Assembly (NCBI GenBank): GCA_050633305.1
Contig: JBOEGF010000011.1
Coordinates: forward strand, 63,312 to 127,311
DNA: 64,000 bases
Direction: 5' to 3'
Source of the DNA: Nannocystales bacterium
Lineage (GTDB): Bacteria; Myxococcota_A; Polyangia; Nannocystales; Nannocystaceae
The translations under genes were made by a program, and so were the position numbers. Shown piece by piece: positions 1 to 64,000 of this stretch. Under the pieces are notes generated by a model that was given only the letters and a program-made list of their open reading frames with translations, did not search any database and was not told the DNA's origin. Positions within the stretch are counted from its first letter, which is position 1. The number at the start of each line of letters is the position of its first letter.

Positions 1-1878
1 GCCGGGCCGTGCATCGTGCGCCACCGCGGCATGCAGTGCTCGGACGACGGATGCGGCCTCTTCCTTGGCGCCAGTTCGCCACAGCGCAGTGGCCCAACCA
101 AGGGCGGCTGCGACCTGCACGGTCGGGTCCGAGGCCTGCGCGATCTGGACCGCGCGGGAGAACGCGGCGGCGGCTTCGTCGTCCCGGTTCTCGTCGAGGC
201 ACGCCGTACCCAGGTAGGTGAGGGCGACCAGGACCGACGCATGCTCGGGCCCATGCGCGAGCACCAGTCGGGCGACCGCGCGACGGGACAGGGCAATCGC
301 CTCGGCGGCGTGACCGCTGCGCAGCGCGACGTCTGCCGCGACGCTCAGCGCCTCCCCGCGAGCGGCATCGCCAGCCTGCTCCGAGGTCGTCGCCTCCAGC
401 GCTTCAGTGGCCGCGGCGCGGGCTTCATCCAGCCGATCCGCATCCAGGAGGATCGCGACGAGTCGCATGCGAACCTGATTGCGGGAGAGCGGATCGAGTT
501 CGCCCGTGAGCGTGTCTTGGAGCCGCTGCGCAGCCGTCTGCGCGTCGCCACGAGCCTGCGCAACGGCGGCGCGGCCAAGCGCAATCCGCAGCTCCAAGGC
601 TCCTCCATCGTGGGACTGCGACCAGGTGACGGCTCGCTCGAAGGTGTCGGCCGCGTCGCCGATGCTCCCCGCTTGCAGGTACGCCTCCCCGAGGCCGACG
701 AGGGTGGGTCCTCGTTCCGCTTCGGGTTGGCGTTCGATCGCCATGCGCAGCCACGCCGTGGCCTTGTGGGGGGCCCCGTGCTCGCGCATCGCAGTGGCGA
801 TGGCGTCCAAGGTTGCCAGGGATTCTGGATGCCGGGCTCCGAGCGCGTCGTCGGCAAGCTCCAGTCCTCGCGCGGCGAGCCGCTCTGCGGCGTCGAGCTT
901 GCCGACGGATGCCGCGGCGGCCGCAGAGTCGCGTAGGCCGGGTACGAGTGCCGGGTGGGTGCTTCCCAAACTCGTTTCGAGCAACGCCAGCGCTGGCTCA
1001 TGCATGGCGAGGGCTGCTTCCGGTTGCCCGTGCAGAGCGAGCATCCGTGCCTGCGCGGCGAGGAGGCCATGCTGTCGGCGTGCGGTCGTGGGCAGCCGGC
1101 GAGCGTAGGCCGAGCCAAGCATCCACCACCGCTGTGCCGCGACCAGGCCCTCGTCGGGCGGGGTGCTGGCGGTGAGCTTCACCGCGACCTCGTAGGCGAG
1201 CACGGAGTCGTCGACCGCGATTGCGTCCGACAGGGCGCGTTGCCACGTCGCGTAGGCCTCCTGGGGGGCTTGGGCGTGGCCGCGAATCCATCGGGTGTGG
1301 GCGCGGAGCGGGTCGTCGTCGCCGAGCTCGAGCGACTCCACCAGCCCCGCGGCGGCGGCGTCTTGACCGAGGTCCAACAACGCCCGCGCTCGTACGAGCG
1401 TGGCCGCCACCGCTTCATCGCGCGGGGATGCTGTGGCCGGCGGAGTCCCGCAGTCCTCGGTGGGCGGGAGTGTGAGCGCGGCCGAATACGCCATCGGTTG
1501 GGCCGCGGGCTCGAGGTTGGCCAGCGCGGTTGCCAAAGCGCGAGCGCGCTCGCCCTGCTGTTCCAAGCAACGAAGTGCGGGTTCTGGAACCTCCCGGCCA
1601 CAGGCCTCGGTTCGGGCTGCTGACCACCGCTGTGCCCACGCATCCAGGTCCCGCTGCACGACGCCCCGAGCCCCCGCCGCTGGTCGCCCCCATGCCTCGA
1701 GCCACGTGGGGTCTTCCTGCCAGGGCAGCGTCGATGGGGGAGGGCACTGCGCCTGGGTACCGGCGCGTGGTTGTGGTGTGCGCGTGAACGCGTACACGCT
1801 CAACGCACCCGCGCACAGCAACGCCACGCCGGCGAGCCAGGTTGTGGCCCGGAGGGGCGACTGGGCGGCGTCGGACAC
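1..1878 (-). CDS. Membrane-anchored TPR-repeat protein (partial, runs off window start); resembles the C-terminal part of myxobacterial Ser/Thr kinases but has no kinase domain
   Basis: Not in the ORF track because there is no stop in the window. Manual translation from GTG at 1878: MSDAAQSPLRATTWLAGVALLCAGALSVYAF (TM) ...WAQRWSAARTEAC...LRCLEQQ...LPPTEDC..., with TPR-type LGPEHASVLVALTYLG further on. Confidence 0.75.
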   Translation of the reverse strand, partial: MSDAAQSPLRATTWLAGVALLCAGALSVYAFTRTPQPRAGTQAQCPPPSTLPWQEDPTWLEAWGRPAAGARGVVQRDLDAWAQRWSAARTEACGREVPEPALRCLEQQGERARALATALANLEPAAQPMAYSAALTLPPTEDCGTPPATASPRDEAVAATLVRARALLDLGQDAAAAGLVESLELGDDDPLRAHTRWIRGHAQAPQEAYATWQRALSDAIAVDDSVLAYEVAVKLTASTPPDEGLVAAQRWWMLGSAYARRLPTTARRQHGLLAAQARMLALHGQPEAALAMHEPALALLETSLGSTHPALVPGLRDSAAAAASVGKLDAAERLAARGLELADDALGARHPESLATLDAIATAMREHGAPHKATAWLRMAIERQPEAERGPTLVGLGEAYLQAGSIGDAADTFERAVTWSQSHDGGALELRIALGRAAVAQARGDAQTAAQRLQDTLTGELDPLSRNQVRMRLVAILLDADRLDEARAAATEALEATTSEQAGDAARGEALSVAADVALRSGHAAEAIALSRRAVARLVLAHGPEHASVLVALTYLGTACLDENRDDEAAAAFSRAVQIAQASDPTVQVAAALGWATALWRTGAKEEAASVVRALHAAVAHDARPG

Positions 1879-1999
1879 CGCGGGACCGTAGCACTGTGGA
1901 CACACCCCGGGCCGGAACCGCGCCCAACGCGCGGGCGTCGGGACTCAAGTTCGGGCCGCACCGCTCGATGGTGGAACGGTCCGGAGTTCAGCCCCGCCC

Positions 2000-2629
2000 A
2001 TGACTCACAAGATCGCCCTCTCCCTCGCTCTGTTCGCCTCTTTCGGAATGACGGCCTGCACCGTCGATTCGCCCCCCCCGCCGGAGGAGTTCAACTACAG
2101 CTTCCTCGACGAGCTGCCGGGTGCGCCAACGGACGGTCGAGCTCTTGCGGCGCCGGGGGGGGTCCTGGACTCGCAGATCTCCATTGAGTTCCGGGACAGT
2201 CTGCACGGGACTGACGACGTGCCTGAGCGAATCGCGGCAGTTCCTCTGACGATCGATGGGGTGCGGATCGGTGTCGAAGACGCCGAGGGCAACATGAGCT
2301 GGCGGGTGCTGGGGTCGAAGCCGGTCGATGTCGACCTGATGACGCTTGCCGATGGTGAGAGCGAACGGATCTCGTTCGGTCCTGCGCCGGAAGGTCACTA
2401 TTCGGCCATCGCGTTTAAGATCTCAAGCGCTCAGATCGTGAAGGACTCAGGTGCTAGCCAAGAGCTGGGTCTGCCCGGGTCTGTGACGGTCATCGAGGAG
2501 GACTTCGCCCTCGAAGCTTCTCAAGACCACGCGTTTCTCGTCCAGTTCGGCGGCCTCCGTGGAATTGAGAATGGTGGGGATGGCTGGGCGACCGACCCGA
2601 ATCTGTCGTTCATACGGGTCGACGACTAG
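2000..2629 (+). CDS. Lipoprotein, DUF4382-like domain
   Basis: Signal peptide with lipobox (FGMTAC); VDLMTL...PEGHYSAIAFKI motif typical of DUF4382. Confidence 0.65.
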   Translation: MTHKIALSLALFASFGMTACTVDSPPPPEEFNYSFLDELPGAPTDGRALAAPGGVLDSQISIEFRDSLHGTDDVPERIAAVPLTIDGVRIGVEDAEGNMSWRVLGSKPVDVDLMTLADGESERISFGPAPEGHYSAIAFKISSAQIVKDSGASQELGLPGSVTVIEEDFALEASQDHAFLVQFGGLRGIENGGDGWATDPNLSFIRVDD

Positions 2630-2657
2630 GGCCTGGCCCACAGCCTGGCCCCACAAT

Positions 2658-2698
2658 GAGGAAAGCGGCTCTCCCGGGACTGGGAGGCCGCTTTTCTC
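2658..2698. terminator. Inverted repeat / likely bidirectional terminator between the convergent DUF4382 gene and tRNA
   Basis: GAGGAAAGCGGC...GCCGCTTTTCTC stem with A/T flanks. Confidence 0.7.
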
Positions 2699-2702
2699 GT
2701 TG

Positions 2703-2776
2703 TGGGCGCAGCAGGATTCGAACCTGCGACTTCCACCGTGTGAAGGTGGCGCTCTAACCAGCTGAGCTATGCGCCC
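2703..2776 (-). tRNA. tRNA-Val (anticodon CAC), CCA not encoded
   Basis: Reverse complement GGGCGCATAGCTCAGCTGGTTAGAGCGCCACCTTCACACGGTGGAAGTCGCAGGTTCGAATCCTGCTGCGCCCA: acceptor stem, D-loop, CCACC-TTCACAC-GGTGG anticodon arm, GTTCGAA T-loop. Confidence 0.97.
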
Positions 2777-2864
2777 TGAGCAGGGGCCGGGATATAGCCT
2801 GCTCGGGGGCGGGTTGCAACGGCACATTGCAATCGGCGACCCTCTCGCCCGCAAACGAGGCGAC

Positions 2865-3257
2865 ATGAAACGAGAAATCATCAAGACCCCCAACGCTCCC
2901 GCTGCGATCGGACCCTACAGCCAGGCCGTGGCTGTCTCCGGAGGGCGAACGCTCTACTGCTCGGGGCAGATCCCGCTTGATGCCGCCTCGGGCGAGCTTG
3001 TGGGAGGAGACGACGTGGAGGCGCAGACCCGCGTGGTCCTGGACAACCTGGGTGCCGTCCTGGAAGCGGGCGGCATGAGCTTCGAGCACGTAGTCAAGGC
3101 GGGAATCTTCCTGGCTGACATGGCCGACTTCGCGGCCGTGAACGCGCTGTATGCGGAGCGGTTTGGTGCGGCACCGCCCGCGCGTGCCACGGTTCAGGTC
3201 GCTGGGCTTCCCAAGGGCGTGAAGATCGAGATCGACGCGATCGCGGTCGGCGAGTAG
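2865..3257 (+). CDS. ridA: RidA/YjgF family reactive-intermediate deaminase
   Basis: APAAIGPYSQAV, SGQIP, PARATVQVAGLPKGVKIEIDAIA; GAGG RBS before ATG 2865. Confidence 0.93.
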   Translation: MKREIIKTPNAPAAIGPYSQAVAVSGGRTLYCSGQIPLDAASGELVGGDDVEAQTRVVLDNLGAVLEAGGMSFEHVVKAGIFLADMADFAAVNALYAERFGAAPPARATVQVAGLPKGVKIEIDAIAVGE

Positions 3258-3271
3258 GGCATGCTTGCGTC

Positions 3272-5872
3272 GTGAGCGAGCGAGCCTCCCGGCGCCGCGG
3301 ACTCGCGGCGCTCGTCGTGCTGTTCCTGCTCGGCGGCTTGGTGGCGCTCGCGTGGCGCTCGGACGATCCCCTGCCTGAGGGGGAGCCCGCACCCGCGCTG
3401 CCAGGATCCAGGGGATCCATCAGTGCGGAGCCCGTTTTCACGCAGGTGCAGGGACGGGTGCTGTTCGAAGGCACGCTTCCCGAGGACACCCCTTGGGGAG
3501 ACCCAGAGCTGACCCCGGCGACCGAGTGCCGGGTCCGCGTGTGGCAGCAAAACGTCGAGGTGGCGGAGTCGTCGAGCTGTGGGCCCCAGGGGCGCTACGT
3601 GGCGTCCTTGGGAGAGCGCATCACGGGCCGCGTCAGCGTGGAGATTGAAGCGCCCGGTCGGCTTCGTGCGGTCATCACGGTCGATCTCCCCGAGAGTGGC
3701 CCCGGGGTGCTGCCGGACGTTGCGCTGGGCATGGCTCAGCGTGTTCGCGGTTCGGTGGTGAATCTGCGCGGCGATCCGATGCCGGGCGTGGTGGTCGAGG
3801 CTCGGCCGATCCCGGATCTTGGGGAGGCCGAGCCTTGGCGACGCGTCACGGGGGAGGGCGGTTCGTTCGACTTCGACACGCTCCCTCCGGGCCCCGTCGC
3901 ACTGCGGGCTTCGCCTCCAGGGCACGCGCCAACCGTCGTGGAAGCCATCGCCCCCCAGGACGAGGTGTTGCTGCGGTTGGGTGGGCTCTACGACGTGAAG
4001 GGCCGGGTGCTTGCTGCGGGGACGGATGCGGATGTCGGCACCGCGACCATTCGGCTCGAGGGAAGTGGCGTGTGGCCGGCTCGGGTGGTCGAGGTCGAGC
4101 CGGACGGGTCGTTCGTCGTCCCCGCGGTCCCCGACGGGGTGTATTCGGTCGAGGCGATCGTTGCCGACGAGCCGGGAGAACCGGCGTTTGCCTCGTTGCC
4201 GCTGGAGGGCGTCGAGCCCGACCTGGAGGTGACCCTGGCATTGCTCCCAGCGCAGTGGGTGCCCGTTGAGGTGGAAGACCCCGACGGAGCAGCGGTGGCG
4301 GATGCTCGGGTGACGTTGATGAACGCACAGGTCGGCATGCTCGGTCGCAGCGCCTCGACGGGGGAGGACGGACGCGCATGGCTCGGCCCCGTGGTTCCCG
4401 GTCCCTACATTGCGCGGGCTGATGCGGATGCCTGGTTGGCGTCCGCACCCGAAGCGCTGCAGGTCGACGATGCTGCCGTGGACCCGGTGGTCTTGCGTTT
4501 GGCACGACCGGGCCGCTTGGTGGTGACGGTGCTCGACCCTGCCGGAGACCCGGTGAAAGGGGCGCAGGTCGCTTTGCGCACGGATGCGGTCTACTCCGTC
4601 GGGGAGGCCCAAACCCGAGCCGCCACGTTCGCCCGCACAGCCCAAGCCGCCGGGACGCTCGGGGTTGTCCCCGGGCCGGTTCCGCCCGTTCCGCTGGGTG
4701 ATGGCAGCGGTGCGACGGCTTGGCGCCGTTCCGCGCGTGGCGGGGCTGTTGCGTTCGAGGGACTCGTTCCCGGGTCGTACACGGTCACCGCCTCTCACTC
4801 GGGGTTCGCGGCGAGTGCGGAGCGGACCCTGACCGTGCCTGCGGGGGAGAGCGTCGCGATCACGCTGATGTTACGCGCCGGTCAGCCTCTGACCGGGCGG
4901 GTTCGCGACAGCAACGACCGGCCGATCGAGGGAGCGCAGGTGCGGGTGGGGGACGTGCTGTTGGCACGGACCGACGACCGTGGTGTGTACGATGCGGGGC
5001 CCCACGCGGGGTCGGTCCGGGTCGAGGTTCGGGCGACCGGGTTCGCCGCTCAGACAGAGAACGTCCGGATCCGAAAGGAACCCGTCGATGTGGAATGGGT
5101 GCTCGAAGAGGCGGACTCTGTCCTTATCGGTCAGGTCTCTGGCGGAAACGACAGGCCGGTTGCGGGCGTCCGTGTGAGTGTCCATCCGCGTGGCGGCGTG
5201 TCTCAGACCACGTGGACGGAGGCTGATGGCGCCTTCCGTTTTGAAGGCCTTCCGCGGGGGCGAGTCGAGGTGCGTGCCGAGCACGAGGATTACGTACCCT
5301 GGTCCGGACCGCTTCGGGTCGAGGGCGATACACCGTTGGACATCACGCTCGTCGAAGGATGGAGTACGACGATCGTCGTGCGCTGGAGCGGGTCCCTGGA
5401 GCCTGTCGTCGCGGCGCGCGTCCGCGGTGGAGGGGCTGACGCGGTGACCGATGCGCGTGGCGACGCGGTGCTCACGGGGCTCGCCCGGGACTCGGTGCGT
5501 CTCGAAATCTCCGGCGCGGGCGCGCCTCGAGTGCGCAGAGCGATCAAGCGAGGTCCGGCGGCTGGGCGGGACGTGTTCGTCGAGCTGGTCCTCGGCGGGC
5601 GGCTTCAAGGGCGGGTGACAGACTACCGTGGCGATCCGGTCCGGGGGGCCGATGTCGAGGTCCGACGCCTCGGCGAAGATGACGCCGTGGCCACCACGCG
5701 ATCCGGTCGGCGGGGGAGCTACGTTTTCGAAGGGCTCGCCGAGGGGGACGTCGAGGTTCAGGCGTGGCCTCCGAGCGCGCGTGAAGACGACCTGGACACC
5801 GAGGTGCTCCGCAGTGACGTTCGAGCAGGACACGTGACGGACGACGTCGTGTTCAAGCTCCCTCGGCGGTAA
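3272..5872 (+). CDS. Carboxypeptidase-regulatory-like (Cna-B/transthyretin-like) repeat protein with N-terminal TM anchor
   Basis: Repeated GRVxD..G.P..GA.V...T...G.F.F.GL..G modules; N-terminal hydrophobic segment. Confidence 0.85.
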   Translation: MSERASRRRGLAALVVLFLLGGLVALAWRSDDPLPEGEPAPALPGSRGSISAEPVFTQVQGRVLFEGTLPEDTPWGDPELTPATECRVRVWQQNVEVAESSSCGPQGRYVASLGERITGRVSVEIEAPGRLRAVITVDLPESGPGVLPDVALGMAQRVRGSVVNLRGDPMPGVVVEARPIPDLGEAEPWRRVTGEGGSFDFDTLPPGPVALRASPPGHAPTVVEAIAPQDEVLLRLGGLYDVKGRVLAAGTDADVGTATIRLEGSGVWPARVVEVEPDGSFVVPAVPDGVYSVEAIVADEPGEPAFASLPLEGVEPDLEVTLALLPAQWVPVEVEDPDGAAVADARVTLMNAQVGMLGRSASTGEDGRAWLGPVVPGPYIARADADAWLASAPEALQVDDAAVDPVVLRLARPGRLVVTVLDPAGDPVKGAQVALRTDAVYSVGEAQTRAATFARTAQAAGTLGVVPGPVPPVPLGDGSGATAWRRSARGGAVAFEGLVPGSYTVTASHSGFAASAERTLTVPAGESVAITLMLRAGQPLTGRVRDSNDRPIEGAQVRVGDVLLARTDDRGVYDAGPHAGSVRVEVRATGFAAQTENVRIRKEPVDVEWVLEEADSVLIGQVSGGNDRPVAGVRVSVHPRGGVSQTTWTEADGAFRFEGLPRGRVEVRAEHEDYVPWSGPLRVEGDTPLDITLVEGWSTTIVVRWSGSLEPVVAARVRGGGADAVTDARGDAVLTGLARDSVRLEISGAGAPRVRRAIKRGPAAGRDVFVELVLGGRLQGRVTDYRGDPVRGADVEVRRLGEDDAVATTRSGRRGSYVFEGLAEGDVEVQAWPPSAREDDLDTEVLRSDVRAGHVTDDVVFKLPRR

Positions 5873-5965
5873 CCTGGTCTTCGCTGCGACGTTGACACGT
5901 CACCGGCGGGCCGCATACCGTCAGGCCGCGTCCGCGTACCCAGGCAGACGACCAGGAAAAGACCG

Positions 5966-6517
5966 ATGCGTACCCTCCTCGTGACCACCGCCCTGACGCT
6001 TTGTGTTCCCGCTTGCACCTCCTCCGACACCAAGTCTGAGACCGCGTCTCCCAAGACCCAGGAGACCGGGGCCAAGGCAGGGGAGCCCGACGCGACCGCG
6101 GCAGCCGACTCCGCAGCCGGCCCGGCGGGAGGTGGTGAGAAGAAGGTCAAAGTGGTCGAGGGTGCCGCACCTGCAGACGACGATCGCTACGAGCTGAAAA
6201 TCGAGACACCAGCGGCCCAATCTGGGCAGGAGAGCAAGGTCACTGTCCGCGTGGTGCCCAAGAAGCCGTGGCACATGAACCTCGACTTCCCGACCTCGCT
6301 GAAGGTGGACGGCCCGGAGGGCGTTGCCTTGGCGAATGCGGACCTCAAGAAGGGCGATGCGCAGCTCGATGAGAACGCCTGCCAGTTCGACGTCGCGTTC
6401 ACGCCAAGCGCTGCCGGGGAGCAGACGTTCACCGGAAAGTTCAAGTTTGCGGTCTGCCAAGACGAGGCCTGCTCCCCGGTGACCGAAGACATCGAGTTCA
6501 AGGTCGCGGTCAAGTAG
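5966..6517 (+). CDS. Lipoprotein with DsbD N-terminal-like Ig domain
   Basis: Lipobox VPAC; WHMN..FP and C-terminal FAVCQDEACSP (Cx4C) as in DsbD-alpha-like domains. Confidence 0.6.
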   Translation: MRTLLVTTALTLCVPACTSSDTKSETASPKTQETGAKAGEPDATAAADSAAGPAGGGEKKVKVVEGAAPADDDRYELKIETPAAQSGQESKVTVRVVPKKPWHMNLDFPTSLKVDGPEGVALANADLKKGDAQLDENACQFDVAFTPSAAGEQTFTGKFKFAVCQDEACSPVTEDIEFKVAVK

Positions 6518-6554
6518 GGCGCGCGCTACCCGGACCGGGTACACTCGGGCCAAC

Positions 6555-8876
6555 GTGGTAGACACCGACGCTGCGCACCAGCGGCTTGATCACCTTGCCG
6601 GGGCGATCGCCGACGAGTTTGAAACCACCCGCCGACTGCTCAGTTTCGATGAGTGGTTCGAGCTGGTCTGCAGCGAGCCGACCGTGCATGCTCGCAACGC
6701 CGCACAGTACGTCCGGGATGCGTTCCTGCATTTCGGGCGTCGCGACGTGCGGACGCCGAGCGGGCAGATTTCGCGATGGCGTTTGTTCGACACCGAGTTT
6801 GACGGTTGGCATCGACTCGTCGGGCAAGAAGAAGCGCAGAACGAGCTGTACGAAGCCGTCGAAGGATTCGTCCGGCTCGGGCGCACGAACAAGATGCTGT
6901 TGCTGCACGGCCCCAACGGCAGTGCCAAGAGCACGTTGCTCGAGGCATTGCAGCGGGCGCTCGAGGTGTACTCGCGGACGGACAAAGGGGCGCTGTATCG
7001 GTTCAGCTGGGTGTTCCCCAATCGCCGCGAGCTCTCCGGAGGCATCGGGTTTGGAGACACCGAGGGGCTTCGAGACGCGCTCGGCGAGGAGACGTTCGCC
7101 AAGCTGGGGAGCGATGAGATCGACTCGCGGATGGCGGATGAGCAAAAGGACCACCCCCTTTGCCTCATCCCGCTCCCCCACCGTCGCAAAGCGCTGGAGG
7201 ACATCTGCAGCGCGCACCCCGACTTCGTGATCAGCGACGCCATCCTCTACGGCGAGCTGTCGCATCGCAACCGCAAAATCTTCGACGCGCTCCTGACTGG
7301 CTACAAGGGCGACCTTCGCAAGGTCCTGCAGCACGTGCAGGTGGAGCGCTTCTTCGCCAGCCGCCAATACCGGGCGGCCTTGGTGACGGTTGAGCCCAAA
7401 CAGACGGTCGACGGACGCAGCTTCCCGGTCACTGGGGATTCGGCGTTTGGCACGCTGCCACCGGCGGTCGGTGGGCAGGCGTTGTATGCGGTTCAGGGGG
7501 ACTTGGTCGACGCCAACCGGGGGGTCTTGAACTTCTCCGACCTGCTCAAGCGCCCCTACGAGCACTACAAGTATCTGCTCACGGCAACGGAGTCGGGTTC
7601 GGTCGCGTTGGATCACCTGGTGCTGAACCTCGACATGATGTTCACCGGGAGCGCCAACGACCTCGACCTGCTCGAGTTCCGAGCGCTCCGCTCTGGCGAG
7701 TACCAGAGCTTCCGCGCCCGCCTCGAGCTCATCCGCGTCCCGTTCCTGCTCGACTTCCGCGTCGAACGGAAGATCTACCAGGAGCAGGTCGGAGACATCC
7801 TGCGGGGTGTGCATGTCGCCCCTCACGTCACACGCTTGCTCGCGCTATGGGGGGTCATGACGCGTCTACGGGCGCCGGAGCCCTCGAAGTACACCTCGAA
7901 GATCGGGGATGCGCTGGGTCGGCTCACACCGATTCAGAAGGCCGACCTGTATGCCTACGGCCGTGTGCCGAGAGGTTTGAGCGCCGAGGAGGCGCGGGAG
8001 ATGCTGGCTGCGGTCCCCGCAATGTACGAGGAGCGTTTTCCGCACGCGGTTGTGCGGTCCGAGGGCAGCGACCACATCCTCGGCGACTACGAGGGTGGCT
8101 TTGGCGCCAGCGTTCGGGACCTCAAGGCGGTGCTGCTCGCCGCGGCTTCCGAGCCCGGCGTCACGCACATCACAGTCCCGAAGCTGTTCGAGGAGCTTCG
8201 CAGCTACCTCTCCGATTCGGTCAACTACCGCTGGATGCTGCTGGAACCGCAGGGCAACTTCCACAAGCTCGACGGCGACCCTTCGTCGATCACGGGTGCA
8301 TGCTGGGAGCGATGGCTGGACCTCTCCGACTGGGAAGTCCGGGAGGCGCTCGGGTTGGTGGACGAGGACCGCTACATGGAGCTGTTCCGCAAGTATGTGG
8401 TGCACGTCTCCCATGCGCTCAAGAAGGAGCGTCTGTTCGATGAGGTCACCGGCGAGCTGACCGACCCGGACGAGCGCTTCATGAAGCAGCTCGAGAAGAC
8501 GATGGCCCCGGACGCGAAAGAGAGCTTTCGTCCCGATGTGCTCTCGAGGATCGGGGCCTGGGCGTTGTCGCATCCGGACGAAGATCCGGCGTACGACGAG
8601 ATCTTCCCCGACTACTTCTCGCAGATGCGCGACGACTACTACAAGAAGCAGAAGGAGGTCGTGGGCAAGAGCATCACGCGGATCCTCGAGCTTCTGGCCG
8701 TCGACGGAGAGCGGCTCAACACCGAAGAGGTCAGCTTGAGCAAGACCGAGGAGCAGAATGCCGCGCATGCACTCGAGGTCCTGCTCGGTGAGCACGACGG
8801 AGAGACTCGCCGCGACCGACACACCCGTGAGACCTTGCGCGAGACGTTGGTCTACCTCGCGAAGAACCGGTACTGA
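6555..8876 (+). CDS. prkA: PrkA/YeaG-family AAA+ serine protein kinase
   Basis: LLLHGPNGSAKST Walker A; GDLVDANRGVLNFSDLLKRP; YEGGFGASVR. Confidence 0.88.
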   Translation: MVDTDAAHQRLDHLAGAIADEFETTRRLLSFDEWFELVCSEPTVHARNAAQYVRDAFLHFGRRDVRTPSGQISRWRLFDTEFDGWHRLVGQEEAQNELYEAVEGFVRLGRTNKMLLLHGPNGSAKSTLLEALQRALEVYSRTDKGALYRFSWVFPNRRELSGGIGFGDTEGLRDALGEETFAKLGSDEIDSRMADEQKDHPLCLIPLPHRRKALEDICSAHPDFVISDAILYGELSHRNRKIFDALLTGYKGDLRKVLQHVQVERFFASRQYRAALVTVEPKQTVDGRSFPVTGDSAFGTLPPAVGGQALYAVQGDLVDANRGVLNFSDLLKRPYEHYKYLLTATESGSVALDHLVLNLDMMFTGSANDLDLLEFRALRSGEYQSFRARLELIRVPFLLDFRVERKIYQEQVGDILRGVHVAPHVTRLLALWGVMTRLRAPEPSKYTSKIGDALGRLTPIQKADLYAYGRVPRGLSAEEAREMLAAVPAMYEERFPHAVVRSEGSDHILGDYEGGFGASVRDLKAVLLAAASEPGVTHITVPKLFEELRSYLSDSVNYRWMLLEPQGNFHKLDGDPSSITGACWERWLDLSDWEVREALGLVDEDRYMELFRKYVVHVSHALKKERLFDEVTGELTDPDERFMKQLEKTMAPDAKESFRPDVLSRIGAWALSHPDEDPAYDEIFPDYFSQMRDDYYKKQKEVVGKSITRILELLAVDGERLNTEEVSLSKTEEQNAAHALEVLLGEHDGETRRDRHTRETLRETLVYLAKNRY

Positions 8877-8885
8877 CCCACGAAG

Positions 8886-8918
8886 AACGCCGGAGATGCC
8901 CCGCGGCACTCCGGCGTT
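8886..8918. terminator. Stem-loop between convergent prkA and lipoprotein genes
   Basis: AACGCCGGAG...CTCCGGCGTT perfect 10-bp inverted repeat plus inner TGCC/GGCA. Confidence 0.65.
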
Positions 8919-8936
8919 GTGGTCTTTGCCTACCGG

Positions 8937-9422
8937 CTAGATCCCGCGGGCCATCCTGTACTGCGCGGTCAGGTCCGGATCGTTCGCGATCTCGTACATG
9001 AGGTCGTCGAGCTTGTCCCGGTCGAGGTTGGCCGCGGCGAGCAGGTTGTCGGCATCGTCCGGCGCCTCGGAGATCTTCGCCGCGACGTGTGCCGCCTTGG
9101 CGACTCGGGGATCATAGCCTTCGAGGGCTTCGTCGGGGCCATCATCCGCGGCGGGGGTCGCTTCGGCGGAGGGGTCCGGCGCGGTGCCGTCCTTTTTGGC
9201 TTCCGGGTCGGGGGCGTCGCCTTTCTTGGCTTCGGGGGGGACCGCGTCGTCCGCCTTGGCGTCGGCCGCTTGTGGGCCCGACTTGGCCTCAGCAGCCTTG
9301 TCGTCCTTCTTCGCGGTCTTGGTCGTTTCTTTCGCTCCGTCATCGCACCCGGCAACGCCGAGAGAGAGTCCGAGCACAAACATCGAGGTGAGCAAGCGTT
9401 GCATCGTCATGGCGTCCTTCAC
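8937..9422 (-). CDS. Lipoprotein, Ala/Lys/Asp-rich linker plus small helical C-terminal domain
   Basis: Lipobox VAGC; overlaps the stop of the upstream gene; true start may be an internal ATG near 9404-9410. Confidence 0.75.
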   Translation of the reverse strand: MKDAMTMQRLLTSMFVLGLSLGVAGCDDGAKETTKTAKKDDKAAEAKSGPQAADAKADDAVPPEAKKGDAPDPEAKKDGTAPDPSAEATPAADDGPDEALEGYDPRVAKAAHVAAKISEAPDDADNLLAAANLDRDKLDDLMYEIANDPDLTAQYRMARGI

Positions 9423-10504
9423 TTCTTGCCTTTGGGACCTTTGCCTCGGGGACCCTTGCCTTTGGGTCCTTTGCCTCGGGGACCTTTGCCCTTGGGTCCT
9501 TTGCCCTTGGGACCCTTGCCTTCTTTGCGGTCGGCTCGGGCGTCTTTGCGGTCCTCGCGGGCCTCCTTACGGTCTTCCTTGCGATCCTCGCGCGCCTCCT
9601 TTCGGTCCTCTCGCGCGCCCTTGCGGTCCGCCTTCGCTTCGCCATGGGCGTCGCGATGACCCTCCCGGGCGTCATCACGGGTGTCTTTGGCATCGCGCTT
9701 GGCGTCCGCAGCGTCTTCTAGCGCGCCTTTGGCTGCGTCGAGCGCAGCCTTGGCGGCGGCTTTCTCTTCGTCGGTTTTGGCCTTGGCCAGCGCTGCCTTG
9801 GCTTTCGCGAGGTCGCCCTTCGCCTTTGCGACGTCTCCCGCGGCGTCCGCGAAGCCCTTGTTCGCATCGACGAGTTCCGCGCGCGCGGCCATCAGATCCT
9901 CGCGGGACTCGCGAAGGTCCTCGTCGAACTTCTTGTGCCGCTTCTGGTACTTGAACTTGGCCTTCTTGCCCTTGGCGCGAAGCTTGGTCCGCTTGGCATG
10001 GAGCCGCGCGCGGTGAGCTTTGTGTTTGGCCTTGTGTGCTGCGAGCTTTGCCTTGAGCACCTCGCGCTCGGCATCGTCGAGTTCCTTGGCTTTGGCGCGC
10101 TTGCCAGCCATCTCGGAGATCTCGGCCGGGGTCTTCCCCGCGGCGAGCTGGCGGCGAACCCAGGCGTTGAAGTGCGCGCGCTTGCCTCGCTTGGCTTTGC
10201 TCGCTTTCGCCTCGGCGTCGAACAGCTCCGCGGCCTCGCCCGCACTCAGTCCAGCCTCGGACGCCGCGTCGAGTGCGTCTTCGACTTCGTCCTCCGTAAC
10301 ACCTGCCTCGCGGGCTTCGTGAGCGGCGAGGGGAAGGTCCAGAACCCCGAGGATGTCGTCCTCGAGGGCTTCCTCTTCGGTCGGCTCGTCCGGCTCAGGT
10401 GCGGCGGCGGCCTCCGGAGCCTCCGCGGCCACGGCTGGCCCGGTGAACGATAGCGCCGCGAGGAGGAGTCCCCCCACGGGCCACGGGAGTTTGCATCGAA
10501 GCAT
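9419..10504 (-). CDS. Secreted low-complexity charged protein (Lys/Ala-rich, REDRKEA and GKGPK repeats)
   Basis: Signal peptide (AVAA/EA); acidic N-terminus; basic helical middle; repetitive C-terminus; good codon bias. Confidence 0.75.
   Translation of the reverse strand: MLRCKLPWPVGGLLLAALSFTGPAVAAEAPEAAAAPEPDEPTEEEALEDDILGVLDLPLAAHEAREAGVTEDEVEDALDAASEAGLSAGEAAELFDAEAKASKAKRGKRAHFNAWVRRQLAAGKTPAEISEMAGKRAKAKELDDAEREVLKAKLAAHKAKHKAHRARLHAKRTKLRAKGKKAKFKYQKRHKKFDEDLRESREDLMAARAELVDANKGFADAAGDVAKAKGDLAKAKAALAKAKTDEEKAAAKAALDAAKGALEDAADAKRDAKDTRDDAREGHRDAHGEAKADRKGAREDRKEAREDRKEDRKEAREDRKDARADRKEGKGPKGKGPKGKGPRGKGPKGKGPRGKGPKGKK
9425..9620 (-). repeat. Coding tandem repeats: 15-bp units (GKGPK/GKGPR, six copies) and about 21-bp units (REDRKEA-like)
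   Basis: cctttgcctcggggacccttgcctttgggt... periodicity seen directly. Confidence 0.8.
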
Positions 10505-10546
10505 GCGCCGAGCATTTCACGCCCGTTGCGCAGGCAACAAGAGCGT

Positions 10547-12109
10547 TCACGGTCCATTTGCAACCGACGCGTCGGCGGGGCGCAAGGGACGTCCGCTGGC
10601 GTACCGCGAGAGCATGAGGGCCACCTCGTTTTGCACGTCTCGGGCGGAGGACGTTGCGCCGCCGGGTAGGTCGTTGAACAACAAGCTGAACACGATCGGC
10701 TTTCGCCCACGTGCCCCTACATAGCCGGAGAGCGCGGATATGCCATCGAGCGTGCCGGTCTTGACCCGAACCCAGCCGGTCGCGTCCGAGTTTTGAAGAC
10801 GCGAGCGTGTCGTTCCATCGACGCCCATGACCGCCAACGATGCCAAGAAGTCTGCGCGGTATCGGAAGTCTCCAACCATGGCTGTCAACAAGGACGTGAC
10901 CTGGGAGGGGCTCACGCGGTTGGTGTCGTACAGGCCGGAGCCGTTGGTGAGGCGTGCGCCGTCGAGGTTGACGCCCAGGGAGGTGAGGGCTTCGCGCTCT
11001 CGGGCGGATGCTGCGGCGAAAGAGGCGGGCGTGTCTGTCGGGGACAGAGTCTTGAGGATCTGCTCCGCCATGAAGTTGTTCGAAAACTTGTTGACCGAGC
11101 GAATCTGGGCGCTGAGCGGAGCCGAGAAGTGAGTCGCCAGCGAGCGGGCTTTCTTGGGGGTCGACCCAACCTTCACTTTCCTGCGGCCGACCTTGATCCC
11201 TTGCTTCTTGAGGACGTGCAGGAGGACCTCCCCCGCGTTTCGGCTCGGGTCCGCGATGGGATACCGATAACGGCCGGAGGACGCGTCTTCCCCGATCGTG
11301 CCGCGGATCTCGATCTTCATCCCTGAACCGGCGCTTTCGACGTCTGCGAATAGCTTGCGTCCGCGGCCGGGGACCGTCGTGGCGGTGTTCGTCAGCGCGA
11401 TGCCGCCGACCGCTGGATCCAGTCCCACAAGCGCGGCGTCGCCGGCCTTGGCACCTGGAGACGCGCGGACGAGGAACGTGTTGAAGTTGACCGATGTCGC
11501 GCTGCTCGGCGCGCGGTACGAGGCCAGTTCATCTTTTTGATCGAAACCGGGAGGGAGTTCGTCGCGGTCGAACCGACTGCTATCCACCACGATGCCGCCC
11601 GTGATTCGTCGGATACCCCGCGCGTGAAGCTCGGATGCGAGGGCCGCGAGGTCTTCGGTGACGAGGTTGGGGTCACCGCTGCCCACCAGGTAGATGTCGC
11701 CCTTGACGACCGAGCCGGACAACGCACCATCGTTTCGCAGGATCCGCGTGGCGTATCGGTGCTCGGGCCCCAGGACGACGAGGGCGGCAGCGGTGGTCAG
11801 GAGCTTGACGTTGCTGGCGGGGTTGAGCGGCTGCTCCGGCCCTCGTTCGTACAGAACATTGCCGGTCTCGAGGTCGACCACGTGGATGCCGACGGTGGCG
11901 TCGGCCAAGATCGGGGCTTCGAGCAACAGGTCGATCTGCCCTTTTAGCGTCGGCGCAGCGGTGCTGCGCGCGTCAGCAGTGGCCGCGACTGCGGGTTCGG
12001 CGGCACTGGCGAAGGGGGACGGCGGGACAAGGCTGGCCAGGGCGGCGGCCAGGGGGACTGCGAGGCGGAGGGCTCGGACGCGCACGGTAAACGGGGGGTG
12101 GGGCCTCAT
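10547..12109 (-). CDS. dacB: D-alanyl-D-alanine carboxypeptidase/endopeptidase (PBP4, peptidase S13)
   Basis: PASNVKLLT (SxxK), GSGDPNL, KFSNNFMAE (SxN), VKTGTL (KTG); start uncertain. Confidence 0.93.
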   Translation of the reverse strand: MRPHPPFTVRVRALRLAVPLAAALASLVPPSPFASAAEPAVAATADARSTAAPTLKGQIDLLLEAPILADATVGIHVVDLETGNVLYERGPEQPLNPASNVKLLTTAAALVVLGPEHRYATRILRNDGALSGSVVKGDIYLVGSGDPNLVTEDLAALASELHARGIRRITGGIVVDSSRFDRDELPPGFDQKDELASYRAPSSATSVNFNTFLVRASPGAKAGDAALVGLDPAVGGIALTNTATTVPGRGRKLFADVESAGSGMKIEIRGTIGEDASSGRYRYPIADPSRNAGEVLLHVLKKQGIKVGRRKVKVGSTPKKARSLATHFSAPLSAQIRSVNKFSNNFMAEQILKTLSPTDTPASFAAASAREREALTSLGVNLDGARLTNGSGLYDTNRVSPSQVTSLLTAMVGDFRYRADFLASLAVMGVDGTTRSRLQNSDATGWVRVKTGTLDGISALSGYVGARGRKPIVFSLLFNDLPGGATSSARDVQNEVALMLSRYASGRPLRPADASVANGP

Positions 12110-12222
12110 CGCAGCCGCACCCACGTGCACCGTAGCCGAGGTCACGCGGCCTTGCATCCCGCAATGGTCCGCATCATTTGGTCGGTTCGCGTCGTGACGG
12201 TAGCCTGTAGGGGGTTCTGAAC

Positions 12223-14205
12223 ATGGCTTTTTCGCGGCGCGCCTTCGTATTGTCTTCTCTTGTCACGCTTGCAGGTTGTCCGAACGGAGAGTCGAGCTCA
12301 GGCAATGCTCCTCCGGGAAACGAGGGGGGTCAGCCGACTGCGAGCGCGACACTCTCGGGAACGGGCACCGGGACCGCGACGGAGGGCGGCACCGACAGTC
12401 CCACGAGTACGGGGAGCACCAACGCGGGCGGCACCACGGGAGCGCCGACCACCAACTGTGGTGACCTGCTGTGCAGCGACAACGGGAGTTGCGAAATCGA
12501 TGACTCGGGCAACGCCTACTGCCTGTGTGATGGCGGCTACGTCCTGGATGACGCAGGCCTGACGTGCGTCGTCGATGAGAGCTGTATTCAGGTCTCGTTC
12601 CTCGAAGACGGGTGCCGTCAGAAGGTCTCGGCCGAACCGGCGGTCGCGCTGTTCTTCGCACTCGACTTCTGCGCGGGGACGGCCGTGACCCCGGAGAAAC
12701 GTGAGGAACTCGGACTCTCCTTCGTCGTCAGCGAGAACGAGATCGACATCGCCTCGAACGTGGAGTCCGACGCGACCATCCTCGATACATCCGTCGAGAG
12801 CTACGTGACTCTGGTCGTCGACGTCTCCAACTCGTTGACCGAGAGCGAGGACCTCCCGGCGCTGGTGACCGAGTTGCGGACGCTCGTCAGCTCGCTGGAG
12901 TCAACACCAGGTGAGCCCGAGGTCTACGTCTCGGTGTTCGTGTTCGGCTTTCGTGTCGCGGAGTACGTGCCATTCACCCGCGATCTTCAGTCGGTCGATG
13001 CTGCGCTCGCTGCCCTGGCGAGCGACCCTGCGCCGATCGTGGAACTGGCCAGCGGCGGACAGAGCACCGCGCTGTTCAACGCGACCGCAGAGGGGATTCG
13101 CGAGACCACGCGGATCCGAGAGCTTCGGGACGCAGTCACGTGGGGCGGGGTTTTGACGACGGGCACCGTCGTGGTGGTGACCGATGGTCTCGATACCTCG
13201 AACGGAGACCTCGACACCACGCAGATCCAGGACACGACCAACCAAGTGATCTCCATTGGCGTCAGCACGGACATCAACGATGACGAGCTGCGGGCGATCG
13301 GCCGCGACGGCTCGTTCCTAGCGCCGACGCCGGCGGATTGGACGACCGCGTTTGCCTCGATTGCGGAGCGTGTGGACGAGTACCCGGACCGGTCCTACCT
13401 GCTCGCGTACTGTTCGTCGGCCAGCGAAGGCTCCCCTGATGTTCGCGTGTCGGTCACCGGCCCCGGGCTCACCGATGTCACGGCGGCGGAATGCAGCTTC
13501 AACGCCGAGCTCTTTAGCTCCCAAGGGTTCGCCTGCAACACCGAGTTTTTCACGGGAGAGTGCAACGCATCGGAATGCGGGGGCTTGACGGGTTGTGGGT
13601 CGTGTGCGGATTCGGAGTGCTGCAACGGGACCTCCTGCACGGATCCTGTATCGGCCACGCCCCCGGTGTCGTGTCAGGATCAGCCGCACGTCTGTGAGGC
13701 TGAGAACCTGGTCTGTGTGGAGGGGGATGATCTTTGGCCCTGCGTGACCCCGCCTGGAACGGCCGTGTCCTGCGACGAGTCGACGCCGTGTCCGGTGGGA
13801 ATGCCCCACTGCGGGAGCAACCCTGCCTACGATCCCGACGAGCCGGGTGATCCCGATCCCGAGTTCATTTGTTTTTCCCGGTTGCCGGAAGGCTCGCCGT
13901 GCGAGGAGCCTGGTGAGTGCCAATCGCTGAACTGCTACTACCCCAACCCCGACAACCCGTTCGAGGGCCGTCGCTGCCTCCCCGAGGCGTATCTCGGGGA
14001 CCACTGCGCGGACGCGGACGCGGTGTGTGAGGCGGGTGGGTACTGCCAGGGCAGCACCTGCCAACCCAAGCGGCGGGAGCTTGCGAGCTGTAACTCGGGC
14101 GCACAGTGTCGGCAAGGAGTCTGCGCTGACTTCGATGTGGGTGGCAGCTTCTGCGCAGGACCGGACGCCTGCTACTGGGCTTGGGAAGACAAGGTTCCGA
14201 ACTGA
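12223..14205 (+). CDS. Lipoprotein with EGF-like, VWA and Cys-rich C-terminal domains (possible Tat lipoprotein)
   Basis: MAFSRRAFV...LAGC; CSDNGSC...CLCDGGY EGF; DVSNS MIDAS, TALFNA, VVVTDG. Confidence 0.8.
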   Translation: MAFSRRAFVLSSLVTLAGCPNGESSSGNAPPGNEGGQPTASATLSGTGTGTATEGGTDSPTSTGSTNAGGTTGAPTTNCGDLLCSDNGSCEIDDSGNAYCLCDGGYVLDDAGLTCVVDESCIQVSFLEDGCRQKVSAEPAVALFFALDFCAGTAVTPEKREELGLSFVVSENEIDIASNVESDATILDTSVESYVTLVVDVSNSLTESEDLPALVTELRTLVSSLESTPGEPEVYVSVFVFGFRVAEYVPFTRDLQSVDAALAALASDPAPIVELASGGQSTALFNATAEGIRETTRIRELRDAVTWGGVLTTGTVVVVTDGLDTSNGDLDTTQIQDTTNQVISIGVSTDINDDELRAIGRDGSFLAPTPADWTTAFASIAERVDEYPDRSYLLAYCSSASEGSPDVRVSVTGPGLTDVTAAECSFNAELFSSQGFACNTEFFTGECNASECGGLTGCGSCADSECCNGTSCTDPVSATPPVSCQDQPHVCEAENLVCVEGDDLWPCVTPPGTAVSCDESTPCPVGMPHCGSNPAYDPDEPGDPDPEFICFSRLPEGSPCEEPGECQSLNCYYPNPDNPFEGRRCLPEAYLGDHCADADAVCEAGGYCQGSTCQPKRRELASCNSGAQCRQGVCADFDVGGSFCAGPDACYWAWEDKVPN

Positions 14206-14287
14206 CCCAACCTCGAAGACCTCGAGGTCATCGCCCGCGGCCGCCGGGCGTGGCGTGAGCGCGCGGGAGGGAGGGTCGAGCGCGGGG

Positions 14288-15670
14288 TCAGTACGTCCCG
14301 CGGAGAGCGTCGATGCCCGGATACGCGCCCGGGAGCCCTGCGGGCCGGGTCCGGATTTCGGCAGAGGGTCCGAGCTCGGCCTCGCCTTCGACTTCACCGT
14401 CACCGTCACCGCTGTCCTCCACCGTGGGGCATGCCGCGCCGTCGAGGCGGGCCAACGCGGCGGCCATCGAAGCCTCCTGCGGATCGCCGAGTTGGTGACC
14501 GAGGTCATCGGGGCTGTCGCAGTCTGTCGCGAACCCGTCGAAGTAGTCGCCTTCGTCGCGTGCGTTGAGCAGCCGGAACGTGATCGGGTTGGCTGCTTTG
14601 TCGCAGAAGGTGAACTGGGCAGACCCGACCGGTTTCCCGGCTGTCGGACTCCCCACCACGCTCACCGGAGCCCAAGGGCGGACCGCGTTGATGACAAGCT
14701 CGCTCGCCGACGCAGTCGACCCAGTGGTGATGAACACGACGTGATCCAGCGCGGGGAGGCTGGAGGATTGTCGCTCGATGTGACGGGTGCTGTTGGCCTC
14801 CGCCAGCGACGGCGTGTAGTCGGTTCGGTACGAGATCTCTCCGGAAGCCTGGGCCCCCACGAGGAGGTCGACGAGGTGTCGCGCTGCGGAGATCCGGCCG
14901 CCGCCGTTGTAGCGCATGTCGACCACGACATTGCGGACCCCCGCCGCCTCGAATCGCGCGAACGCGTCGGAGAGCTCATCGATGGAGGGCTCCACGAAGG
15001 TCGTGAAAAACAAGTAACCGACCGGGGTGCCCTCGTGGTCGATGACGTCTGCCAGTGGCACTGTGACCAGCGGATACCAGTCCTTGGTCAGTGAGACGGA
15101 CCTCGGTTCGGTGTCGGTGTCGGTGCTGGCGTGGGTGGCCACCTCGAGTTGGACGTCGATCCCGGGCTCGTTGGGTCCAAGCGCGTCGGTCCAGCCGTCG
15201 GATTCGTCGAGCTCGATGTTGGTGAACCCACCCGCGCCGACGAGTTCGTCGCCGCGCTTGAGCCCTGCGAGGCCGGCCGGCGAGAGGGGGTCGACGAACC
15301 CGAGCAAGACTCGGTTGTCCTCGGTCCGCCGAGTCCGGAACCCGATCCCGATGACCATGCCCTCTTCGAACAGCGCATCCGAGGTTGCCAGGTCGGACAC
15401 TCGGCTCCAACGGTCGAGCTCGCTGTAGCGGACCTCGGTGACCAGCGCACTGGGAGACTCGAATGCGGCGGGGTCCACGTCGTCTGGGACGTGTTCGTTC
15501 CACAGGTAGGCTTCCTGCATCAGCAGGTACATGAACGCGTTCTGCTCGGGGAGCGTGCAGTCTCGCGGGCCGCCGAAGTCCAGCGGATCCTCCTCTGCAC
15601 AGCCCGCGCACAGCCCCAAGGCGAGGGCTACGACTGCCACCCGCCGACTCCACCATCCAGCAACATTCAC
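14288..15670 (-). CDS. S41-family C-terminal processing peptidase with PDZ domain, lipoprotein
   Basis: Lipobox CAGC; SPAGLAGLKRGD (PDZ); DMRYNGGG, TASASELVI, GKPVG; start trimmed to GTG 15670. Confidence 0.9.
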   Translation of the reverse strand: MNVAGWWSRRVAVVALALGLCAGCAEEDPLDFGGPRDCTLPEQNAFMYLLMQEAYLWNEHVPDDVDPAAFESPSALVTEVRYSELDRWSRVSDLATSDALFEEGMVIGIGFRTRRTEDNRVLLGFVDPLSPAGLAGLKRGDELVGAGGFTNIELDESDGWTDALGPNEPGIDVQLEVATHASTDTDTEPRSVSLTKDWYPLVTVPLADVIDHEGTPVGYLFFTTFVEPSIDELSDAFARFEAAGVRNVVVDMRYNGGGRISAARHLVDLLVGAQASGEISYRTDYTPSLAEANSTRHIERQSSSLPALDHVVFITTGSTASASELVINAVRPWAPVSVVGSPTAGKPVGSAQFTFCDKAANPITFRLLNARDEGDYFDGFATDCDSPDDLGHQLGDPQEASMAAALARLDGAACPTVEDSGDGDGEVEGEAELGPSAEIRTRPAGLPGAYPGIDALRGTY

Positions 15671-15693
15671 CAAAGCAGACCTGACGCTAGCAT

Positions 15694-17949
15694 GTGGATT
15701 GCGGTTCGCGCAGGGCGAGGTACCGATTGTCGCAGTCGGGAGGACGGCGCCGCAGGTCGGCGGTACTCTTGCGGTCTGTGGTGAGTGCGTCCTGGGTCGC
15801 ATGGGCGGCGTGGCTCTGGCTGGGCATCGAGACGGCCGACCCTTCGTTGGAGGTCGTCCGCGACGTGGAATTCCGCGCAGCAGACGCCCGGCGGATGCAT
15901 GTCGTGGCGCCGCGGCTGCGAGGTATCCCGGTTCGAGGCATGACGCGTTCGGTGCCGGCCGATGCTGCGGGGCGGTGGCTCGTTGCGCCCTCGATGCCCG
16001 CGCTGGACCACCCGCAAGTCGATCCCGAGGAGGCCACGATTCAACCTGGCGCGCTTCCGGAACTCGTCGCGAGCGCTCTGGGCCGAACTGGACCGCTCTC
16101 GTTCGAGTCACCCGCGACCTTGGTGTACCTCCTGCGGCTCGGGGCCCCGGTCCTCGCGTGGGAGGTTCAACTACCGCTGACGATGCGTCCTGAGCCATCC
16201 CGCCGGACGGTCTGGCTCAGCGCCATGACGGGGCGCCTGCTCGAGGAGCGCGAACAGGTCCAGAGTGCGCGAGCACGGGTGTTTGGGGAGAACCCATCCA
16301 CAACGCCGGAAGTGCGTGACGTCGAGCTACCCCGCATGGGCGTGGCACCGCCGGGGAACGCTCTGGTCTCGCCCACGATCTCCGCATTCAACTGCGCAGC
16401 GCAGGCCCCACAGGACACCCTTCCGTGGGTGCAGGAGGGCGAGTGCCACCCCGTCCATCGTGCATTGGCGGACGAGGACGGCAACTTCTACGTGCCGACG
16501 CCCAACGTGATCGTCGAGGATGACAACGTACAACCCGACGACGCCTACGCGGAGCTGAGCATGTACTACCACGGGGCGCGGTTTCTCGATGCGCTTCGCG
16601 ATCGGGGGGTGCCGACGTTTTCGTGCCCGCAAGCCAGCATGGTGGCCAATGTTCGGAGCTTCGCGGCCGAGGACGAGTCGGAGGCATACGAGCCGCTGGA
16701 CAACGCGTTCTATACGAACCAGTGCGACCTCGAAAAAGGCGTGACGATGATGTTCGGGCAGGGCGGGCAGGTCGACTTTGCCTACGATGGCGACGTCGTC
16801 TATCACGAACTCGGACACGGCGTGGTCGCCCTGTTGACGCCTGAAGGGCTGGGGGGACGGCGGCTCCGCGACGATGGGTCGCTGGTGGATTCCGGTGCGA
16901 TCAACGAGGCCATCGCCGACTACATGACCTACATGATGACGGACGACCCGCGGGTGGGGGAGTACGTCGGCCGGTTCTGGGCGAGCAACACTCGCGCGGA
17001 GATCCGCACCGGAGAGAACACCAAGCGCTGTCCGGACGACACGGTTGGCCAGGTTCACAACGACGGCGAACCCTTTGCCGCTGCGCTGTGGTCGACGCGG
17101 TCTCGTGTTGGCCCGGCCATCGACGCCTTGGTGTTGAGGATGCTGCCGCTGCTCGCCAACGATGCGACGCTCGAGGAGGGCGCCGCGGCGCTGCTGACCG
17201 TCGCCACGCAGATGCAGGACGAGGGCGCGTTGGAGGCCGGCGACGTCGAACACCTCGAGCGTGCCCTCGCGACCCGTGGTCTGCTGGATTGCCCCCGGGT
17301 GATCGTCGGCGCGGAGACGCTGCAGGAGGGGCGCTCCATCTACCTGCGGCGTGCGAACGTGACGGTGCAGCCGTTCCTTCCGGGGCCGATGCAGTTGCGG
17401 GCGGAGGTGCCGCAGGGGGCAAGTGCACTCGAGGTGCACTTCGGCCTCCGAGGGGACGAGCAGCCGGAAGACACGGTCGTGCTGCTGGTGAAGCGCGGGG
17501 AAGAGCGTGTGCACTTCACCTACGAGCTCATCGCAGTGGACGATCCGGGCGACTCGACCGGGGAGTCGGGACGGATCCGCGAGGTGACCCGCACCGATGG
17601 CGACTGGGATCTCGAACTCGACCCCGTGGCGCAGACCGACGGGGGCTTCTCCGCAATGATCACCCCGGTGCACGAGGGAGAAGTGGTGCACATTGCTCTG
17701 GCCGCGCGGGGTCCGTCCGACCTGGTCGCGACGTCGGTCACGGTCTCGCCCGTGGGGGTGCCGGCCTCGTCCGATGAGACCGGCGGGGATATGGACACTG
17801 ACGCACCAGCCCCGCCCCCGGATGGGTCTGTGTCTGCCGACGCTACTTCTGCCGGCGGATGCGGTTGCCACAGTGGCCCCGATTCGGCGATCCTCCTCGG
17901 GTGGTGGATCCTGCCGCTGATGCTCCGCCGCCGCCGGGGGCGGGCGTAA
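15694..17949 (+). CDS. Thermolysin-like (M4/M36) zinc metallopeptidase with propeptide and MYXO-CTERM anchor
   Basis: DNAFY, DVVYHELGH (HExxH), GAINEAIADY, VHNDG; C-terminal GGCGC...LLGWWILPLMLRRRR; true start probably slightly downstream. Confidence 0.85.
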   Translation: MDCGSRRARYRLSQSGGRRRRSAVLLRSVVSASWVAWAAWLWLGIETADPSLEVVRDVEFRAADARRMHVVAPRLRGIPVRGMTRSVPADAAGRWLVAPSMPALDHPQVDPEEATIQPGALPELVASALGRTGPLSFESPATLVYLLRLGAPVLAWEVQLPLTMRPEPSRRTVWLSAMTGRLLEEREQVQSARARVFGENPSTTPEVRDVELPRMGVAPPGNALVSPTISAFNCAAQAPQDTLPWVQEGECHPVHRALADEDGNFYVPTPNVIVEDDNVQPDDAYAELSMYYHGARFLDALRDRGVPTFSCPQASMVANVRSFAAEDESEAYEPLDNAFYTNQCDLEKGVTMMFGQGGQVDFAYDGDVVYHELGHGVVALLTPEGLGGRRLRDDGSLVDSGAINEAIADYMTYMMTDDPRVGEYVGRFWASNTRAEIRTGENTKRCPDDTVGQVHNDGEPFAAALWSTRSRVGPAIDALVLRMLPLLANDATLEEGAAALLTVATQMQDEGALEAGDVEHLERALATRGLLDCPRVIVGAETLQEGRSIYLRRANVTVQPFLPGPMQLRAEVPQGASALEVHFGLRGDEQPEDTVVLLVKRGEERVHFTYELIAVDDPGDSTGESGRIREVTRTDGDWDLELDPVAQTDGGFSAMITPVHEGEVVHIALAARGPSDLVATSVTVSPVGVPASSDETGGDMDTDAPAPPPDGSVSADATSAGGCGCHSGPDSAILLGWWILPLMLRRRRGRA

Positions 17950-17984
17950 CTACGGCGCCGCAGCCCCGTGATGCGCTGAGGCTG

Positions 17985-18554
17985 TTGCTGCGATTGCTGC
18001 ACGCAGTGTTCGTCCTGGCACTCGTCGCGTTCGTCGTGCTTCCCAACATCCCCTCGGAGGACTTTCCGCTGTCCGGCACGATGGCCAAGTGGGCCAAGAA
18101 AGTGTCATTCAAGCAGGGGTGGCAGATGTACGCGCCCAACCCAACCCGCGCACAGATGTACATGAACCTGACCGCTGTCTATGACGATGGGTCCGAGCGA
18201 CGTCTCGAGGAGACGGTTCAGGAGAAGCAGGCCTGGGACACGCACTTCATGTGGGACAAGACCCGCGTCGACATCTGGCGTCAATACGCGAACTTCAACG
18301 TCAAACATCGCAACAACAACCGGGTTTGGTACCTCAAGGGCGTGTGCGTTCGGGAGGCGCGCAACGGACCCATCCCCAAACGCATCATCATGCACATGGT
18401 GCGGCGTCGTTTCACCGCGCCCCACAAGGTTGCGCAAGGCCGCCCAGCACTCGGCAAGCCAAAGCGAACGTTCATCACCGTCCAGTACTGCCAGCATCCG
18501 GTCGTCAAGCGGATCATCGAAGCGGATTCGCTCCGCAAGAGCACGGAGGACTGA
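17985..18554 (+). CDS. SdpA/DUF5819-like membrane protein (HTTM partner)
   Basis: N-terminal TM, QGWQMYAPNP motif, 3 nt upstream of an HTTM gene; start estimated (TTG). Confidence 0.65.
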   Translation: MLRLLHAVFVLALVAFVVLPNIPSEDFPLSGTMAKWAKKVSFKQGWQMYAPNPTRAQMYMNLTAVYDDGSERRLEETVQEKQAWDTHFMWDKTRVDIWRQYANFNVKHRNNNRVWYLKGVCVREARNGPIPKRIIMHMVRRRFTAPHKVAQGRPALGKPKRTFITVQYCQHPVVKRIIEADSLRKSTED

Positions 18555-18557
18555 GCG

Positions 18558-19514
18558 ATGGAGAGTCTCCGAGGGCTGATTCACCGACTGGACCGCATCG
18601 TAGGCCGGCTCGCCCTGGACGGTGAGGACCCGACCGCGCTGGGGCTGGTTCGCATCTTGTTGGTCACCGTGCTGACCGCCAGCCTGCTCACGCACGTCGG
18701 TGCGGTCTCTGAGTACTTCTCGACCGACTCGGTGTTGTTCGGAGAATGGGCCCGGGAGGCTTTTGGAAACCGACTGTCGCTCTTCTTCTGGGTGGAGGAC
18801 CCGTGGGCCGTCCGGGGGATCTTCGCCCTCGGCGTCGTCGCCCACCTGCTGTGGCTGGTCGGTCGCTTCACCCGGGTCGCCGCAGTGGTGGCTTGGGTGG
18901 TGTGGGTGAGCATGTTTGGCCGCAACCCACTGTTGTACTCACTCGCGGACCAGCTACAGATGGTCCTGTGCACGTTGTTGATGGTGACGCCCAGTGGCAA
19001 CGGGCTCTCGCTCGACGCTCGGGTGCGAGGCCCCAAACCCGTACCGGTGTGGTGTCGTCGTGTGCTGCAGCTCCAGATGGCCGTCATGTACACGGCGACA
19101 GGCCTCCTCAAGGACGGCAACACCTGGCACGACGACGGCACCGCGCTGTACTACTCGCTGTCCAACCCCTACAACCGCCACTTCGACATCGCGCCCACGC
19201 TCGCCGCATTGCAGCCGTGGGTCCTCAAGCCGATGACGTGGGGGGTCTTGCTGTGGGAGCTGGCCTTTGCCCCGTTTCTCGGCATGCACTGGCTGCGAGG
19301 CCTCCTGGGCCGACCGCGGCGCTTTCCGGACCTGCGCTGGGTGTTCCTGACCTTCGGCGTGGCGATGCACATCGGCATCCAGTCGATGCTGTACGTGGCG
19401 TGGTTTAGCCCGTTGTGTATCGCCGTGTACTCGGCATTTTTTCGCCCCGATGAAGTGAAATCCATCGGGGCGAAGTTGGGCCGGATCCTCAATCGGATCC
19501 GGCGACGGGATTGA
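18558..19514 (+). CDS. HTTM-domain membrane protein (SdpB / vitamin-K-dependent carboxylase-like)
   Basis: LGLVRI, LSLDAR, LQLQMAVMYTATGLLK..W..GTALYY, ELAF, MHIGI. Confidence 0.85.
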   Translation: MESLRGLIHRLDRIVGRLALDGEDPTALGLVRILLVTVLTASLLTHVGAVSEYFSTDSVLFGEWAREAFGNRLSLFFWVEDPWAVRGIFALGVVAHLLWLVGRFTRVAAVVAWVVWVSMFGRNPLLYSLADQLQMVLCTLLMVTPSGNGLSLDARVRGPKPVPVWCRRVLQLQMAVMYTATGLLKDGNTWHDDGTALYYSLSNPYNRHFDIAPTLAALQPWVLKPMTWGVLLWELAFAPFLGMHWLRGLLGRPRRFPDLRWVFLTFGVAMHIGIQSMLYVAWFSPLCIAVYSAFFRPDEVKSIGAKLGRILNRIRRRD

Positions 19515-19529
19515 GCTGAGCCTGTGCGG

Positions 19530-20735
19530 CTACGCGCCGCCAGAGCCGAGAATCTCCACGTTGTCGATGTACCAGCCCGCGCGCTCGTTGCCGCCGTCGC
19601 TGCCGATGACGAAGCGGATGTGGAGGTTGGGTCCGGCGTACTCGGTGACGTCGAAGATCGACTCGACCCACATGCCTTCGTTCTCGTTGTCGTTTCCGGA
19701 GAACGCGGGGTTGCCGTCGACCGGTGGGAACGATGCGTTGACGTTCGGGAGGTAGACCACGCCCCCCTCGAGCGGTTCGATCGTCACCCAGCCGTCGACC
19801 AGTTGGTCGGGATCACCCGTGGTCACCTGGACAATGCCACCATCGTTGTTGGAGATGCTGCCCTCGAACTGGAACCAGTGCCGGATGGTCATGGTGACGG
19901 TCTGGTCACCACAGTTGGACAGGTCGAGGTTGTCCGAGCGCACGTATCCGCTCTCGTTCGACGAGTAGTTTCCGTTGAGGTTCGTCCCCCACACGCCGGT
20001 CTTGGCCGAGCCGGGGCCGTCGGCGAACGCGCCCGGCGTGCCGCACTCCCACGACTGGACCTCTGCCGCACCTGTCGTGCGCAGGGTGTCCCAGCTGCAG
20101 CCATCCTCGCCTTCGAAGTCGAACTGGTACCCGCACTCGGTGCATGCGGTCGTGTCGACCTGGCAGGTGTCCATACAAGATAGCTTGCCGGCCGTACCTT
20201 TACCCAGCTTTGCGCACGTGGTCTCGATGGGCATATCGAGCTCGCAGACCTCGTTGCCGTTGAGCTCACCGTCGCCGCAGTAGACACACTGGCTGGTGTC
20301 GTAGCGACAGCTCGCCATGTTGCAGCCGAGCGGACCGCCGGTCAGGATACCGGGAACGAGTGGATCCTCGGTGCTCTCACACGAGATGCCGCCGAGTTCG
20401 GCCTCGGTGCACTCTCCATCGTCGCCGCAGTCGCAGTCCTCGTCGCCCTCGATCTCACCGTTGCCGCACTGGGCACCGTCGCTGAAGCCGCCCGAGGAGC
20501 TGTCGGATCCCGTGCTGGTGGACTCCGTTGCGTCGGTGGTGCTGGTGGTGGTGCTGGTGGTGCTGGACCCGCTCGCAGACGTGCTCGACGCTGTGGTGGG
20601 ACCATCAGCGGATTCTGTCGAGGTCGAGGAACTCCCCGCACCTGTGGTGAAGACCGTGGGGTCCTCGACGTCTGTGGTACACGCGCCCACCACAAAGGTC
20701 GCGCCCAAGAGGCATGCCAAGCCGCGAGAATCCAT
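19530..20735 (-). CDS. Lipoprotein: Thr/Ser linker, myxobacterial Cys-rich repeats and a C-terminal jelly-roll (immune-inhibitor-A/MAM-like) domain
   Basis: Lipobox VGAC; CGNGEIEGDEDCD, CGDGELNGNEVCE; WGTNLNGNY, IRFVIGSDG..GWYIDNV. Confidence 0.75.
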   Translation of the reverse strand: MDSRGLACLLGATFVVGACTTDVEDPTVFTTGAGSSSTSTESADGPTTASSTSASGSSTTSTTTSTTDATESTSTGSDSSSGGFSDGAQCGNGEIEGDEDCDCGDDGECTEAELGGISCESTEDPLVPGILTGGPLGCNMASCRYDTSQCVYCGDGELNGNEVCELDMPIETTCAKLGKGTAGKLSCMDTCQVDTTACTECGYQFDFEGEDGCSWDTLRTTGAAEVQSWECGTPGAFADGPGSAKTGVWGTNLNGNYSSNESGYVRSDNLDLSNCGDQTVTMTIRHWFQFEGSISNNDGGIVQVTTGDPDQLVDGWVTIEPLEGGVVYLPNVNASFPPVDGNPAFSGNDNENEGMWVESIFDVTEYAGPNLHIRFVIGSDGGNERAGWYIDNVEILGSGGA

Positions 20736-20851
20736 GGCTCGGTTATAGCGGATTTCCGACCCCGCGCCCCGCGGGGTCGGGAACGGTGCGTGCGGGAATT
20801 CACGGCGCATGGCCAGGTTAGCGCCCTTGTGTGTGGGGGTAGCATGGCGCG

Positions 20852-21070
20852 ATGCGAGCCGAGGATAGGCGGCGTCGGGGGTTGATCTGGGCCGCAGCCG
20901 CGGTGTTGGTCGGGGTCCACGTGTGGTCTCCCAGCCGAGGGGGAATCGTGGCTGGCGTGCTGCCGTGGGATCTCGCGTTCCACCTCGGCTGGATGCTTGC
21001 GGCGGGCTTGTTGGTGGAGGCGCTCACCCGGACTGCGTGGCGAGACGTGGACGGTGACCGGCGTGGGTGA
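20852..21070 (+). CDS. Small two-TM protein preceding a sodium:solute symporter (DUF3311/DUF485-like)
   Basis: 72 aa, two hydrophobic segments, overlaps the symporter start. Confidence 0.6.
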   Translation: MRAEDRRRRGLIWAAAAVLVGVHVWSPSRGGIVAGVLPWDLAFHLGWMLAAGLLVEALTRTAWRDVDGDRRG

Positions 21071-22508
21071 GGGCGCGGTGATCGCCACGGTGGTGGTGCT
21101 CTACTTTGCGGTCGTCGGGGGGATTGCGTATGCCGCCTCGAACCGCGGGTCCGCCGACGCGGAGGACTACTTCCTCGGGGGTCGGAGCGCCAAGACGCTC
21201 GTGTTGTTCATGGCGTTGCTCGGAACCAACGTCACGCCGTTCGTGCTGATGGGGATCCCGGGCCTCGCCTACCACCATGGTGTGGGCGTGTTCGGGCTCA
21301 ATGCTGCGATCGTAGCCCTTGGAATCCCCCTGACGTTTTGGGCGATCGGGTACCCGGCGTGGCGGGCCGCGAGAGCGCTCAAGGCGGTCACGCCCGCCGA
21401 ACTCTACGCGAGACGTCTTCGGAGTCCGGCGCTGGGGGTTGTCCTGTTCGTCGCGTTCGTTGTGTACACGTTGCCGTATCTGGTCGCGTCGGTCACCGGG
21501 GTCGGCGTCGCGGTGTCCGTACTCACCGGCAACGCGGTGACGCTGGAGGCCGCCGCGCTCGGACTGCTCGCGGTCACGCTGCTGTACACAGCGCTGGGTG
21601 GGATGCGAGCGACCATGTGGACGAACGTGTTTCAGGGGATTGTCTTCGTCGGTTTCGTGTTGGTGGCGTTCGTCGGCGTCGCACAGCACCTCGGCGGCTT
21701 CGAAGCCATCGCGTCTCGGGTTGCGACCGAGGCCCCGTCGTTGCTCAGCCGCGGCGACCGCCCACTGTTCGCGACCGGTGCGTGGGCGTCGTGGGGGATC
21801 GCGATCTCGCTGACCGTCATCGCCTTCCCCCATATGCTGGTTCGCATCTTCGCGGCCTCGGATGTCTCGGCGCTGCGCAACACGTGTCGCCTCTATCCCG
21901 CCGCGCTCGTGTTGTTGTGGTTGCCCGTCGTGCTCTTGGGGGTGTGGGGAGCGGTGGCGATCCCCGGGTTGCAGGGTCGGGAGTCGGACGGCATCTTCGT
22001 GCTGCTGGTCCAAGATGCGTTTGGGCCGTGGCTGGAGGGGCTGTGTCTCGCGGGCGTCCTCGCAGCTGTGATGTCGACGGTCGATGCCCAGTTCCTGACG
22101 TTGTCCTCGATGCTGGCCCGCGACGTGGTGCTGAGGCTGCGGCCGGGTCTCTCGGCGGCGTCCCAGGTTCGGGCGGGTCGGGCGTTCGTCGTTGCGGTCG
22201 CAGTGCTCACCGCGGCGTTGGTCATCAGCCGACCCGCGTCCATTTTCTCGATCGCGTCGCTGTCGTTCTCGGGATACGTGATGTTGGTTCCAACCCTGTA
22301 CTTGGGGCTGCGCGGCCGCTCCTTCACCGCCATCGGTGCCATCACCTCAATCCTGCTCGGCAACGCTGTTCTGTTGCTGGTTTGGGCTCAACCGGCGCCC
22401 TGGCTGGGGATCCTCCCGGTCGGTTGGGGGTTGGCGGCGGCGCTCTTCGGAGCATGGTTGGGGAGCCGGTGGGGGACGCCGTCGCCGGACGGTCCGGTCG
22501 AGGTCTGA
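21063..22508 (+). CDS. Sodium:solute symporter family transporter
   Basis: EDYFLGGRS, GGMRATMWTNVFQG, AAVMSTVDAQ; many TM helices. Confidence 0.92.
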   Translation: MGEGAVIATVVVLYFAVVGGIAYAASNRGSADAEDYFLGGRSAKTLVLFMALLGTNVTPFVLMGIPGLAYHHGVGVFGLNAAIVALGIPLTFWAIGYPAWRAARALKAVTPAELYARRLRSPALGVVLFVAFVVYTLPYLVASVTGVGVAVSVLTGNAVTLEAAALGLLAVTLLYTALGGMRATMWTNVFQGIVFVGFVLVAFVGVAQHLGGFEAIASRVATEAPSLLSRGDRPLFATGAWASWGIAISLTVIAFPHMLVRIFAASDVSALRNTCRLYPAALVLLWLPVVLLGVWGAVAIPGLQGRESDGIFVLLVQDAFGPWLEGLCLAGVLAAVMSTVDAQFLTLSSMLARDVVLRLRPGLSAASQVRAGRAFVVAVAVLTAALVISRPASIFSIASLSFSGYVMLVPTLYLGLRGRSFTAIGAITSILLGNAVLLLVWAQPAPWLGILPVGWGLAAALFGAWLGSRWGTPSPDGPVEV

Positions 22509-22547
22509 GTCTGGTGTCGTCTGCGGCCTGCTACGATTGCAGGGTCC

Positions 22548-23507
22548 ATGGCCAAGTCGCTCGAGTACAACGCCACCATCACGCAGCGCATCGACCTCGA
22601 GCCCACGCTCTCGGTGTTCCGCGTACGACCCGATGAGCCGTTTTCGAGCGATGGTGAGCCCTGGTTCGTGCCCGGGCAGTACCTTACCTTGGGCAAGAAC
22701 CGACCCGCGGGCGTCGAGGGCGACACCCGGCCAGCCTCCGTTCGCCGCCCGATGTCGATCGCCTCCGCCCCCCATGACACCGAAGATGCGGAGTTCTACA
22801 TCCGACGGGTCAGTACTCCCGAGTCTGATCTGCCGCTCACGCACGAGCTGTGGACGCTCGCCGAAGGAGAGCGAATGTTCTGTCGCCCCACGCCGGCGGG
22901 GAAGTTCACGCTCGAGGACACCTGCGGGGCCGACGATCCTCGGCTCAAGGTGACCGTGGCGGCGGGCACGGGGTTGGCTCCGTTTATCTCGATGGCGCGA
23001 GCCAAGGTCCGCCAGGACCCCAACGCCGACCTCAGCGACTTCGCGATGGTGCACGGTGCGAGTTACCCGACCGGGCTTGGCTACCGAGGCGAGATCGACG
23101 GGCTCGTTGCCAAGCACGGCCTTCGGTACATTCCGACTGTGTCCCGGCCCCAAGAGGCGCCCGACTGGACGGGCGCGACGGGGCGCGCCGAAGCGCAGTT
23201 TGTGGGGGACAAGATCGCGAAGACCGAGGAGTCGCTCGGATTGGAGCCGGGGGAGCTCACCCCGAAGCGAGCCGTTGTGCTGATCTGCGGACTGCAGGGG
23301 ACGATCGGCGTGACGCTGGAGGCGCTGATCGAGCGCGGCTTCGTTCCCGACCACCGGCGGCTGCGTCGGGCTCTTGAAGTGCCAGACGACGCACCGGCGT
23401 CGGTGTTTTGGGAGCAGTACGACTCCACGCCGGTCCTCGATACGAAGGACGAGGCACTGATGGAGCGGCTGCGCGCCGCTCTGCACGCCGCGTTGTCGTC
23501 GGGCTAG
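22548..23507 (+). CDS. Ferredoxin/flavodoxin-NADP+ reductase-like FAD oxidoreductase
   Basis: FVPGQY, RRPMSIAS, AGTGLAPFISM, LICG, WEQY. Confidence 0.85.
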   Translation: MAKSLEYNATITQRIDLEPTLSVFRVRPDEPFSSDGEPWFVPGQYLTLGKNRPAGVEGDTRPASVRRPMSIASAPHDTEDAEFYIRRVSTPESDLPLTHELWTLAEGERMFCRPTPAGKFTLEDTCGADDPRLKVTVAAGTGLAPFISMARAKVRQDPNADLSDFAMVHGASYPTGLGYRGEIDGLVAKHGLRYIPTVSRPQEAPDWTGATGRAEAQFVGDKIAKTEESLGLEPGELTPKRAVVLICGLQGTIGVTLEALIERGFVPDHRRLRRALEVPDDAPASVFWEQYDSTPVLDTKDEALMERLRAALHAALSSG

Positions 23508-23538
23508 CCGCAGAGCGCTTTCTCCGACGAAGGCCGGG

Positions 23539-25644
23539 CTAGCCTCGGCTTCGTTCGTCGCCGAGCACGCCCTCGAGTGCATCATCAAAGTTGTCGGGGG
23601 CGGCCGGTGCTTCGTCGACTTCGACGGAGTCTTCGACCTCGACGGTGTCCTCGACTTCAACGGTGTCTTCGACCTCGACGGTGTTTTCGGCTGCGGGTGG
23701 GTCTTCGCTTTCAACGACGGCCTCGACCGCCGCGTCTGGCTGCGGGTTGGCGGTGCTTTCGCCGGTCCAACCCATCAGACGGGGTAGGGCGCCGACCGGC
23801 GGGGCACCGTGAGCGAGGGCCTCTGCGTGGAACTGTGACGCCGAGAAACTCCCCCGCGCTTCTGCATCCGCGCGCAGCTTCTTCCACGCGGTCGCGCCCG
23901 CGAAGTAGGTTGAGAGTTGGGTCGAGGTGAGTTGCACCCGGGTCCACTTTCCGATCGCTTCGCCCTCTTGTTGGAACGAGCGGCGGATCATCAGGTCGAG
24001 CGCGTCTTCTCGGGTCATCGCGCCGGCGTGCACGCCATGATCGAGGATCGCGTTGGTGACCGTGCGCAGGTAGAATTTTTGCGCGTGCAGTGCGATGGCC
24101 TTGGCGCGTAGGTCCGGGGTTACAAGCACGGTCCACAACCCCTTGGAGATCGCGGCGGGGCGATCAGCTTCGGGGGAAGGACCGATTCCATCGTAGCCCG
24201 CGTCCACCATGACTTGCTCGGTGTAGACGGCCCAGCCTTCGACGAACGCGCCGTTTTGCAGGATGCGGCGGGTCTTCGAGGGCTCGCGCTTCCCGTAGTA
24301 GAGCTGCACGAAGTGGCCCGGAATCGCCTCGTGAATCGAGAGGACTTCGAGCATGAAGTTGTTGTACTCGCGCAAGAACGACTCGGTGACCGCGGGCTCC
24401 CAGGTCTTGGGCAGCGGCTGCACCAGGTAGAAGCTGGGCAGCCCGCTCTGCTGTGGTTCGAGGGCTCCGGGAGCGGCCAATCCCGCGATGAAGACGCCTT
24501 GTTGGTGCGGCGGTGTCCAGATCACCTCCAGGACTTCGGTCGAGTCGAGGGGAACGATGTCATTGCTGGAGACGAATCCGCTGAGTCGCTCGAGGTTGGC
24601 CTCGGCGGCGTCGCGGAGTGAGGTCGGCTGGACGTGCCACTGCGACAGCGCTTCGAGCACAGCCCGAGTCAGCGCGGCATCTGGATCCCCGGTCGCGCGC
24701 CGCACGATCCGTCGCACGGTCCGTCGTCCGAGCAGAGGCTCGGCGAGTTCGTTGGCGAGTGCGGACATCCGCTTGCGTACGCGTCCGTGTTCGATGACCG
24801 CATCTCGGCGAAGGGTTCCCGCGTCCACATCGGTGTCGAGGGTGAGCTTGAGCTTGCGGTCGAAGTTCTCAGGCCCCAGGCGCCACGAGCCTGCGGCCGT
24901 GGGGAGGACGGCGGTGCGTAGATGCTGTTGGAGGTCGCGGAGCGCCATCACAGCGGGGGCCGAAGCTGCGCCGACCTGTTGGCGTGCCGCCTCGGGTGCC
25001 TGCGCGAGTCGTTCGAGCGCGGTCGCTCGGACCAGCTGGACCAGCCCATCGATCTGATCGATCGCGACCTGCGTTTGCGGGAGCATGCAGGCCGCGGCGT
25101 CGAGGTTGAGTTTCGCCTGTTCGACGAAGCCCGGAAGCGCGGCGAGGCGAGCGGCCACCGATGCGGCGCGTTGATCGACGGGGGCAAAGTCGCGGGAGAT
25201 GAGGTCGTCGATGCCTGCGCCGATCAGAGAGACGTACCAGTACGGGTTGGTGCGCCACGGCTGCTCGACCTCCATGACGAAGCTCTCGAGTTCGAGTGCG
25301 TTCGCGAGAATTTCGGCGTCGACCTCTTCGTCGACGTTCGCCAACACCACCGTGCCCAGAGCTGAACGCGCGGTTTCGATGCGTGTGCGTTCAGCTTCGA
25401 GCCCCGCTTCGGAGAGGTCGGGCCACTGACCATCGAAGTCGTGCACACCCATCGCAGAGGCCGCGACAGGGTGCGCCGCGAAGTACGCCGCGAAGATGGG
25501 GTCCGTCGTTTCCGCGAACGTGGGCGGCTTGGGCTTGGGCTTCGCTGCGGGCGGAGGGGGCGGCGGAGGGGGTTTGCAGCCCACCAGGGGGACGGCCAGG
25601 CCGAGGGCGAGAAGCAGCCGGGGGAGTCGCAGTCGCATGTTCAT
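23539..25644 (-). CDS. DUF885-family lipoprotein (putative metallopeptidase)
   Basis: Lipobox LVGC; IHEAIPGHFVQ, FVEGWAVY, QLSTYFAG; acidic VEVEDT repeats at the C-terminus. Confidence 0.88.
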   Translation of the reverse strand: MNMRLRLPRLLLALGLAVPLVGCKPPPPPPPPAAKPKPKPPTFAETTDPIFAAYFAAHPVAASAMGVHDFDGQWPDLSEAGLEAERTRIETARSALGTVVLANVDEEVDAEILANALELESFVMEVEQPWRTNPYWYVSLIGAGIDDLISRDFAPVDQRAASVAARLAALPGFVEQAKLNLDAAACMLPQTQVAIDQIDGLVQLVRATALERLAQAPEAARQQVGAASAPAVMALRDLQQHLRTAVLPTAAGSWRLGPENFDRKLKLTLDTDVDAGTLRRDAVIEHGRVRKRMSALANELAEPLLGRRTVRRIVRRATGDPDAALTRAVLEALSQWHVQPTSLRDAAEANLERLSGFVSSNDIVPLDSTEVLEVIWTPPHQQGVFIAGLAAPGALEPQQSGLPSFYLVQPLPKTWEPAVTESFLREYNNFMLEVLSIHEAIPGHFVQLYYGKREPSKTRRILQNGAFVEGWAVYTEQVMVDAGYDGIGPSPEADRPAAISKGLWTVLVTPDLRAKAIALHAQKFYLRTVTNAILDHGVHAGAMTREDALDLMIRRSFQQEGEAIGKWTRVQLTSTQLSTYFAGATAWKKLRADAEARGSFSASQFHAEALAHGAPPVGALPRLMGWTGESTANPQPDAAVEAVVESEDPPAAENTVEVEDTVEVEDTVEVEDSVEVDEAPAAPDNFDDALEGVLGDERSRG

Positions 25645-25791
25645 GGCAAGCGCGCTCGCGTCCGTGATGGGCAAAAAAATGCTCGATCACGAGTGCGGCG
25701 GGCCGTGTTTTAGCATGCGACCGAAGCGCAGGGGGCCCCGGCTTGGCCGGGTTTTCGGTCCTACGGGCCGAACGAACTACCCTCAAGCTGA

Positions 25792-27135
25792 GTGCCGAAA
25801 CCGCCCGACCGCATCCACATCGACGCCGAAGGCTCGATGAGCACCGACGACGACGTTCGCCGGCGGCTGCGCGACCTCGCGGGCTCGTACCGCCTGTTCG
25901 CCGATGCCCCCGGGTTGGTTGTGCTCCGGCGCCAGTTGCCTGGGGAGGACGTCGCGGCGAGTGGCGAGGACGACGCGGCGCAAGACGAGGACGACTTCGA
26001 TCTCGACCTCGAAATCGGGCTGGAGCTCGAAGGCGGCCAACTCGATGCGGGGGCTCGGGTGGTTCTCGCGGGCGAGATCATCACCCGGATGACCTTGTTC
26101 CAGATCATCGAGATCATCGCGGAACGAGGATTCCATGGGGACCTGGTGGTGCTCTCCGCGGGAGGCCAAACGCTGCAGCTGCGCTTGTCGCACGGTGCTC
26201 TGGAGGATGCTCGGTCGGACCATGACGAGGACCGGCTTGGACAGGTTCTCGTCCGGGCCGGATACCTCTCCGATGCCCAGCTCACCGAGCTGCTGTGGGA
26301 GGTCACCGAGCAGCGCCGACTCGGCGATGTCTGCCTCGAGCGAGGGCTGCTGGACCGCGAAGCGTTGTTCGAGTGTCTGCGGCAGCAAACCGAAGGAATC
26401 TTCTATCGAGCGTTGCTCGTTGAGCACGGAAGCTTCGTGTTCACCACGCCCGACCCGGCGGCGCCATCGGCTGCGCTGAGCCTTCACCTTCCGGTACGCC
26501 CGCTGTTGATGCATGGCATCCAGCGGCTCGACGAGATGGAGCTGTACCGCGACGTCATCCCCAGTGGTGACGTCATGCTTCAACCGCGCGCGGGCGCGGA
26601 TTTGTCATCGTTGGACACCGACGCGAAACGGGTCTTCGCGATGCTCGATGGCGAGACGCCCCTGGATGCGATCGCGACGGCGGCCGACCTCGGCGAGTAT
26701 GAGGTGACCCGGATCGCATACAACCTCGTGAAGTCCCGCCGCGCCACGGTGGGAAGTCGAACGGGGGTGGACGAGGATGTCCTCGACGCGCTCGTCGATG
26801 CATTCGCGGCGATCCTCGAAGACATCTTCACGACGATCGGCCGCCATGGCGATCAGGACGCCGCGCTGGCGATGCTCGGTGCCTGGGTCCAAGGCTGCGG
26901 CTACGATTCGGTCTTCGGTGAGACCGTGGTGTCCAGCGGCTTGATCGACAAGGAACATGTCCGGGGGTGGGTTGCCTCGGCTCGCGAAGGAAACCCGCTG
27001 GCTTCGTTCCACCAGGTCGCGCACGAGCTGGTCTCGTTCGCCATGTTCTGCGCAGGGACGGCGTTACCGCGGGAGCAAGAGTTGGCGCTCTCTCGCGACG
27101 TGAACCAGCGCCTCACGTCCATCCCGTCCCCGTAG
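25792..27135 (+). CDS. DUF4388 (PatA-N-like) domain protein
   Basis: VLAGEI...LFQIIEII, RLGQVLVRAG, RLGDVCLERG, GIQRLDEM. Confidence 0.8.
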   Translation: MPKPPDRIHIDAEGSMSTDDDVRRRLRDLAGSYRLFADAPGLVVLRRQLPGEDVAASGEDDAAQDEDDFDLDLEIGLELEGGQLDAGARVVLAGEIITRMTLFQIIEIIAERGFHGDLVVLSAGGQTLQLRLSHGALEDARSDHDEDRLGQVLVRAGYLSDAQLTELLWEVTEQRRLGDVCLERGLLDREALFECLRQQTEGIFYRALLVEHGSFVFTTPDPAAPSAALSLHLPVRPLLMHGIQRLDEMELYRDVIPSGDVMLQPRAGADLSSLDTDAKRVFAMLDGETPLDAIATAADLGEYEVTRIAYNLVKSRRATVGSRTGVDEDVLDALVDAFAAILEDIFTTIGRHGDQDAALAMLGAWVQGCGYDSVFGETVVSSGLIDKEHVRGWVASAREGNPLASFHQVAHELVSFAMFCAGTALPREQELALSRDVNQRLTSIPSP

Positions 27136-27158
27136 CGAGCGCCTTGCGGTCGGTTCCG

Positions 27159-27707
27159 CTACAGGCGGTTGTCGAGCGGGACGCCGAAGACGTAGTCGGA
27201 GACCGCGGCGGAGCCTGCACCGTGGCAGTCTTTGCAGAATCCGACGGGACCGGAGTCGCCAACCGCACCCTCTTCGTCGACACGGAGCCAGTACCAGTCG
27301 TTGCCGCTGGGGTCGTATCCCTCGGGGCCCTTGTACATCGCGAAGAATCCGGCGGACTCCCCATTGGCGTCGAGGTTTTCCTTCACGATCAGCGCGCCTT
27401 CGGGGAAGGTGACTTCGCTCGGATCGTCGGGATCGATGGTCAGGTACAGGTCGAGGACGTCGTCGGCGACGTAGAACGTCACGGTGTCGGCGAGTCCGTG
27501 CTGGGACCCGAGGGGAACGTCGCTGACCTGCGTGAGGCTGGCGAAGTCGGCGGCCATGGCCTGCACTGCGGCTTCGTCGATCTCGGCAGGGCCGTCGGTC
27601 TCCGTGCCCGACTCGGGGCCGTCTTCCATGCCGTCGTCACACGCGGGGCAGACCAGGCTGAGCAGGAGGCAGCAAGAAGCAAACGTTGGGCGTCGGAGGT
27701 TGAGCAT
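27159..27707 (-). CDS. Cytochrome P460-family c-type heme lipoprotein
   Basis: Lipobox CPAC; FPEGALIVKE, AMYK, GNDWYW and C-terminal CKDCH, the P460/cyt c'-beta arrangement. Confidence 0.8.
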   Translation of the reverse strand: MLNLRRPTFASCCLLLSLVCPACDDGMEDGPESGTETDGPAEIDEAAVQAMAADFASLTQVSDVPLGSQHGLADTVTFYVADDVLDLYLTIDPDDPSEVTFPEGALIVKENLDANGESAGFFAMYKGPEGYDPSGNDWYWLRVDEEGAVGDSGPVGFCKDCHGAGSAAVSDYVFGVPLDNRL

Positions 27708-27710
27708 GGC

Positions 27711-28445
27711 TTATCGGGAGTCTCGAGGGGATGTGGTGCTCGACGGTGTGAACACGCCGTACTCGACCAGCGACCGATCGGCAGCCTCGATGTCGTCCTG
27801 CGTGAGCGCCCCGAACATGGGGGGGAGCTCGCAGATGCCCTGTCGGCGGGCAAGTGCGGCGAGACCCACTGCGGTGGGAAGAAAGTGATGCAGTGAGGCA
27901 TCGCGCGCGTGACGGTAGACGAACACCACTTGGGGGTGCGCTTCGGGGAGGGGTGCCGCTGGGTCTTCGGTGAGTGCACCGAAGTAGTCGGAGACGGGGT
28001 GGGTGTACTGCCGCACGAAGACTCTCCCCTCGTATGCGTCCGGCTCAGATTCGTTACCCGAAAAAGCGCGCTGCCGGATGTAGCAGAGGTCGGCGAGCTC
28101 TTCGAAGACCGGGTGGAGTGCATCTCCCGACTCGCGGAGTCCCCGAAGGTAGTCGCTGAAGTTCGCGCCGAACCGGTTGGGGTCCCAGTGATCGGCGGGG
28201 TGGGCGTCGCGATACGCCCGGACGAGCTCGGGCCAGCGCCCAGGGAACTCCCGAATAAACAGCGCGCGTACGACCGGGAACACGTCCGCGAGGATGTTGA
28301 AGTGATTGCGTTCGACCAGCGTGCTGTAGAACCCAAGGTTCTCCGCGCCGCTGGGGGAGGGACCGAGCGTGTCGATCACCGCCTGTGCGGGCGTACGCCC
28401 CTCGAGCATCGGGGCGATCGTCTCGAAGAATCGATCGAGGCTCAT
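27711..28445 (-). CDS. DUF2063-type MNIO partner protein (HvfC/BufC-like, putative RiPP recognition)
   Basis: LGFYSTLV..N...LADVFPVVRAL...W.ELVRAY..AHP...WD.N.FG..F.DYL; ATGA overlap with the DUF692 gene. Confidence 0.82.
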   Translation of the reverse strand: MSLDRFFETIAPMLEGRTPAQAVIDTLGPSPSGAENLGFYSTLVERNHFNILADVFPVVRALFIREFPGRWPELVRAYRDAHPADHWDPNRFGANFSDYLRGLRESGDALHPVFEELADLCYIRQRAFSGNESEPDAYEGRVFVRQYTHPVSDYFGALTEDPAAPLPEAHPQVVFVYRHARDASLHHFLPTAVGLAALARRQGICELPPMFGALTQDDIEAADRSLVEYGVFTPSSTTSPRDSR

Positions 28446-29305
28446 GCTGCATCGCTCCCGGTCGAGGCATCGGCACCGAGGACCTCGACGTAGACTTCGC
28501 GGACCGCATCGGCTTCGTCCAGGACGCGGTCGAGTTCGGGGATCTCGGTGTCCCACTCGAGCAGGACGGGAACGGGGCCGGTGGAGCGGAGCGCCTCTCG
28601 GAGGACTGAGAACACACCGGGGACCACCGGGTGCCCGTGGTTGTCGATGAGTCGGCCTTCCTCCTCAACGTGTCCCGCAACGTGCATCTGCAAGGTGCGG
28701 TGCAGCGGAAGGGCTCGGAGCCACTCCTGCGGGTCTCCGCCGTGGTTGGTCGCGTTGACGAAGACGTTGTTGACGTCGAGCAGGAGCCCGCAGTCGGCCT
28801 CCTGGGTCACTGCGGTGACGAACTCGCCGTGGGTCATCTCGCTCCCGGGCATCACTGCGTAGAAGCTGATGTTCTCGACACCGACCGGTCGCTCGAGACG
28901 GTCGGAAAGCTCGCGGATCCGCTTGGCGCAGTGTCGGACGGCTTCGTCCGTGAACGGCAGCGGGAGCAGGTCGTGATAGGCGACGCCGTTGATCGCGGCG
29001 TAACAAAGGTGGTCGGTGTAGTAGGGCGCGTCGAGCTCATCGAGGAGCTGTTTGAGGCCGGCAACGTACTCGCTGTTGAAGGGGGCACGGCCACCGAGCG
29101 ACATCGATACGCCGTGGGCGATGATGGGCCACCGCTGTGCGCATTGGCGAAGGACTCGCCCCGCGGGGCCGTCGTTGCCGACGAAATTCTCGGGGACGAT
29201 CTCCAGCCAGTCGATGCGGCGGTCCGTCTCGAAGATGCTCTTGTAGTGCGGCGGGCGCAGTCCGATTCCGACGCCACGTGGTTTTGAAGGAGCCCGGTTG
29301 TTCAT
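28442..29305 (-). CDS. DUF692 multinuclear non-heme iron oxidative enzyme (MNIO; MbnB/TglH/ChrH/HvfB/BufB family)
   Basis: GIGLR, WLEIVPENF, HGVSMSLG, TDHLCY, DLLPLP, VENIS, LLLDVNNVFVNATNHG, MHVAGH, IDNHG, LLEWD. Confidence 0.95.
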   Translation of the reverse strand: MNNRAPSKPRGVGIGLRPPHYKSIFETDRRIDWLEIVPENFVGNDGPAGRVLRQCAQRWPIIAHGVSMSLGGRAPFNSEYVAGLKQLLDELDAPYYTDHLCYAAINGVAYHDLLPLPFTDEAVRHCAKRIRELSDRLERPVGVENISFYAVMPGSEMTHGEFVTAVTQEADCGLLLDVNNVFVNATNHGGDPQEWLRALPLHRTLQMHVAGHVEEEGRLIDNHGHPVVPGVFSVLREALRSTGPVPVLLEWDTEIPELDRVLDEADAVREVYVEVLGADASTGSDAA

Positions 29306-29329
29306 GGGAAGGGGTGCGCGACAACGAGG

Positions 29330-29360
29330 AAAGCCCGGGCCCGCATACGCAGGTCCGGGC
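29330..29360 (-). terminator. Hairpin (weak terminator or RNA stabiliser) between precursor and MNIO genes
   Basis: Minus-strand GCCCGGACCTGC-GTAT-GCGGGCCCGGGC-TTTCC. Confidence 0.65.
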
Positions 29361-29398
29361 CAGGATTCCGTCCGCGACCGAAGTCGCGAGGTTCGAAA

Positions 29399-29737
29399 TC
29401 AGCCGGAGGTCGAGGAGGAGCCACCGGAGGAGGAGCCGGAGGAACCGGAGGAGCCGGAGGAACCGGACGAGCCGGACGAACCGGACGAGCCAGCATCGGT
29501 GGTCGAGGCGGAGTCGGTACCAGCGGTGGTCGTGGTGGTGGTGCTGGTCGTGGTGGTCGTGCTGGTCGTGGTCGATCCGGCGGTCGGGCAGCCAGCGGTG
29601 GAGGTGGCGGTGGTGGTCGCCGCCGAATCGGTGCCAGCGCCGGTGTCGTCGCCGTCATCGCTGTCGCAGGCGGGGACGAGTGCAAGTCCGGCGGACAGAG
29701 CGACGGCTTCGAGGATGTTGGTCAAGTTCTTGTTCAT
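29399..29737 (-). CDS. Putative MNIO-modified RiPP precursor: 112-aa lipoprotein, one internal Cys, Thr/Ser/Gly-rich
   Basis: GAAAGG RBS then MNKNLTNILEAVALSAGLALVPAC-DSDDGDD...TSTAGCPTAGSTTT...(GSS)7SGGSSSTSG; first gene of the MNIO unit. Confidence 0.75.
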   Translation of the reverse strand: MNKNLTNILEAVALSAGLALVPACDSDDGDDTGAGTDSAATTTATSTAGCPTAGSTTTSTTTTTSTTTTTTAGTDSASTTDAGSSGSSGSSGSSGSSGSSGSSSGGSSSTSG

Positions 29738-29822
29738 TTGAAATGGCCTTTCAAATCGAGGTGCCCGAGGGGGCCGGACAACCTCGCCCGCATATACACC
29801 ACAGCGGTCGACACGGACGCGG

Positions 29823-30791
29823 TCAATCCTGGTGAGGATTAGCACAATTGTCAAAAAAACGTTCGACCTGCTTCCGAGCGGCCGGTTCCATTCGTTCAAA
29901 GAGCCACATAGCCTGCGTACAGCGCTGTTTTGCACGTGTTGGGTCGGTTTCCCAGGCGCGGTCCCAGCGCCACCGGGCGCGGGGCGTCACGTCATCTTGG
30001 CAAGCGCGGTCCCAGCCGGGTGCCACTTTTGCATCGATGATCGTCTCCCCGCAGACGATGTCGACGAGGGGATCCACCAAGGTGCGGTCGTGGGCGCCGT
30101 ATTGCTCCATGGGCGATTCGTCCTCGAACAGCGTGTAAGGCGTGAAGAATCCGCTGCCGTCGGTCCCGCGGTTGACCAACCCGAACTCGCCTCGCCGCGT
30201 GTTCTCGCGCCGGCCGGGGTCATGGCAGGGAAGGCAGGCGTTCTTCTGGCGGAACGCCTGGGTCTGGGCGTCGCGTGCGGCGGGCTCCCACGAATCAAAG
30301 GGTTCCGAGGTGCCGATGCGCTTGGCGATGTAGTCGGTCGCGGCGGCCTGCGCCTCGGCGTTGTTCGAAGGCCACTGCGCGCCGAACAAGGACGCGGTGG
30401 GCCTCGGCGCCGAAGGCCGAAACACATGGAAACGCGGCCCGTTCGGGGTCAGGGTGGTGCCGCGGATGTCGGCGACGAAGCGCTGGTCTCCGGTTCCGCC
30501 AACCTCTACCCGGTCGGCACGCGTCCCGGCCGGAAACACGAGCACACTGCGGCCATCGATCGTGGTGGTGGTGATCGAGCCCTCGCCGAGCTTCAGCCAC
30601 ACCGTGACTTGGTCCAGCGAAGGGTCGCCGGTAGGGATGTGTACGGGCGGGACGAGAGCGGTGAACCCCTCGCGTTCGTGAAACGTGAGCGCGGACTCCA
30701 TCCGGATCGCCCGGGCGCCGTGCTCGAGCGTCGGCAGGCTGTCGGAGCGGCAGCCGGCGAGCAGCAAAGCACACAGGGCGAGGCGATTCAT
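29823..30791 (-). CDS. Lipoprotein with a single CxxCH heme-c motif
   Basis: MNRLALCALLLAGC lipobox; VFPAGT; NACLPCHD. Confidence 0.7.
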   Translation of the reverse strand: MNRLALCALLLAGCRSDSLPTLEHGARAIRMESALTFHEREGFTALVPPVHIPTGDPSLDQVTVWLKLGEGSITTTTIDGRSVLVFPAGTRADRVEVGGTGDQRFVADIRGTTLTPNGPRFHVFRPSAPRPTASLFGAQWPSNNAEAQAAATDYIAKRIGTSEPFDSWEPAARDAQTQAFRQKNACLPCHDPGRRENTRRGEFGLVNRGTDGSGFFTPYTLFEDESPMEQYGAHDRTLVDPLVDIVCGETIIDAKVAPGWDRACQDDVTPRARWRWDRAWETDPTRAKQRCTQAMWLFERMEPAARKQVERFFDNCANPHQD

Positions 30792-30864
30792 GCGGCCGGA
30801 CCTTAACAAACCTTGGCGTTTGCCCCCCGGCAAGCCTTGCGTGGCCTCGTTTCGCTCAGCCCGC

Positions 30865-31824
30865 TCAGACTCCGTCCGCATCCGCGCAGACGCCGACGTT
30901 GGCGTTGGTCCCAGGGGGCGGAGTTCCCTTCTCGTACCAAGGAAAACAAACCAGCGCGTCTGGGCAGTCCGGGGCCGTCATGTCACAAAAAGGTGTGCAG
31001 CAGGCCGCGGAGTCGCAGGCCGCGGAAAGGTCGCCAGCAACGCAGGCGGTTCCAGGCTCACATCCATTGACGAACTCACAGGACTCGAACAGGCCTCCGC
31101 CTGTGCCCGAACCATCCACCGTACACAAGAATCTGTTGTCGAAGGGATAGCAGCCCTCACCGTCCCCGCACTCGTCCATCAACGGATCGCACGTCGGAAG
31201 GCACAACGACAGGACCCCGCCGCCGTTCATGATGCAGACGCGCGTGGGATCCTCGCAGCTCGGGGCTCCGGGCGAGCCGACGCAGTGCGGGGTGCAGACT
31301 CCGAAACCGGTCTCATCATCGACGTCCCAGCACATTGAGCCGAGCTCACACGAGTCGACTCCTGAGGTCACGGTGGCCTCCACCGTACAGGGCTCCCCGG
31401 CTGCGTCGGGGTCGTCGACGATCGCTGTACACCGCGTCGCGTTCCAGCTGTTGCCTCCGTCGTTCGCCCACGGGGTGCATTTCTCGCCCGGTGGACAGTC
31501 CTGCTCGAAGAGGTCGCAGTCATCGATCGGGCCACCGCTCCCGTGGCAGCCGATGAACCCGCAGCCATTCGTGCTCGAGCCTTCCGTGTCACCGAACCCG
31601 CCGGTCGTGGGGTCGTACGGGTCGGTCGAGGTTTGCGGCGGGTCCGGGTTCGTCGGGGAGGTGGGGTTGGGTGGGACCGATGACGTGGCCGGTCCGGTGG
31701 AGCCGCCGGAGGGTGGGTCGCCTCCGGTTGAGCCGTCGCCATCCGCAGGCGTCGCGACCGCAGGACCGCAGGCGGACATGGCTCCTAGGGACAGGATAGT
31801 GAGGCGGCGGGACAAGGAAAACAT
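30865..31824 (-). CDS. Cys-rich lipoprotein, paralog 1
   Basis: Lipobox MSAC; CDLFEQDCPPGEKCTPWANDGGNSWNATRC...CCTPFCD. Confidence 0.85.
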   Translation of the reverse strand: MFSLSRRLTILSLGAMSACGPAVATPADGDGSTGGDPPSGGSTGPATSSVPPNPTSPTNPDPPQTSTDPYDPTTGGFGDTEGSSTNGCGFIGCHGSGGPIDDCDLFEQDCPPGEKCTPWANDGGNSWNATRCTAIVDDPDAAGEPCTVEATVTSGVDSCELGSMCWDVDDETGFGVCTPHCVGSPGAPSCEDPTRVCIMNGGGVLSLCLPTCDPLMDECGDGEGCYPFDNRFLCTVDGSGTGGGLFESCEFVNGCEPGTACVAGDLSAACDSAACCTPFCDMTAPDCPDALVCFPWYEKGTPPPGTNANVGVCADADGV

Positions 31825-31970
31825 GGGTTGTAGGAGGCCCGAAGGAGCTGCGCCGAGTCTGTCTCAGCATCATGAATAATATACCAAAGCTGACCTGCGC
31901 GTGGTGAATGTTAGTTTTGTCTTGGGTTGCGCGACTGAGCCGAGGCCGAAGACGGCCCTGTGGCCCGTCT

Positions 31971-32438
31971 TCACCCGTAGAGTTTCTTGGCGTACGTCGG
32001 TCCGTAGGAGCGCTCGAGTTCCTCAAGCGTCCGGTCCCGAGCTTCGATGGCTTGCGCGGTCTGTGCACGAGACGGCACGGCGTCCGTGTCCATGTGCTCG
32101 CCTCCCAGCTCGACCTCCAGGGCGAGCGCCGGCCGATGCCCTGCGACTTGCATCGTGTCCCGCTACGGAGCTTCGCGGACGATGCGGGCGCGTCCGTTGA
32201 CCCGCAGTGTGTCGTTCCGGCCCGGGATCAGAAACAGCAGGCCGACCCCGGGGTTGCTCAGCACGTTGAGCAGGCTGTCCGCCCATCGATTCCCAGGGCG
32301 CTCTGGGATCGCGAGGTTGTCGGACTGAGCACCTTCACGCACCGGCTGGATCGCCCTTGGGGGAGACATCGCGTCGGCCTGCGGAGTCGGATGTGGCAAC
32401 GAGCACGAACCGTCTTGAACGTACGTGCTGCGGTCCAT
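31971..32438 (-). pseudogene. Degraded pyridoxamine-5'-phosphate-oxidase-like FMN-binding protein (MSMEG_1061-type)
   Basis: Pieces in different frames: FVLVATSDSAGRRDVSPKGDPAG / VKVLSPTT / LAIPERPGNRWADSLLNVLSNPGVGLLFLIPGRNDTLRVNGRARIVREAP, in-frame TAG, then MQVAGHRPALALEV...YAKKLYG. Confidence 0.8.
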
Positions 32439-32469
32439 ACTTCGGGATTAACACGGGGAGCCATGGTGT

Positions 32470-33435
32470 TCATGGCGCCGGTTGGGTGCCGCACAGACCG
32501 AGGTCCTCGTGGCCCGGCGTTGCCTGGCCATCGGCGAAGTAGGGCAGGCAGGTCGTTGGCTCAGGGCACATCGGTGCTGAGAGGTCGCAGTAGGGCGTGC
32601 AGCAGAGAGAAGCCTCCGGCGCGCAGGCTCCGACCGTACTCCCCTCGGCACAAACCAAACCTGGGTTGCACGCGTTGAGGAACTCGCAGGTCTCGAACGC
32701 CGCGCCCGCGTTTCCAGACGCGTCGGGAAGACAGCCGAACGCGGTGCCGATTCTCCCGCAGCTCTGCCCGTCCCCACAGGAACCCACGTCAAGAGGGTCA
32801 CAGCCAAGCCGACACAGTGCCATGAGCCCATTGCTGCTCACGGTGCAGAGCCGGGCTGGGTCCTCACACGAAAGGTCGTCCGGGGTTCCGACGCAGTAGG
32901 GAATGCACACGCCTTCGTCGGCTTGGGTGTCGGCGACCCTGCAGATCGAGCCGAGGTCACAAGAGTCGATGCCCGAGACACCGCTGCCCTTGACCGTGCA
33001 GGGCTCACCAACCCCGTCCGGCTGAGGGTCGATCGGGAAGCACTTGGAGGCGTTCCACTGCGAGCTTCCGTCGTTTGCCCATGCGTTGCACTTCTCGCCG
33101 CGAGGGCAGTCTTGTTCGGTGATCGAGCACTCCTCGGGCTCGTGCGGGCCACCGTCGGGGTCACAGATGAAGCCGCCGCAGCCGCTCGGGTTGCCGTTGG
33201 TCTCGTCGGCACTCGTACCGAGGGCGCCGCCGGTACTGTTGCTGCTTGTCGGGTCCTCGCCGGACGAAGCGTCGGCGGAGGGGAGGATGCCGGTTGTCGT
33301 CGAGCTCGTGGGGCTCGACTCGCCGGAGGATGCATCATCGCCAAACTCGGTAATCGAGAAACACCCTGGCAGGCTCACGGCGAGGCCGAGGAGGAGCGAC
33401 GTTCTCTTGTCGACGGAGCCGCTTCTCGTACTCAT
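32470..33435 (-). CDS. Cys-rich lipoprotein, paralog 2
   Basis: Lipobox LPGC; CSITEQDCPRGEKCNAWANDGSSQWNASKC...CCTPYCD. Confidence 0.85.
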   Translation of the reverse strand: MSTRSGSVDKRTSLLLGLAVSLPGCFSITEFGDDASSGESSPTSSTTTGILPSADASSGEDPTSSNSTGGALGTSADETNGNPSGCGGFICDPDGGPHEPEECSITEQDCPRGEKCNAWANDGSSQWNASKCFPIDPQPDGVGEPCTVKGSGVSGIDSCDLGSICRVADTQADEGVCIPYCVGTPDDLSCEDPARLCTVSSNGLMALCRLGCDPLDVGSCGDGQSCGRIGTAFGCLPDASGNAGAAFETCEFLNACNPGLVCAEGSTVGACAPEASLCCTPYCDLSAPMCPEPTTCLPYFADGQATPGHEDLGLCGTQPAP

Positions 33436-33691
33436 GAGCCTTCCTCTTCCAGTCCGCAGGAGCCGAGCGTTTCCAGCCCTTTCGGTGCCGCGCCCGAGGA
33501 TGAGCAGGGCCCCAACTCGGGGTGGGTTTGGTTGTCCCTGCATGCTCCCAGGATAGCGATAGAATTGATGTTTTGGTAGTTATGGTTGCTTTCTTTGAGC
33601 GTCACGGGCGCCGTCGAACAGCTCAACGTGGACGGCCGCAGCATCCCTGGTGGGGCTCTGGGGGCTCGCAGAGCGGACGTGCGACCGGGTC

Positions 33692-34561
33692 TCACGTTTG
33701 CGAAGGGAGCCGAGCTTCGACCGCGGCATCCACCAACTCGCGTAACCGGTCAAGGAGCCGATCGTCGAGCTGTTCCTTCGTCAGCTCGTTTCCTGCCGTC
33801 TTCCGAAGTCGAAGCAGCGCGCTCGCTTGTCGCGACTCGAGCTCGATCAACAGCTCTTTGCTTTCGGTCTCCAACTCTTTCATCCGACGGTGGTGTGCCG
33901 CCTGAGCTTCCGTTGCTTCGAGTTGTGCCGCGGTTGTGCGTTTCGTGATCGCCAAGATGCCCTTCGCATCAAGGATGTTGTTCTTGTCGAGCTGCTCGAT
34001 GGGCGTCTGCTCGAACCTGTCGATCGCAAGTGTATCGAGGGTGTAGCCGCCGAGCTCTTCGCCGATCTGCTCGCGCACCGCGAGGGTGAGCTCATCGCGT
34101 CGCTCGTGGTGCTCGGCAAAGGTCTTGCGCGTCGCGATGGACTCGAGCGCCTGGGAGAACTTGGCTGCGAACAGTCCTTCGAGGGTTCTTTGTTGCGTGG
34201 CTCGCTCTGCTCCCACCGACTGTGCGACCCGCAGGACGTCCTCCAAGGTCTTGTTCACCCGCAAGCTGAACGTCGCACGAAGGTTGGCCCGGATCCCGTC
34301 TTTGCAGATCAGGCCTTGGGATCCAGTGCGCTCGATGACCAAGCTCGCGGCGCTGATATCCATGACTTCGGACTTGTGAATGACCGGGACCGCCAAGCCT
34401 CCCGTGAAGAACACCGAGACCTCCGCCATCTTGTTGACGATCAGCGCCTGGCCGCTGGGAACCTTGATGTACATCCGACCGTAGAGCGCACCGACTCCGA
34501 GTGCGAGCGCCAGGATCGTGGCCATGGTCACGAGGAGGGGGATCAATGTCTCAAGCACCAT
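33692..34561 (-). CDS. SPFH/flotillin-like membrane protein (short form)
   Basis: N-terminal TM; YIKVPSGQALIVN, PVIHKSEVMDIS, GLICKDGIRA, VLRVAQSVG, NILDAKGI. Confidence 0.75.
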   Translation of the reverse strand: MVLETLIPLLVTMATILALALGVGALYGRMYIKVPSGQALIVNKMAEVSVFFTGGLAVPVIHKSEVMDISAASLVIERTGSQGLICKDGIRANLRATFSLRVNKTLEDVLRVAQSVGAERATQQRTLEGLFAAKFSQALESIATRKTFAEHHERRDELTLAVREQIGEELGGYTLDTLAIDRFEQTPIEQLDKNNILDAKGILAITKRTTAAQLEATEAQAAHHRRMKELETESKELLIELESRQASALLRLRKTAGNELTKEQLDDRLLDRLRELVDAAVEARLPSQT

Positions 34562-34678
34562 GCGCTGCCCACTATCGCAGGCGGGCCCGGACCTCGGCCA
34601 CGTCGGCGTGTCCGTAGGGACATGGGGCTCGTTCGTTGGCACGGGTTCTGCCGACCTGGTCCGGGCGATGCGGCCGGG

Positions 34679-35290
34679 TCATGGAAGGCACAGGGCGAGG
34701 ACGCCGCCAGTCGCGACGTGACAGCGTCTGTCCGGGTCTTCGCACGTGAGTGTGTGATGCGGCCCGGCGCAATAGGACACGCAGGTTCCCTCGAGCGTGC
34801 GTCCGTCGACGAACCAGCAGATCGATCCGAGGTCGCAGGAATCGACACCCGAGATGCCACTGCCCTCGACACTGCATCGCGCGTCGACGTCGTCCGGATC
34901 CTCCACGACGGGAAAGCACTTCGCTGCGTTCCAGGCCGAGCCGCCGTCATCCGCCCACGCATTGCATTTCTCGCCCCGCGGACAGTCTTGCTCGAGCGTC
35001 GAGCACTCGATGCCAGGGCCCCCACCGTCGGGCGCGACGATGAACCCCGGCCCATCGGGGTCATCGGCAGTGCTGGAGTCGCCAGATACCGCCGCTTCAC
35101 GTGAGGTGCTGGCGTCAGTGGTCGAAAGGGGGGCGGTGGTATCGCCGGAGGTCCCTTGCAGTGCGGTCGTCGCGGTGACCTCTGGATTTGTCTCATCGCC
35201 GGAGGTTCCCACGACGGGTACCGGGGCCCCGGAACATGCGGCAAGGAGCAGGGGGGCGACGATTCGCCTCACCGCGGATCCTGTCCGCAA
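34679..35290 (-). pseudogene. Cys-rich lipoprotein, paralog 3, C-terminally truncated
   Basis: Lipobox LAAC; aligns with the other paralogs to ...GGVLALCLP then TGA; no homologous continuation found in other frames. Confidence 0.7.
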
Positions 35291-36228
35291 ACCCCGACAT
35301 CCTCATACCCCGGAGGGACCATGCCCTCGGGGAAGGCCGAGATGCACTGTGTCCCCTCAAGGCAGGTGGGGTCTTTGAGATCGCAAAACGGTGTGCAACA
35401 GGTCTCGGCCCCCTCGTCGCAGAGGCCGACGACAGCAGCGTCGGTGCAGGCCAGTCCTGGGTCGCAGGCGTTCGGGAAGGTGCAGGTCTCGAACGCCGCA
35501 CCGGCGTCCTGTGAATCGTCTGGTGCACACTCTAGCGTGTCGTCGAGCAGGTAGCAGCCCTCGCCATCGACGCAGTTTTGAAGCAGCGGATCGCAGGTGG
35601 AAAGGCATAGAAAGACCAGGTTGCCTGCGGCGCAGGTCAGTCCGTCCTCGCAGACCGGGGCATTCTCGGAACCGGTACAGAATGAGACGCACGTGCCTTC
35701 GAGGGTGCGGGAGTCGACATCCCAACAGATCGAACCGAGTGCACAGGAATCGAGTCCGGATACGGGGGAGCTCTCGACCGTGCACGGAGCTCCGGGGATG
35801 TCGGGAGCCCGGTCGACCGGGACGCAGCGGGTGGCGTTCCACATGCTGCCGCCGTCATTTGCCCAGATGTTGCACTTCTCGCCCGGAGGACATGCTTGCT
35901 CGAACACAGAGCATTCAATGTCCACGCCACCGTCGGGGTCGATGAGAAATGTGTTGCCGGTGGGCTCGTCCGTTGAACTCGACGCGGCCCCTGTCGATGT
36001 GGTCGAGGTCAACTCGACTCCAGAGGTTTGCGTGGTGCCCGGAAGCTGTCCTGTCCCCGGTTGTGCACTCGTCGTACTGCTGCTGCCAGGGTTCGCGTCG
36101 CTGGTGGCTTCGCTACTCTGAGAGTCAACGAGCGAGCTGCAGCCACCGAGGAAACAGCCGATGAAGAGCGCGAGCGGCCGTCGGTGATCGGAGACGCGGG
36201 TTCTCGAGCGGACGTCCAATAGCCTCAT
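35269..36228 (-). CDS. Cys-rich lipoprotein, paralog 4
   Basis: Lipobox LGGC; CSVFEQACPPGEKCNIWANDGGSMWNATRC...CCTPFCD; start may be a downstream GTG. Confidence 0.85.
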   Translation of the reverse strand: MRLLDVRSRTRVSDHRRPLALFIGCFLGGCSSLVDSQSSEATSDANPGSSSTTSAQPGTGQLPGTTQTSGVELTSTTSTGAASSSTDEPTGNTFLIDPDGGVDIECSVFEQACPPGEKCNIWANDGGSMWNATRCVPVDRAPDIPGAPCTVESSPVSGLDSCALGSICWDVDSRTLEGTCVSFCTGSENAPVCEDGLTCAAGNLVFLCLSTCDPLLQNCVDGEGCYLLDDTLECAPDDSQDAGAAFETCTFPNACDPGLACTDAAVVGLCDEGAETCCTPFCDLKDPTCLEGTQCISAFPEGMVPPGYEDVGVCGQDPR

Positions 36229-36279
36229 ATCAACACAGAATATTCGATATGATCGAAATAATCATTAGTTTTGTCTGTT

Positions 36280-39200
36280 TTAGTGGAAGCTGCGGACTGT
36301 TGTCCCCTGGCTCTCGAACTTCAGATCCGGGTCCCACAGCTGCTCGGCGACCAAGTGCACGACCCCGTCCTGCGACTGCACACGTCCGGTCACGCCGAGC
36401 AGCACCGCGGTCTTGGCCAGCACCGCGTGGGCCTCGAAGACCTGCTTCCACACCACGACGTTGACGGTGCCGGTTTCGTCCTCGAGCGTATAGAACGTGA
36501 CGCCGGCGGCAGACCCGGGGCGTTGACGGCAGATAACCATGCCGACGTACTGGGTTTTGCGGCCACCACGAAGCGCATTGACCCCATCGGCGGTGGGCAA
36601 GCGACGCCGCCGTAGCTGGGGACGAATGCATTCGATCGGGTGTCCACGCACGCTGTGCATGCTGGTGCGGTAGTCCCAAAGAATGGCCTCGCTTCGGCTG
36701 AGTTGGGCGAACAAGGGTCCGTTGTCGCTCTCCTCGTCTTGGTGAGGAACGGTCTCACCGGGCAAGCCCAAGGTGTCGCCCAGCTTGGCAACCAAGCCGC
36801 GCAGGGACCAGATCGCATCGCGTCGCTCGATGCCCAGGGAGCTGAATGCGCCGGACTCGGCCAACGTGTGCAGAGGTTTTTGGCCCAACCGTGTACGTCG
36901 GACAAAGTCTTCGGCTCCGACGAACGGACCTTGTTCGAGCGCAGCCTCGACTTTGGCCCGCTGCCGCTCGCCAAAACCCTGCACGTACCGAAAGCCCATG
37001 CGGACCGCGAGGTCACCTTCGCCCCCGTCTTGGACCTGTCGCTCGAGGGTGCAGTCCCATTGGCTGGCCATCACGTCGACCGGGAGCACGGTGACGCCAT
37101 GATGTTTGGCGTCTTCGACGATGCTGCCAGGGCTGTAGAAACCCATCGGTTGGGCGTTGAGCAGGCCACACGAGAACGCCGCATGATGATGGCACCGCAG
37201 CCAGCAGGTGACATAGGCGATGAGTGCAAACGAAGCAGCGTGGCTCTCGGGAAAGCCGTACTCCCCGAACCCGCGGATCTGCGAGTAGACCCGCTCGGCG
37301 AACTCTTGTGGGATGCCATTGGCGATCATGCGACTGATGAGTCGTTCGCGGTGCTGCTCGATGCGACCGCTACTCCGCCATGCCGCCATGTCGCGCCGCA
37401 ATTGGTCCGCTTCACCGGGGGTGTAGTCGGCGACGAGTACGGCCAGCTTCATGACTTGCTCTTGAAAGATCGGGATGCCCAACGTTTTGCCCAGCGCCTC
37501 CTTGAGGGCAGGGTGGGGGAACTCGACCTTCTCTTTGCCGGTACGCCGCCGTAGGTAGGGGTGCACCATGTCGCCTTGAATCGGCCCGGGCCGAACGATG
37601 GCGACCTCGATGACCAGATCGTAGAAGGTGCGTGGTTGCAGCCGCGGAAGCATGGCCATCTGGGCGCGGCTTTCGATCTGAAACGTGCCCAGCGTGTCGC
37701 CGCGAGAGATCATGGCGTAGGTGACCGGGTCCTCGGCAGGCACGGTGGCCATGTCGAGGTCGAGCCCCTCGTGCTCGCGCAGTAGATCGAAGCAGCCGCG
37801 GATCATCGACAGCGCACCCAGGCCCAACAGGTCGACCTTGAACAGGCCCAGGTCTTCGACGTCGTACTTGTCCCACTGGATGACGGTGCGGTCTTCCATG
37901 GTCGCGGGCTCGATCGGCACCAGTGTGTCGACTGGCGCATGTCCGAGTAGGAAACCTCCAGGGTGGATCGACAGGTGCCGCGGAAAATCGGCGAGCTCGC
38001 GACAGCGCTGCAGGAGGTGCACGTGTTGTGGCGCGGCGGGATCGAGGCCGGCGTGTTCGAGCAGGTCGGCACCGAAGCCGGTGTCGTAGTGCGTGAGCAT
38101 CTTGGCGACCCTATCGAGCGCGGTCTGTGGAATCCCCAGTGCTTTGCCGACGTCCCTCACGGCCGAGCGAGCCCGGTAGCGAATGAAGTTGGCGACCATC
38201 GCAGCGTGGCGCCGTCCGTAGCGCTCGTAGACCCACTGAATGACCTCTTCGCGACGCTGGTGCTCAATGTCGAGGTCGATGTCGGGGGGCTCGGCGCGCT
38301 CGAGGCTGAGGAAGCGCTCGAACAGCAGCCCCATACGCACCGGGTCGATGGCAGTAATGCCCAGGCAGTAGCAGACCGCGCTGTTGGCCGCGCTGCCGCG
38401 TCCTTGGCAGAGGATCCTCTGCTGACGGCAGAACTGGACAATCTCCCACATCGTCAGGAAGTAGCCGCCGTAGTCGAGCTGATCGATGAGCCCCAGCTCC
38501 TTGTCGAGTTGGGCCCTCACGTCCTGAGGGATTGCACCGTGGTAGCGGACCTTCGCGCCCTCGTAGGTCTTCTCGCGCAGCCACTGTGCGGCGCTCATGC
38601 CTGCGGGCATCCACTCCGCCGGGTAGACGTAGCGGATCTGGCTCAGCGAGAAGTCGCAGCGTTGCGCGACTTCAAGGGTGCGATGCAGCGCGGGCAGATC
38701 GTCGGAGAACAAGTCCTCCATCTGCGCGAGGGTCTTGAGGTCGTGCTCGGCGTTGCCGCGGATCAGATCGCCGGCGGTGGCGAGCGTGCGTCCGTGACGA
38801 ATGCACGAGAGCACGTCCTGCAGCGGCCGCCTCGAGACGCTGTGATACAGGACCTCGACAGATGCCACCCGTGGCACAGCCAAACGGGATGCAGCTCGCC
38901 GCAGGGTGTCCTCGTCCCCCAGCTCGCTGCTGTGGCGATGCCGAGCGCACAAGGCGTAGAGCCTGTCGCCGAAGGCCTCGTACAGGGGTTCGAGAAGATC
39001 CCCGTGGGGACAGAGCACCAGAAGGTCCTCGGGGGCGCACAGAAGCTCATCGAGGTGCGTGATCGAGGTGCCTTTCTCGCAGCGAGCTCGACCGGCCGAC
39101 ACCAAGGTGCAGGCGTTGGCATATCCGCGTTGGCTCGTCGGGAGGACCACGACCGACTGCGCGATCTCGGGCGCATCGCCCACGCTCAGCTGGGTGCCGA

Positions 39201-39390
39201 GAATGAGTCGTTGCCCCAGCTCCTTGGCCTTCATGTGGGCCCGGACACCGCCGTAGAAACCGTCTCGATCGGTCAGGGCGAGCGCTGGGAGTCCCAAGGT
39301 GTGTGCCTGCTCGACCAGCTCAGCCGGGTGCGAGCCACCCTCGAGAAACGAGTAGTTGCTCTTCACCCAAAGGGGTACATACGCGTCCAT
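36280..39390 (-). CDS. dnaE2: Error-prone DNA polymerase III alpha DnaE2 (ImuC)
   Basis: PHP domain SNYSFLEG, GRGSAANS, PPDIDLD, QWDKYD, YGFPESHAASF, QPMGFY, C-terminal VRSFH (variant of the SRDFH tag). Confidence 0.97.
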   Translation of the reverse strand: MDAYVPLWVKSNYSFLEGGSHPAELVEQAHTLGLPALALTDRDGFYGGVRAHMKAKELGQRLILGTQLSVGDAPEIAQSVVVLPTSQRGYANACTLVSAGRARCEKGTSITHLDELLCAPEDLLVLCPHGDLLEPLYEAFGDRLYALCARHRHSSELGDEDTLRRAASRLAVPRVASVEVLYHSVSRRPLQDVLSCIRHGRTLATAGDLIRGNAEHDLKTLAQMEDLFSDDLPALHRTLEVAQRCDFSLSQIRYVYPAEWMPAGMSAAQWLREKTYEGAKVRYHGAIPQDVRAQLDKELGLIDQLDYGGYFLTMWEIVQFCRQQRILCQGRGSAANSAVCYCLGITAIDPVRMGLLFERFLSLERAEPPDIDLDIEHQRREEVIQWVYERYGRRHAAMVANFIRYRARSAVRDVGKALGIPQTALDRVAKMLTHYDTGFGADLLEHAGLDPAAPQHVHLLQRCRELADFPRHLSIHPGGFLLGHAPVDTLVPIEPATMEDRTVIQWDKYDVEDLGLFKVDLLGLGALSMIRGCFDLLREHEGLDLDMATVPAEDPVTYAMISRGDTLGTFQIESRAQMAMLPRLQPRTFYDLVIEVAIVRPGPIQGDMVHPYLRRRTGKEKVEFPHPALKEALGKTLGIPIFQEQVMKLAVLVADYTPGEADQLRRDMAAWRSSGRIEQHRERLISRMIANGIPQEFAERVYSQIRGFGEYGFPESHAASFALIAYVTCWLRCHHHAAFSCGLLNAQPMGFYSPGSIVEDAKHHGVTVLPVDVMASQWDCTLERQVQDGGEGDLAVRMGFRYVQGFGERQRAKVEAALEQGPFVGAEDFVRRTRLGQKPLHTLAESGAFSSLGIERRDAIWSLRGLVAKLGDTLGLPGETVPHQDEESDNGPLFAQLSRSEAILWDYRTSMHSVRGHPIECIRPQLRRRRLPTADGVNALRGGRKTQYVGMVICRQRPGSAAGVTFYTLEDETGTVNVVVWKQVFEAHAVLAKTAVLLGVTGRVQSQDGVVHLVAEQLWDPDLKFESQGTTVRSFH

Positions 39391-39411
39391 CGTTGGGCCC
39401 TCGCAGGAGGG

Positions 39412-39427
39412 CTGAACATTGTATCAG
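39412..39427. promoter_or_regulatory. Putative LexA (SOS) box upstream of dnaE2
   Basis: CTGAACATTGTATCAG (CTG-N10-CAG; GTTCAG half-site on minus strand); contains TACAAT, a -10-like hexamer. Confidence 0.7.
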
Positions 39428-39497
39428 TTGCGCTGGGTTCTGGGCAGGGGGTCTGCACGTCTTGTCAGGGCGTGATCGGTGGGCCATCCTTCCTGGG

Positions 39498-40010
39498 ATG
39501 CGTTTGTCCACCACGGCATGGTTTGCAGCCGGTTGCGGGCTTGCGCTCCTCTTTTTGGCGGCCGGGTTGGCAGTGGGGGCGGTGGGCAGCGATCCGGTGT
39601 TGGACGGGATACGGAGCTACGTCTCGTCGCCATCGTCCGAGCAGGCGAGCCTGCACTCGATGACGCCTGCAAGCGATCCTGCCTCAGAGCACACGGTCAT
39701 GCCGCCCGTGCCAGGCCCGTGGTCGGACATCTCTGCACAGCGGCCTCCCGAGCTACGGGAGAGCCCTCCGGTGGCGCCACCGCTTTCGTTTCGGAGTGCC
39801 GACGACGTCGAATGGAAGCCCGGCGAAGCCCGGCTTCCGCCGGTCGAAGCCGCGGAACACTGGAATCCCGACGACGCACGCATTCCCGTTGGCGCAGCTG
39901 TCGTTGCCACACGCGCATATTGGAATCCCAACAGCGCCGTTCTTCCACGACCAAGCCAAGTCACCGCGGCAACGTGGAACCCCGACGACGCACGCCTGCC
40001 TTCGAGTTAG
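39498..40010 (+). CDS. Hypothetical exported/anchored protein with four W(N/K)PxxAx(L/I)P repeats
   Basis: Hydrophobic N-terminus; WKPGEARLP, WNPDDARIP, WNPNSAVLP, WNPDDARLP. Confidence 0.6.
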   Translation: MRLSTTAWFAAGCGLALLFLAAGLAVGAVGSDPVLDGIRSYVSSPSSEQASLHSMTPASDPASEHTVMPPVPGPWSDISAQRPPELRESPPVAPPLSFRSADDVEWKPGEARLPPVEAAEHWNPDDARIPVGAAVVATRAYWNPNSAVLPRPSQVTAATWNPDDARLPSS

Positions 40011-40085
40011 TCGACCCGGCTCTCAACAGGGATCTCAACAGGGCTCTCGACCGGTGACACCGTGGGCAGCGGGCTAGGGACGCCC

Positions 40086-40562
40086 CTAGTCCATCGCGGT
40101 GGAGTCTTCGTGAGTCCGTAGGGGGCTCGCAAGGTCGCGCTTGTAGAGTCGTCGTTCGCCGGCGACCGAGTAACCGAGCTTGCCGAAGAACGCGTGCCCG
40201 GTCTTGCGATGACGGGCGAATGCCGTCGCGACGTCATCGATGCCTCGACGCAGCGCCCAGTTGTGGAGGCGCTCGAGCAGCGCGCGGCCGGCTCCTGCTT
40301 CGCGGTGGGCCGAGGTCACGACCAGCACGTGCACATCGACCCGTGGAGGGCTTTGCAAACTGATGGCGGTCGAGGCGTGCAGTATGCCGACGGAACCGTG
40401 AGGGCGCTCTTGGGCGAGCAGGACGACATGGTCGGTCGTTCCAAGAACGCGCTCCAATCGACGACGCACAAGAGCCTCGTCACCGTCATGACCCAGTTGC
40501 AGGAGCATGCGGCAGATGTCGGGAGTGTCTTCGAGCTGAGCTTCGCGGACCTGGACCGGCAT
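40086..40562 (-). CDS. GNAT-family N-acetyltransferase
   Basis: VREAQLED, LVVTSAHREAGAGRALL, HAFFGKLGY. Confidence 0.8.
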   Translation of the reverse strand: MPVQVREAQLEDTPDICRMLLQLGHDGDEALVRRRLERVLGTTDHVVLLAQERPHGSVGILHASTAISLQSPPRVDVHVLVVTSAHREAGAGRALLERLHNWALRRGIDDVATAFARHRKTGHAFFGKLGYSVAGERRLYKRDLASPLRTHEDSTAMD

Positions 40563-40597
40563 GAAGAGGGCGATGGTACGCGAAACCGCTTGGGGCG

Positions 40598-42085
40598 TCA
40601 GTCGACGAAGCCGTGAAGCATCCATCGGCGACGCGGGCGGTCGTAGAAAATCCACAACGTCTCGCCGGTGGAAGTGTGCGCGAAGTAGTAATCGCGCTCG
40701 ACCGTACGGACCCACCAGCCTCCACTGACCCGATACGGGCCATCGAGTGAAGCGACTGTACCCCGGCGTCCAAGCCATGCTTCTGGTTCGTGTCGGGGCC
40801 TTGGGGGCAAGGGTCGTGGACGCGGCAGCACGCGTCGGCACAAGGGCAGGGCCTCACTTGGGGCGGTGACCGACGGAAAACCGATCTGTTGAACGGGCTC
40901 CCACGCATAGCTGGCCTCGGGGAGGTGGGCTGACTTTAGCGTGGCGCGGGTAACAGACTCGGGGCCATAGGCGGCGCGGAGACGGGCCACGGCTCGGTTG
41001 GCCGCGTCGAGATCTCGCTGGCTCTGGGTGCGAAACAACGCCAGTTGCTCGGTGGTGGCGTCGACACCCTCGAGCCGAAGTCGAACCTCTTCGATCGGGG
41101 CCGGCAACGTGACCGATTCGAGTCGCAACCGTACGAGCTCGAGCAGGGACACAACGTCGAGCGTGGGTCCGGCAGGTTCGATGTATTGGTCACAGGTACC
41201 GGCGTGGTCGAGTTTGAGCTCGAGATGCAGCATCGAGAGCGCTTGGTGCCGCGTGGCGAGCTGCTTCATGAGCCCATGCAGTTTGCCTTTGAGTCCAAAC
41301 AGCAGCCGCATGTGATCGCCATCGGGAGGCTCGAGCTGTAGCTCGCCTTCGACGGGGTCTTCGAGTGGGCGAGGCTGCATGGGCGCCCAGCGATCCGAGG
41401 CCAACGCGTGTAGCTTCGTCGCTTCGGAGCCAAACCGCGTCGGAAGCTCGGCGGCGGGGAGCCGCAAGAACGCGCCGAGGGTACGGATGCCCAAGACCAT
41501 GAGGTGGTCTCGGAGCTTGGGGGATATGCCCAGTGCGGACAGGGGGACCTTGGCCGCACGTCGGGACTCGATGTGTGCGGAGGGCTGCACCTGCATGCGT
41601 CGAGGGCCTGCTGTTCGAGCGAGTGCGTAGGTGCGATAGCGGTGAAACCCAACGACGACGGAGGCGACCCAACCAGCGGCACGCAGGGCTTCGGCCAGGG
41701 CGTTGCCCCACTGATCGATGCTGCCGTACAGGGGCACCATGCCGCCGGGGTCGACCCAGAACACGCCGGGCTCTTGCGTGGACGGCTCGACGCGTGGCGA
41801 GAAGTTGCACAGCGTCAGATGCAGCTTGGCGACCGCTTCGTCGATCTCGTGCGGTTCGACCACCGCCGCACGCAGCTCGGTGCTCAGCGAGCGCGCTGCA
41901 GCGAACGTCATGCCGGGCAAGATGCGGTGTCGTCTCGCGTGCGCGTTGGCCCAGAGGATGACGCCTTGAGGTCGGTCGTCACGCACCACAACGCAGGGGT
42001 ACGGCTGCCACTGAGGCCGTTGCTCGAGCAACAACTGCAGCGGCAATGCCGGCACGTCGACGCATGCGATCCGGGAAACGGACAC
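40598..42085 (-). CDS. imuB: ImuB, Y-family polymerase-like mutasome accessory protein
   Basis: IACVDVP, ILPGMTFAAARSL, FSPRVEP, LGIRTLG; C-terminal GPYRVSGGWW...ERDYY...W.LHGFVD. Confidence 0.92.
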   Translation of the reverse strand: MSVSRIACVDVPALPLQLLLEQRPQWQPYPCVVVRDDRPQGVILWANAHARRHRILPGMTFAAARSLSTELRAAVVEPHEIDEAVAKLHLTLCNFSPRVEPSTQEPGVFWVDPGGMVPLYGSIDQWGNALAEALRAAGWVASVVVGFHRYRTYALARTAGPRRMQVQPSAHIESRRAAKVPLSALGISPKLRDHLMVLGIRTLGAFLRLPAAELPTRFGSEATKLHALASDRWAPMQPRPLEDPVEGELQLEPPDGDHMRLLFGLKGKLHGLMKQLATRHQALSMLHLELKLDHAGTCDQYIEPAGPTLDVVSLLELVRLRLESVTLPAPIEEVRLRLEGVDATTEQLALFRTQSQRDLDAANRAVARLRAAYGPESVTRATLKSAHLPEASYAWEPVQQIGFPSVTAPSEALPLCRRVLPRPRPLPPRPRHEPEAWLGRRGTVASLDGPYRVSGGWWVRTVERDYYFAHTSTGETLWIFYDRPRRRWMLHGFVD

Positions 42086-42094
42086 CCATGGATC

Positions 42095-42122
42095 GGTATA
42101 CTGTTCGTACTTTCAGGTTCAA
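42095..42122 (-). promoter_or_regulatory. Putative imuB promoter with LexA box in the spacer
   Basis: Minus strand TTGAAC-[CTGAAAGTACGAACAG]-TATACC. Confidence 0.65.
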
Positions 42123-42227
42123 GAGATCTCTCAGAAAGGGTCTCTTAGGCCGGATCTGAGCACCATGGCGCTCTGCGGGGTTACCGCGGAAGGCACGCGG
42201 TCGCTGGGTGCGTCACACTTGGGGCGC

Positions 42228-43664
42228 GTGAACGCCCCCGCGCCACGCCGTCCGCGAGGACGGTACCGCTTCTTGCCGCCTCCGCGGTGGGCGGCGCAGT
42301 TCCATGCCTGGGTCGGTCGTCGGGTTGCGGTCAACCCGATGGTGTTCTCGATGATCAAGTTGGTCGTCGTCACGCCGCTGTTGATCGCGGCTCTGAGTCC
42401 GATGGATGCCGTGCCGAGTACCCGCTTCGTGGTGCTCGGACTTCTGGTCGCATTTCTGTTGCTGGACTACCTCGATGCTGCGGTCGCGCGCCATGGTGCG
42501 CTGGAGTCCAAGGCGGCGCGGATCCTCGACCGCGTCACAGACTATCCACTGCTGATCGCGGTGGCCTACTTCGCGGTGCCGTTGGTCGATGAGCGATTGT
42601 TGGTCGCCAAGGTCGCTCTCGACTTCGCGTTGCTGGGGCTCTACGTGATGGGGCGCGGCCGGACCGACAACCGCCTGCGAGCCGGCATCAGCTATGCCGC
42701 TCTCATTGCGCTGTTGTTCGCGGTGCAGGGCTGGGGCGGTCGGGTGCTCAACTCGCAGGCGATCGAGTACCTGCTGTGGGCCAACATCGCGTACCTGGCC
42801 ACGACCGCCGCGTTCTACCTGGGCCTGCTGCAAAAGCGCTTCGTCGCCGATGCTCTTTCGGGCGCAAACCTCCTGTGCGGCATCTTCAGCATCATCTTCG
42901 CCTCTCGCGGACGTTTTGAGATCAGTCTCATGTTCGTGTTGCTGGGCACCGCGTTTGACGGATTCGATGGTGCGGCCGCACGGCGCTGGGGTGGGACCAG
43001 CATCGGGGTCTACTCCGATGATGTCGCCGACGGGGTCAACTACGGCATCGCGCCTGGCTTCGCGCTGTACTACGTGCTCGGCGAGGGGGTGTCGGGGCTG
43101 TTCGTTGGCATCTTCTACGCGGTCTTCGTGATCGCGCGGCTGGTGTTCTTCACGCTGAACAAGGCCGACAGTGATCCCAACTACTTCGCGGGGGTGCCCT
43201 CGCCCGTCGGAGGTATCGTCGCGATGGCCTCGATCGTGTTGTTCGAGCACGAGCCGGGTGCGCTGGGGTTGATGATCGGCATCGCGTGCGCGCAGATGGT
43301 GTCGTTCTCGACCCACTACCGCCACTTGGGCCGGGCGATCGCCAAGCACCGCAAGGCGTTGGTGGGCGCGCCGCTGTACCTGGTGGTGTTGCTCATGGGG
43401 TTGAAGCTCGGTGGTCCGCGAGGCGCGGCTGCCGTGATCTTGGCGGGCAACCTCGCCTACGGATTCCTGCCCATGGTGCTCGCGTTTGCCCGAGTGCTCT
43501 CGATTCGTCGGTCGGCCCGGCTCGGCCTTCCGGAGTCTGCGACCGACGAAATCGAAGCGGGCGTAGACGACGGTGAGGAGCCTCCTGCGGAGGATGAGGC
43601 GGAAGCGCAGCCCAGCGGCAAGTCTTCGCTGGCGCCCGTGGCCGCGGCCGATGCATCCTCCTGA
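42228..43664 (+). CDS. CDP-alcohol phosphatidyltransferase with two tandem domains (C-terminal PssA/Pcs-like)
   Basis: DYLDAAVAR...ILDRVTD and DGFDGAAAR...YSDDVAD motifs; FAGVPSP. Confidence 0.8.
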   Translation: MNAPAPRRPRGRYRFLPPPRWAAQFHAWVGRRVAVNPMVFSMIKLVVVTPLLIAALSPMDAVPSTRFVVLGLLVAFLLLDYLDAAVARHGALESKAARILDRVTDYPLLIAVAYFAVPLVDERLLVAKVALDFALLGLYVMGRGRTDNRLRAGISYAALIALLFAVQGWGGRVLNSQAIEYLLWANIAYLATTAAFYLGLLQKRFVADALSGANLLCGIFSIIFASRGRFEISLMFVLLGTAFDGFDGAAARRWGGTSIGVYSDDVADGVNYGIAPGFALYYVLGEGVSGLFVGIFYAVFVIARLVFFTLNKADSDPNYFAGVPSPVGGIVAMASIVLFEHEPGALGLMIGIACAQMVSFSTHYRHLGRAIAKHRKALVGAPLYLVVLLMGLKLGGPRGAAAVILAGNLAYGFLPMVLAFARVLSIRRSARLGLPESATDEIEAGVDDGEEPPAEDEAEAQPSGKSSLAPVAAADASS

Positions 43665-43667
43665 GTC

Positions 43668-44894
43668 ATGAGCAAGAGCTCCTCTCCCGGTCGCCGCGCC
43701 CTCGACAATACGGGCGGCAAGGCCACCGCGCATGGTGATGACGGCGAGGGGGCGCGCCTGGCTTCGATTCTCGATGGCGCTCAAGCCCGAGATGTCGATT
43801 GGCTCACGCACGGGTTTCACAGCTATCCCGCACGTATGCACCCCGCCGTGGCGCGTGGTGTTCTCGCCGCCTACGCGACGCCTGGCGACCGCGTCCTTGA
43901 TCCGTTCTGCGGCAGCGGCACGGTCTTGGTCGAGAGCCTCATCGCGGGCATGCGTAGCCGCGGCGTGGATCTCAACCCGATCGCGGTCCGGCTCAGTGGG
44001 GTGAAGTGCCAGGTCCGCGACGCGAAGTCGCGCGGCGCTTTCGCCAAGATGCTCGACGAGGTGGTTGAAGTCTCCAAGGAGCGGGTTCGGCGTAAGGCAC
44101 CCGCGATGGCACCGCTGAGCCCCCAGGAGCGGAAGCACTACGAGGTGCACGTGCTCAAGGAACTCGCCGGTCTGCACGACATCATCAGTGCGATCGATGC
44201 GGGGCCCGACAAGACCGCGCTCCAAATGCTGTTGACCGCGATCGTCGTCAAGTTCTCCAAGCAGCGCGCCGATACGGCCGACGACGAAAACACCACACCT
44301 CGTCGCATCGGTCGCTTCATTCCCAGCGAGTTTTACGGCCGCAAGGGTGCCGAGCTCGTCGAGCGTTGGGCGAGTCTCGAGGAAGCGTGCGTGGCTCGGA
44401 AGGACCCCTGGCACCGTCCCAAGGTGGTGGAAGCCGATGCTTCACGCATCAGCGGTGCTCTGCCGCCGCGTTGGGCTGCGCATCTGGTGCTCACCTCGCC
44501 ACCGTACGGCGGCACGTACGACTATGTGAACCACCATGCGCGCCGCTACCCGTGGCTCGGTGTGTCGACCAAGTCATTCTCCGCGGGCGAACTCGGTGCC
44601 CGCCGCAACTACGGAAGTGGAGGCAAGGCCCAAGCGTGGGATGACGAGGTGTCGAAGATGCTCGGGAGCATGGAGGGGGCCCTCGAAGACCAGGGGCAGA
44701 TCGTCCTGCTGATGGGCGATGGTGAGATCGCAGGCAAACGAGTCGACGTCGTGCCGCAGCTGCAGACGTTGTGTTCTCCGCTCGGGCTGCGTGTCGTCGC
44801 GTGGGCTTCGCAGAGTCGCACCGATTGGAAAGGTGGCACGCCTCGCGGCGAGCATCTGATCCTCATCCGGCGCGGCGAATCACGTCAGTGGTAG
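43668..44894 (+). CDS. Amino-type (N4-C/N6-A) DNA methyltransferase-like protein, orphan
   Basis: THGFHSYPARMHP, VLDPFCGSGT, VDLNP, LTSPPY. Confidence 0.8.
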   Translation: MSKSSSPGRRALDNTGGKATAHGDDGEGARLASILDGAQARDVDWLTHGFHSYPARMHPAVARGVLAAYATPGDRVLDPFCGSGTVLVESLIAGMRSRGVDLNPIAVRLSGVKCQVRDAKSRGAFAKMLDEVVEVSKERVRRKAPAMAPLSPQERKHYEVHVLKELAGLHDIISAIDAGPDKTALQMLLTAIVVKFSKQRADTADDENTTPRRIGRFIPSEFYGRKGAELVERWASLEEACVARKDPWHRPKVVEADASRISGALPPRWAAHLVLTSPPYGGTYDYVNHHARRYPWLGVSTKSFSAGELGARRNYGSGGKAQAWDDEVSKMLGSMEGALEDQGQIVLLMGDGEIAGKRVDVVPQLQTLCSPLGLRVVAWASQSRTDWKGGTPRGEHLILIRRGESRQW

Positions 44895-45785
44895 GCACTC
44901 GATGAGATCGCTGCCCGGCGTTCCCCAGTCGTTGGCGACGGAGGTCGATGGGAGAACTGTGTTCGACCAGCACCAGTCGTCGCTGTCGGTGTGGTCGGTT
45001 CCGGTCCAGAACTCGGCTCGTAGTGCTCGCGAGCGTCCGCTCTCGTCGTTGGGCAAGAAGCTCGCGCTGACGTCGATGACCGTGTTCCCGGAGAACACAG
45101 CGACCCGCTCGAAGGTACCGTTGCTCAACTGAACTGAGTTGGAGTAGCGGGCGAGCGGGTCGGGGCTTTCGTTGTACGGCCAGAGCTCTGCTCGAGCGAT
45201 GGCGCCGACTTCCCCGGCCGGAAGGATCGCGCTCATGGTGACGAACGTGCCGGGCGTGCCCGCGTCGTAGTCGTCCCGGTCACCGATGCCCAGGTTCAAC
45301 AGATCGATGTCGAACTCGGTCGTGTTGTAGAGCTCGAACCATTCGCAGTTGTCACCCATGCAGTTCGGGTTTGCCATCACCTCGGTGATGATGAGGTCTC
45401 CCGGCTCCAGCTCATCGACCGACAGCGTGTCGTCGCCCGTGCTCGAGGATCCTCCGGTGTCGGTATCCGGGTCGGTGTCCGTCCCGGTCTCGGTTCCCGT
45501 GTCCCCAGTGTCTGCTGTGGGGTCGGTTTCACCGACTGTGGTGTCCAGGGTCGTATCCAGAGTCGTGGGTGAGGTCGAGTCCGTGGCTGTGGCGCTGATT
45601 CCAGTGGTGGTGTTCGTCGTGCTCTGGGAGGCGGTGATCCCTGAACCCGTGCCGGAGTCTGCTCCGTCGGTCGTTCCGCCGGTTGTCGTCGTGTCGTCGT
45701 CGTCGCCGCTGCCGCCGTCGATGAAACAGCCGGTCGGAAGCACAAGTGCGAGGGTGGCGGCGAGCGTGCAGTTGGAACGAAACAT
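44880..45785 (-). CDS. Lipoprotein with Thr-rich linker and lamin-tail domain
   Basis: Lipobox PTGC; LIITEVMANP...EWFELYNTT, WGTPG. Confidence 0.82.
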   Translation of the reverse strand: MFRSNCTLAATLALVLPTGCFIDGGSGDDDDTTTTGGTTDGADSGTGSGITASQSTTNTTTGISATATDSTSPTTLDTTLDTTVGETDPTADTGDTGTETGTDTDPDTDTGGSSSTGDDTLSVDELEPGDLIITEVMANPNCMGDNCEWFELYNTTEFDIDLLNLGIGDRDDYDAGTPGTFVTMSAILPAGEVGAIARAELWPYNESPDPLARYSNSVQLSNGTFERVAVFSGNTVIDVSASFLPNDESGRSRALRAEFWTGTDHTDSDDWCWSNTVLPSTSVANDWGTPGSDLIECLPLT

Positions 45786-45891
45786 GGCCACGGTTTGAGA
45801 GCTAGACGGCCCCCTTGGGGCGAAGTTGCAGCCCAATCGGGCGCAGGTTGTCGTCGCGTGTGTTTAGGGTCTCATGAAACGATAAGCATCG

Positions 45892-46332
45892 ATGAGTGAT
45901 GCAGTACGGCCCCCCGAAGTCACGGCTGAGGCGTTCATGGCCGCGGTTTCCCAGCTGGACGACGCCTACAGCAATTCGCTCTCGGTCGAGACCGTGGCGT
46001 GGGGCGAGATCCGGCTGCGCATGCGGTTCACTCCAGAATTTCTGCGCCCCGGCGGCACGATCTCAGGACCAGTGATGTTTGCCCTGTGCGATGCCGCGCT
46101 GTGGGGGGCGGTCTGGGCCGCGACGGGGGCGGCCCTGATGGCCGTGACCACGGACATGACGCTGCACTTTCTCCGCCGTCCCGGTCCCAAGGATCTGATC
46201 GCGCAAGGACGGGTGCTCAAGGTCGGGCGCCGTTTCTCCTATGGGGAGGTCACGCTCTACAGCGATGGGGACCCCAAGCCGGTCTGCCATGCGACCGGCA
46301 GCTATGCGCCGGTCGTGAATCCCGCAGAATGA
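45892..46332 (+). CDS. PaaI-family hotdog thioesterase
   Basis: LRPGGTISGPVMFALCD, AVTTDMTLHFLRRP, HATGSY. Confidence 0.92.
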   Translation: MSDAVRPPEVTAEAFMAAVSQLDDAYSNSLSVETVAWGEIRLRMRFTPEFLRPGGTISGPVMFALCDAALWGAVWAATGAALMAVTTDMTLHFLRRPGPKDLIAQGRVLKVGRRFSYGEVTLYSDGDPKPVCHATGSYAPVVNPAE

Positions 46333-46425
46333 CGCAAAGACGCCGGCGCCGCTGGGGGGCGGTGCCGGTGGTGAGTCCAAGGCAAGTGCTTGGCGTGCTT
46401 CGTCAAAGGCGTCGAGTCGAACCGC

Positions 46426-46854
46426 CTACGCGCTCTCGCCAGCGTCGTCGTCTTGAGCGTCGTCGTCTTCAGCGTCGCCCTCCTCTTCCTCGTCTTCGTC
46501 GTCCTCCTCGTCTTCGTCGTCCTCCTCGTCTTCGTCGTCCTCCTCGTCTTCGTCGTCTTCGTCGTCTTCGTCGTCCTCCTCGTCTTCGTCGTCCTCCTCG
46601 TCGTCATCCACCCCGTTGTCGTCGACGTCGTCCATGTCATCTTCGTCTTCGGAGTCTTCGATGCCGTCGTTGTCGTCATCGTCATCGACGTCGTCGTTGA
46701 TGCCGTCGTTGTCGTCATCGGGATCTTCGGAATCCTCGATGCCATCTCCGTCGCGATCGACGAACTCCGAGGTGTCTGGGTCAGTCTGCTGGTCACAGGC
46801 GATCGGACCAAGGGCGAGGGCAGCGGCGAGGGGAGCAATGGTTCGAAGTTTCAT
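46426..46854 (-). CDS. Extremely acidic lipoprotein with thrombospondin-type-3-like Ca-binding repeats and poly-Asp/Glu tail
   Basis: Lipobox PIAC; DRDGDGIEDSEDPDDDNDGI repeats; EEDDED repeats. Confidence 0.75.
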   Translation of the reverse strand: MKLRTIAPLAAALALGPIACDQQTDPDTSEFVDRDGDGIEDSEDPDDDNDGINDDVDDDDDNDGIEDSEDEDDMDDVDDNGVDDDEEDDEDEEDDEDDEDDEDEEDDEDEEDDEDEEDDEDEEEEGDAEDDDAQDDDAGESA

Positions 46855-46958
46855 GTCGAGTCTCTATCCACTCGTCACCGCAGCATTCGCTCCGTTACAC
46901 GCTCTTTCAAGCGCACGTGTCGCCCCTCGAGCACGCCGTCTTTCCGGTCCCGCTCGGA

Positions 46959-47912
46959 TCATCCAACCGGTTTGTAGGGGTCGCAGATGGCCCCTTCGAT
47001 CGACGAGTTGATCGCTTCGGAGAGGTCGAGCGTTCCGCTCAAGACCTGGTCGATGTCGAACCGGGCACCGTCGGTTGCTTCGGGGATCGCCGGTTGGCCG
47101 CCGTAGGGCGCACTCCACCCGGGCGCGACGTCTTCGCAGTTGCAGCTCCCGCCGATGTCCGCGGTGAACGAGAACACGCGGATCTGCTGGTCTTGCAGCG
47201 CCTGGACCGTCTGCGGGTAGTCGTGTTGAACGGTGATGCCATCGACGACGTTCGGCGCTTCGGAGAAGGTGTCGTCGGTCGTGTGAATGATGATCCGCGA
47301 GGTGGTATCTGCGGGTCGCCAGGCATACCCGGCGGCCGCGACGTGTAGGGCGTCGAGGCTGTTCTCCGGCCAGCTTCCGTTGCTCCCGCTGCCCGAGACT
47401 TGGCTGTTGCTCGAGGTGAAGTCACTCCACTCTTGGAAGTCTGCCTGGAGCGCGGCCGCGTCAGCGTAGGGCTGGCCCTTGCCGAGCAGGGCGAAGTCGT
47501 CGACGAACACGACGAGTCCGTAGTGTGGAGGGCTTGGGAGCTCGAGCGCGGCGATGGCTTGGTCGACGGCCAGCATCTGGTCCGCGAGTGCATCGAGGAA
47601 CGGGCCCATGGTGGTGGACACATCCATGACGAAGACAACATCAATGTCTTGCTCGCATACCGCCGGGCCGGCGGAATCGGGATCGACGGTGGTCGTGGGC
47701 GGGGCTCCAACATCGAGGATGAGACCGCCTCCAGTCGATCCTGACTCGGTTGTCTCGTCGTCCCCGGGCTCGGTGTCGGTGTCGCCGCTCGTTGTGGCGC
47801 TGAGTGTCGTGGGGAGTGAGCCCGAGGTCTGCTCGTCTTCGCGGACTTCGGAAGAGCACGCCATCAGTAAACCCGTGGCGGCCACCCAACACTGTCGTCT
47901 ACACATCACCAC
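46959..47912 (-). CDS. VWA-domain lipoprotein
   Basis: Lipobox LMAC; DVVFVMDVSTTM, PENSLDAL, IIHTTDD. Confidence 0.82.
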   Translation of the reverse strand: MVMCRRQCWVAATGLLMACSSEVREDEQTSGSLPTTLSATTSGDTDTEPGDDETTESGSTGGGLILDVGAPPTTTVDPDSAGPAVCEQDIDVVFVMDVSTTMGPFLDALADQMLAVDQAIAALELPSPPHYGLVVFVDDFALLGKGQPYADAAALQADFQEWSDFTSSNSQVSGSGSNGSWPENSLDALHVAAAGYAWRPADTTSRIIIHTTDDTFSEAPNVVDGITVQHDYPQTVQALQDQQIRVFSFTADIGGSCNCEDVAPGWSAPYGGQPAIPEATDGARFDIDQVLSGTLDLSEAINSSIEGAICDPYKPVG

Positions 47913-47963
47913 CCGTGAAGTGAGCCAGGAGTGGCACTCCGGGTCAAAATAATTCGTCAGGCG

Positions 47964-48668
47964 TCAGCGCATGCCCCAGGGGCCCCGTCTAGCCTCCCGC
48001 TCGACGTGCATGGTGGCGCCGGACTTGTTCTTGAGCAGGGCATGCTCCAGGGCGAAGGCCCCTGCGCCTCTTCGAGCGTCAGCACTGGACTCGCGGGTGC
48101 GGCGGACCTCGATTCGGGCGCCGATCAGGGTGCCCAAAGAGTCGTCCACGGCAGCTTTTTCGGTCAACAGGACGACGTGGCTGTTGTGCTGTCGGGCGAG
48201 TCCGAGCAGCCGCCCTTGCCACGCTTCACGACCCGAGGGGGGAGCACCCTGGGTGAAGTCGAGGACGACGATGCCAAACGCTCCGCTGCGCAGGAGCAGC
48301 TCGGCGGCTTTGCACAAAGCGTGTGGCTGAGCGCGAGTGGGGTGGGGCCCACCAGGAAGGGGCACATGGATGACGAGCAGGGCACTCAGGTCGATGCCGC
48401 AGGCGGCGAGGTCGGGGGGGTAGAGGGCACCTCCGCGGGGTTGGATCCACGCGGCCGTTTCGCCAGCCTGCTGCGCATCTCGTAGGACCCGGACCGCGGC
48501 GGAGGTTCGTGCGGTGGCGAGAGGTCCGTTGGGGTCGCCTGAGAGTTCGAGCAAGCGCCCTGGACCCACAGCACCGTAGAGGGTCTGGGGGTCGTCACGC
48601 TGCGGAGGCGCTTCGGCTTGGGAGGACGCACGGGCGACATGCGGCAGGCGAAGCAGCGCAGCGTTCAC
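47964..48668 (-). CDS. imuA: ImuA / RecA-like mutasome accessory protein (myxobacterial type)
   Basis: GRLLELSG, AAWIQ...LYPPDLAACGIDL, AAELLLRSGAFGIVVLD, SLGTL. Confidence 0.85.
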   Translation of the reverse strand: MNAALLRLPHVARASSQAEAPPQRDDPQTLYGAVGPGRLLELSGDPNGPLATARTSAAVRVLRDAQQAGETAAWIQPRGGALYPPDLAACGIDLSALLVIHVPLPGGPHPTRAQPHALCKAAELLLRSGAFGIVVLDFTQGAPPSGREAWQGRLLGLARQHNSHVVLLTEKAAVDDSLGTLIGARIEVRRTRESSADARRGAGAFALEHALLKNKSGATMHVEREARRGPWGMR

Positions 48669-48674
48669 ATGGAC

Positions 48675-48702
48675 ATGGTACTGCCTGCGTGTTCAGTGTC
48701 AA
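48675..48702 (-). promoter_or_regulatory. imuA sigma70-type promoter with LexA box filling the spacer
   Basis: Minus strand TTGACA-[CTGAACACGCAGGCAG]-TACCAT; plus strand CTGCCTGCGTGTTCAG. Confidence 0.8.
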
Positions 48703-48716
48703 TCGTTCGTTTGGAT

Positions 48717-48953
48717 TCACTCGCCTCGTTCCGCCAGCACCGAAACCAGCACGGCATGAATCGCCTTGTCCTCGAGTCCCCGCAGGGTGCCCAGGACGCT
48801 CGCGGTCCAATCTTGCAGGCCGAGCGCGGCGATGCCCGCAGGCGTGAGCGGCACCTCGGTTTCTTTGCGGTACACCGCGCGCAGCAGCGTCCGCAGTCGC
48901 GGTGTTGGCACCTCGCGCAGTCCCACTCCTCGAAGGGCTTGTCCAGACGTCAT
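48717..48953 (-). CDS. Small hypothetical protein (78 aa)
   Basis: Protein-like ORF (GLREVPT..LRTLLRAVY...VLVSVLAER) filling the gap between imuA and the RND genes. Confidence 0.6.
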   Translation of the reverse strand: MTSGQALRGVGLREVPTPRLRTLLRAVYRKETEVPLTPAGIAALGLQDWTASVLGTLRGLEDKAIHAVLVSVLAERGE

Positions 48954-49024
48954 GCGCCGGCATGATGGCGACTTTCGGAGCCGACTGCTAGACCAGCCCT
49001 ACTTCGCTCCCGGCACCCCGCGCC

Positions 49025-50188
49025 ATGACCGTTTTGCCTCGATTGTTCTCGCACCGCGCCGCGCCTTTCCCCGATGTGGGGACGCGCTTTGCACGTGCGT
49101 TCTTCTGTGCGGCCTGTGTGTTGGGAGCCTCCGCGTTCGCGGGCGGTTGCGACAAGACCGAGTCGACCCAACTGGACGAGAAGATTGCGCCCCATGTGCG
49201 CGCCGCTGAGGTCCGTCTGATCGAGCCCAGGCCGCGCTCGCGCCACCTTGCACCGTTGCAGGCCCATCGCCGGGCTCGTCTGTCGCCCCGAACCGGCGGT
49301 CAGGTGCTGGTCCTCAACGCCGACGAAGAGCAGAAGGTCAAAGAGGGCACGACGCTTGTTCGTTTTGCCGCCCAGGATTCCAAAGGCGGTCTGATGTCGG
49401 CCAAGGCGTCCATCTCCCAGGTTCAAGAGAGCCTCTCGGACACCAAGCGTGAACTCGAAGACGCCCGTGACCTGGTGTCGAAAGGCGCCGGGACCACGCG
49501 CGAGGTGGAGCGCCTCGAGAGCCAGATCACCACGCTCAAAGCTCAGCTCAGCAACGCCAAGGGCTCGTTGGTCCAAGCCAAGGACCGGGTGGGGGCGGCC
49601 ACGCTCGTCGCCCCATTCTCCGGCACGATCACGGTGGTCGACACCGAAGTCGGAGAGTTCATGGCTCCGGGCGCTGTGGCGATCGTCTTGGCCGAACTCG
49701 ACCCCATCGCGGTCGAGGTTCCACTCACACAGGCCGAAGTCGAGACCTACGATCGCGAGGGGGGCTTGTCCTTCGAGGTGCAGGCGCGCGGCAAGGCGGT
49801 CGAGGCTGAGCTCGAATACATCTCGAGCGAATCGACCGACGGCTCGACCTTCACCGCCAGGCTCAAGCTCGCCAACCCCGACGAGACGCTACGCAGCGGT
49901 GAGCTGGTGGATGTCGAGGTGTTCGGCGCCGCCCGAGCCAAGGTCACGGCTGTGCCGTTCACCGCGGTTCGGTGGGCAGCCGAGCAGGCCTACGTTCTCC
50001 AGGTTGCCGACGATGGGGCGCTGACCCGCATCGATGTTGTGCTGGTCGACGAGTCTGAAGACGACGTCATCATCGAAGGCGAGCTTCAGGCGGGGATTCG
50101 GGTGGTCGAGACCGGGCCCACCGCGTTGCGGGACGGGGACACCGTCAAGGTCGTAGCGGCGCCGGGCGAGACCCTGGCAGCAGGATGA
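49025..50188 (+). CDS. RND efflux periplasmic adaptor (MFP)
   Basis: LSPRTGGQV, coiled coil, LVAPFSGTI, LRSGE, VPFTAV. Confidence 0.92.
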   Translation: MTVLPRLFSHRAAPFPDVGTRFARAFFCAACVLGASAFAGGCDKTESTQLDEKIAPHVRAAEVRLIEPRPRSRHLAPLQAHRRARLSPRTGGQVLVLNADEEQKVKEGTTLVRFAAQDSKGGLMSAKASISQVQESLSDTKRELEDARDLVSKGAGTTREVERLESQITTLKAQLSNAKGSLVQAKDRVGAATLVAPFSGTITVVDTEVGEFMAPGAVAIVLAELDPIAVEVPLTQAEVETYDREGGLSFEVQARGKAVEAELEYISSESTDGSTFTARLKLANPDETLRSGELVDVEVFGAARAKVTAVPFTAVRWAAEQAYVLQVADDGALTRIDVVLVDESEDDVIIEGELQAGIRVVETGPTALRDGDTVKVVAAPGETLAAG

Positions 50189-50194
50189 CGCCCC

Positions 50195-53100
50195 GTGTTC
50201 GATCGCATCATCAAGCTCTCGATCGGTAACCCGGTCTTCGTCAACCTCGCGTTCCTTCTCGTCGTCGCGGCAGGAACCATCGCGGCGTTCAACCTGCCGC
50301 GCGAGGAGTTCCCCGAGATTTCACTCGACCGCGTCATCGCGACCGTCGTCTACCCCGGCGCGACCGCCGAAGACGTCGAGGAGCTGATCACCAAGCCTAT
50401 CGAGGACGAACTCGACGACGTCAGCGACGTCGACAAGATCGAGTCCACCTCGCAAGAAGGTGTCTCCAGCGTCGTCATCACCTTCCTCGAAGGCACCGAC
50501 CTGGTGACCGCGCGCTCCGAAGTCGAAAAGGCGGTTGCGGCTGTCGATTCGTTTCCCGAGGACGCCGAGAACCCGGTGGTCAAGGAACTCGAGCTCGAGA
50601 TCCCGGTGGTGTCGGTTGCGCTGACCGGAGACCTCAGCGCGACACGGCTCGTGGAGGACATCTCCGAGGCGTTCCGCGATGTGGATGGTGTGGCCGCCGT
50701 CAACCTCAGCGGTGCTTCCGAGCCTCGCATCTTCGTCGACCTCGACGAGCGTCAGCTTCGTGCGTTGCGGCTGCAACCCGCAGCGGTCGCCGCCGCGATT
50801 CGCAGCGCACAGGCAAACGTCCCCGCAGGATCGGTCGAGCTTTCCGGCCAGGACCTCTTCGTCAAGACCGAGAAAAATCTCGAGTCCGCCGCCGACGTCG
50901 CTCGTATTCCGCTCGCCCCCGGTTCGCGCTTGCGCATCGGGGACGTCGCCGACGTGAAGGCGGTGCCCGAACCCAGCGACACCGAGCTGTGGGTCGATGG
51001 TCTCCCCGCAATCAAGCTGACGATCAGTCGCGAGAAGACGGCCGACCCGCTGGGCATCCGTGATGACATCGCGCAGAAGGTCGAGGCTCTGCAGCCCACG
51101 CTGCCTCCCGGCATGCAGCTGTACGTCTCCGACAACTTCACCAACACGATCGACGATCGTCTCGATGTCGTCGCCGTAAACGCCCTAGGAGGGGCGGTGC
51201 TGGTCATCCTCGTGCTCTTGGTGATGTCCGGTTTCCGTCAGGCCGTTCTCGCGGTGTGGGGCATGCCGATCTCATTCTTGATGGCCACGTTCCTGATGGA
51301 CCAAACGGGGCTGAGCATCAACGTCGTCTCGACGTTCGGCTTGCTCATCGCGATCGGGATCATCGTCGACGACGCCATCGTGGTGATCGAGAACGTCCAG
51401 CGCCACATGGAGATGGGCAAGGAGCGGGTCCGTGCCGTCTACGACGGGACCAAGGAAGTCTTGCTGCCGGTGACGGTCGCGGTCACGACCACCTGCTTGG
51501 CGTTTTTCCCTCTGACGATGGTCAGCGGCACGATGGGACGGATCATGAAGATCCTGCCCTTGGTGGTGATCTTCTGCCTCGTCGGCTCGCTGTTCGAAGC
51601 CATCTTCATCTTGCCGGGCCACCTCGCGGAGTTTGGCAAGGCGGGCAAAGAAGGCCGAACCGCGAGGCTTTCGGCCCGCATGCAGGCTGTCTATCGGGTC
51701 CCGTTGCGATGGTGCGTGCGCCACCCGTGGGTCACGTTGTTCCTGGTCGTCCTTGGGTTTGTGGGCACGCTCGGTTTGGCGGCCAACATGCCGTTTCAGG
51801 TCAACGCCCCCGCCAAGCCCTTCGACATCGGGGTGAGCTACGAGATCATGCCGGGCAAATCCCAGGCTCAAACCCGGGCTCAAGGGGACGCGATCGACAC
51901 GATCATTCGCGAGCACATGGGGGAGGCGGTCAAGTCCTCGACCGTGCGCACGGGGAGCTACATCGACGAAGCCAGCGGGCGTAGTTTTGCGGGGGCAAAC
52001 CTCGGCAAGGTCCGAGCCGAGTTTGCGCTCGATGACGCGGCGCTCGCCGCATACCCAGCGATGGTGCGCGAGCTGAGGCTCTACCTCGCGACGAATCCAG
52101 AGCTGGGGTCATTTCGGATCACCGAGAAACAAGCTGGCCCCCCTGCGGGTGCGGCTGTGACCGCCAACGTACGAGGGCGGGACCTCACCAAGGTCAACGC
52201 GGCCGTGGCTGCGGTCAAGAGCGAGCTCGACGACATGGATGGCGTGTTCGACATCCGGGACGACTACGGCTCGGGCAAGGAGACGCTCTCCGTCGAGGTC
52301 GACGCCGATCGTGCGTCGCGCTACGGGCTGACCGAGCGAGACGTTGGCAACGCTGTCCGCTCCACGGTGGATGGCATCACCGCCCTCGAGGTCTCCATCG
52401 ACGAAGAGCAGGTCGACATCGTCGTGCGCTATTCCGGGGGCCAAGCCCGAGGCAAGGAGCGCCTTGCCGACACCGTGATCGCCACACCCAGTGGTGGGGT
52501 TGTCCGGCTGGATCAGCTCGCGAAGATCAACCGCACCCGCGAGGCTGGGTTGATCCGGCGCGAGGATGGACAGCGCACCGTGGCCGTTCTCGCCGACATC
52601 GACACCGAAGTGACGGCACCGCTCAAGGCCGCAGGAGAACTCGAGCAACGTTGGAAAGACAAGCTCGCGTCATCATTCCCCGGTGTTTCACTGTCGTTTG
52701 GCGGCGAGGCCGACGAGTTGCTCAAGAGCCTCGAAGATCTCCCGGGCCTCTTTGGCCTGGCGCTCATCCTGATCTACGGGGTGCTCGCGTTGCAATTTCG
52801 CTCCTACCTCCAGCCGCTGATCATCATCTCGGCAGTCCCGTTTGGGCTCATGGGCGCGATTTTGGGCCTCGCGAGCATGGGGTACGACCTCACGATCTTC
52901 GCCATGTTCGGAATGGTGGCTCTCACAGGCATCGTGGTGAACGACTCGCTGGTGATGATCGACTTCATCAACACGCGGCGTCGCGAGGGTCTGGACATCG
53001 CGGAGGCGGCCGTGGATGGGGCACTCAACCGCCTCAGGCCTATCATTTCGACCACGCTGACGACCTGCCTTGGCCTTCTGCCGATGGCGATCGGGTTTGG

Positions 53101-53320
53101 CGGCCGGGACAACGTCCTCGCACCGATGGCGGTCTCGATCGCGGGTGGATTGTTCGTTGCGACCATTCTCGTCCTGTTGGTCGTCCCCGCGCTGTTCGTG
53201 ATCATCGAACGCATTCGCGGCGACCGAAGTGGGCACATCGATGTGGATGCAGCGCTGGCGGCGGACATCCAACCGACCGACGAGCCGAGCGAAGACGCGC
53301 ACTGTCCCGGCTCGAATTGA
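50195..53320 (+). CDS. RND efflux permease (AcrB/MdtB-like)
   Basis: YPGATAEDVEELIT.PIE, GIIVDDAIVVIEN, GIVVNDSLVM, RLRPIISTTLTT. Confidence 0.96.
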   Translation: MFDRIIKLSIGNPVFVNLAFLLVVAAGTIAAFNLPREEFPEISLDRVIATVVYPGATAEDVEELITKPIEDELDDVSDVDKIESTSQEGVSSVVITFLEGTDLVTARSEVEKAVAAVDSFPEDAENPVVKELELEIPVVSVALTGDLSATRLVEDISEAFRDVDGVAAVNLSGASEPRIFVDLDERQLRALRLQPAAVAAAIRSAQANVPAGSVELSGQDLFVKTEKNLESAADVARIPLAPGSRLRIGDVADVKAVPEPSDTELWVDGLPAIKLTISREKTADPLGIRDDIAQKVEALQPTLPPGMQLYVSDNFTNTIDDRLDVVAVNALGGAVLVILVLLVMSGFRQAVLAVWGMPISFLMATFLMDQTGLSINVVSTFGLLIAIGIIVDDAIVVIENVQRHMEMGKERVRAVYDGTKEVLLPVTVAVTTTCLAFFPLTMVSGTMGRIMKILPLVVIFCLVGSLFEAIFILPGHLAEFGKAGKEGRTARLSARMQAVYRVPLRWCVRHPWVTLFLVVLGFVGTLGLAANMPFQVNAPAKPFDIGVSYEIMPGKSQAQTRAQGDAIDTIIREHMGEAVKSSTVRTGSYIDEASGRSFAGANLGKVRAEFALDDAALAAYPAMVRELRLYLATNPELGSFRITEKQAGPPAGAAVTANVRGRDLTKVNAAVAAVKSELDDMDGVFDIRDDYGSGKETLSVEVDADRASRYGLTERDVGNAVRSTVDGITALEVSIDEEQVDIVVRYSGGQARGKERLADTVIATPSGGVVRLDQLAKINRTREAGLIRREDGQRTVAVLADIDTEVTAPLKAAGELEQRWKDKLASSFPGVSLSFGGEADELLKSLEDLPGLFGLALILIYGVLALQFRSYLQPLIIISAVPFGLMGAILGLASMGYDLTIFAMFGMVALTGIVVNDSLVMIDFINTRRREGLDIAEAAVDGALNRLRPIISTTLTTCLGLLPMAIGFGGRDNVLAPMAVSIAGGLFVATILVLLVVPALFVIIERIRGDRSGHIDVDAALAADIQPTDEPSEDAHCPGSN

Positions 53321-53360
53321 CGGCGTGTCGTCGGGGAGACCCCCTGGTACTCTTTGAACA

Positions 53361-56156
53361 GTGGTCAACCTGACCCAGACCGATGTTTCGGTCGAGCGCA
53401 GCGTCATCGCGAAGCCGACGCTGCATCTCGAGCGCGGTGCATCGGTCGGTCGGTACGTCATCCTCGATGTTGTCGGGGAGGGCGGGATGGGGATCGTCTA
53501 CGCGGCGTACGACCCCGAGCTCGACCGCAAGCTCGCGCTGAAACTTCTGCGCACCGCGTCCACCGAGCGCCGGGCGGAGCGCCGCCGATTGCGCCTGATT
53601 CGCGAGGCTCAGGCGATGGCTCGGCTGTCGCACGCGCACGTCATCACAGTCCACGACGTGGGCACCATCGACGACCAGGTGTTCGTCGCGATGGAGTTCA
53701 TCGAAGGCTGCTCGCTGGCCGAATGGATTCGGATGGACCACGGGTGGCGGCCGATCGTCGACACCTTCGTCCAGGCGGGCGAGGGGCTTGCCGCCGCGCA
53801 TGCCGCCGGGCTTGTGCACCGGGACTTCAAGCCGGACAACGTCATGCTCACCGCGGAGTACCGCGCGGTCGTGACGGACTTCGGGCTCGCCAGGGCGGCC
53901 GGCCGGCGTGACCCGTCGGAGAGCCGAGATGCCGAGGGGCTTGGCAACCCGTCGCGCGCGTCGCTGAGCACCACGGTCACGGCCGCGGGCGCCATCATGG
54001 GGACGCCCGCGTACATGTCCCCGGAGCAGCACGAAGGTCGGGATGTGGATGCGCGCAGCGACCAGTTCGCGTTCGCCGTCGCTCTGTACGAGGCGTTGTT
54101 TGGCGTCCGACCCTTCCCTGGTGATGATGTCGCTTCGTTGGCCTACAACGTCGGGGCCGGCAACATTCGCCCCGCGCCGTCTCGAACCAGTGTTCCGGGT
54201 TGGGTTCGCCAAGTCCTGCTCAAAGCCCTGTCGGTCAGCCCGTCCGAACGCTATCCGTCGATGGTCGAGATGCTCGAGGCCCTGCGCCGTGAGGGGTCCG
54301 GAAGACGAGCCTGGCCTTGGGCCACGATCGGGGTGGTCGGAATGGTTGTGGCCGGTGGGGCCGCCGGGTTCCTGCTCGAAGACGGAGATGACCCATGTCG
54401 CGGGGGTGCCTCGCAGCTCGAAGCGGTGTTGGGCCCCGACGCGCGCGAGCCTGTACAGGCGGTGTTCATCAACTCTCCACTCCCGTTTGCTGGCCACGGG
54501 TGGGCGGCGGTCGACGACACCCTCAGCGCATACGCCCAGACCTGGCTCGACGCACACAGCGAGGTCTGCCGTGCGCCCGACACCGCACCTGCGGCGCTGT
54601 CAGCCAGTCGCGCTGCCTGTCTGGAGCGTCGGCTGGGCGACGTGGATGCGGTGCTCACCGTGCTTGCCCAAGGTGACCCGCGCGCGCTTCAGCGTGGTCT
54701 TGAAGCCGTGAGCGAGTTGCCGTCTCCGGAGCGGTGCCTGACCGCACCCGCCGCATCCGAGTCGTCCGCGGCTGCAGTCTCTTTGTACGGCGACCTGGCT
54801 CGCGTTGCCGCGTTGCAACGGGCTGGTTTGGCGGACGAAGGTCTACAGGCCGCTCGAGAGTTGGCCGAACGAGCATCGCTCACCGACGATCTCGGGCTTC
54901 AAGCCGAGGCGCGAGTGCGGCTGGCTTCGCTTCAACACAAGGCCTCCCGGCTCGAGCTGGCCGAGTTCAATTTCAAGGAAGCCCTTGGGCTAGCGTTGCA
55001 GTCGAGTAACGACCCGTTTGCTGCCGACGCAGCGGTGGCGCTTGTCGGCATCATCGGTGCCGATCCTCAGCGTACGCGTGAGGCCGAGGGGTGGGCAGGC
55101 GTCGCGGCGGCGCTTCAGGAGCGTGCGGGCGCTTCGGTGACCGAGCGCGCTGCACTCCTCGTTGCGCGGGCGCAGCTCCTGGAAGTCTCCGGGCGCTTGG
55201 ATGCCGCTCGCCGTCCGCTGCAAGAAGCCGCAGACCTCCTCGAGGAAGCCTTTGGGCAGGACGATGCCCGTGTCGCGGCCGCCTGGGCATCGCTGGGTCA
55301 CAGGGCGCTGCGGGCACGCGATCCTGCCGCCGCGGGCCCTCTGTTCGAGCGTGCGCTGGCGGTGGTCGAGGGCGCACTCGGACCTGAGCACCCTCGAACC
55401 GCGACGCTCATGCACGCTCTGGGAGAGGTCGCGTTGCTGGAGGGGAATCTCGAGCAGGCCGCCGAGGGCTTGCAGGCGGCGTTGCAGGTGCGCGTGAAGG
55501 TCGGGGACCCCACACCACGTGCAGAGACGATGCTGTTACAGGCGTTTGTCGATATGGCCCGTGGCGACCTCGACGGTGCCGAGGAGACGCTCGATACGGT
55601 GAGCGGCCTCGACGGATTGTCGTACGCGCTCAAGGGACGAGCCTCGGTTGAGCTCGCTCGTCTGGCACTCCGCCGCGGCAACCCCCAGCACGCCGTTCGA
55701 GCTGCCCGGTCGAGTCGGACCTCCCTCGGCGGTCCCCAGACGCAGGATGAACGCTGGGGACTCGATGCGGTCATCGCAGCCGCCGTGCTTCGTCAAGGAC
55801 GGCTCGATGAAGCGGAAACGCTGATCAACAAGACCATCGCGGCGCTTGAACGGCGGGAGGGCGACGCCGTCGCAGCGCTCGCCGAGCCGCTGACTGTTCG
55901 AGGCGAGTTGCTGCTGGAGCGAGCGCTTCCGGCTCGCGCGTTGGGAGACCTCGAGCGTGCCCTCGCGCTGCGGACGGCGCTCGACGCCTACGGCACCGCG
56001 CGTACGGAGTTCGCGTTGGCCCAGGCGCTTGTGGCCGTCGACCCCGAGTCCAGTCGCGCGACGGAGCTGGCCCGACAAGCGCTCGCACGACTCTCGGTCC
56101 GGGAGCCGCTGCACGCCGACGTGCATCAGTGGCTCGACGGAAGCCCGTCCCACTAG
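53361..56156 (+). CDS. Ser/Thr protein kinase with TM segment and TPR repeats
   Basis: GEGGMGIVY, ALK, HRDFKPDN, DFGLA, GTPAYMSPE; LGPEHPRTA TPRs. Confidence 0.96.
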   Translation: MVNLTQTDVSVERSVIAKPTLHLERGASVGRYVILDVVGEGGMGIVYAAYDPELDRKLALKLLRTASTERRAERRRLRLIREAQAMARLSHAHVITVHDVGTIDDQVFVAMEFIEGCSLAEWIRMDHGWRPIVDTFVQAGEGLAAAHAAGLVHRDFKPDNVMLTAEYRAVVTDFGLARAAGRRDPSESRDAEGLGNPSRASLSTTVTAAGAIMGTPAYMSPEQHEGRDVDARSDQFAFAVALYEALFGVRPFPGDDVASLAYNVGAGNIRPAPSRTSVPGWVRQVLLKALSVSPSERYPSMVEMLEALRREGSGRRAWPWATIGVVGMVVAGGAAGFLLEDGDDPCRGGASQLEAVLGPDAREPVQAVFINSPLPFAGHGWAAVDDTLSAYAQTWLDAHSEVCRAPDTAPAALSASRAACLERRLGDVDAVLTVLAQGDPRALQRGLEAVSELPSPERCLTAPAASESSAAAVSLYGDLARVAALQRAGLADEGLQAARELAERASLTDDLGLQAEARVRLASLQHKASRLELAEFNFKEALGLALQSSNDPFAADAAVALVGIIGADPQRTREAEGWAGVAAALQERAGASVTERAALLVARAQLLEVSGRLDAARRPLQEAADLLEEAFGQDDARVAAAWASLGHRALRARDPAAAGPLFERALAVVEGALGPEHPRTATLMHALGEVALLEGNLEQAAEGLQAALQVRVKVGDPTPRAETMLLQAFVDMARGDLDGAEETLDTVSGLDGLSYALKGRASVELARLALRRGNPQHAVRAARSSRTSLGGPQTQDERWGLDAVIAAAVLRQGRLDEAETLINKTIAALERREGDAVAALAEPLTVRGELLLERALPARALGDLERALALRTALDAYGTARTEFALAQALVAVDPESSRATELARQALARLSVREPLHADVHQWLDGSPSH

Positions 56157-56339
56157 CCAGGCAAAGCTGCCCACGCTTCTCGTGCCCATTCCTGTCGCCT
56201 CTGTGGCGGCTCGAGCGATCAGCCGCCAGGTGGAGACCGTCGCCCCTCGCACGGCCGGGGTTGGCCGCACGAAGTGTTGTTTCCGTTTTTCTTGCGCTTC
56301 AGCTGCGCCTCGCCGGCTTGTGGTTCCGTCTGGTACCCG

Positions 56340-58028
56340 ATGGAACGAAAGCATCTCGGTAGCCTGCTCCTGTGCGCCGCGCTGGCAGGCGCGTGCGGGC
56401 CAGAAGTCGGCCTTCTCGCCCATTCCGCGGCGGGGACTGGCGATACGGGGGGAGCGGCTTCCGGCGAAGGCGGCTGGACTTCCGGGACGACGGGGAGCCC
56501 GGATCCGTCGGCTGACGATGACTCCGCAGGATCCGGCACGCACAGTGATAGCGGGTCGACAACCGGTGACGAAGGCAAGCAGACCGACGGCGCGCAGGAC
56601 TGCGCGGGCGTCCCCAATGGCCAGGCTCGGGAGGACAGCTGCGGGATCTGTAACGACGATCCGACTGACGATTGCGTGCAAGACTGCGCGGGCGAGTGGG
56701 GCGGACGTGCGTCCCTCGATGCATGCGGTACGTGTGACGCCGACCCCACGAACGACGACCTGGTGGTTCTTGTCGACCCTGGGCTCGAGTCTGCGATTCG
56801 GTTGGAAGCGGGGCTGCCCGAGGGGGACATCCGGTTTGCAGATGTCGAGGGGATCAGCCACCTGGACGCGGGAGGCTTCGGAGTTGGATCACTGGAGGGG
56901 CTGGGTTGCCTCGTCAACCTCGAGCACCTCGACCTCCGCTCGAACTGGATTGTGGACCTCGAACCGCTCGCATCTCTGCCGAATCTCAGGTCCATAGACC
57001 TGGCGAGGAACGACATTGTTGATGTCTCCCCGCTGAGTGAACTGGGCGAGTTGTTGGAGTTGGACCTCTCTTCCAACGTCATTGCGGAGACATCGGCGCT
57101 CGGCGGGCTGGATGGGTTGCAGGAGCTGAATCTCTCCAGCAATCAGATTCTCGATGCGGGTCCCATCGGCTCGATCTCCAGTCTCACGGCCTTGGATCTG
57201 AGCAGCAACAGCATCACAGACGTGGTGCCCGTCGCATCTCTCCCCAATCTCCTCAGTCTCGATCTCTCCTACAACAGTGTTGGGGCCAGTCTGGTCGAGC
57301 TGGCCCCGCTGGCTCCGCATCTCAACGTTCTTGTTCTTCGCGGAACGGATACCGGCGATGTGTCGCCGCTGAGCGGGTTTTCGAATCTCGTGGTGCTGAA
57401 CCTTGTGGGGAACGAGGTCGTCGATGCGGCACCGCTAGCATCGCTGGGGAGCCTTGAAGTGCTGGTGTTGTTCGACAACGACGTTAGCGACATTGCCCCC
57501 ATTGGGGCTCTGGTGGGGTTGCTCGAACTCGATATTGGCTCGAACGGGGTTGTCGACATCGCCCCGCTGGCCCCGCTGGCGAACTTGCAAGAGCTGCACG
57601 CAGAGTTCAACAGCATCGTGGACATTAGCGTCCTGAACTCGATGACCTCCCTGGAGTTCGCGTGGCTGGGGAACAACGCAATCACGGGGGAATTTCCACC
57701 GCTCAATGCACTCGAAAACCTCGAGGGGTTGATCGTATTCGAGAACAGCATTGTCGACGTGAGCGCATTCGCGGCTCTGGAAGGACTGCAGGTGGGGTTG
57801 AACCTTGACGGCAACCACATCGTCGACATCACCCCACTGGGGGCACTCGAGAACATCGGCCATCTCGCTCTACGGTCGAACGACATCACCGACATCACCG
57901 CGCTCGTGCCTCTGACGGACGCATTCTCGTTCTACCTCGAGGGCAACCCTCTGGATTGCGCTGGGCAGGCTGCGAACGTGGCCGCGATCGAAGCGAACGG
58001 CACGTCGGTCTCCTGGGATTGTCGGTGA
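56340..58028 (+). CDS. Internalin-like leucine-rich-repeat lipoprotein
   Basis: Lipobox AGAC; DCAG..D.CG.C repeats; DPGLESAIR cap; 22-aa LxxLxLxxNxIxDxxPL repeats; LEGNPLDC. Confidence 0.9.
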   Translation: MERKHLGSLLLCAALAGACGPEVGLLAHSAAGTGDTGGAASGEGGWTSGTTGSPDPSADDDSAGSGTHSDSGSTTGDEGKQTDGAQDCAGVPNGQAREDSCGICNDDPTDDCVQDCAGEWGGRASLDACGTCDADPTNDDLVVLVDPGLESAIRLEAGLPEGDIRFADVEGISHLDAGGFGVGSLEGLGCLVNLEHLDLRSNWIVDLEPLASLPNLRSIDLARNDIVDVSPLSELGELLELDLSSNVIAETSALGGLDGLQELNLSSNQILDAGPIGSISSLTALDLSSNSITDVVPVASLPNLLSLDLSYNSVGASLVELAPLAPHLNVLVLRGTDTGDVSPLSGFSNLVVLNLVGNEVVDAAPLASLGSLEVLVLFDNDVSDIAPIGALVGLLELDIGSNGVVDIAPLAPLANLQELHAEFNSIVDISVLNSMTSLEFAWLGNNAITGEFPPLNALENLEGLIVFENSIVDVSAFAALEGLQVGLNLDGNHIVDITPLGALENIGHLALRSNDITDITALVPLTDAFSFYLEGNPLDCAGQAANVAAIEANGTSVSWDCR

Positions 58029-58114
58029 GCACGGCACCGCTGCGCGCCTGACCGACGACTCGTTGGGTCGCCAAGAGGGCCGTGAGGCCCTGGATGTTTC
58101 CCCGGCGACGAGCC

Positions 58115-58765
58115 CTACGGAGACGAGTCCGTGGGAGCTCCGGGGGTCCGGGCGTTGGCTTTGAGGCCACGGGCGACGATGTACTGCTCGTAGCTGCCCG
58201 AGCGGGTGTTCTTGGGGTGCACAGGCTTGCATTCGGAGAACACCGCCCGGACGTCGGCGAGCAGCTTCTTGAAGCCGCCGCCCGTGAACACCTTGGCGCA
58301 GAAGTGCCCTCCGGGACGAAGCACCGTGGTGGCGTACGTCAGGGCCCGACGGGTGAGCTCTTCGCTGCGGAACATGTCCGTCGTTTTGTCGCCGGTTGTC
58401 TTGGGCGCCATGTCGCTGAGCAACACGTCGAAGTCGCCGAACTTGGCGGTGACCTCGGCGGGTTCGATCTCGAACACGTCGCCGACGAACGCTTTTGCGA
58501 ACGGTGGAAGGTCGAGCTCGACCTCGGCTTTGTCGAGCCCGAGGACAAAGCCCTCTTCGCCGACGCGGCCCGCGGCGTACTGCATCCAAGAACCCGGCCA
58601 GCAGCCCAGGTCGATGACGCGGCGGCCGGGCTGGAGGAGCTTGAACCGTTTGTCGATCTCCTCGAGCTTGAAGACCGCCCGTGAAGCGTAGCCTTGGTCC
58701 TTGGCGCGTTTGTACGCGTCGTCGTGGCGAGAACCTCTGTCTCCGAGTTTTCCTCTACGGCCCAT
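58115..58765 (-). CDS. rlmE: 23S rRNA Um2552 2'-O-methyltransferase RlmE/FtsJ
   Basis: GYASRAVFKLEEI, DLGCWPGSW, LSDMAP, KVFTG, TRSGSYE. Confidence 0.95.
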   Translation of the reverse strand: MGRRGKLGDRGSRHDDAYKRAKDQGYASRAVFKLEEIDKRFKLLQPGRRVIDLGCWPGSWMQYAAGRVGEEGFVLGLDKAEVELDLPPFAKAFVGDVFEIEPAEVTAKFGDFDVLLSDMAPKTTGDKTTDMFRSEELTRRALTYATTVLRPGGHFCAKVFTGGGFKKLLADVRAVFSECKPVHPKNTRSGSYEQYIVARGLKANARTPGAPTDSSP

Positions 58766-58843
58766 GGTGTTGCTCCGAAATCGAAAGCGCCGCCACCCCG
58801 ACGAGGCGGAGGAGGCGGCGCGAAGGAACGCGGTATTCCGGTC

Positions 58844-59527
58844 CTACTTCTTGCCCTTGGCGGCTTTGTGGGCGGCGCGGGCGGCTTGCTTGTGCGAGCG
58901 GCGAATGCTGACGTAGCAGCCGTTGGCGCCGGGGACGGGACCGCGGACGAGGACGAGGCCTTCGTCGGCCATCACGCGTGCGACATGCACGTTCTGCAGG
59001 GTCTTGGTCTCCGAACCCATCTGGCCCGGCATCTTCTTGCCCGGGACAACGCGTCCGGGGGTGAGACGACAACCGATCGAGCCACCGTGACGGAAGTACT
59101 CGTGGGTACCGTGCGTCGCGGGCTTGCCCTCGAAGTTGTACTTCTTCATGACGCCCTGGAAGCCCTTACCCTTGCTGGTACCGGTCACGTCGACGCGGTC
59201 ACCATCGGCGAAGATGTCCATGGGGATCTCGGAGCCCACGGCGTGCTTCTCGAGCACGTCGGTTCCGACGCGGAACTCTTTGACGAACTTCTTGGGCTCG
59301 ACGGCGGCCTGTTTGAACCGACCGAGGTCGGGCTTGGTCAGGCGCGAAGCCTTCTGGTCGTCGAATGCGAGTTGGATCGCGGTGTAGCCGTCGCGCTCTT
59401 CGGTGCGGTGGGCGAGGACAGTGTTGCCCTTGACCGAGAGGACGGTGACGGGGACGCGGGTTCCGTCGTCGAGGAAGAGCTGGGTCATTCCCAGCTTCTT
59501 GGCGAGCATGCCAGGTTGAACGTTCAC
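58844..59527 (-). CDS. rplC: 50S ribosomal protein L3
   Basis: KLGMTQ, DGYTAIQL, DVTGTSKGKGFQG, GKKMPGQMG, GPVPG. Confidence 0.97.
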   Translation of the reverse strand: MNVQPGMLAKKLGMTQLFLDDGTRVPVTVLSVKGNTVLAHRTEERDGYTAIQLAFDDQKASRLTKPDLGRFKQAAVEPKKFVKEFRVGTDVLEKHAVGSEIPMDIFADGDRVDVTGTSKGKGFQGVMKKYNFEGKPATHGTHEYFRHGGSIGCRLTPGRVVPGKKMPGQMGSETKTLQNVHVARVMADEGLVLVRGPVPGANGCYVSIRRSHKQAARAAHKAAKGKK

Positions 59528-59693
59528 GAGAATCTCTTTGCTTTCGGTTGCCCTGGATCCGGGAGGCTTGATTGCCGCCGGGACGGGACTTGCACGACCC
59601 TTTGTGGCCTGTGCCGGGGTCGCGAGGGGCGGAACTATGGGGTACGGGCTGACTGTGGGTCAAGACGCGGTCCCGCCCCGCAGCCGGGGGAAC

Positions 59694-60533
59694 TCACGCA
59701 CCTGCGCGATGTGCGACTGTGTCGGCCGGAGGGGGCATCGAGAGTAGCGCACGGGTGTTTTGCGCCGCTTGCGTCGCCAGGGCAGCCGGCGTGATCCCGC
59801 GGACCTCCGCAAGACGCGCACAGGTGAACGCGACGTAGGCGGGGATGTTTTCGCGGCCCCGTAGGGGCTCCGGAGCGAGGTAGGGGGCGTCGGTCTCGAC
59901 GAGGATGCGGTCCTCGGGGGTCAGCGCCGCGGCTTCGCGGATCTCGCTGCACTTCTTGAACGTCGAGATTCCCGAGAACGAGATGTGGAAGCCGAGGTCG
60001 AGCCAGGCTCGCGCCGCATCCGGACCGGCGGTGAAGCAGTGGACCATCCCTGGCATGTCGGCACGGGGTCCGGCTTCGGCGACGATCGCGAGCGCCTCCT
60101 CGTGGGCGTCTCGAATGTGGAGCACGAGCGGCATGTCGAGCTCGCGTGCGAGTTCGACGTGCTCGGAGAAGCTGCGCCGTTGATCCTCTCGCGGCGAGAG
60201 GTCGTAGTGATAGTCGAGCCCTGTCTCTCCGATGGCGAGCACGCTGGGGTTCTTGGCGTGCTCGCGGAGCCGGCCCAGCAGCGCCGCGTCGGTGTGTTTG
60301 GCCTCGTGCGGGTGGACGCCGATCGCCGCGAAGACTTGCTCATGCGCATCGGCGAGTTCGACCGCACGGTCGATCGACTCGGGTGAGCATCCAACATGGA
60401 CGTACTGCACAACGCCGGCCGCCGTTCCCGCATCGAAGCAGGCCTGCAGGTCGGCGGACATCGGTGCGTAGTCGAGGTGACAATGCGCGTCGATCAGCCC
60501 GGGCAGGGTCGGGGGGATCTTGGGGGTGCCCAT
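59694..60533 (-). CDS. tatD: TatD-family hydrolase
   Basis: IDAHCHLD, GVHPH, IGETGLDY, HIRDA, HCFT, ETDAPYLAP. Confidence 0.95.
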   Translation of the reverse strand: MGTPKIPPTLPGLIDAHCHLDYAPMSADLQACFDAGTAAGVVQYVHVGCSPESIDRAVELADAHEQVFAAIGVHPHEAKHTDAALLGRLREHAKNPSVLAIGETGLDYHYDLSPREDQRRSFSEHVELARELDMPLVLHIRDAHEEALAIVAEAGPRADMPGMVHCFTAGPDAARAWLDLGFHISFSGISTFKKCSEIREAAALTPEDRILVETDAPYLAPEPLRGRENIPAYVAFTCARLAEVRGITPAALATQAAQNTRALLSMPPPADTVAHRAGA

Positions 60534-60590
60534 CGCGGGGAGGGTAGCGGCTGTCGAGGCGTGAGGCCACGGTACGGGGTTCGAGCAGCG

Positions 60591-60979
60591 TCACAGCGCA
60601 GTGCACTCGCCGACCGCTGGGTTGCCCATGTATCCCAGGGGCGGTCCGCACTCGAGTGTGGGGGAGCCGCAGTCGAGGTCGTCGAGGCACAACGGCAGGC
60701 AGCACGGGCCTGGGCCGCCGCAGTCCACTTCGCTGGTGACGCAGCTCAGTCCCGCAGCGCACTCGACCGCTTCGTCACAGGCCTCGCCGAGACTCAGAGG
60801 CGTCGGTCCGGCCGCACCGTGTGGCTTGCAGACAAAGTCGGCCCCGGGATGCGATCTCCGCCTGGGACGTCGATCGCGGATGCGACGACCTCCGCCTGCT
60901 CTTGCGGGCTGAGGACTACGACGTTCGAACAGGACAGCCCGACGAACACCAAACTCCACGACACCCAACACAACCGCAT
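60591..60979 (-). pseudogene. Frameshifted Cys-rich lipoprotein (or sequencing error)
   Basis: Signal and lipobox MRLCWVSWSLVFVGLSC in one frame; Cys-rich FVCKP...LGEACDEAVECAAGLSC...CCLPLC...VGEC in another; switch near 60840-60870. Confidence 0.55.
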
Positions 60980-61051
60980 GACCCGTAGCGTGCCACGAGC
61001 CCTTGGGGAGAACAAACCGCTGCGAGCCGCGGACTGGCGGGAATGTGCCTC

Positions 61052-61870
61052 CTAGAGACACCAGTCGGTGCCCGGCATGCCAGCGACGAGCGACCCGCAG
61101 CCGTTGAGGCACAGAACTTGAGCGGACACCTGATCCGTGCAGAGCTCGACTAGATTCTGGCCTTGGCACAGGGTCGGGGGCTGGCCGTCAGCGCAATCGG
61201 GCTCTTCGTCGAGTCGGCAAACGCACGGTTGTCCGTCCGCGAGTCGACTCGCGACCGCGGTTGCGAAAAGGCCTCCCACGGCATCGGCGGCGAGCTCGAC
61301 GAAGGTGTCACCACAGACGCTGCCCTCGTAGTTGGGGATCTCGGATTGCGTCTCGCACCACTCGTCGCACGTCTGCAGGTATGCGGCGACATCGTCGGAG
61401 TCGAACGACGTCGAGCGGACGAGTTCCAGGCCATCGTCGGATTGGAAGCAGTCTTTGGCGCTGTCCGGCTGCTCGTTGATGGCATAGGCGCACGCGCAGT
61501 CCGCATTCGTCTCTGGAACCAGCTGGCCGCAGACACCGTCGTTGCGCTGGCCACCCACTTGCGCTTCGCAAACAACATCGCAATCGGTCTCGGTTCGAAA
61601 CCCGTTGCGGCAGATCAGGGCGGTCTCGAAGTCGGCGCCACAAGTCGTCGGGTCCGTGTCCTGGCACGCATCCCAGCCCTCCTCCTGTGGGATCCCGCAG
61701 ACCTGGTCCGGGGTGGGAGAGCCGTTGTCCTCCAGCACGCCGGGTCCGCACGCTTGTCCTTCTCCACACTCGAGGTCGTTTTCACACTCGAGGCCGACAG
61801 TGACCGCGTCGTCGAAACACCCCGAGACCGCGAGGCCGAACAGCAGAGAACACAGCGTGATGCGTCGCAT
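61052..61870 (-). CDS. Cys-rich lipoprotein
   Basis: MRRITLCSLLFGLAVSGC; many Cys; TAATG overlap with the upstream gene. Confidence 0.8.
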   Translation of the reverse strand: MRRITLCSLLFGLAVSGCFDDAVTVGLECENDLECGEGQACGPGVLEDNGSPTPDQVCGIPQEEGWDACQDTDPTTCGADFETALICRNGFRTETDCDVVCEAQVGGQRNDGVCGQLVPETNADCACAYAINEQPDSAKDCFQSDDGLELVRSTSFDSDDVAAYLQTCDEWCETQSEIPNYEGSVCGDTFVELAADAVGGLFATAVASRLADGQPCVCRLDEEPDCADGQPPTLCQGQNLVELCTDQVSAQVLCLNGCGSLVAGMPGTDWCL

Positions 61871-62760
61871 TAGAATCGTCCTCCCAGCACCAAGCCAGAG
61901 CCGGTGGGCGCGAGCGCAACGCTGCGGCCGGCGTCCTTGCGCTTCTTGAGCCCCAGTGCCAGCACAACCGCGCCCGCGGTGAGCAAGACACCGCCCGCGA
62001 CCGCGCCTCCGATCGCCAGGGCGTTCGCAGAGCGTCCATCTTCCAGGGCGCTGATCCGGCGGACCCCGGTCGAGGTGCCGTCTTCGATGTCTCCTTCCAG
62101 ACTCTGGCCCCACAACGCGCCGCCCAGTCCCAAGCCGGCACCGACAACCCCCAGGCCCAACACTCCGCCGCCGACGCCGATCAGGATTCTGGCCGTGCGC
62201 TGCGCATCGGGGTCGTCGGGGCCTGTGGGGGCAGGCGTGGGCTCGGGCGCGGGCTCTCGTGGCTGTTGCACGGGGGCAGCGGCCGCGGCCTCCGCCTCCG
62301 TCTTGTGCCGCGCGAGCTCGGTTTCGATCTCATCGAGCAGGGCGCGGCCCTTCGCGTCTTCCTGCGCCCCCTCTTCGGCGAAGTCGTTGAAGTACCGGGT
62401 CAGCAACACCTTGGCCGTTTTCAGGTGCACCACGTCGCCATCGAGTTCGTACATCCGCTTTTGCGTGATTCCGACGTTGTAAACGATGGCGGAGCGAATC
62501 CCGGCGGTCTGCGGCCCATCGGGCAGGGCCACGTACGCAGCACTAAACTTCTCGAGAGCGGTCGGGTAGTCCGCGAGATCGTAGGCCGCCGACCCCTCGT
62601 TGTGGAGCACGCGGGCCTTCTCCAACGCAGGATCGAGCGGGGCGTCCGCTTCGCCTTCGACGTTCGAATCGGAGGAGGGAGGGGCCGCGAGTGCAGGGGG
62701 GGCAATCGTCAGCCCGAGGACGCTGAGGGTTCCAACTAGGCGGCAGCAGCAGGCTCGCAC
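61870..62760 (-). CDS. Exported TPR-like protein with C-terminal Gly-rich hydrophobic segments (myxobacterial type)
   Basis: Signal peptide; AYDLADYPTALEKFSAAY...YNVG; ends APTGSGLVLGGRF. Confidence 0.8.
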   Translation of the reverse strand: MRACCCRLVGTLSVLGLTIAPPALAAPPSSDSNVEGEADAPLDPALEKARVLHNEGSAAYDLADYPTALEKFSAAYVALPDGPQTAGIRSAIVYNVGITQKRMYELDGDVVHLKTAKVLLTRYFNDFAEEGAQEDAKGRALLDEIETELARHKTEAEAAAAAPVQQPREPAPEPTPAPTGPDDPDAQRTARILIGVGGGVLGLGVVGAGLGLGGALWGQSLEGDIEDGTSTGVRRISALEDGRSANALAIGGAVAGGVLLTAGAVVLALGLKKRKDAGRSVALAPTGSGLVLGGRF

Positions 62761-62799
62761 CCACTCATCATCGCACGGAGTCCTCCGGCAGACGACCGG

Positions 62800-63813
62800 T
62801 CAGTGGCTCAGGGTCTGCAGGTTGGTCTCCGCGTCCCGCACGGCTTCCCGCACCGCGGCGCTGGGGTGCCACCCGAGCCTGCGAAGCAGGGCCCGACCCG
62901 CGTTGTCCTCACCGCCGAGGATCCGTGCGAGGGCGTAGGCCGCTCGGACCCGGGTCACGCCGCGGGTGAGCAGTCCTCGTGCGAGTTCCTCGACCGCCTC
63001 GGTGGCGGACTCGGAGGCGTGTGGGCCCAGGACCGCCAACGCTTCGAGCGCGCGATCCCGCTGGTGCCGGACGGGCAGCGCTGCGACCAAGCGGGGGGCA
63101 GCACCGGGTCGCCGGGCACCCGCGAGGACCATCGCAGCCTCGAAACCGAGGGTGTCCGGGCCTTCCTCTTCGTCGTTGAGGACGTCTTCGAGCGCACGGA
63201 CGGACACGTCGTGAATGGTGTCGAGCCGCGACAGGGCATCGACGAGACTCTCGCGGACCTCAGGGTGGTCTTCGGTGCGCAGGGCCTTGGCGATCGCCGC
63301 CTCGGAGGGTTGGCCGTCCACGTCGATCAACGCCAGCGCGACCTGAAATCGGACGTCGGGGAAGGGGCTGCTGAACCATCCTTCCAGCCTCCGAATGACG
63401 CGTCGGTGGCAATCTCGGGCGCGAGTCGAGTCGTGGCCGCTTGCGGCCACGCCGACGTATCCGGTGGTGATGACCGCACACTCGCGGCGAAAGCTCTGCT
63501 CGTCGTCGGTCCCTTCGAGTTCGACCCATGGCGCGATGGCATCCAACACCTCGGGCTCGCCGAGCATCCCCAGTCCAATGGCAGCCAACGCGGCGAGCGG
63601 GATGTCTTCGCTCTGACGCAGTGCGTCGAAGAGGGCCGTGGCCACGGCGTCCGCATCGGGGTGGCCGGCGGTCGCCAGCCAGCGCGGGCCGGGCTTGCCG
63701 ATCTCCACAAGAAAGGCGGGCGCCATCGACCGAAGCGCCTTGTGGCGCGCTTCGGGGCGCTTGGCGTCGGCGTCTCGAAGCGCGGCGGCGAAGCTGAGTT
63801 CGGGGGCTTGCAT
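62800..63813 (-). CDS. HEAT-repeat protein
   Basis: PDVRFQVALAL, PEVRESLVDAL, RVRAAYALAR; start trimmed to ATG 63813. Confidence 0.75.
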   Translation of the reverse strand: MQAPELSFAAALRDADAKRPEARHKALRSMAPAFLVEIGKPGPRWLATAGHPDADAVATALFDALRQSEDIPLAALAAIGLGMLGEPEVLDAIAPWVELEGTDDEQSFRRECAVITTGYVGVAASGHDSTRARDCHRRVIRRLEGWFSSPFPDVRFQVALALIDVDGQPSEAAIAKALRTEDHPEVRESLVDALSRLDTIHDVSVRALEDVLNDEEEGPDTLGFEAAMVLAGARRPGAAPRLVAALPVRHQRDRALEALAVLGPHASESATEAVEELARGLLTRGVTRVRAAYALARILGGEDNAGRALLRRLGWHPSAAVREAVRDAETNLQTLSH

Positions 63814-63832
63814 GGGCTGGAGCGAGGGCGGG

Positions 63833-64000
63833 CTATGCCATGGAGAGCAGGGTCTGCTCGAGGGAGAGCCGCACGTTGGGGTTGCGCCCGAGGCGTTCGA
63901 GCAGCGCTTGCACGTGGTCGAGTTGTCGCAGCACGGCGCGTGCCCCCTTGGGTCCGGTGGGGACGCCGGGCAGGCCATTACGCCCGCGCAGGCGCTCCCT
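63833..64000 (-). CDS. C-terminal fragment of an upstream gene, possibly DNA polymerase III delta' (HolB)
   Basis: Manual translation ...VLRQLDHVQALLERLGRNPNVRLSLEQTLLSMA*; the NxNxRLxLE ending resembles HolB, and holB often lies near tatD. Confidence 0.45.
   Translation of the reverse strand, partial: RERLRGRNGLPGVPTGPKGARAVLRQLDHVQALLERLGRNPNVRLSLEQTLLSMA

Follow-up and report, generated by a model that had tools for sequence, protein, structure and literature searches.

An MNIO gene set with Gly-Cys-Pro precursors and predicted haem-protein partners in Nannocystaceae and other Myxococcota

Organization of the locus

We analysed a window of 64,000 nt from a Nannocystales bacterium (GCA_050633305.1, contig JBOEGF010000011.1); all coordinates are positions within this window. 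The gene set under study has five members, all with intact ORFs and all on the minus strand (Table 1). ORF calls and Pfam profiles bear out the four co-oriented genes, and their order, in the original prediction: a precursor lipoprotein, an MNIO, a DUF2063 partner and a CxxCH lipoprotein. The MNIO and partner genes overlap by ATGA, and the CxxCH lipoprotein gene begins 3 nt after the partner. That four-gene unit stands, but an upstream fifth gene, and substrates encoded elsewhere in the genome, had been missed. DoxX, the usual occupant of the place held here by haem partners, is absent after the operon, and the sole DoxX gene of the genome sits on another contig.

Table 1. Features of the gene set, in positions of the window
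Feature	Position	Strand	Basis or remark
Fifth gene, predicted CxxCH lipoprotein, 322 aa	29823..30791	-	ORF call and clade conservation
Putative ECF-sigma promoter position	29793..29820	-	function inferred; alignment of 7 genus upstream regions
Precursor lipoprotein, 112 aa	29399..29737	-	lipobox Cys24, one GCP
Single remaining Gly49-Cys50-Pro51 motif	29585..29593	-	predicted MNIO target
GC-rich hairpin and short U run	about 29330..29360	-	between precursor and MNIO
MNIO (DUF692), 287 aa	28442..29305	-	PF05114, 322 bits
DUF2063/PME-type-1 partner, 244 aa	27711..28445	-	PF09836, 36.3 bits, cut-off 27.2
Cytochrome P460-fold lipoprotein, 182 aa	27159..27707	-	PF16694, 25.2 bits, cut-off 27; fold by structure comparison

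The MNIO and its partner

The MNIO belongs to the PF05114 family and retains its metal ligands and catalytic Asp; H64, H99, E144, D177, N180, H208, E250 and D252 are conserved in 43-44 of the 44 rows of its clade, D252 being equated with FonB D249 by motif position rather than by direct alignment. A DUF2063 (PME-type 1) partner follows directly, as in captophorin and bufferin operons. Its nearest group is BufB/HvfB, yet the enzyme falls under both equivalog cut-offs (NF050167, BufB, 290 against 310; NF003818, HvfB, 277 against 360), and scores 24 against 142 for NF050145. Nor could the locus be placed among Buf1, Buf2 or EGKCG/oxazolin systems, as its precursor gave no DUF2282, 6/12-Cys or EGKCG match, the equivalog scores are under cut-off and the MNIO forms a separate clade. 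Residues diagnostic of this clade (R29, W59, T97, M152, G160 and V261) are rare among other MNIOs.

A precursor class defined by Gly-Cys-Pro

The precursor consists of a conserved leader/signal peptide, lipobox Cys24, an acidic linker, one Gly-Cys-Pro (GCP), a Thr tract and a Gly/Ser tail; apart from Cys24 its only cysteine is Cys50, inside the GCP. Cys24 follows a hydrophobic signal, as in DAG-RiPPs, and is unchanged in 8/8 aligned precursors. With the export signal assigned from pattern and conservation, an exported Cys-containing precursor lies directly 5' of the MNIO, as in captophorins and bufferins. The original prediction that this precursor matches no known class is upheld to the extent that no precursor family of Pfam or NCBIfam gave a match. 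The GCP repeat that defines its own class had been overlooked, and this copy has almost lost it. In the other genes of the class the GCP copies number 2-16, and 328 of 341 repeat-region cysteines sit in GCP, in sequences that had been chosen for having one.

Equally long orthologues (112 aa) carry 5-6 GCP copies in the place of the Thr tract, and the closest relative (L150) has only two. For these reasons the single GCP is unlikely to reflect assembly collapse, and the comparison identifies the operon precursor as eroded to one GCP. The sequencing runs listed gave one DNA match and no RNA match, and the contigs of the DNA run do not span the precursor.

Run against the 123,281 ORF segments of the genome, a leader HMM gave three matches at E<0.01, all of them GCP proteins and one of them outside the training set. 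Besides the operon precursor, the genome encodes two proteins with this leader that are likely substrates as well: a lipoprotein with seven GCP copies (L154:5452-5817) and a fusion of GCP to a P460 domain (L145:2674-3282). Fusions of GCP repeats to P460-fold domains occur in seven genomes (L088, L073, L074, L092, L057, L145, which is the window's own genome, and L146) and involve two P460 domain subtypes. We found no paper on the GCP class or its haem partners in the literature searched.

Distribution across the MNIO clade

The neighbourhood check proposed with the original prediction supports a consistent association of this MNIO clade with the precursor type and a P460-fold gene. Within an MNIO clade of 44 loci (SH-aLRT 93, in a quick version of the tree), 40 have a GCP protein, 36 the P460-fold gene and 37 the fifth gene; the 51 MNIO loci outside it have one P460-fold gene, one lone GCP-like match and no fifth gene. 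Such recurrence places the arrangement far beyond chance, with the proviso that clade counts are not independent because the genomes are related. In a set of 72 genomes from the order, 37 have the fifth gene, 37 the clade MNIO and 36 both, and the fifth gene remains linked to clade loci despite changed gene order. The five-gene system is one of Nannocystaceae and of further Myxococcota. Cultured hosts are probably available: Plesiocystis pacifica, Enhygromyxa salina and Paraliomyxa miuraensis have MNIOs of 57-61% identity, inside the range of the clade.

The P460-fold gene is absent from 8 of the 44 clade loci, including one with a remnant and one with the gene on a separate contig piece; genome G001 has no copy at 94% completeness. 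The gene is therefore not essential everywhere.

Hairpin and promoter

The predicted hairpin between precursor and MNIO is present: the 93-nt spacer holds a GC-rich stem and then a short U run, with a folding z of only -2.0. The stem was found in 6/6 same-genus loci folded and is a genus-level feature only. A scan for sigma-70 promoters and terminators did not list the hairpin and reported nothing relevant. It is likely a leaky terminator or an mRNA stabiliser.

Upstream regions of relatives carry GTAACC followed, after 16-18 nt, by a CGTA/CATA-like box; in the window the -35 position reads GCGTCC, a degenerate form, and the -10 position TGTATA. Of 41 regions upstream of GCP genes, 22 carry GTAACC on the sense strand and none on the antisense strand (shuffle mean 1.3, maximum 6), which leaves 19 without it. 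The box equals the -35 element of the Caulobacter SigF promoter, GTAACC-N16-CGAA (PMC3511200), whereas the -10 box differs from that of SigF; bufferin operons are under SigF control (PMC11626156). An initial promoter scan of the genome lacked stringency (199 matches). A tighter scan for the box, which serves as a post-hoc lead only, gave 19 sites, of which 12 were followed up; an MsrP-like oxidoreductase, a redoxin and an ECF/zf-HC2 pair are among them.

The degenerate -35 box, together with one GCP against 5-6 in equally long orthologues, could mean that the window's copy is decaying and no longer yields a useful product. We consider this highly improbable, given the five intact ORFs, the conserved MNIO ligands and the two multi-GCP substrate genes at other loci of the genome, both of which have a GTAAC[CG] box.

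The P460-fold lipoprotein

The CxxCH lipoprotein, originally predicted to be of the cytochrome P460 family, scores just below the PF16694 cut-off (Table 1), and structure comparison upholds the fold. The listed Foldseek matches with E<=0.001 are all P460/c'-beta proteins; chains of this type have Z values of 8.1-12.9 and the next fold one of 4.2, 7EAD being the best (Z 12.9, rmsd 2.4, 121 residues). PDB searches with the single sequence or a close alignment gave nothing useful, and a diverse alignment alone succeeded. The protein has lipobox Cys23, CxxCH at 158-162, Phe122 at the distal site and a conserved His70. Its Lys109 aligns with K78 of McP460 (6HIU) and K106 of NsP460 (6AMG numbering), where 7EAD has Phe; Lys occupies this haem cross-link position in 47/47 homologues, and a cross-link is predicted on that basis. 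His70 is near-invariant and His111 frequent, both close to the predicted pocket.

The protein shares its fold and C-terminal CxxCH with the cytochrome P460/c'-beta superfamily (7EAD, 6HIU, 6AMG, 2JE3; PF16694; PMC11928373), and the cross-link Lys with P460. It differs in being a lipoprotein, in lacking the distal carboxylate, in having His70/His111 and in belonging to a type tied or fused to an MNIO substrate. P460-fold paralogues also exist without an MNIO, for example two in the window's own genome.

The original prediction linked the product to NO or hydroxylamine chemistry. A P460 fold (Z 8-13) and the Lys in all 47 homologues would suit a hydroxylamine oxidase, but the position of the required carboxylate (NeP460 Glu96 / Asp102; Ala131 in the inactive NsP460) is Phe122 here, and among the 47 aligned homologues it is Thr in 30, Phe in 6, Leu in 5, Asn in 3, Ala in 2 and Ser in 1, never Asp or Glu. 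P460s without the distal carboxylate are inactive (PMC11928373). Because this residue is absent at the aligned position, hydroxylamine oxidation by the protein appears unlikely, although another position could supply a carboxylate, and we give very little credence to an NO/hydroxylamine unit built on such an oxidase. The protein may bind NO alone.

The fifth gene

The fifth protein has one CxxCH and extra conserved Cys, and has no Pfam family. Its ORF can be extended to 30881, while the signal peptide agrees with an ATG at 30791. The gene is single copy in the genome. Pfam profiles gave one weak Tll0287 match across 36 family members, a PDB sequence search was uninformative, and an Atlas search returned unnamed clusters only; this unnamed haem-motif family comprises 361 clusters at 50% identity. 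The structural model is confident (pLDDT 92.5), and a Foldseek search with it gave no match at E<=0.001. Five P460-family chains among the top 50 weak fold matches score Z 4.1-5.0, level with unrelated folds, and hhalign of the family against the P460 alignment gave a probability of 39% (E 3e-4). The protein may be a distant member of the P460/c'-beta fold, enlarged and carrying Arg where the cross-link residue would lie. Complex prediction of both haem proteins with two haems scored 0.01, no answer either way.

In three loci (L134, L135 and L136) the fifth gene has none of its usual partners (clade MNIO, P460, GCP) within about 4.5 kb. One seeming DUF2063-fifth-gene fusion (P0170) looks like a frame artefact and was left out.

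Comparison with known MNIO systems

The gene set shares with captophorins (BufABC of Caulobacter, HvfABC oxazolin and FonABC fontiphorin; PMC11626156, PMC12668002, PMC12452194) the precursor-MNIO-DUF2063 order, an exported Cys precursor with short repeats, a BufB/HvfB-like enzyme and, in about half of GCP loci, a GTAACC-type upstream box. Captophorin precursors carry Lys-Cys, Cys-Lys or DUF2282, whereas the GCP class has Gly-Cys-Pro in an uncharged Thr/Ala/Gly context; the GCP system also lacks DoxX, has two haem genes and repeat-haem fusions, and its enzyme scores under the BufB and HvfB cut-offs.

With DAG-RiPPs (NedA-NedBC, DybA-DybH) it shares a lipoprotein signal on the MNIO precursor and predicted membrane anchoring, but their motifs are EGKCG, CPACGMG or CxxxxC, and the accessible part of the source describes no GCP class or haem partner (PMC13056109). 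EGSCG-type lipidated oxazolin-like loci (such as L100, in the window's own genome) occur in the same hosts and likewise have a lipoprotein precursor followed by an MNIO; they differ in forming a separate MNIO clade (25 rows, SH-aLRT 98), in their Ser-Cys-Gly repeats and in having no P460 or fifth gene.

Predicted chemistry on cysteines before proline

Proline, the residue after Cys in a GCP, has no N-H. The MNIO-PME1 pairs characterised to date all make 5-thiooxazole, and in general the resulting products bind Cu (PMC12668002). Among captophorin enzymes only FonBC has been scanned; it accepts no Pro at any position and prefers a small residue after Cys (PMC12668002). Chemistry on Cys-Pro may therefore differ. 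Because Pro follows every target Cys, the same genes could instead perform another reaction, such as a thioether or thioaminal cross-link, carbon loss or backbone cleavage, with a product that is not mainly a copper sponge. ChrH-type enzymes acting on CPACGMG do yield other products (PMC13056109, accessible part), and the clade-diagnostic MNIO residues and low equivalog scores point the same way. Against this, the enzyme is nearest the BufB/HvfB group and has a true DUF2063 partner, and every characterised pair of this kind gives 5-thiooxazole. Of the two routes to 5-thiooxazole left by PMC12668002, one requires an N-H on the residue after Cys; the direct route, in our reading of the published scheme, does not. 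We regard a different reaction as unlikely.

Proposed function

Our best reading is of a captophorin-like system with haem partners at the usual DoxX place. We think it somewhat probable, by analogy with its relatives, that the MNIO and DUF2063 pair turns GCP cysteines into 5-thiooxazoles, giving a membrane-anchored Cu-binding array beside haem proteins that serves under Cu or oxidant stress. An ECF sigma factor of the SigF/EcfF promoter type would induce the genes. The cytoplasmic DUF2063-RRE partner would bind the signal-peptide leader, found on exactly three proteins of the genome, all GCP-bearing. As in its relatives, the MNIO would take 4 H per Cys, and the Gly-Cys carbonyl would directly attack a thioaldehyde; of the routes proposed, this one alone can do without an N-H on the next residue, here Pro. 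Sec export and then lipidation of Cys24 would anchor the product, whose thiol-heterocycle array would bind Cu. An unsystematic look at the loci revealed no linked copper gene. In place of DoxX, which is not required for modification (PMC11626156), the fifth haem protein and the P460-fold lipoprotein, the latter with a predicted Lys cross-link but no base for hydroxylamine, would act on peroxide/NO or on the redox state of the array. In the window's own genome, where the operon precursor is eroded, the other two GCP proteins are likely the enzyme's main substrates, modified in trans.

In another account the GCP lipoprotein is a metal sponge of the usual captophorin-like kind, and the two haem genes encode stress proteins that share its regulation but are linked to it neither physically nor chemically. 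The clade loci that lack the P460 gene and the stand-alone paralogues are compatible with this, as are the genes at box sites from the 19-site genome scan, itself still loose (MsrP-like oxidoreductase, redoxin, ECF/zf-HC2 pair), and a shared ECF-type promoter could account for the clustering. The fusions in seven genomes, with two domain subtypes, argue against it, as does the fifth gene, which tracks the MNIO clade (36/37) even when gene order shifts; we judge mere co-regulation rather improbable. A bolder and doubtful possibility is that the MNIO acts as a haem-protein cofactor maturase: Cu-binding heterocycles in GCP tethers, beside or fused to a Lys-cross-linked P460 haem, would form a membrane-anchored haem-copper redox unit served by the second haem protein of the unnamed family. 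If true, Cys-Pro would for the first time be known as a target of MNIO chemistry, and P460 haem would gain a new role beyond nitrogen metabolism.

Implications

P460-fold proteins without an assigned role are widespread, and one P460-fold clade here gains genetic context, fusions and a testable function; the fifth gene adds an unnamed haem-motif family whose model is confident but resembles no structure clearly. The earlier interpretation as a whole is partly supported. Its proposal of a novel membrane-anchored MNIO product does not hold, because lipidated NedA and DybA, DAG-RiPPs, are already described in the accessible part of PMC13056109; what appears new, as far as the literature searched shows, is the GCP precursor class and its haem partners. 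As one route needs an N-H after Cys that Pro lacks, a natural Cys-Pro substrate would settle the route question of PMC12668002: 5-thiooxazole here would favour the direct route, and a different product would mean an MNIO reaction not seen before. The gene set likely makes a membrane-anchored coat that handles copper and oxidants, through a hitherto undescribed reaction at cysteines that precede proline.

The MNIO clade and its neighbouring genes

Re-reading of the window sequence bore out the operon as originally predicted, with its four ORFs, ATGA overlap, 3-nt gap and spacer hairpin. In Pfam, the MNIO (DUF692) protein matches PF05114 at 322 bits and its DUF2063 partner PF09836 at 36 bits; the downstream P460-fold lipoprotein scores 25 bits against PF16694, below the cut-off of 27. 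The MNIO is nearest BufB and HvfB in NCBIfam, yet falls under both cut-offs. By its closest matches, the host is a Nannocystaceae-type myxobacterium.

We selected 95 MNIO proteins at fetched loci from among the matches for a quick tree, in which 44 form a clade (SH-aLRT 93) that spans Nannocystaceae and at least four other families of the phylum. Counting genes on the same fetched piece as the MNIO, a Gly-Cys-Pro (GCP) protein accompanies it at 40 of these 44 loci, a P460-fold gene at 36 and the fifth gene, which encodes the upstream CxxCH lipoprotein, at 37; the expectation that the clade consistently carries this precursor type and a P460 gene thus holds. For the 51 proteins outside the clade, a P460 gene occurs once, at a distance of 3.5 kb, a lone GCP-like match once and the fifth gene never. 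Gaps within the clade lie mostly at contig ends, and absent genes were recovered on other contig pieces. There are true exceptions. Two loci (L040, L042) have neither an adjacent precursor nor a P460 gene, and their genomes encode GCP-P460 fusions elsewhere (L092, L146); in four others (L027, L037, L038, L066) the P460 gene is not nearby, L025 retains a remnant of it, and a search of genome G001 found none.

Among 72 genomes of the order, 37 have the fifth gene, 37 the clade MNIO and 36 both, the tree having taken in only part of the MNIO matches from the other genomes. Sampling across the phylum gave the fifth gene in 12 of 401 genomes, and 10 of these also have the clade MNIO. Three fifth-gene copies have no linked MNIO. 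These counts come from related, non-independent genomes, and no statistic was derived from them. The system is real and conserved.

Other MNIO loci were also seen. Outside the clade, an EKKCG-repeat precursor and an MNIO have the gene of a two-domain P460-fold protein (L060) 3.5 kb upstream, which may represent an independent association of P460 with an MNIO. Two divergent MNIO-like genes (~27% identity, PF05114 matches) lie side by side and convergent to a GCP-P460 fusion gene of the window's genome, and no precursor was identified for them. The second MNIO locus of that genome (L100) and 24 related loci form a separate Nannocystaceae clade, whose lipoprotein precursors carry E-[GA]-S-C-G repeats, like oxazolin but with Ser in place of Lys. 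In three genomes (L114, L115, L117) an MNIO directly follows the gene of a Cys-containing protein of ~700 aa, the start of which we take to be ferritin-like or VioB-like.

Coordinates of further genes in the window and at fetched loci (L handles)
Feature	Position	Strand	Remark
Cys-rich lipoprotein paralogue 1	30865-31824	minus	no Pfam or NCBIfam match
Cys-rich lipoprotein paralogue 2	32470-33543	minus	
Cys-rich lipoprotein paralogue 3	34679-35290	minus	
Cys-rich lipoprotein paralogue 4	35269-36228	minus	
Large ORF	36280-39390		
Stand-alone P460-fold lipoprotein	L143:4320-5054		window's genome
Stand-alone P460-fold lipoprotein	L144:4465-5268		window's genome
Second GCP protein	L154:5452-5817		window's genome
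Third GCP protein (P460 fusion)	L145:2674-3282		window's genome
Two divergent MNIO-like genes	L145:3874-5833		
ECF sigma	L156:1011-1703		
Two-domain P460-fold protein	L060:1-870		

The GCP precursors

The window precursor has a single cysteine besides that of the lipobox, within GCP; class members elsewhere carry 2-16 tandem GCP repeats after the same kind of leader. In 43 collected sequences, three of them false positives and all chosen for at least one GCP, 328 of 341 repeat-region cysteines lie within GCP. The window's copy looks eroded, because in alignment it keeps the length of orthologues with 5-6 repeats and has a Thr tract where those repeats stand. We regard as exceedingly improbable the reading that this copy is a decaying locus that has ceased to make a useful product. 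A few precursors (L073, L074, L075) carry a Cys-rich C-terminal domain instead.

Among 123,281 ORF segments of the window's genome, a leader HMM matched exactly three proteins at E<0.01, and these are its GCP proteins: the window precursor, a 121-aa lipoprotein with seven GCP (L154; absent from the training set) and a 202-aa protein (L145) with four GCP fused to a P460-fold domain. The next match has E 0.18. This suggests that the signal peptide may double as the enzyme's recognition leader and that the MNIO could act in trans on GCP proteins encoded elsewhere. GCP-P460 fusions occur in seven genomes (L057, L073, L074, L088, L092, L145, L146) and involve two P460-domain subtypes.

At least four paralogous Cys-rich lipoproteins form a loose array (window 30865-36228); they have a Ser/Thr linker and share a 'Q-x-C-P-x-G-E-K-C' domain. 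The large ORF beyond them presumably encodes an error-prone DNA polymerase III alpha, DnaE2-like.

The haem proteins

The P460-fold lipoprotein is predicted to fold as a P460/c'-beta protein (pLDDT >87 over residues 41-150) and aligns with 7EAD (Z 12.9, rmsd 2.4, 121 residues). Lys109, aligned with the cross-linking Lys of McP460 and NsP460, is invariant in 47/47 P460 domains. His70 is retained in 44/47 and position 111 is His in 32/47; by alignment register, both probably lie close to the haem. At the distal carboxylate position this protein has Phe and most homologues have Thr; hydroxylamine is not oxidized by P460s that lack the distal acid (PMC11928373). The hydroxylamine chemistry originally proposed was therefore not borne out, and we consider it highly improbable as the function. 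The window's genome also encodes two near-identical stand-alone P460-fold paralogues with the cross-link Lys and no MNIO nearby.

In the fifth-gene protein (model pLDDT 92.5), CxxCH is invariant in 36/36 aligned sequences and in 150/150 top representatives of a family of 361 clusters at 50% identity. Its similarity to five P460-family chains is weak (Z 4.1-5.0; hhalign probability 39%); an invariant Arg would occupy the cross-link position, provided that the shared FPxGT register is correct. One 1544-aa protein (P0176) carries the fifth-gene domain behind Ig-like, PKD, propeller and CCP_MauG/cytochrome c domains.

Regulation

GTAACC stands upstream of 22 of the 41 GCP genes (antisense, 0; shuffles, mean 1.3, maximum 6), mostly followed after 16-18 nt by a CGTA/CATA-like word; in the window itself the -35 position is degenerate. 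The element bound by SigF in Caulobacter is GTAACC-N16-CGAA, and genes under SigF control there include the DUF692 operons and one of MsrP type (PMC3511200); the Bradyrhizobium EcfF box is similar (PMC3420878). SigF also governs the bufferin operons, which copper induces (PMC11626156). A loose scan of the window's genome for GTAACC-type boxes gave 19 sites, and the 12 examined include an MsrP-like oxidoreductase, a redoxin, a Rieske/cytochrome b pair and an ECF sigma/zf-HC2 anti-sigma. We treat these sites and the SigF/EcfF resemblance as a lead on regulation rather than as proof. A candidate regulator of the five-gene system is encoded at L156, where a GTAACG box stands before the gene of a SigH-like ECF sigma that is paired with a zf-HC2 anti-sigma.

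Proposed function and relation to known systems

We propose that the MNIO-DUF2063 pair would turn GCP cysteines into 5-thiooxazoles ahead of export and lipidation, that copper would bind to the anchored array, and that the two haem proteins would take on peroxide/NO or the redox state of the array, in the place that DoxX has in other clusters. This reading, which we hold to be somewhat probable, is suggested by the uniform chemistry of characterised MNIO-PME1 (DUF2063-type partner) pairs (PMC12668002), by the promoter type and by the GCP-P460 fusions. What speaks most against it is that FonBC tolerates Pro at no position (same source), and a different chemistry on GCP is therefore the first rival, although an unlikely one. 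That the haem genes are merely co-regulated with the GCP system, with no direct link, is decidedly unlikely.

An undescribed membrane-anchored MNIO product had been suggested; as a kind, such products are not new, as lipidated ones are already published (PMC13056109). The same paper's supplementary list of MNIO-linked lipoproteins may hold GCP proteins. In the consulted portion of the MNIO landscape paper (PMC12452194), which mentions unclassified precursors by the hundreds, neither a GCP class nor a P460 neighbour is named, and keywords found no GCP or P460 in its two supplement files. Captophorin datasets (PMC13097082, in part) include MNIO-PME1 pairs of Plesiocystis, Enhygromyxa and Nannocystis; keyword search of their supplement, with part of the 56 GCP occurrences viewed, gave no AGCP-, GGCP- or GCPT-repeat precursor, 25 AGCP matches being one protein family and one Lys-rich precursor having GCPGK twice. 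Full-text searches, with most subscription journals outside coverage, found nothing joining DUF692/MNIO with P460 or thiooxazole with Cys-Pro, and none of the papers listed by a further search is on the five-gene system, judged by title or abstract start. The AGCP family we take to be Fe-S proteins.

The five-gene system is predicted to work like the captophorins (bufferins, oxazolin, fontiphorin) and falls outside Buf1, Buf2 and the EGKCG family. Within the captophorin/DAG-RiPP kind it stands as a distinct variant, set apart by its invariant putative Cys-Pro target, its repeat-haem fusions and an unnamed haem-motif family that tracks the MNIO.
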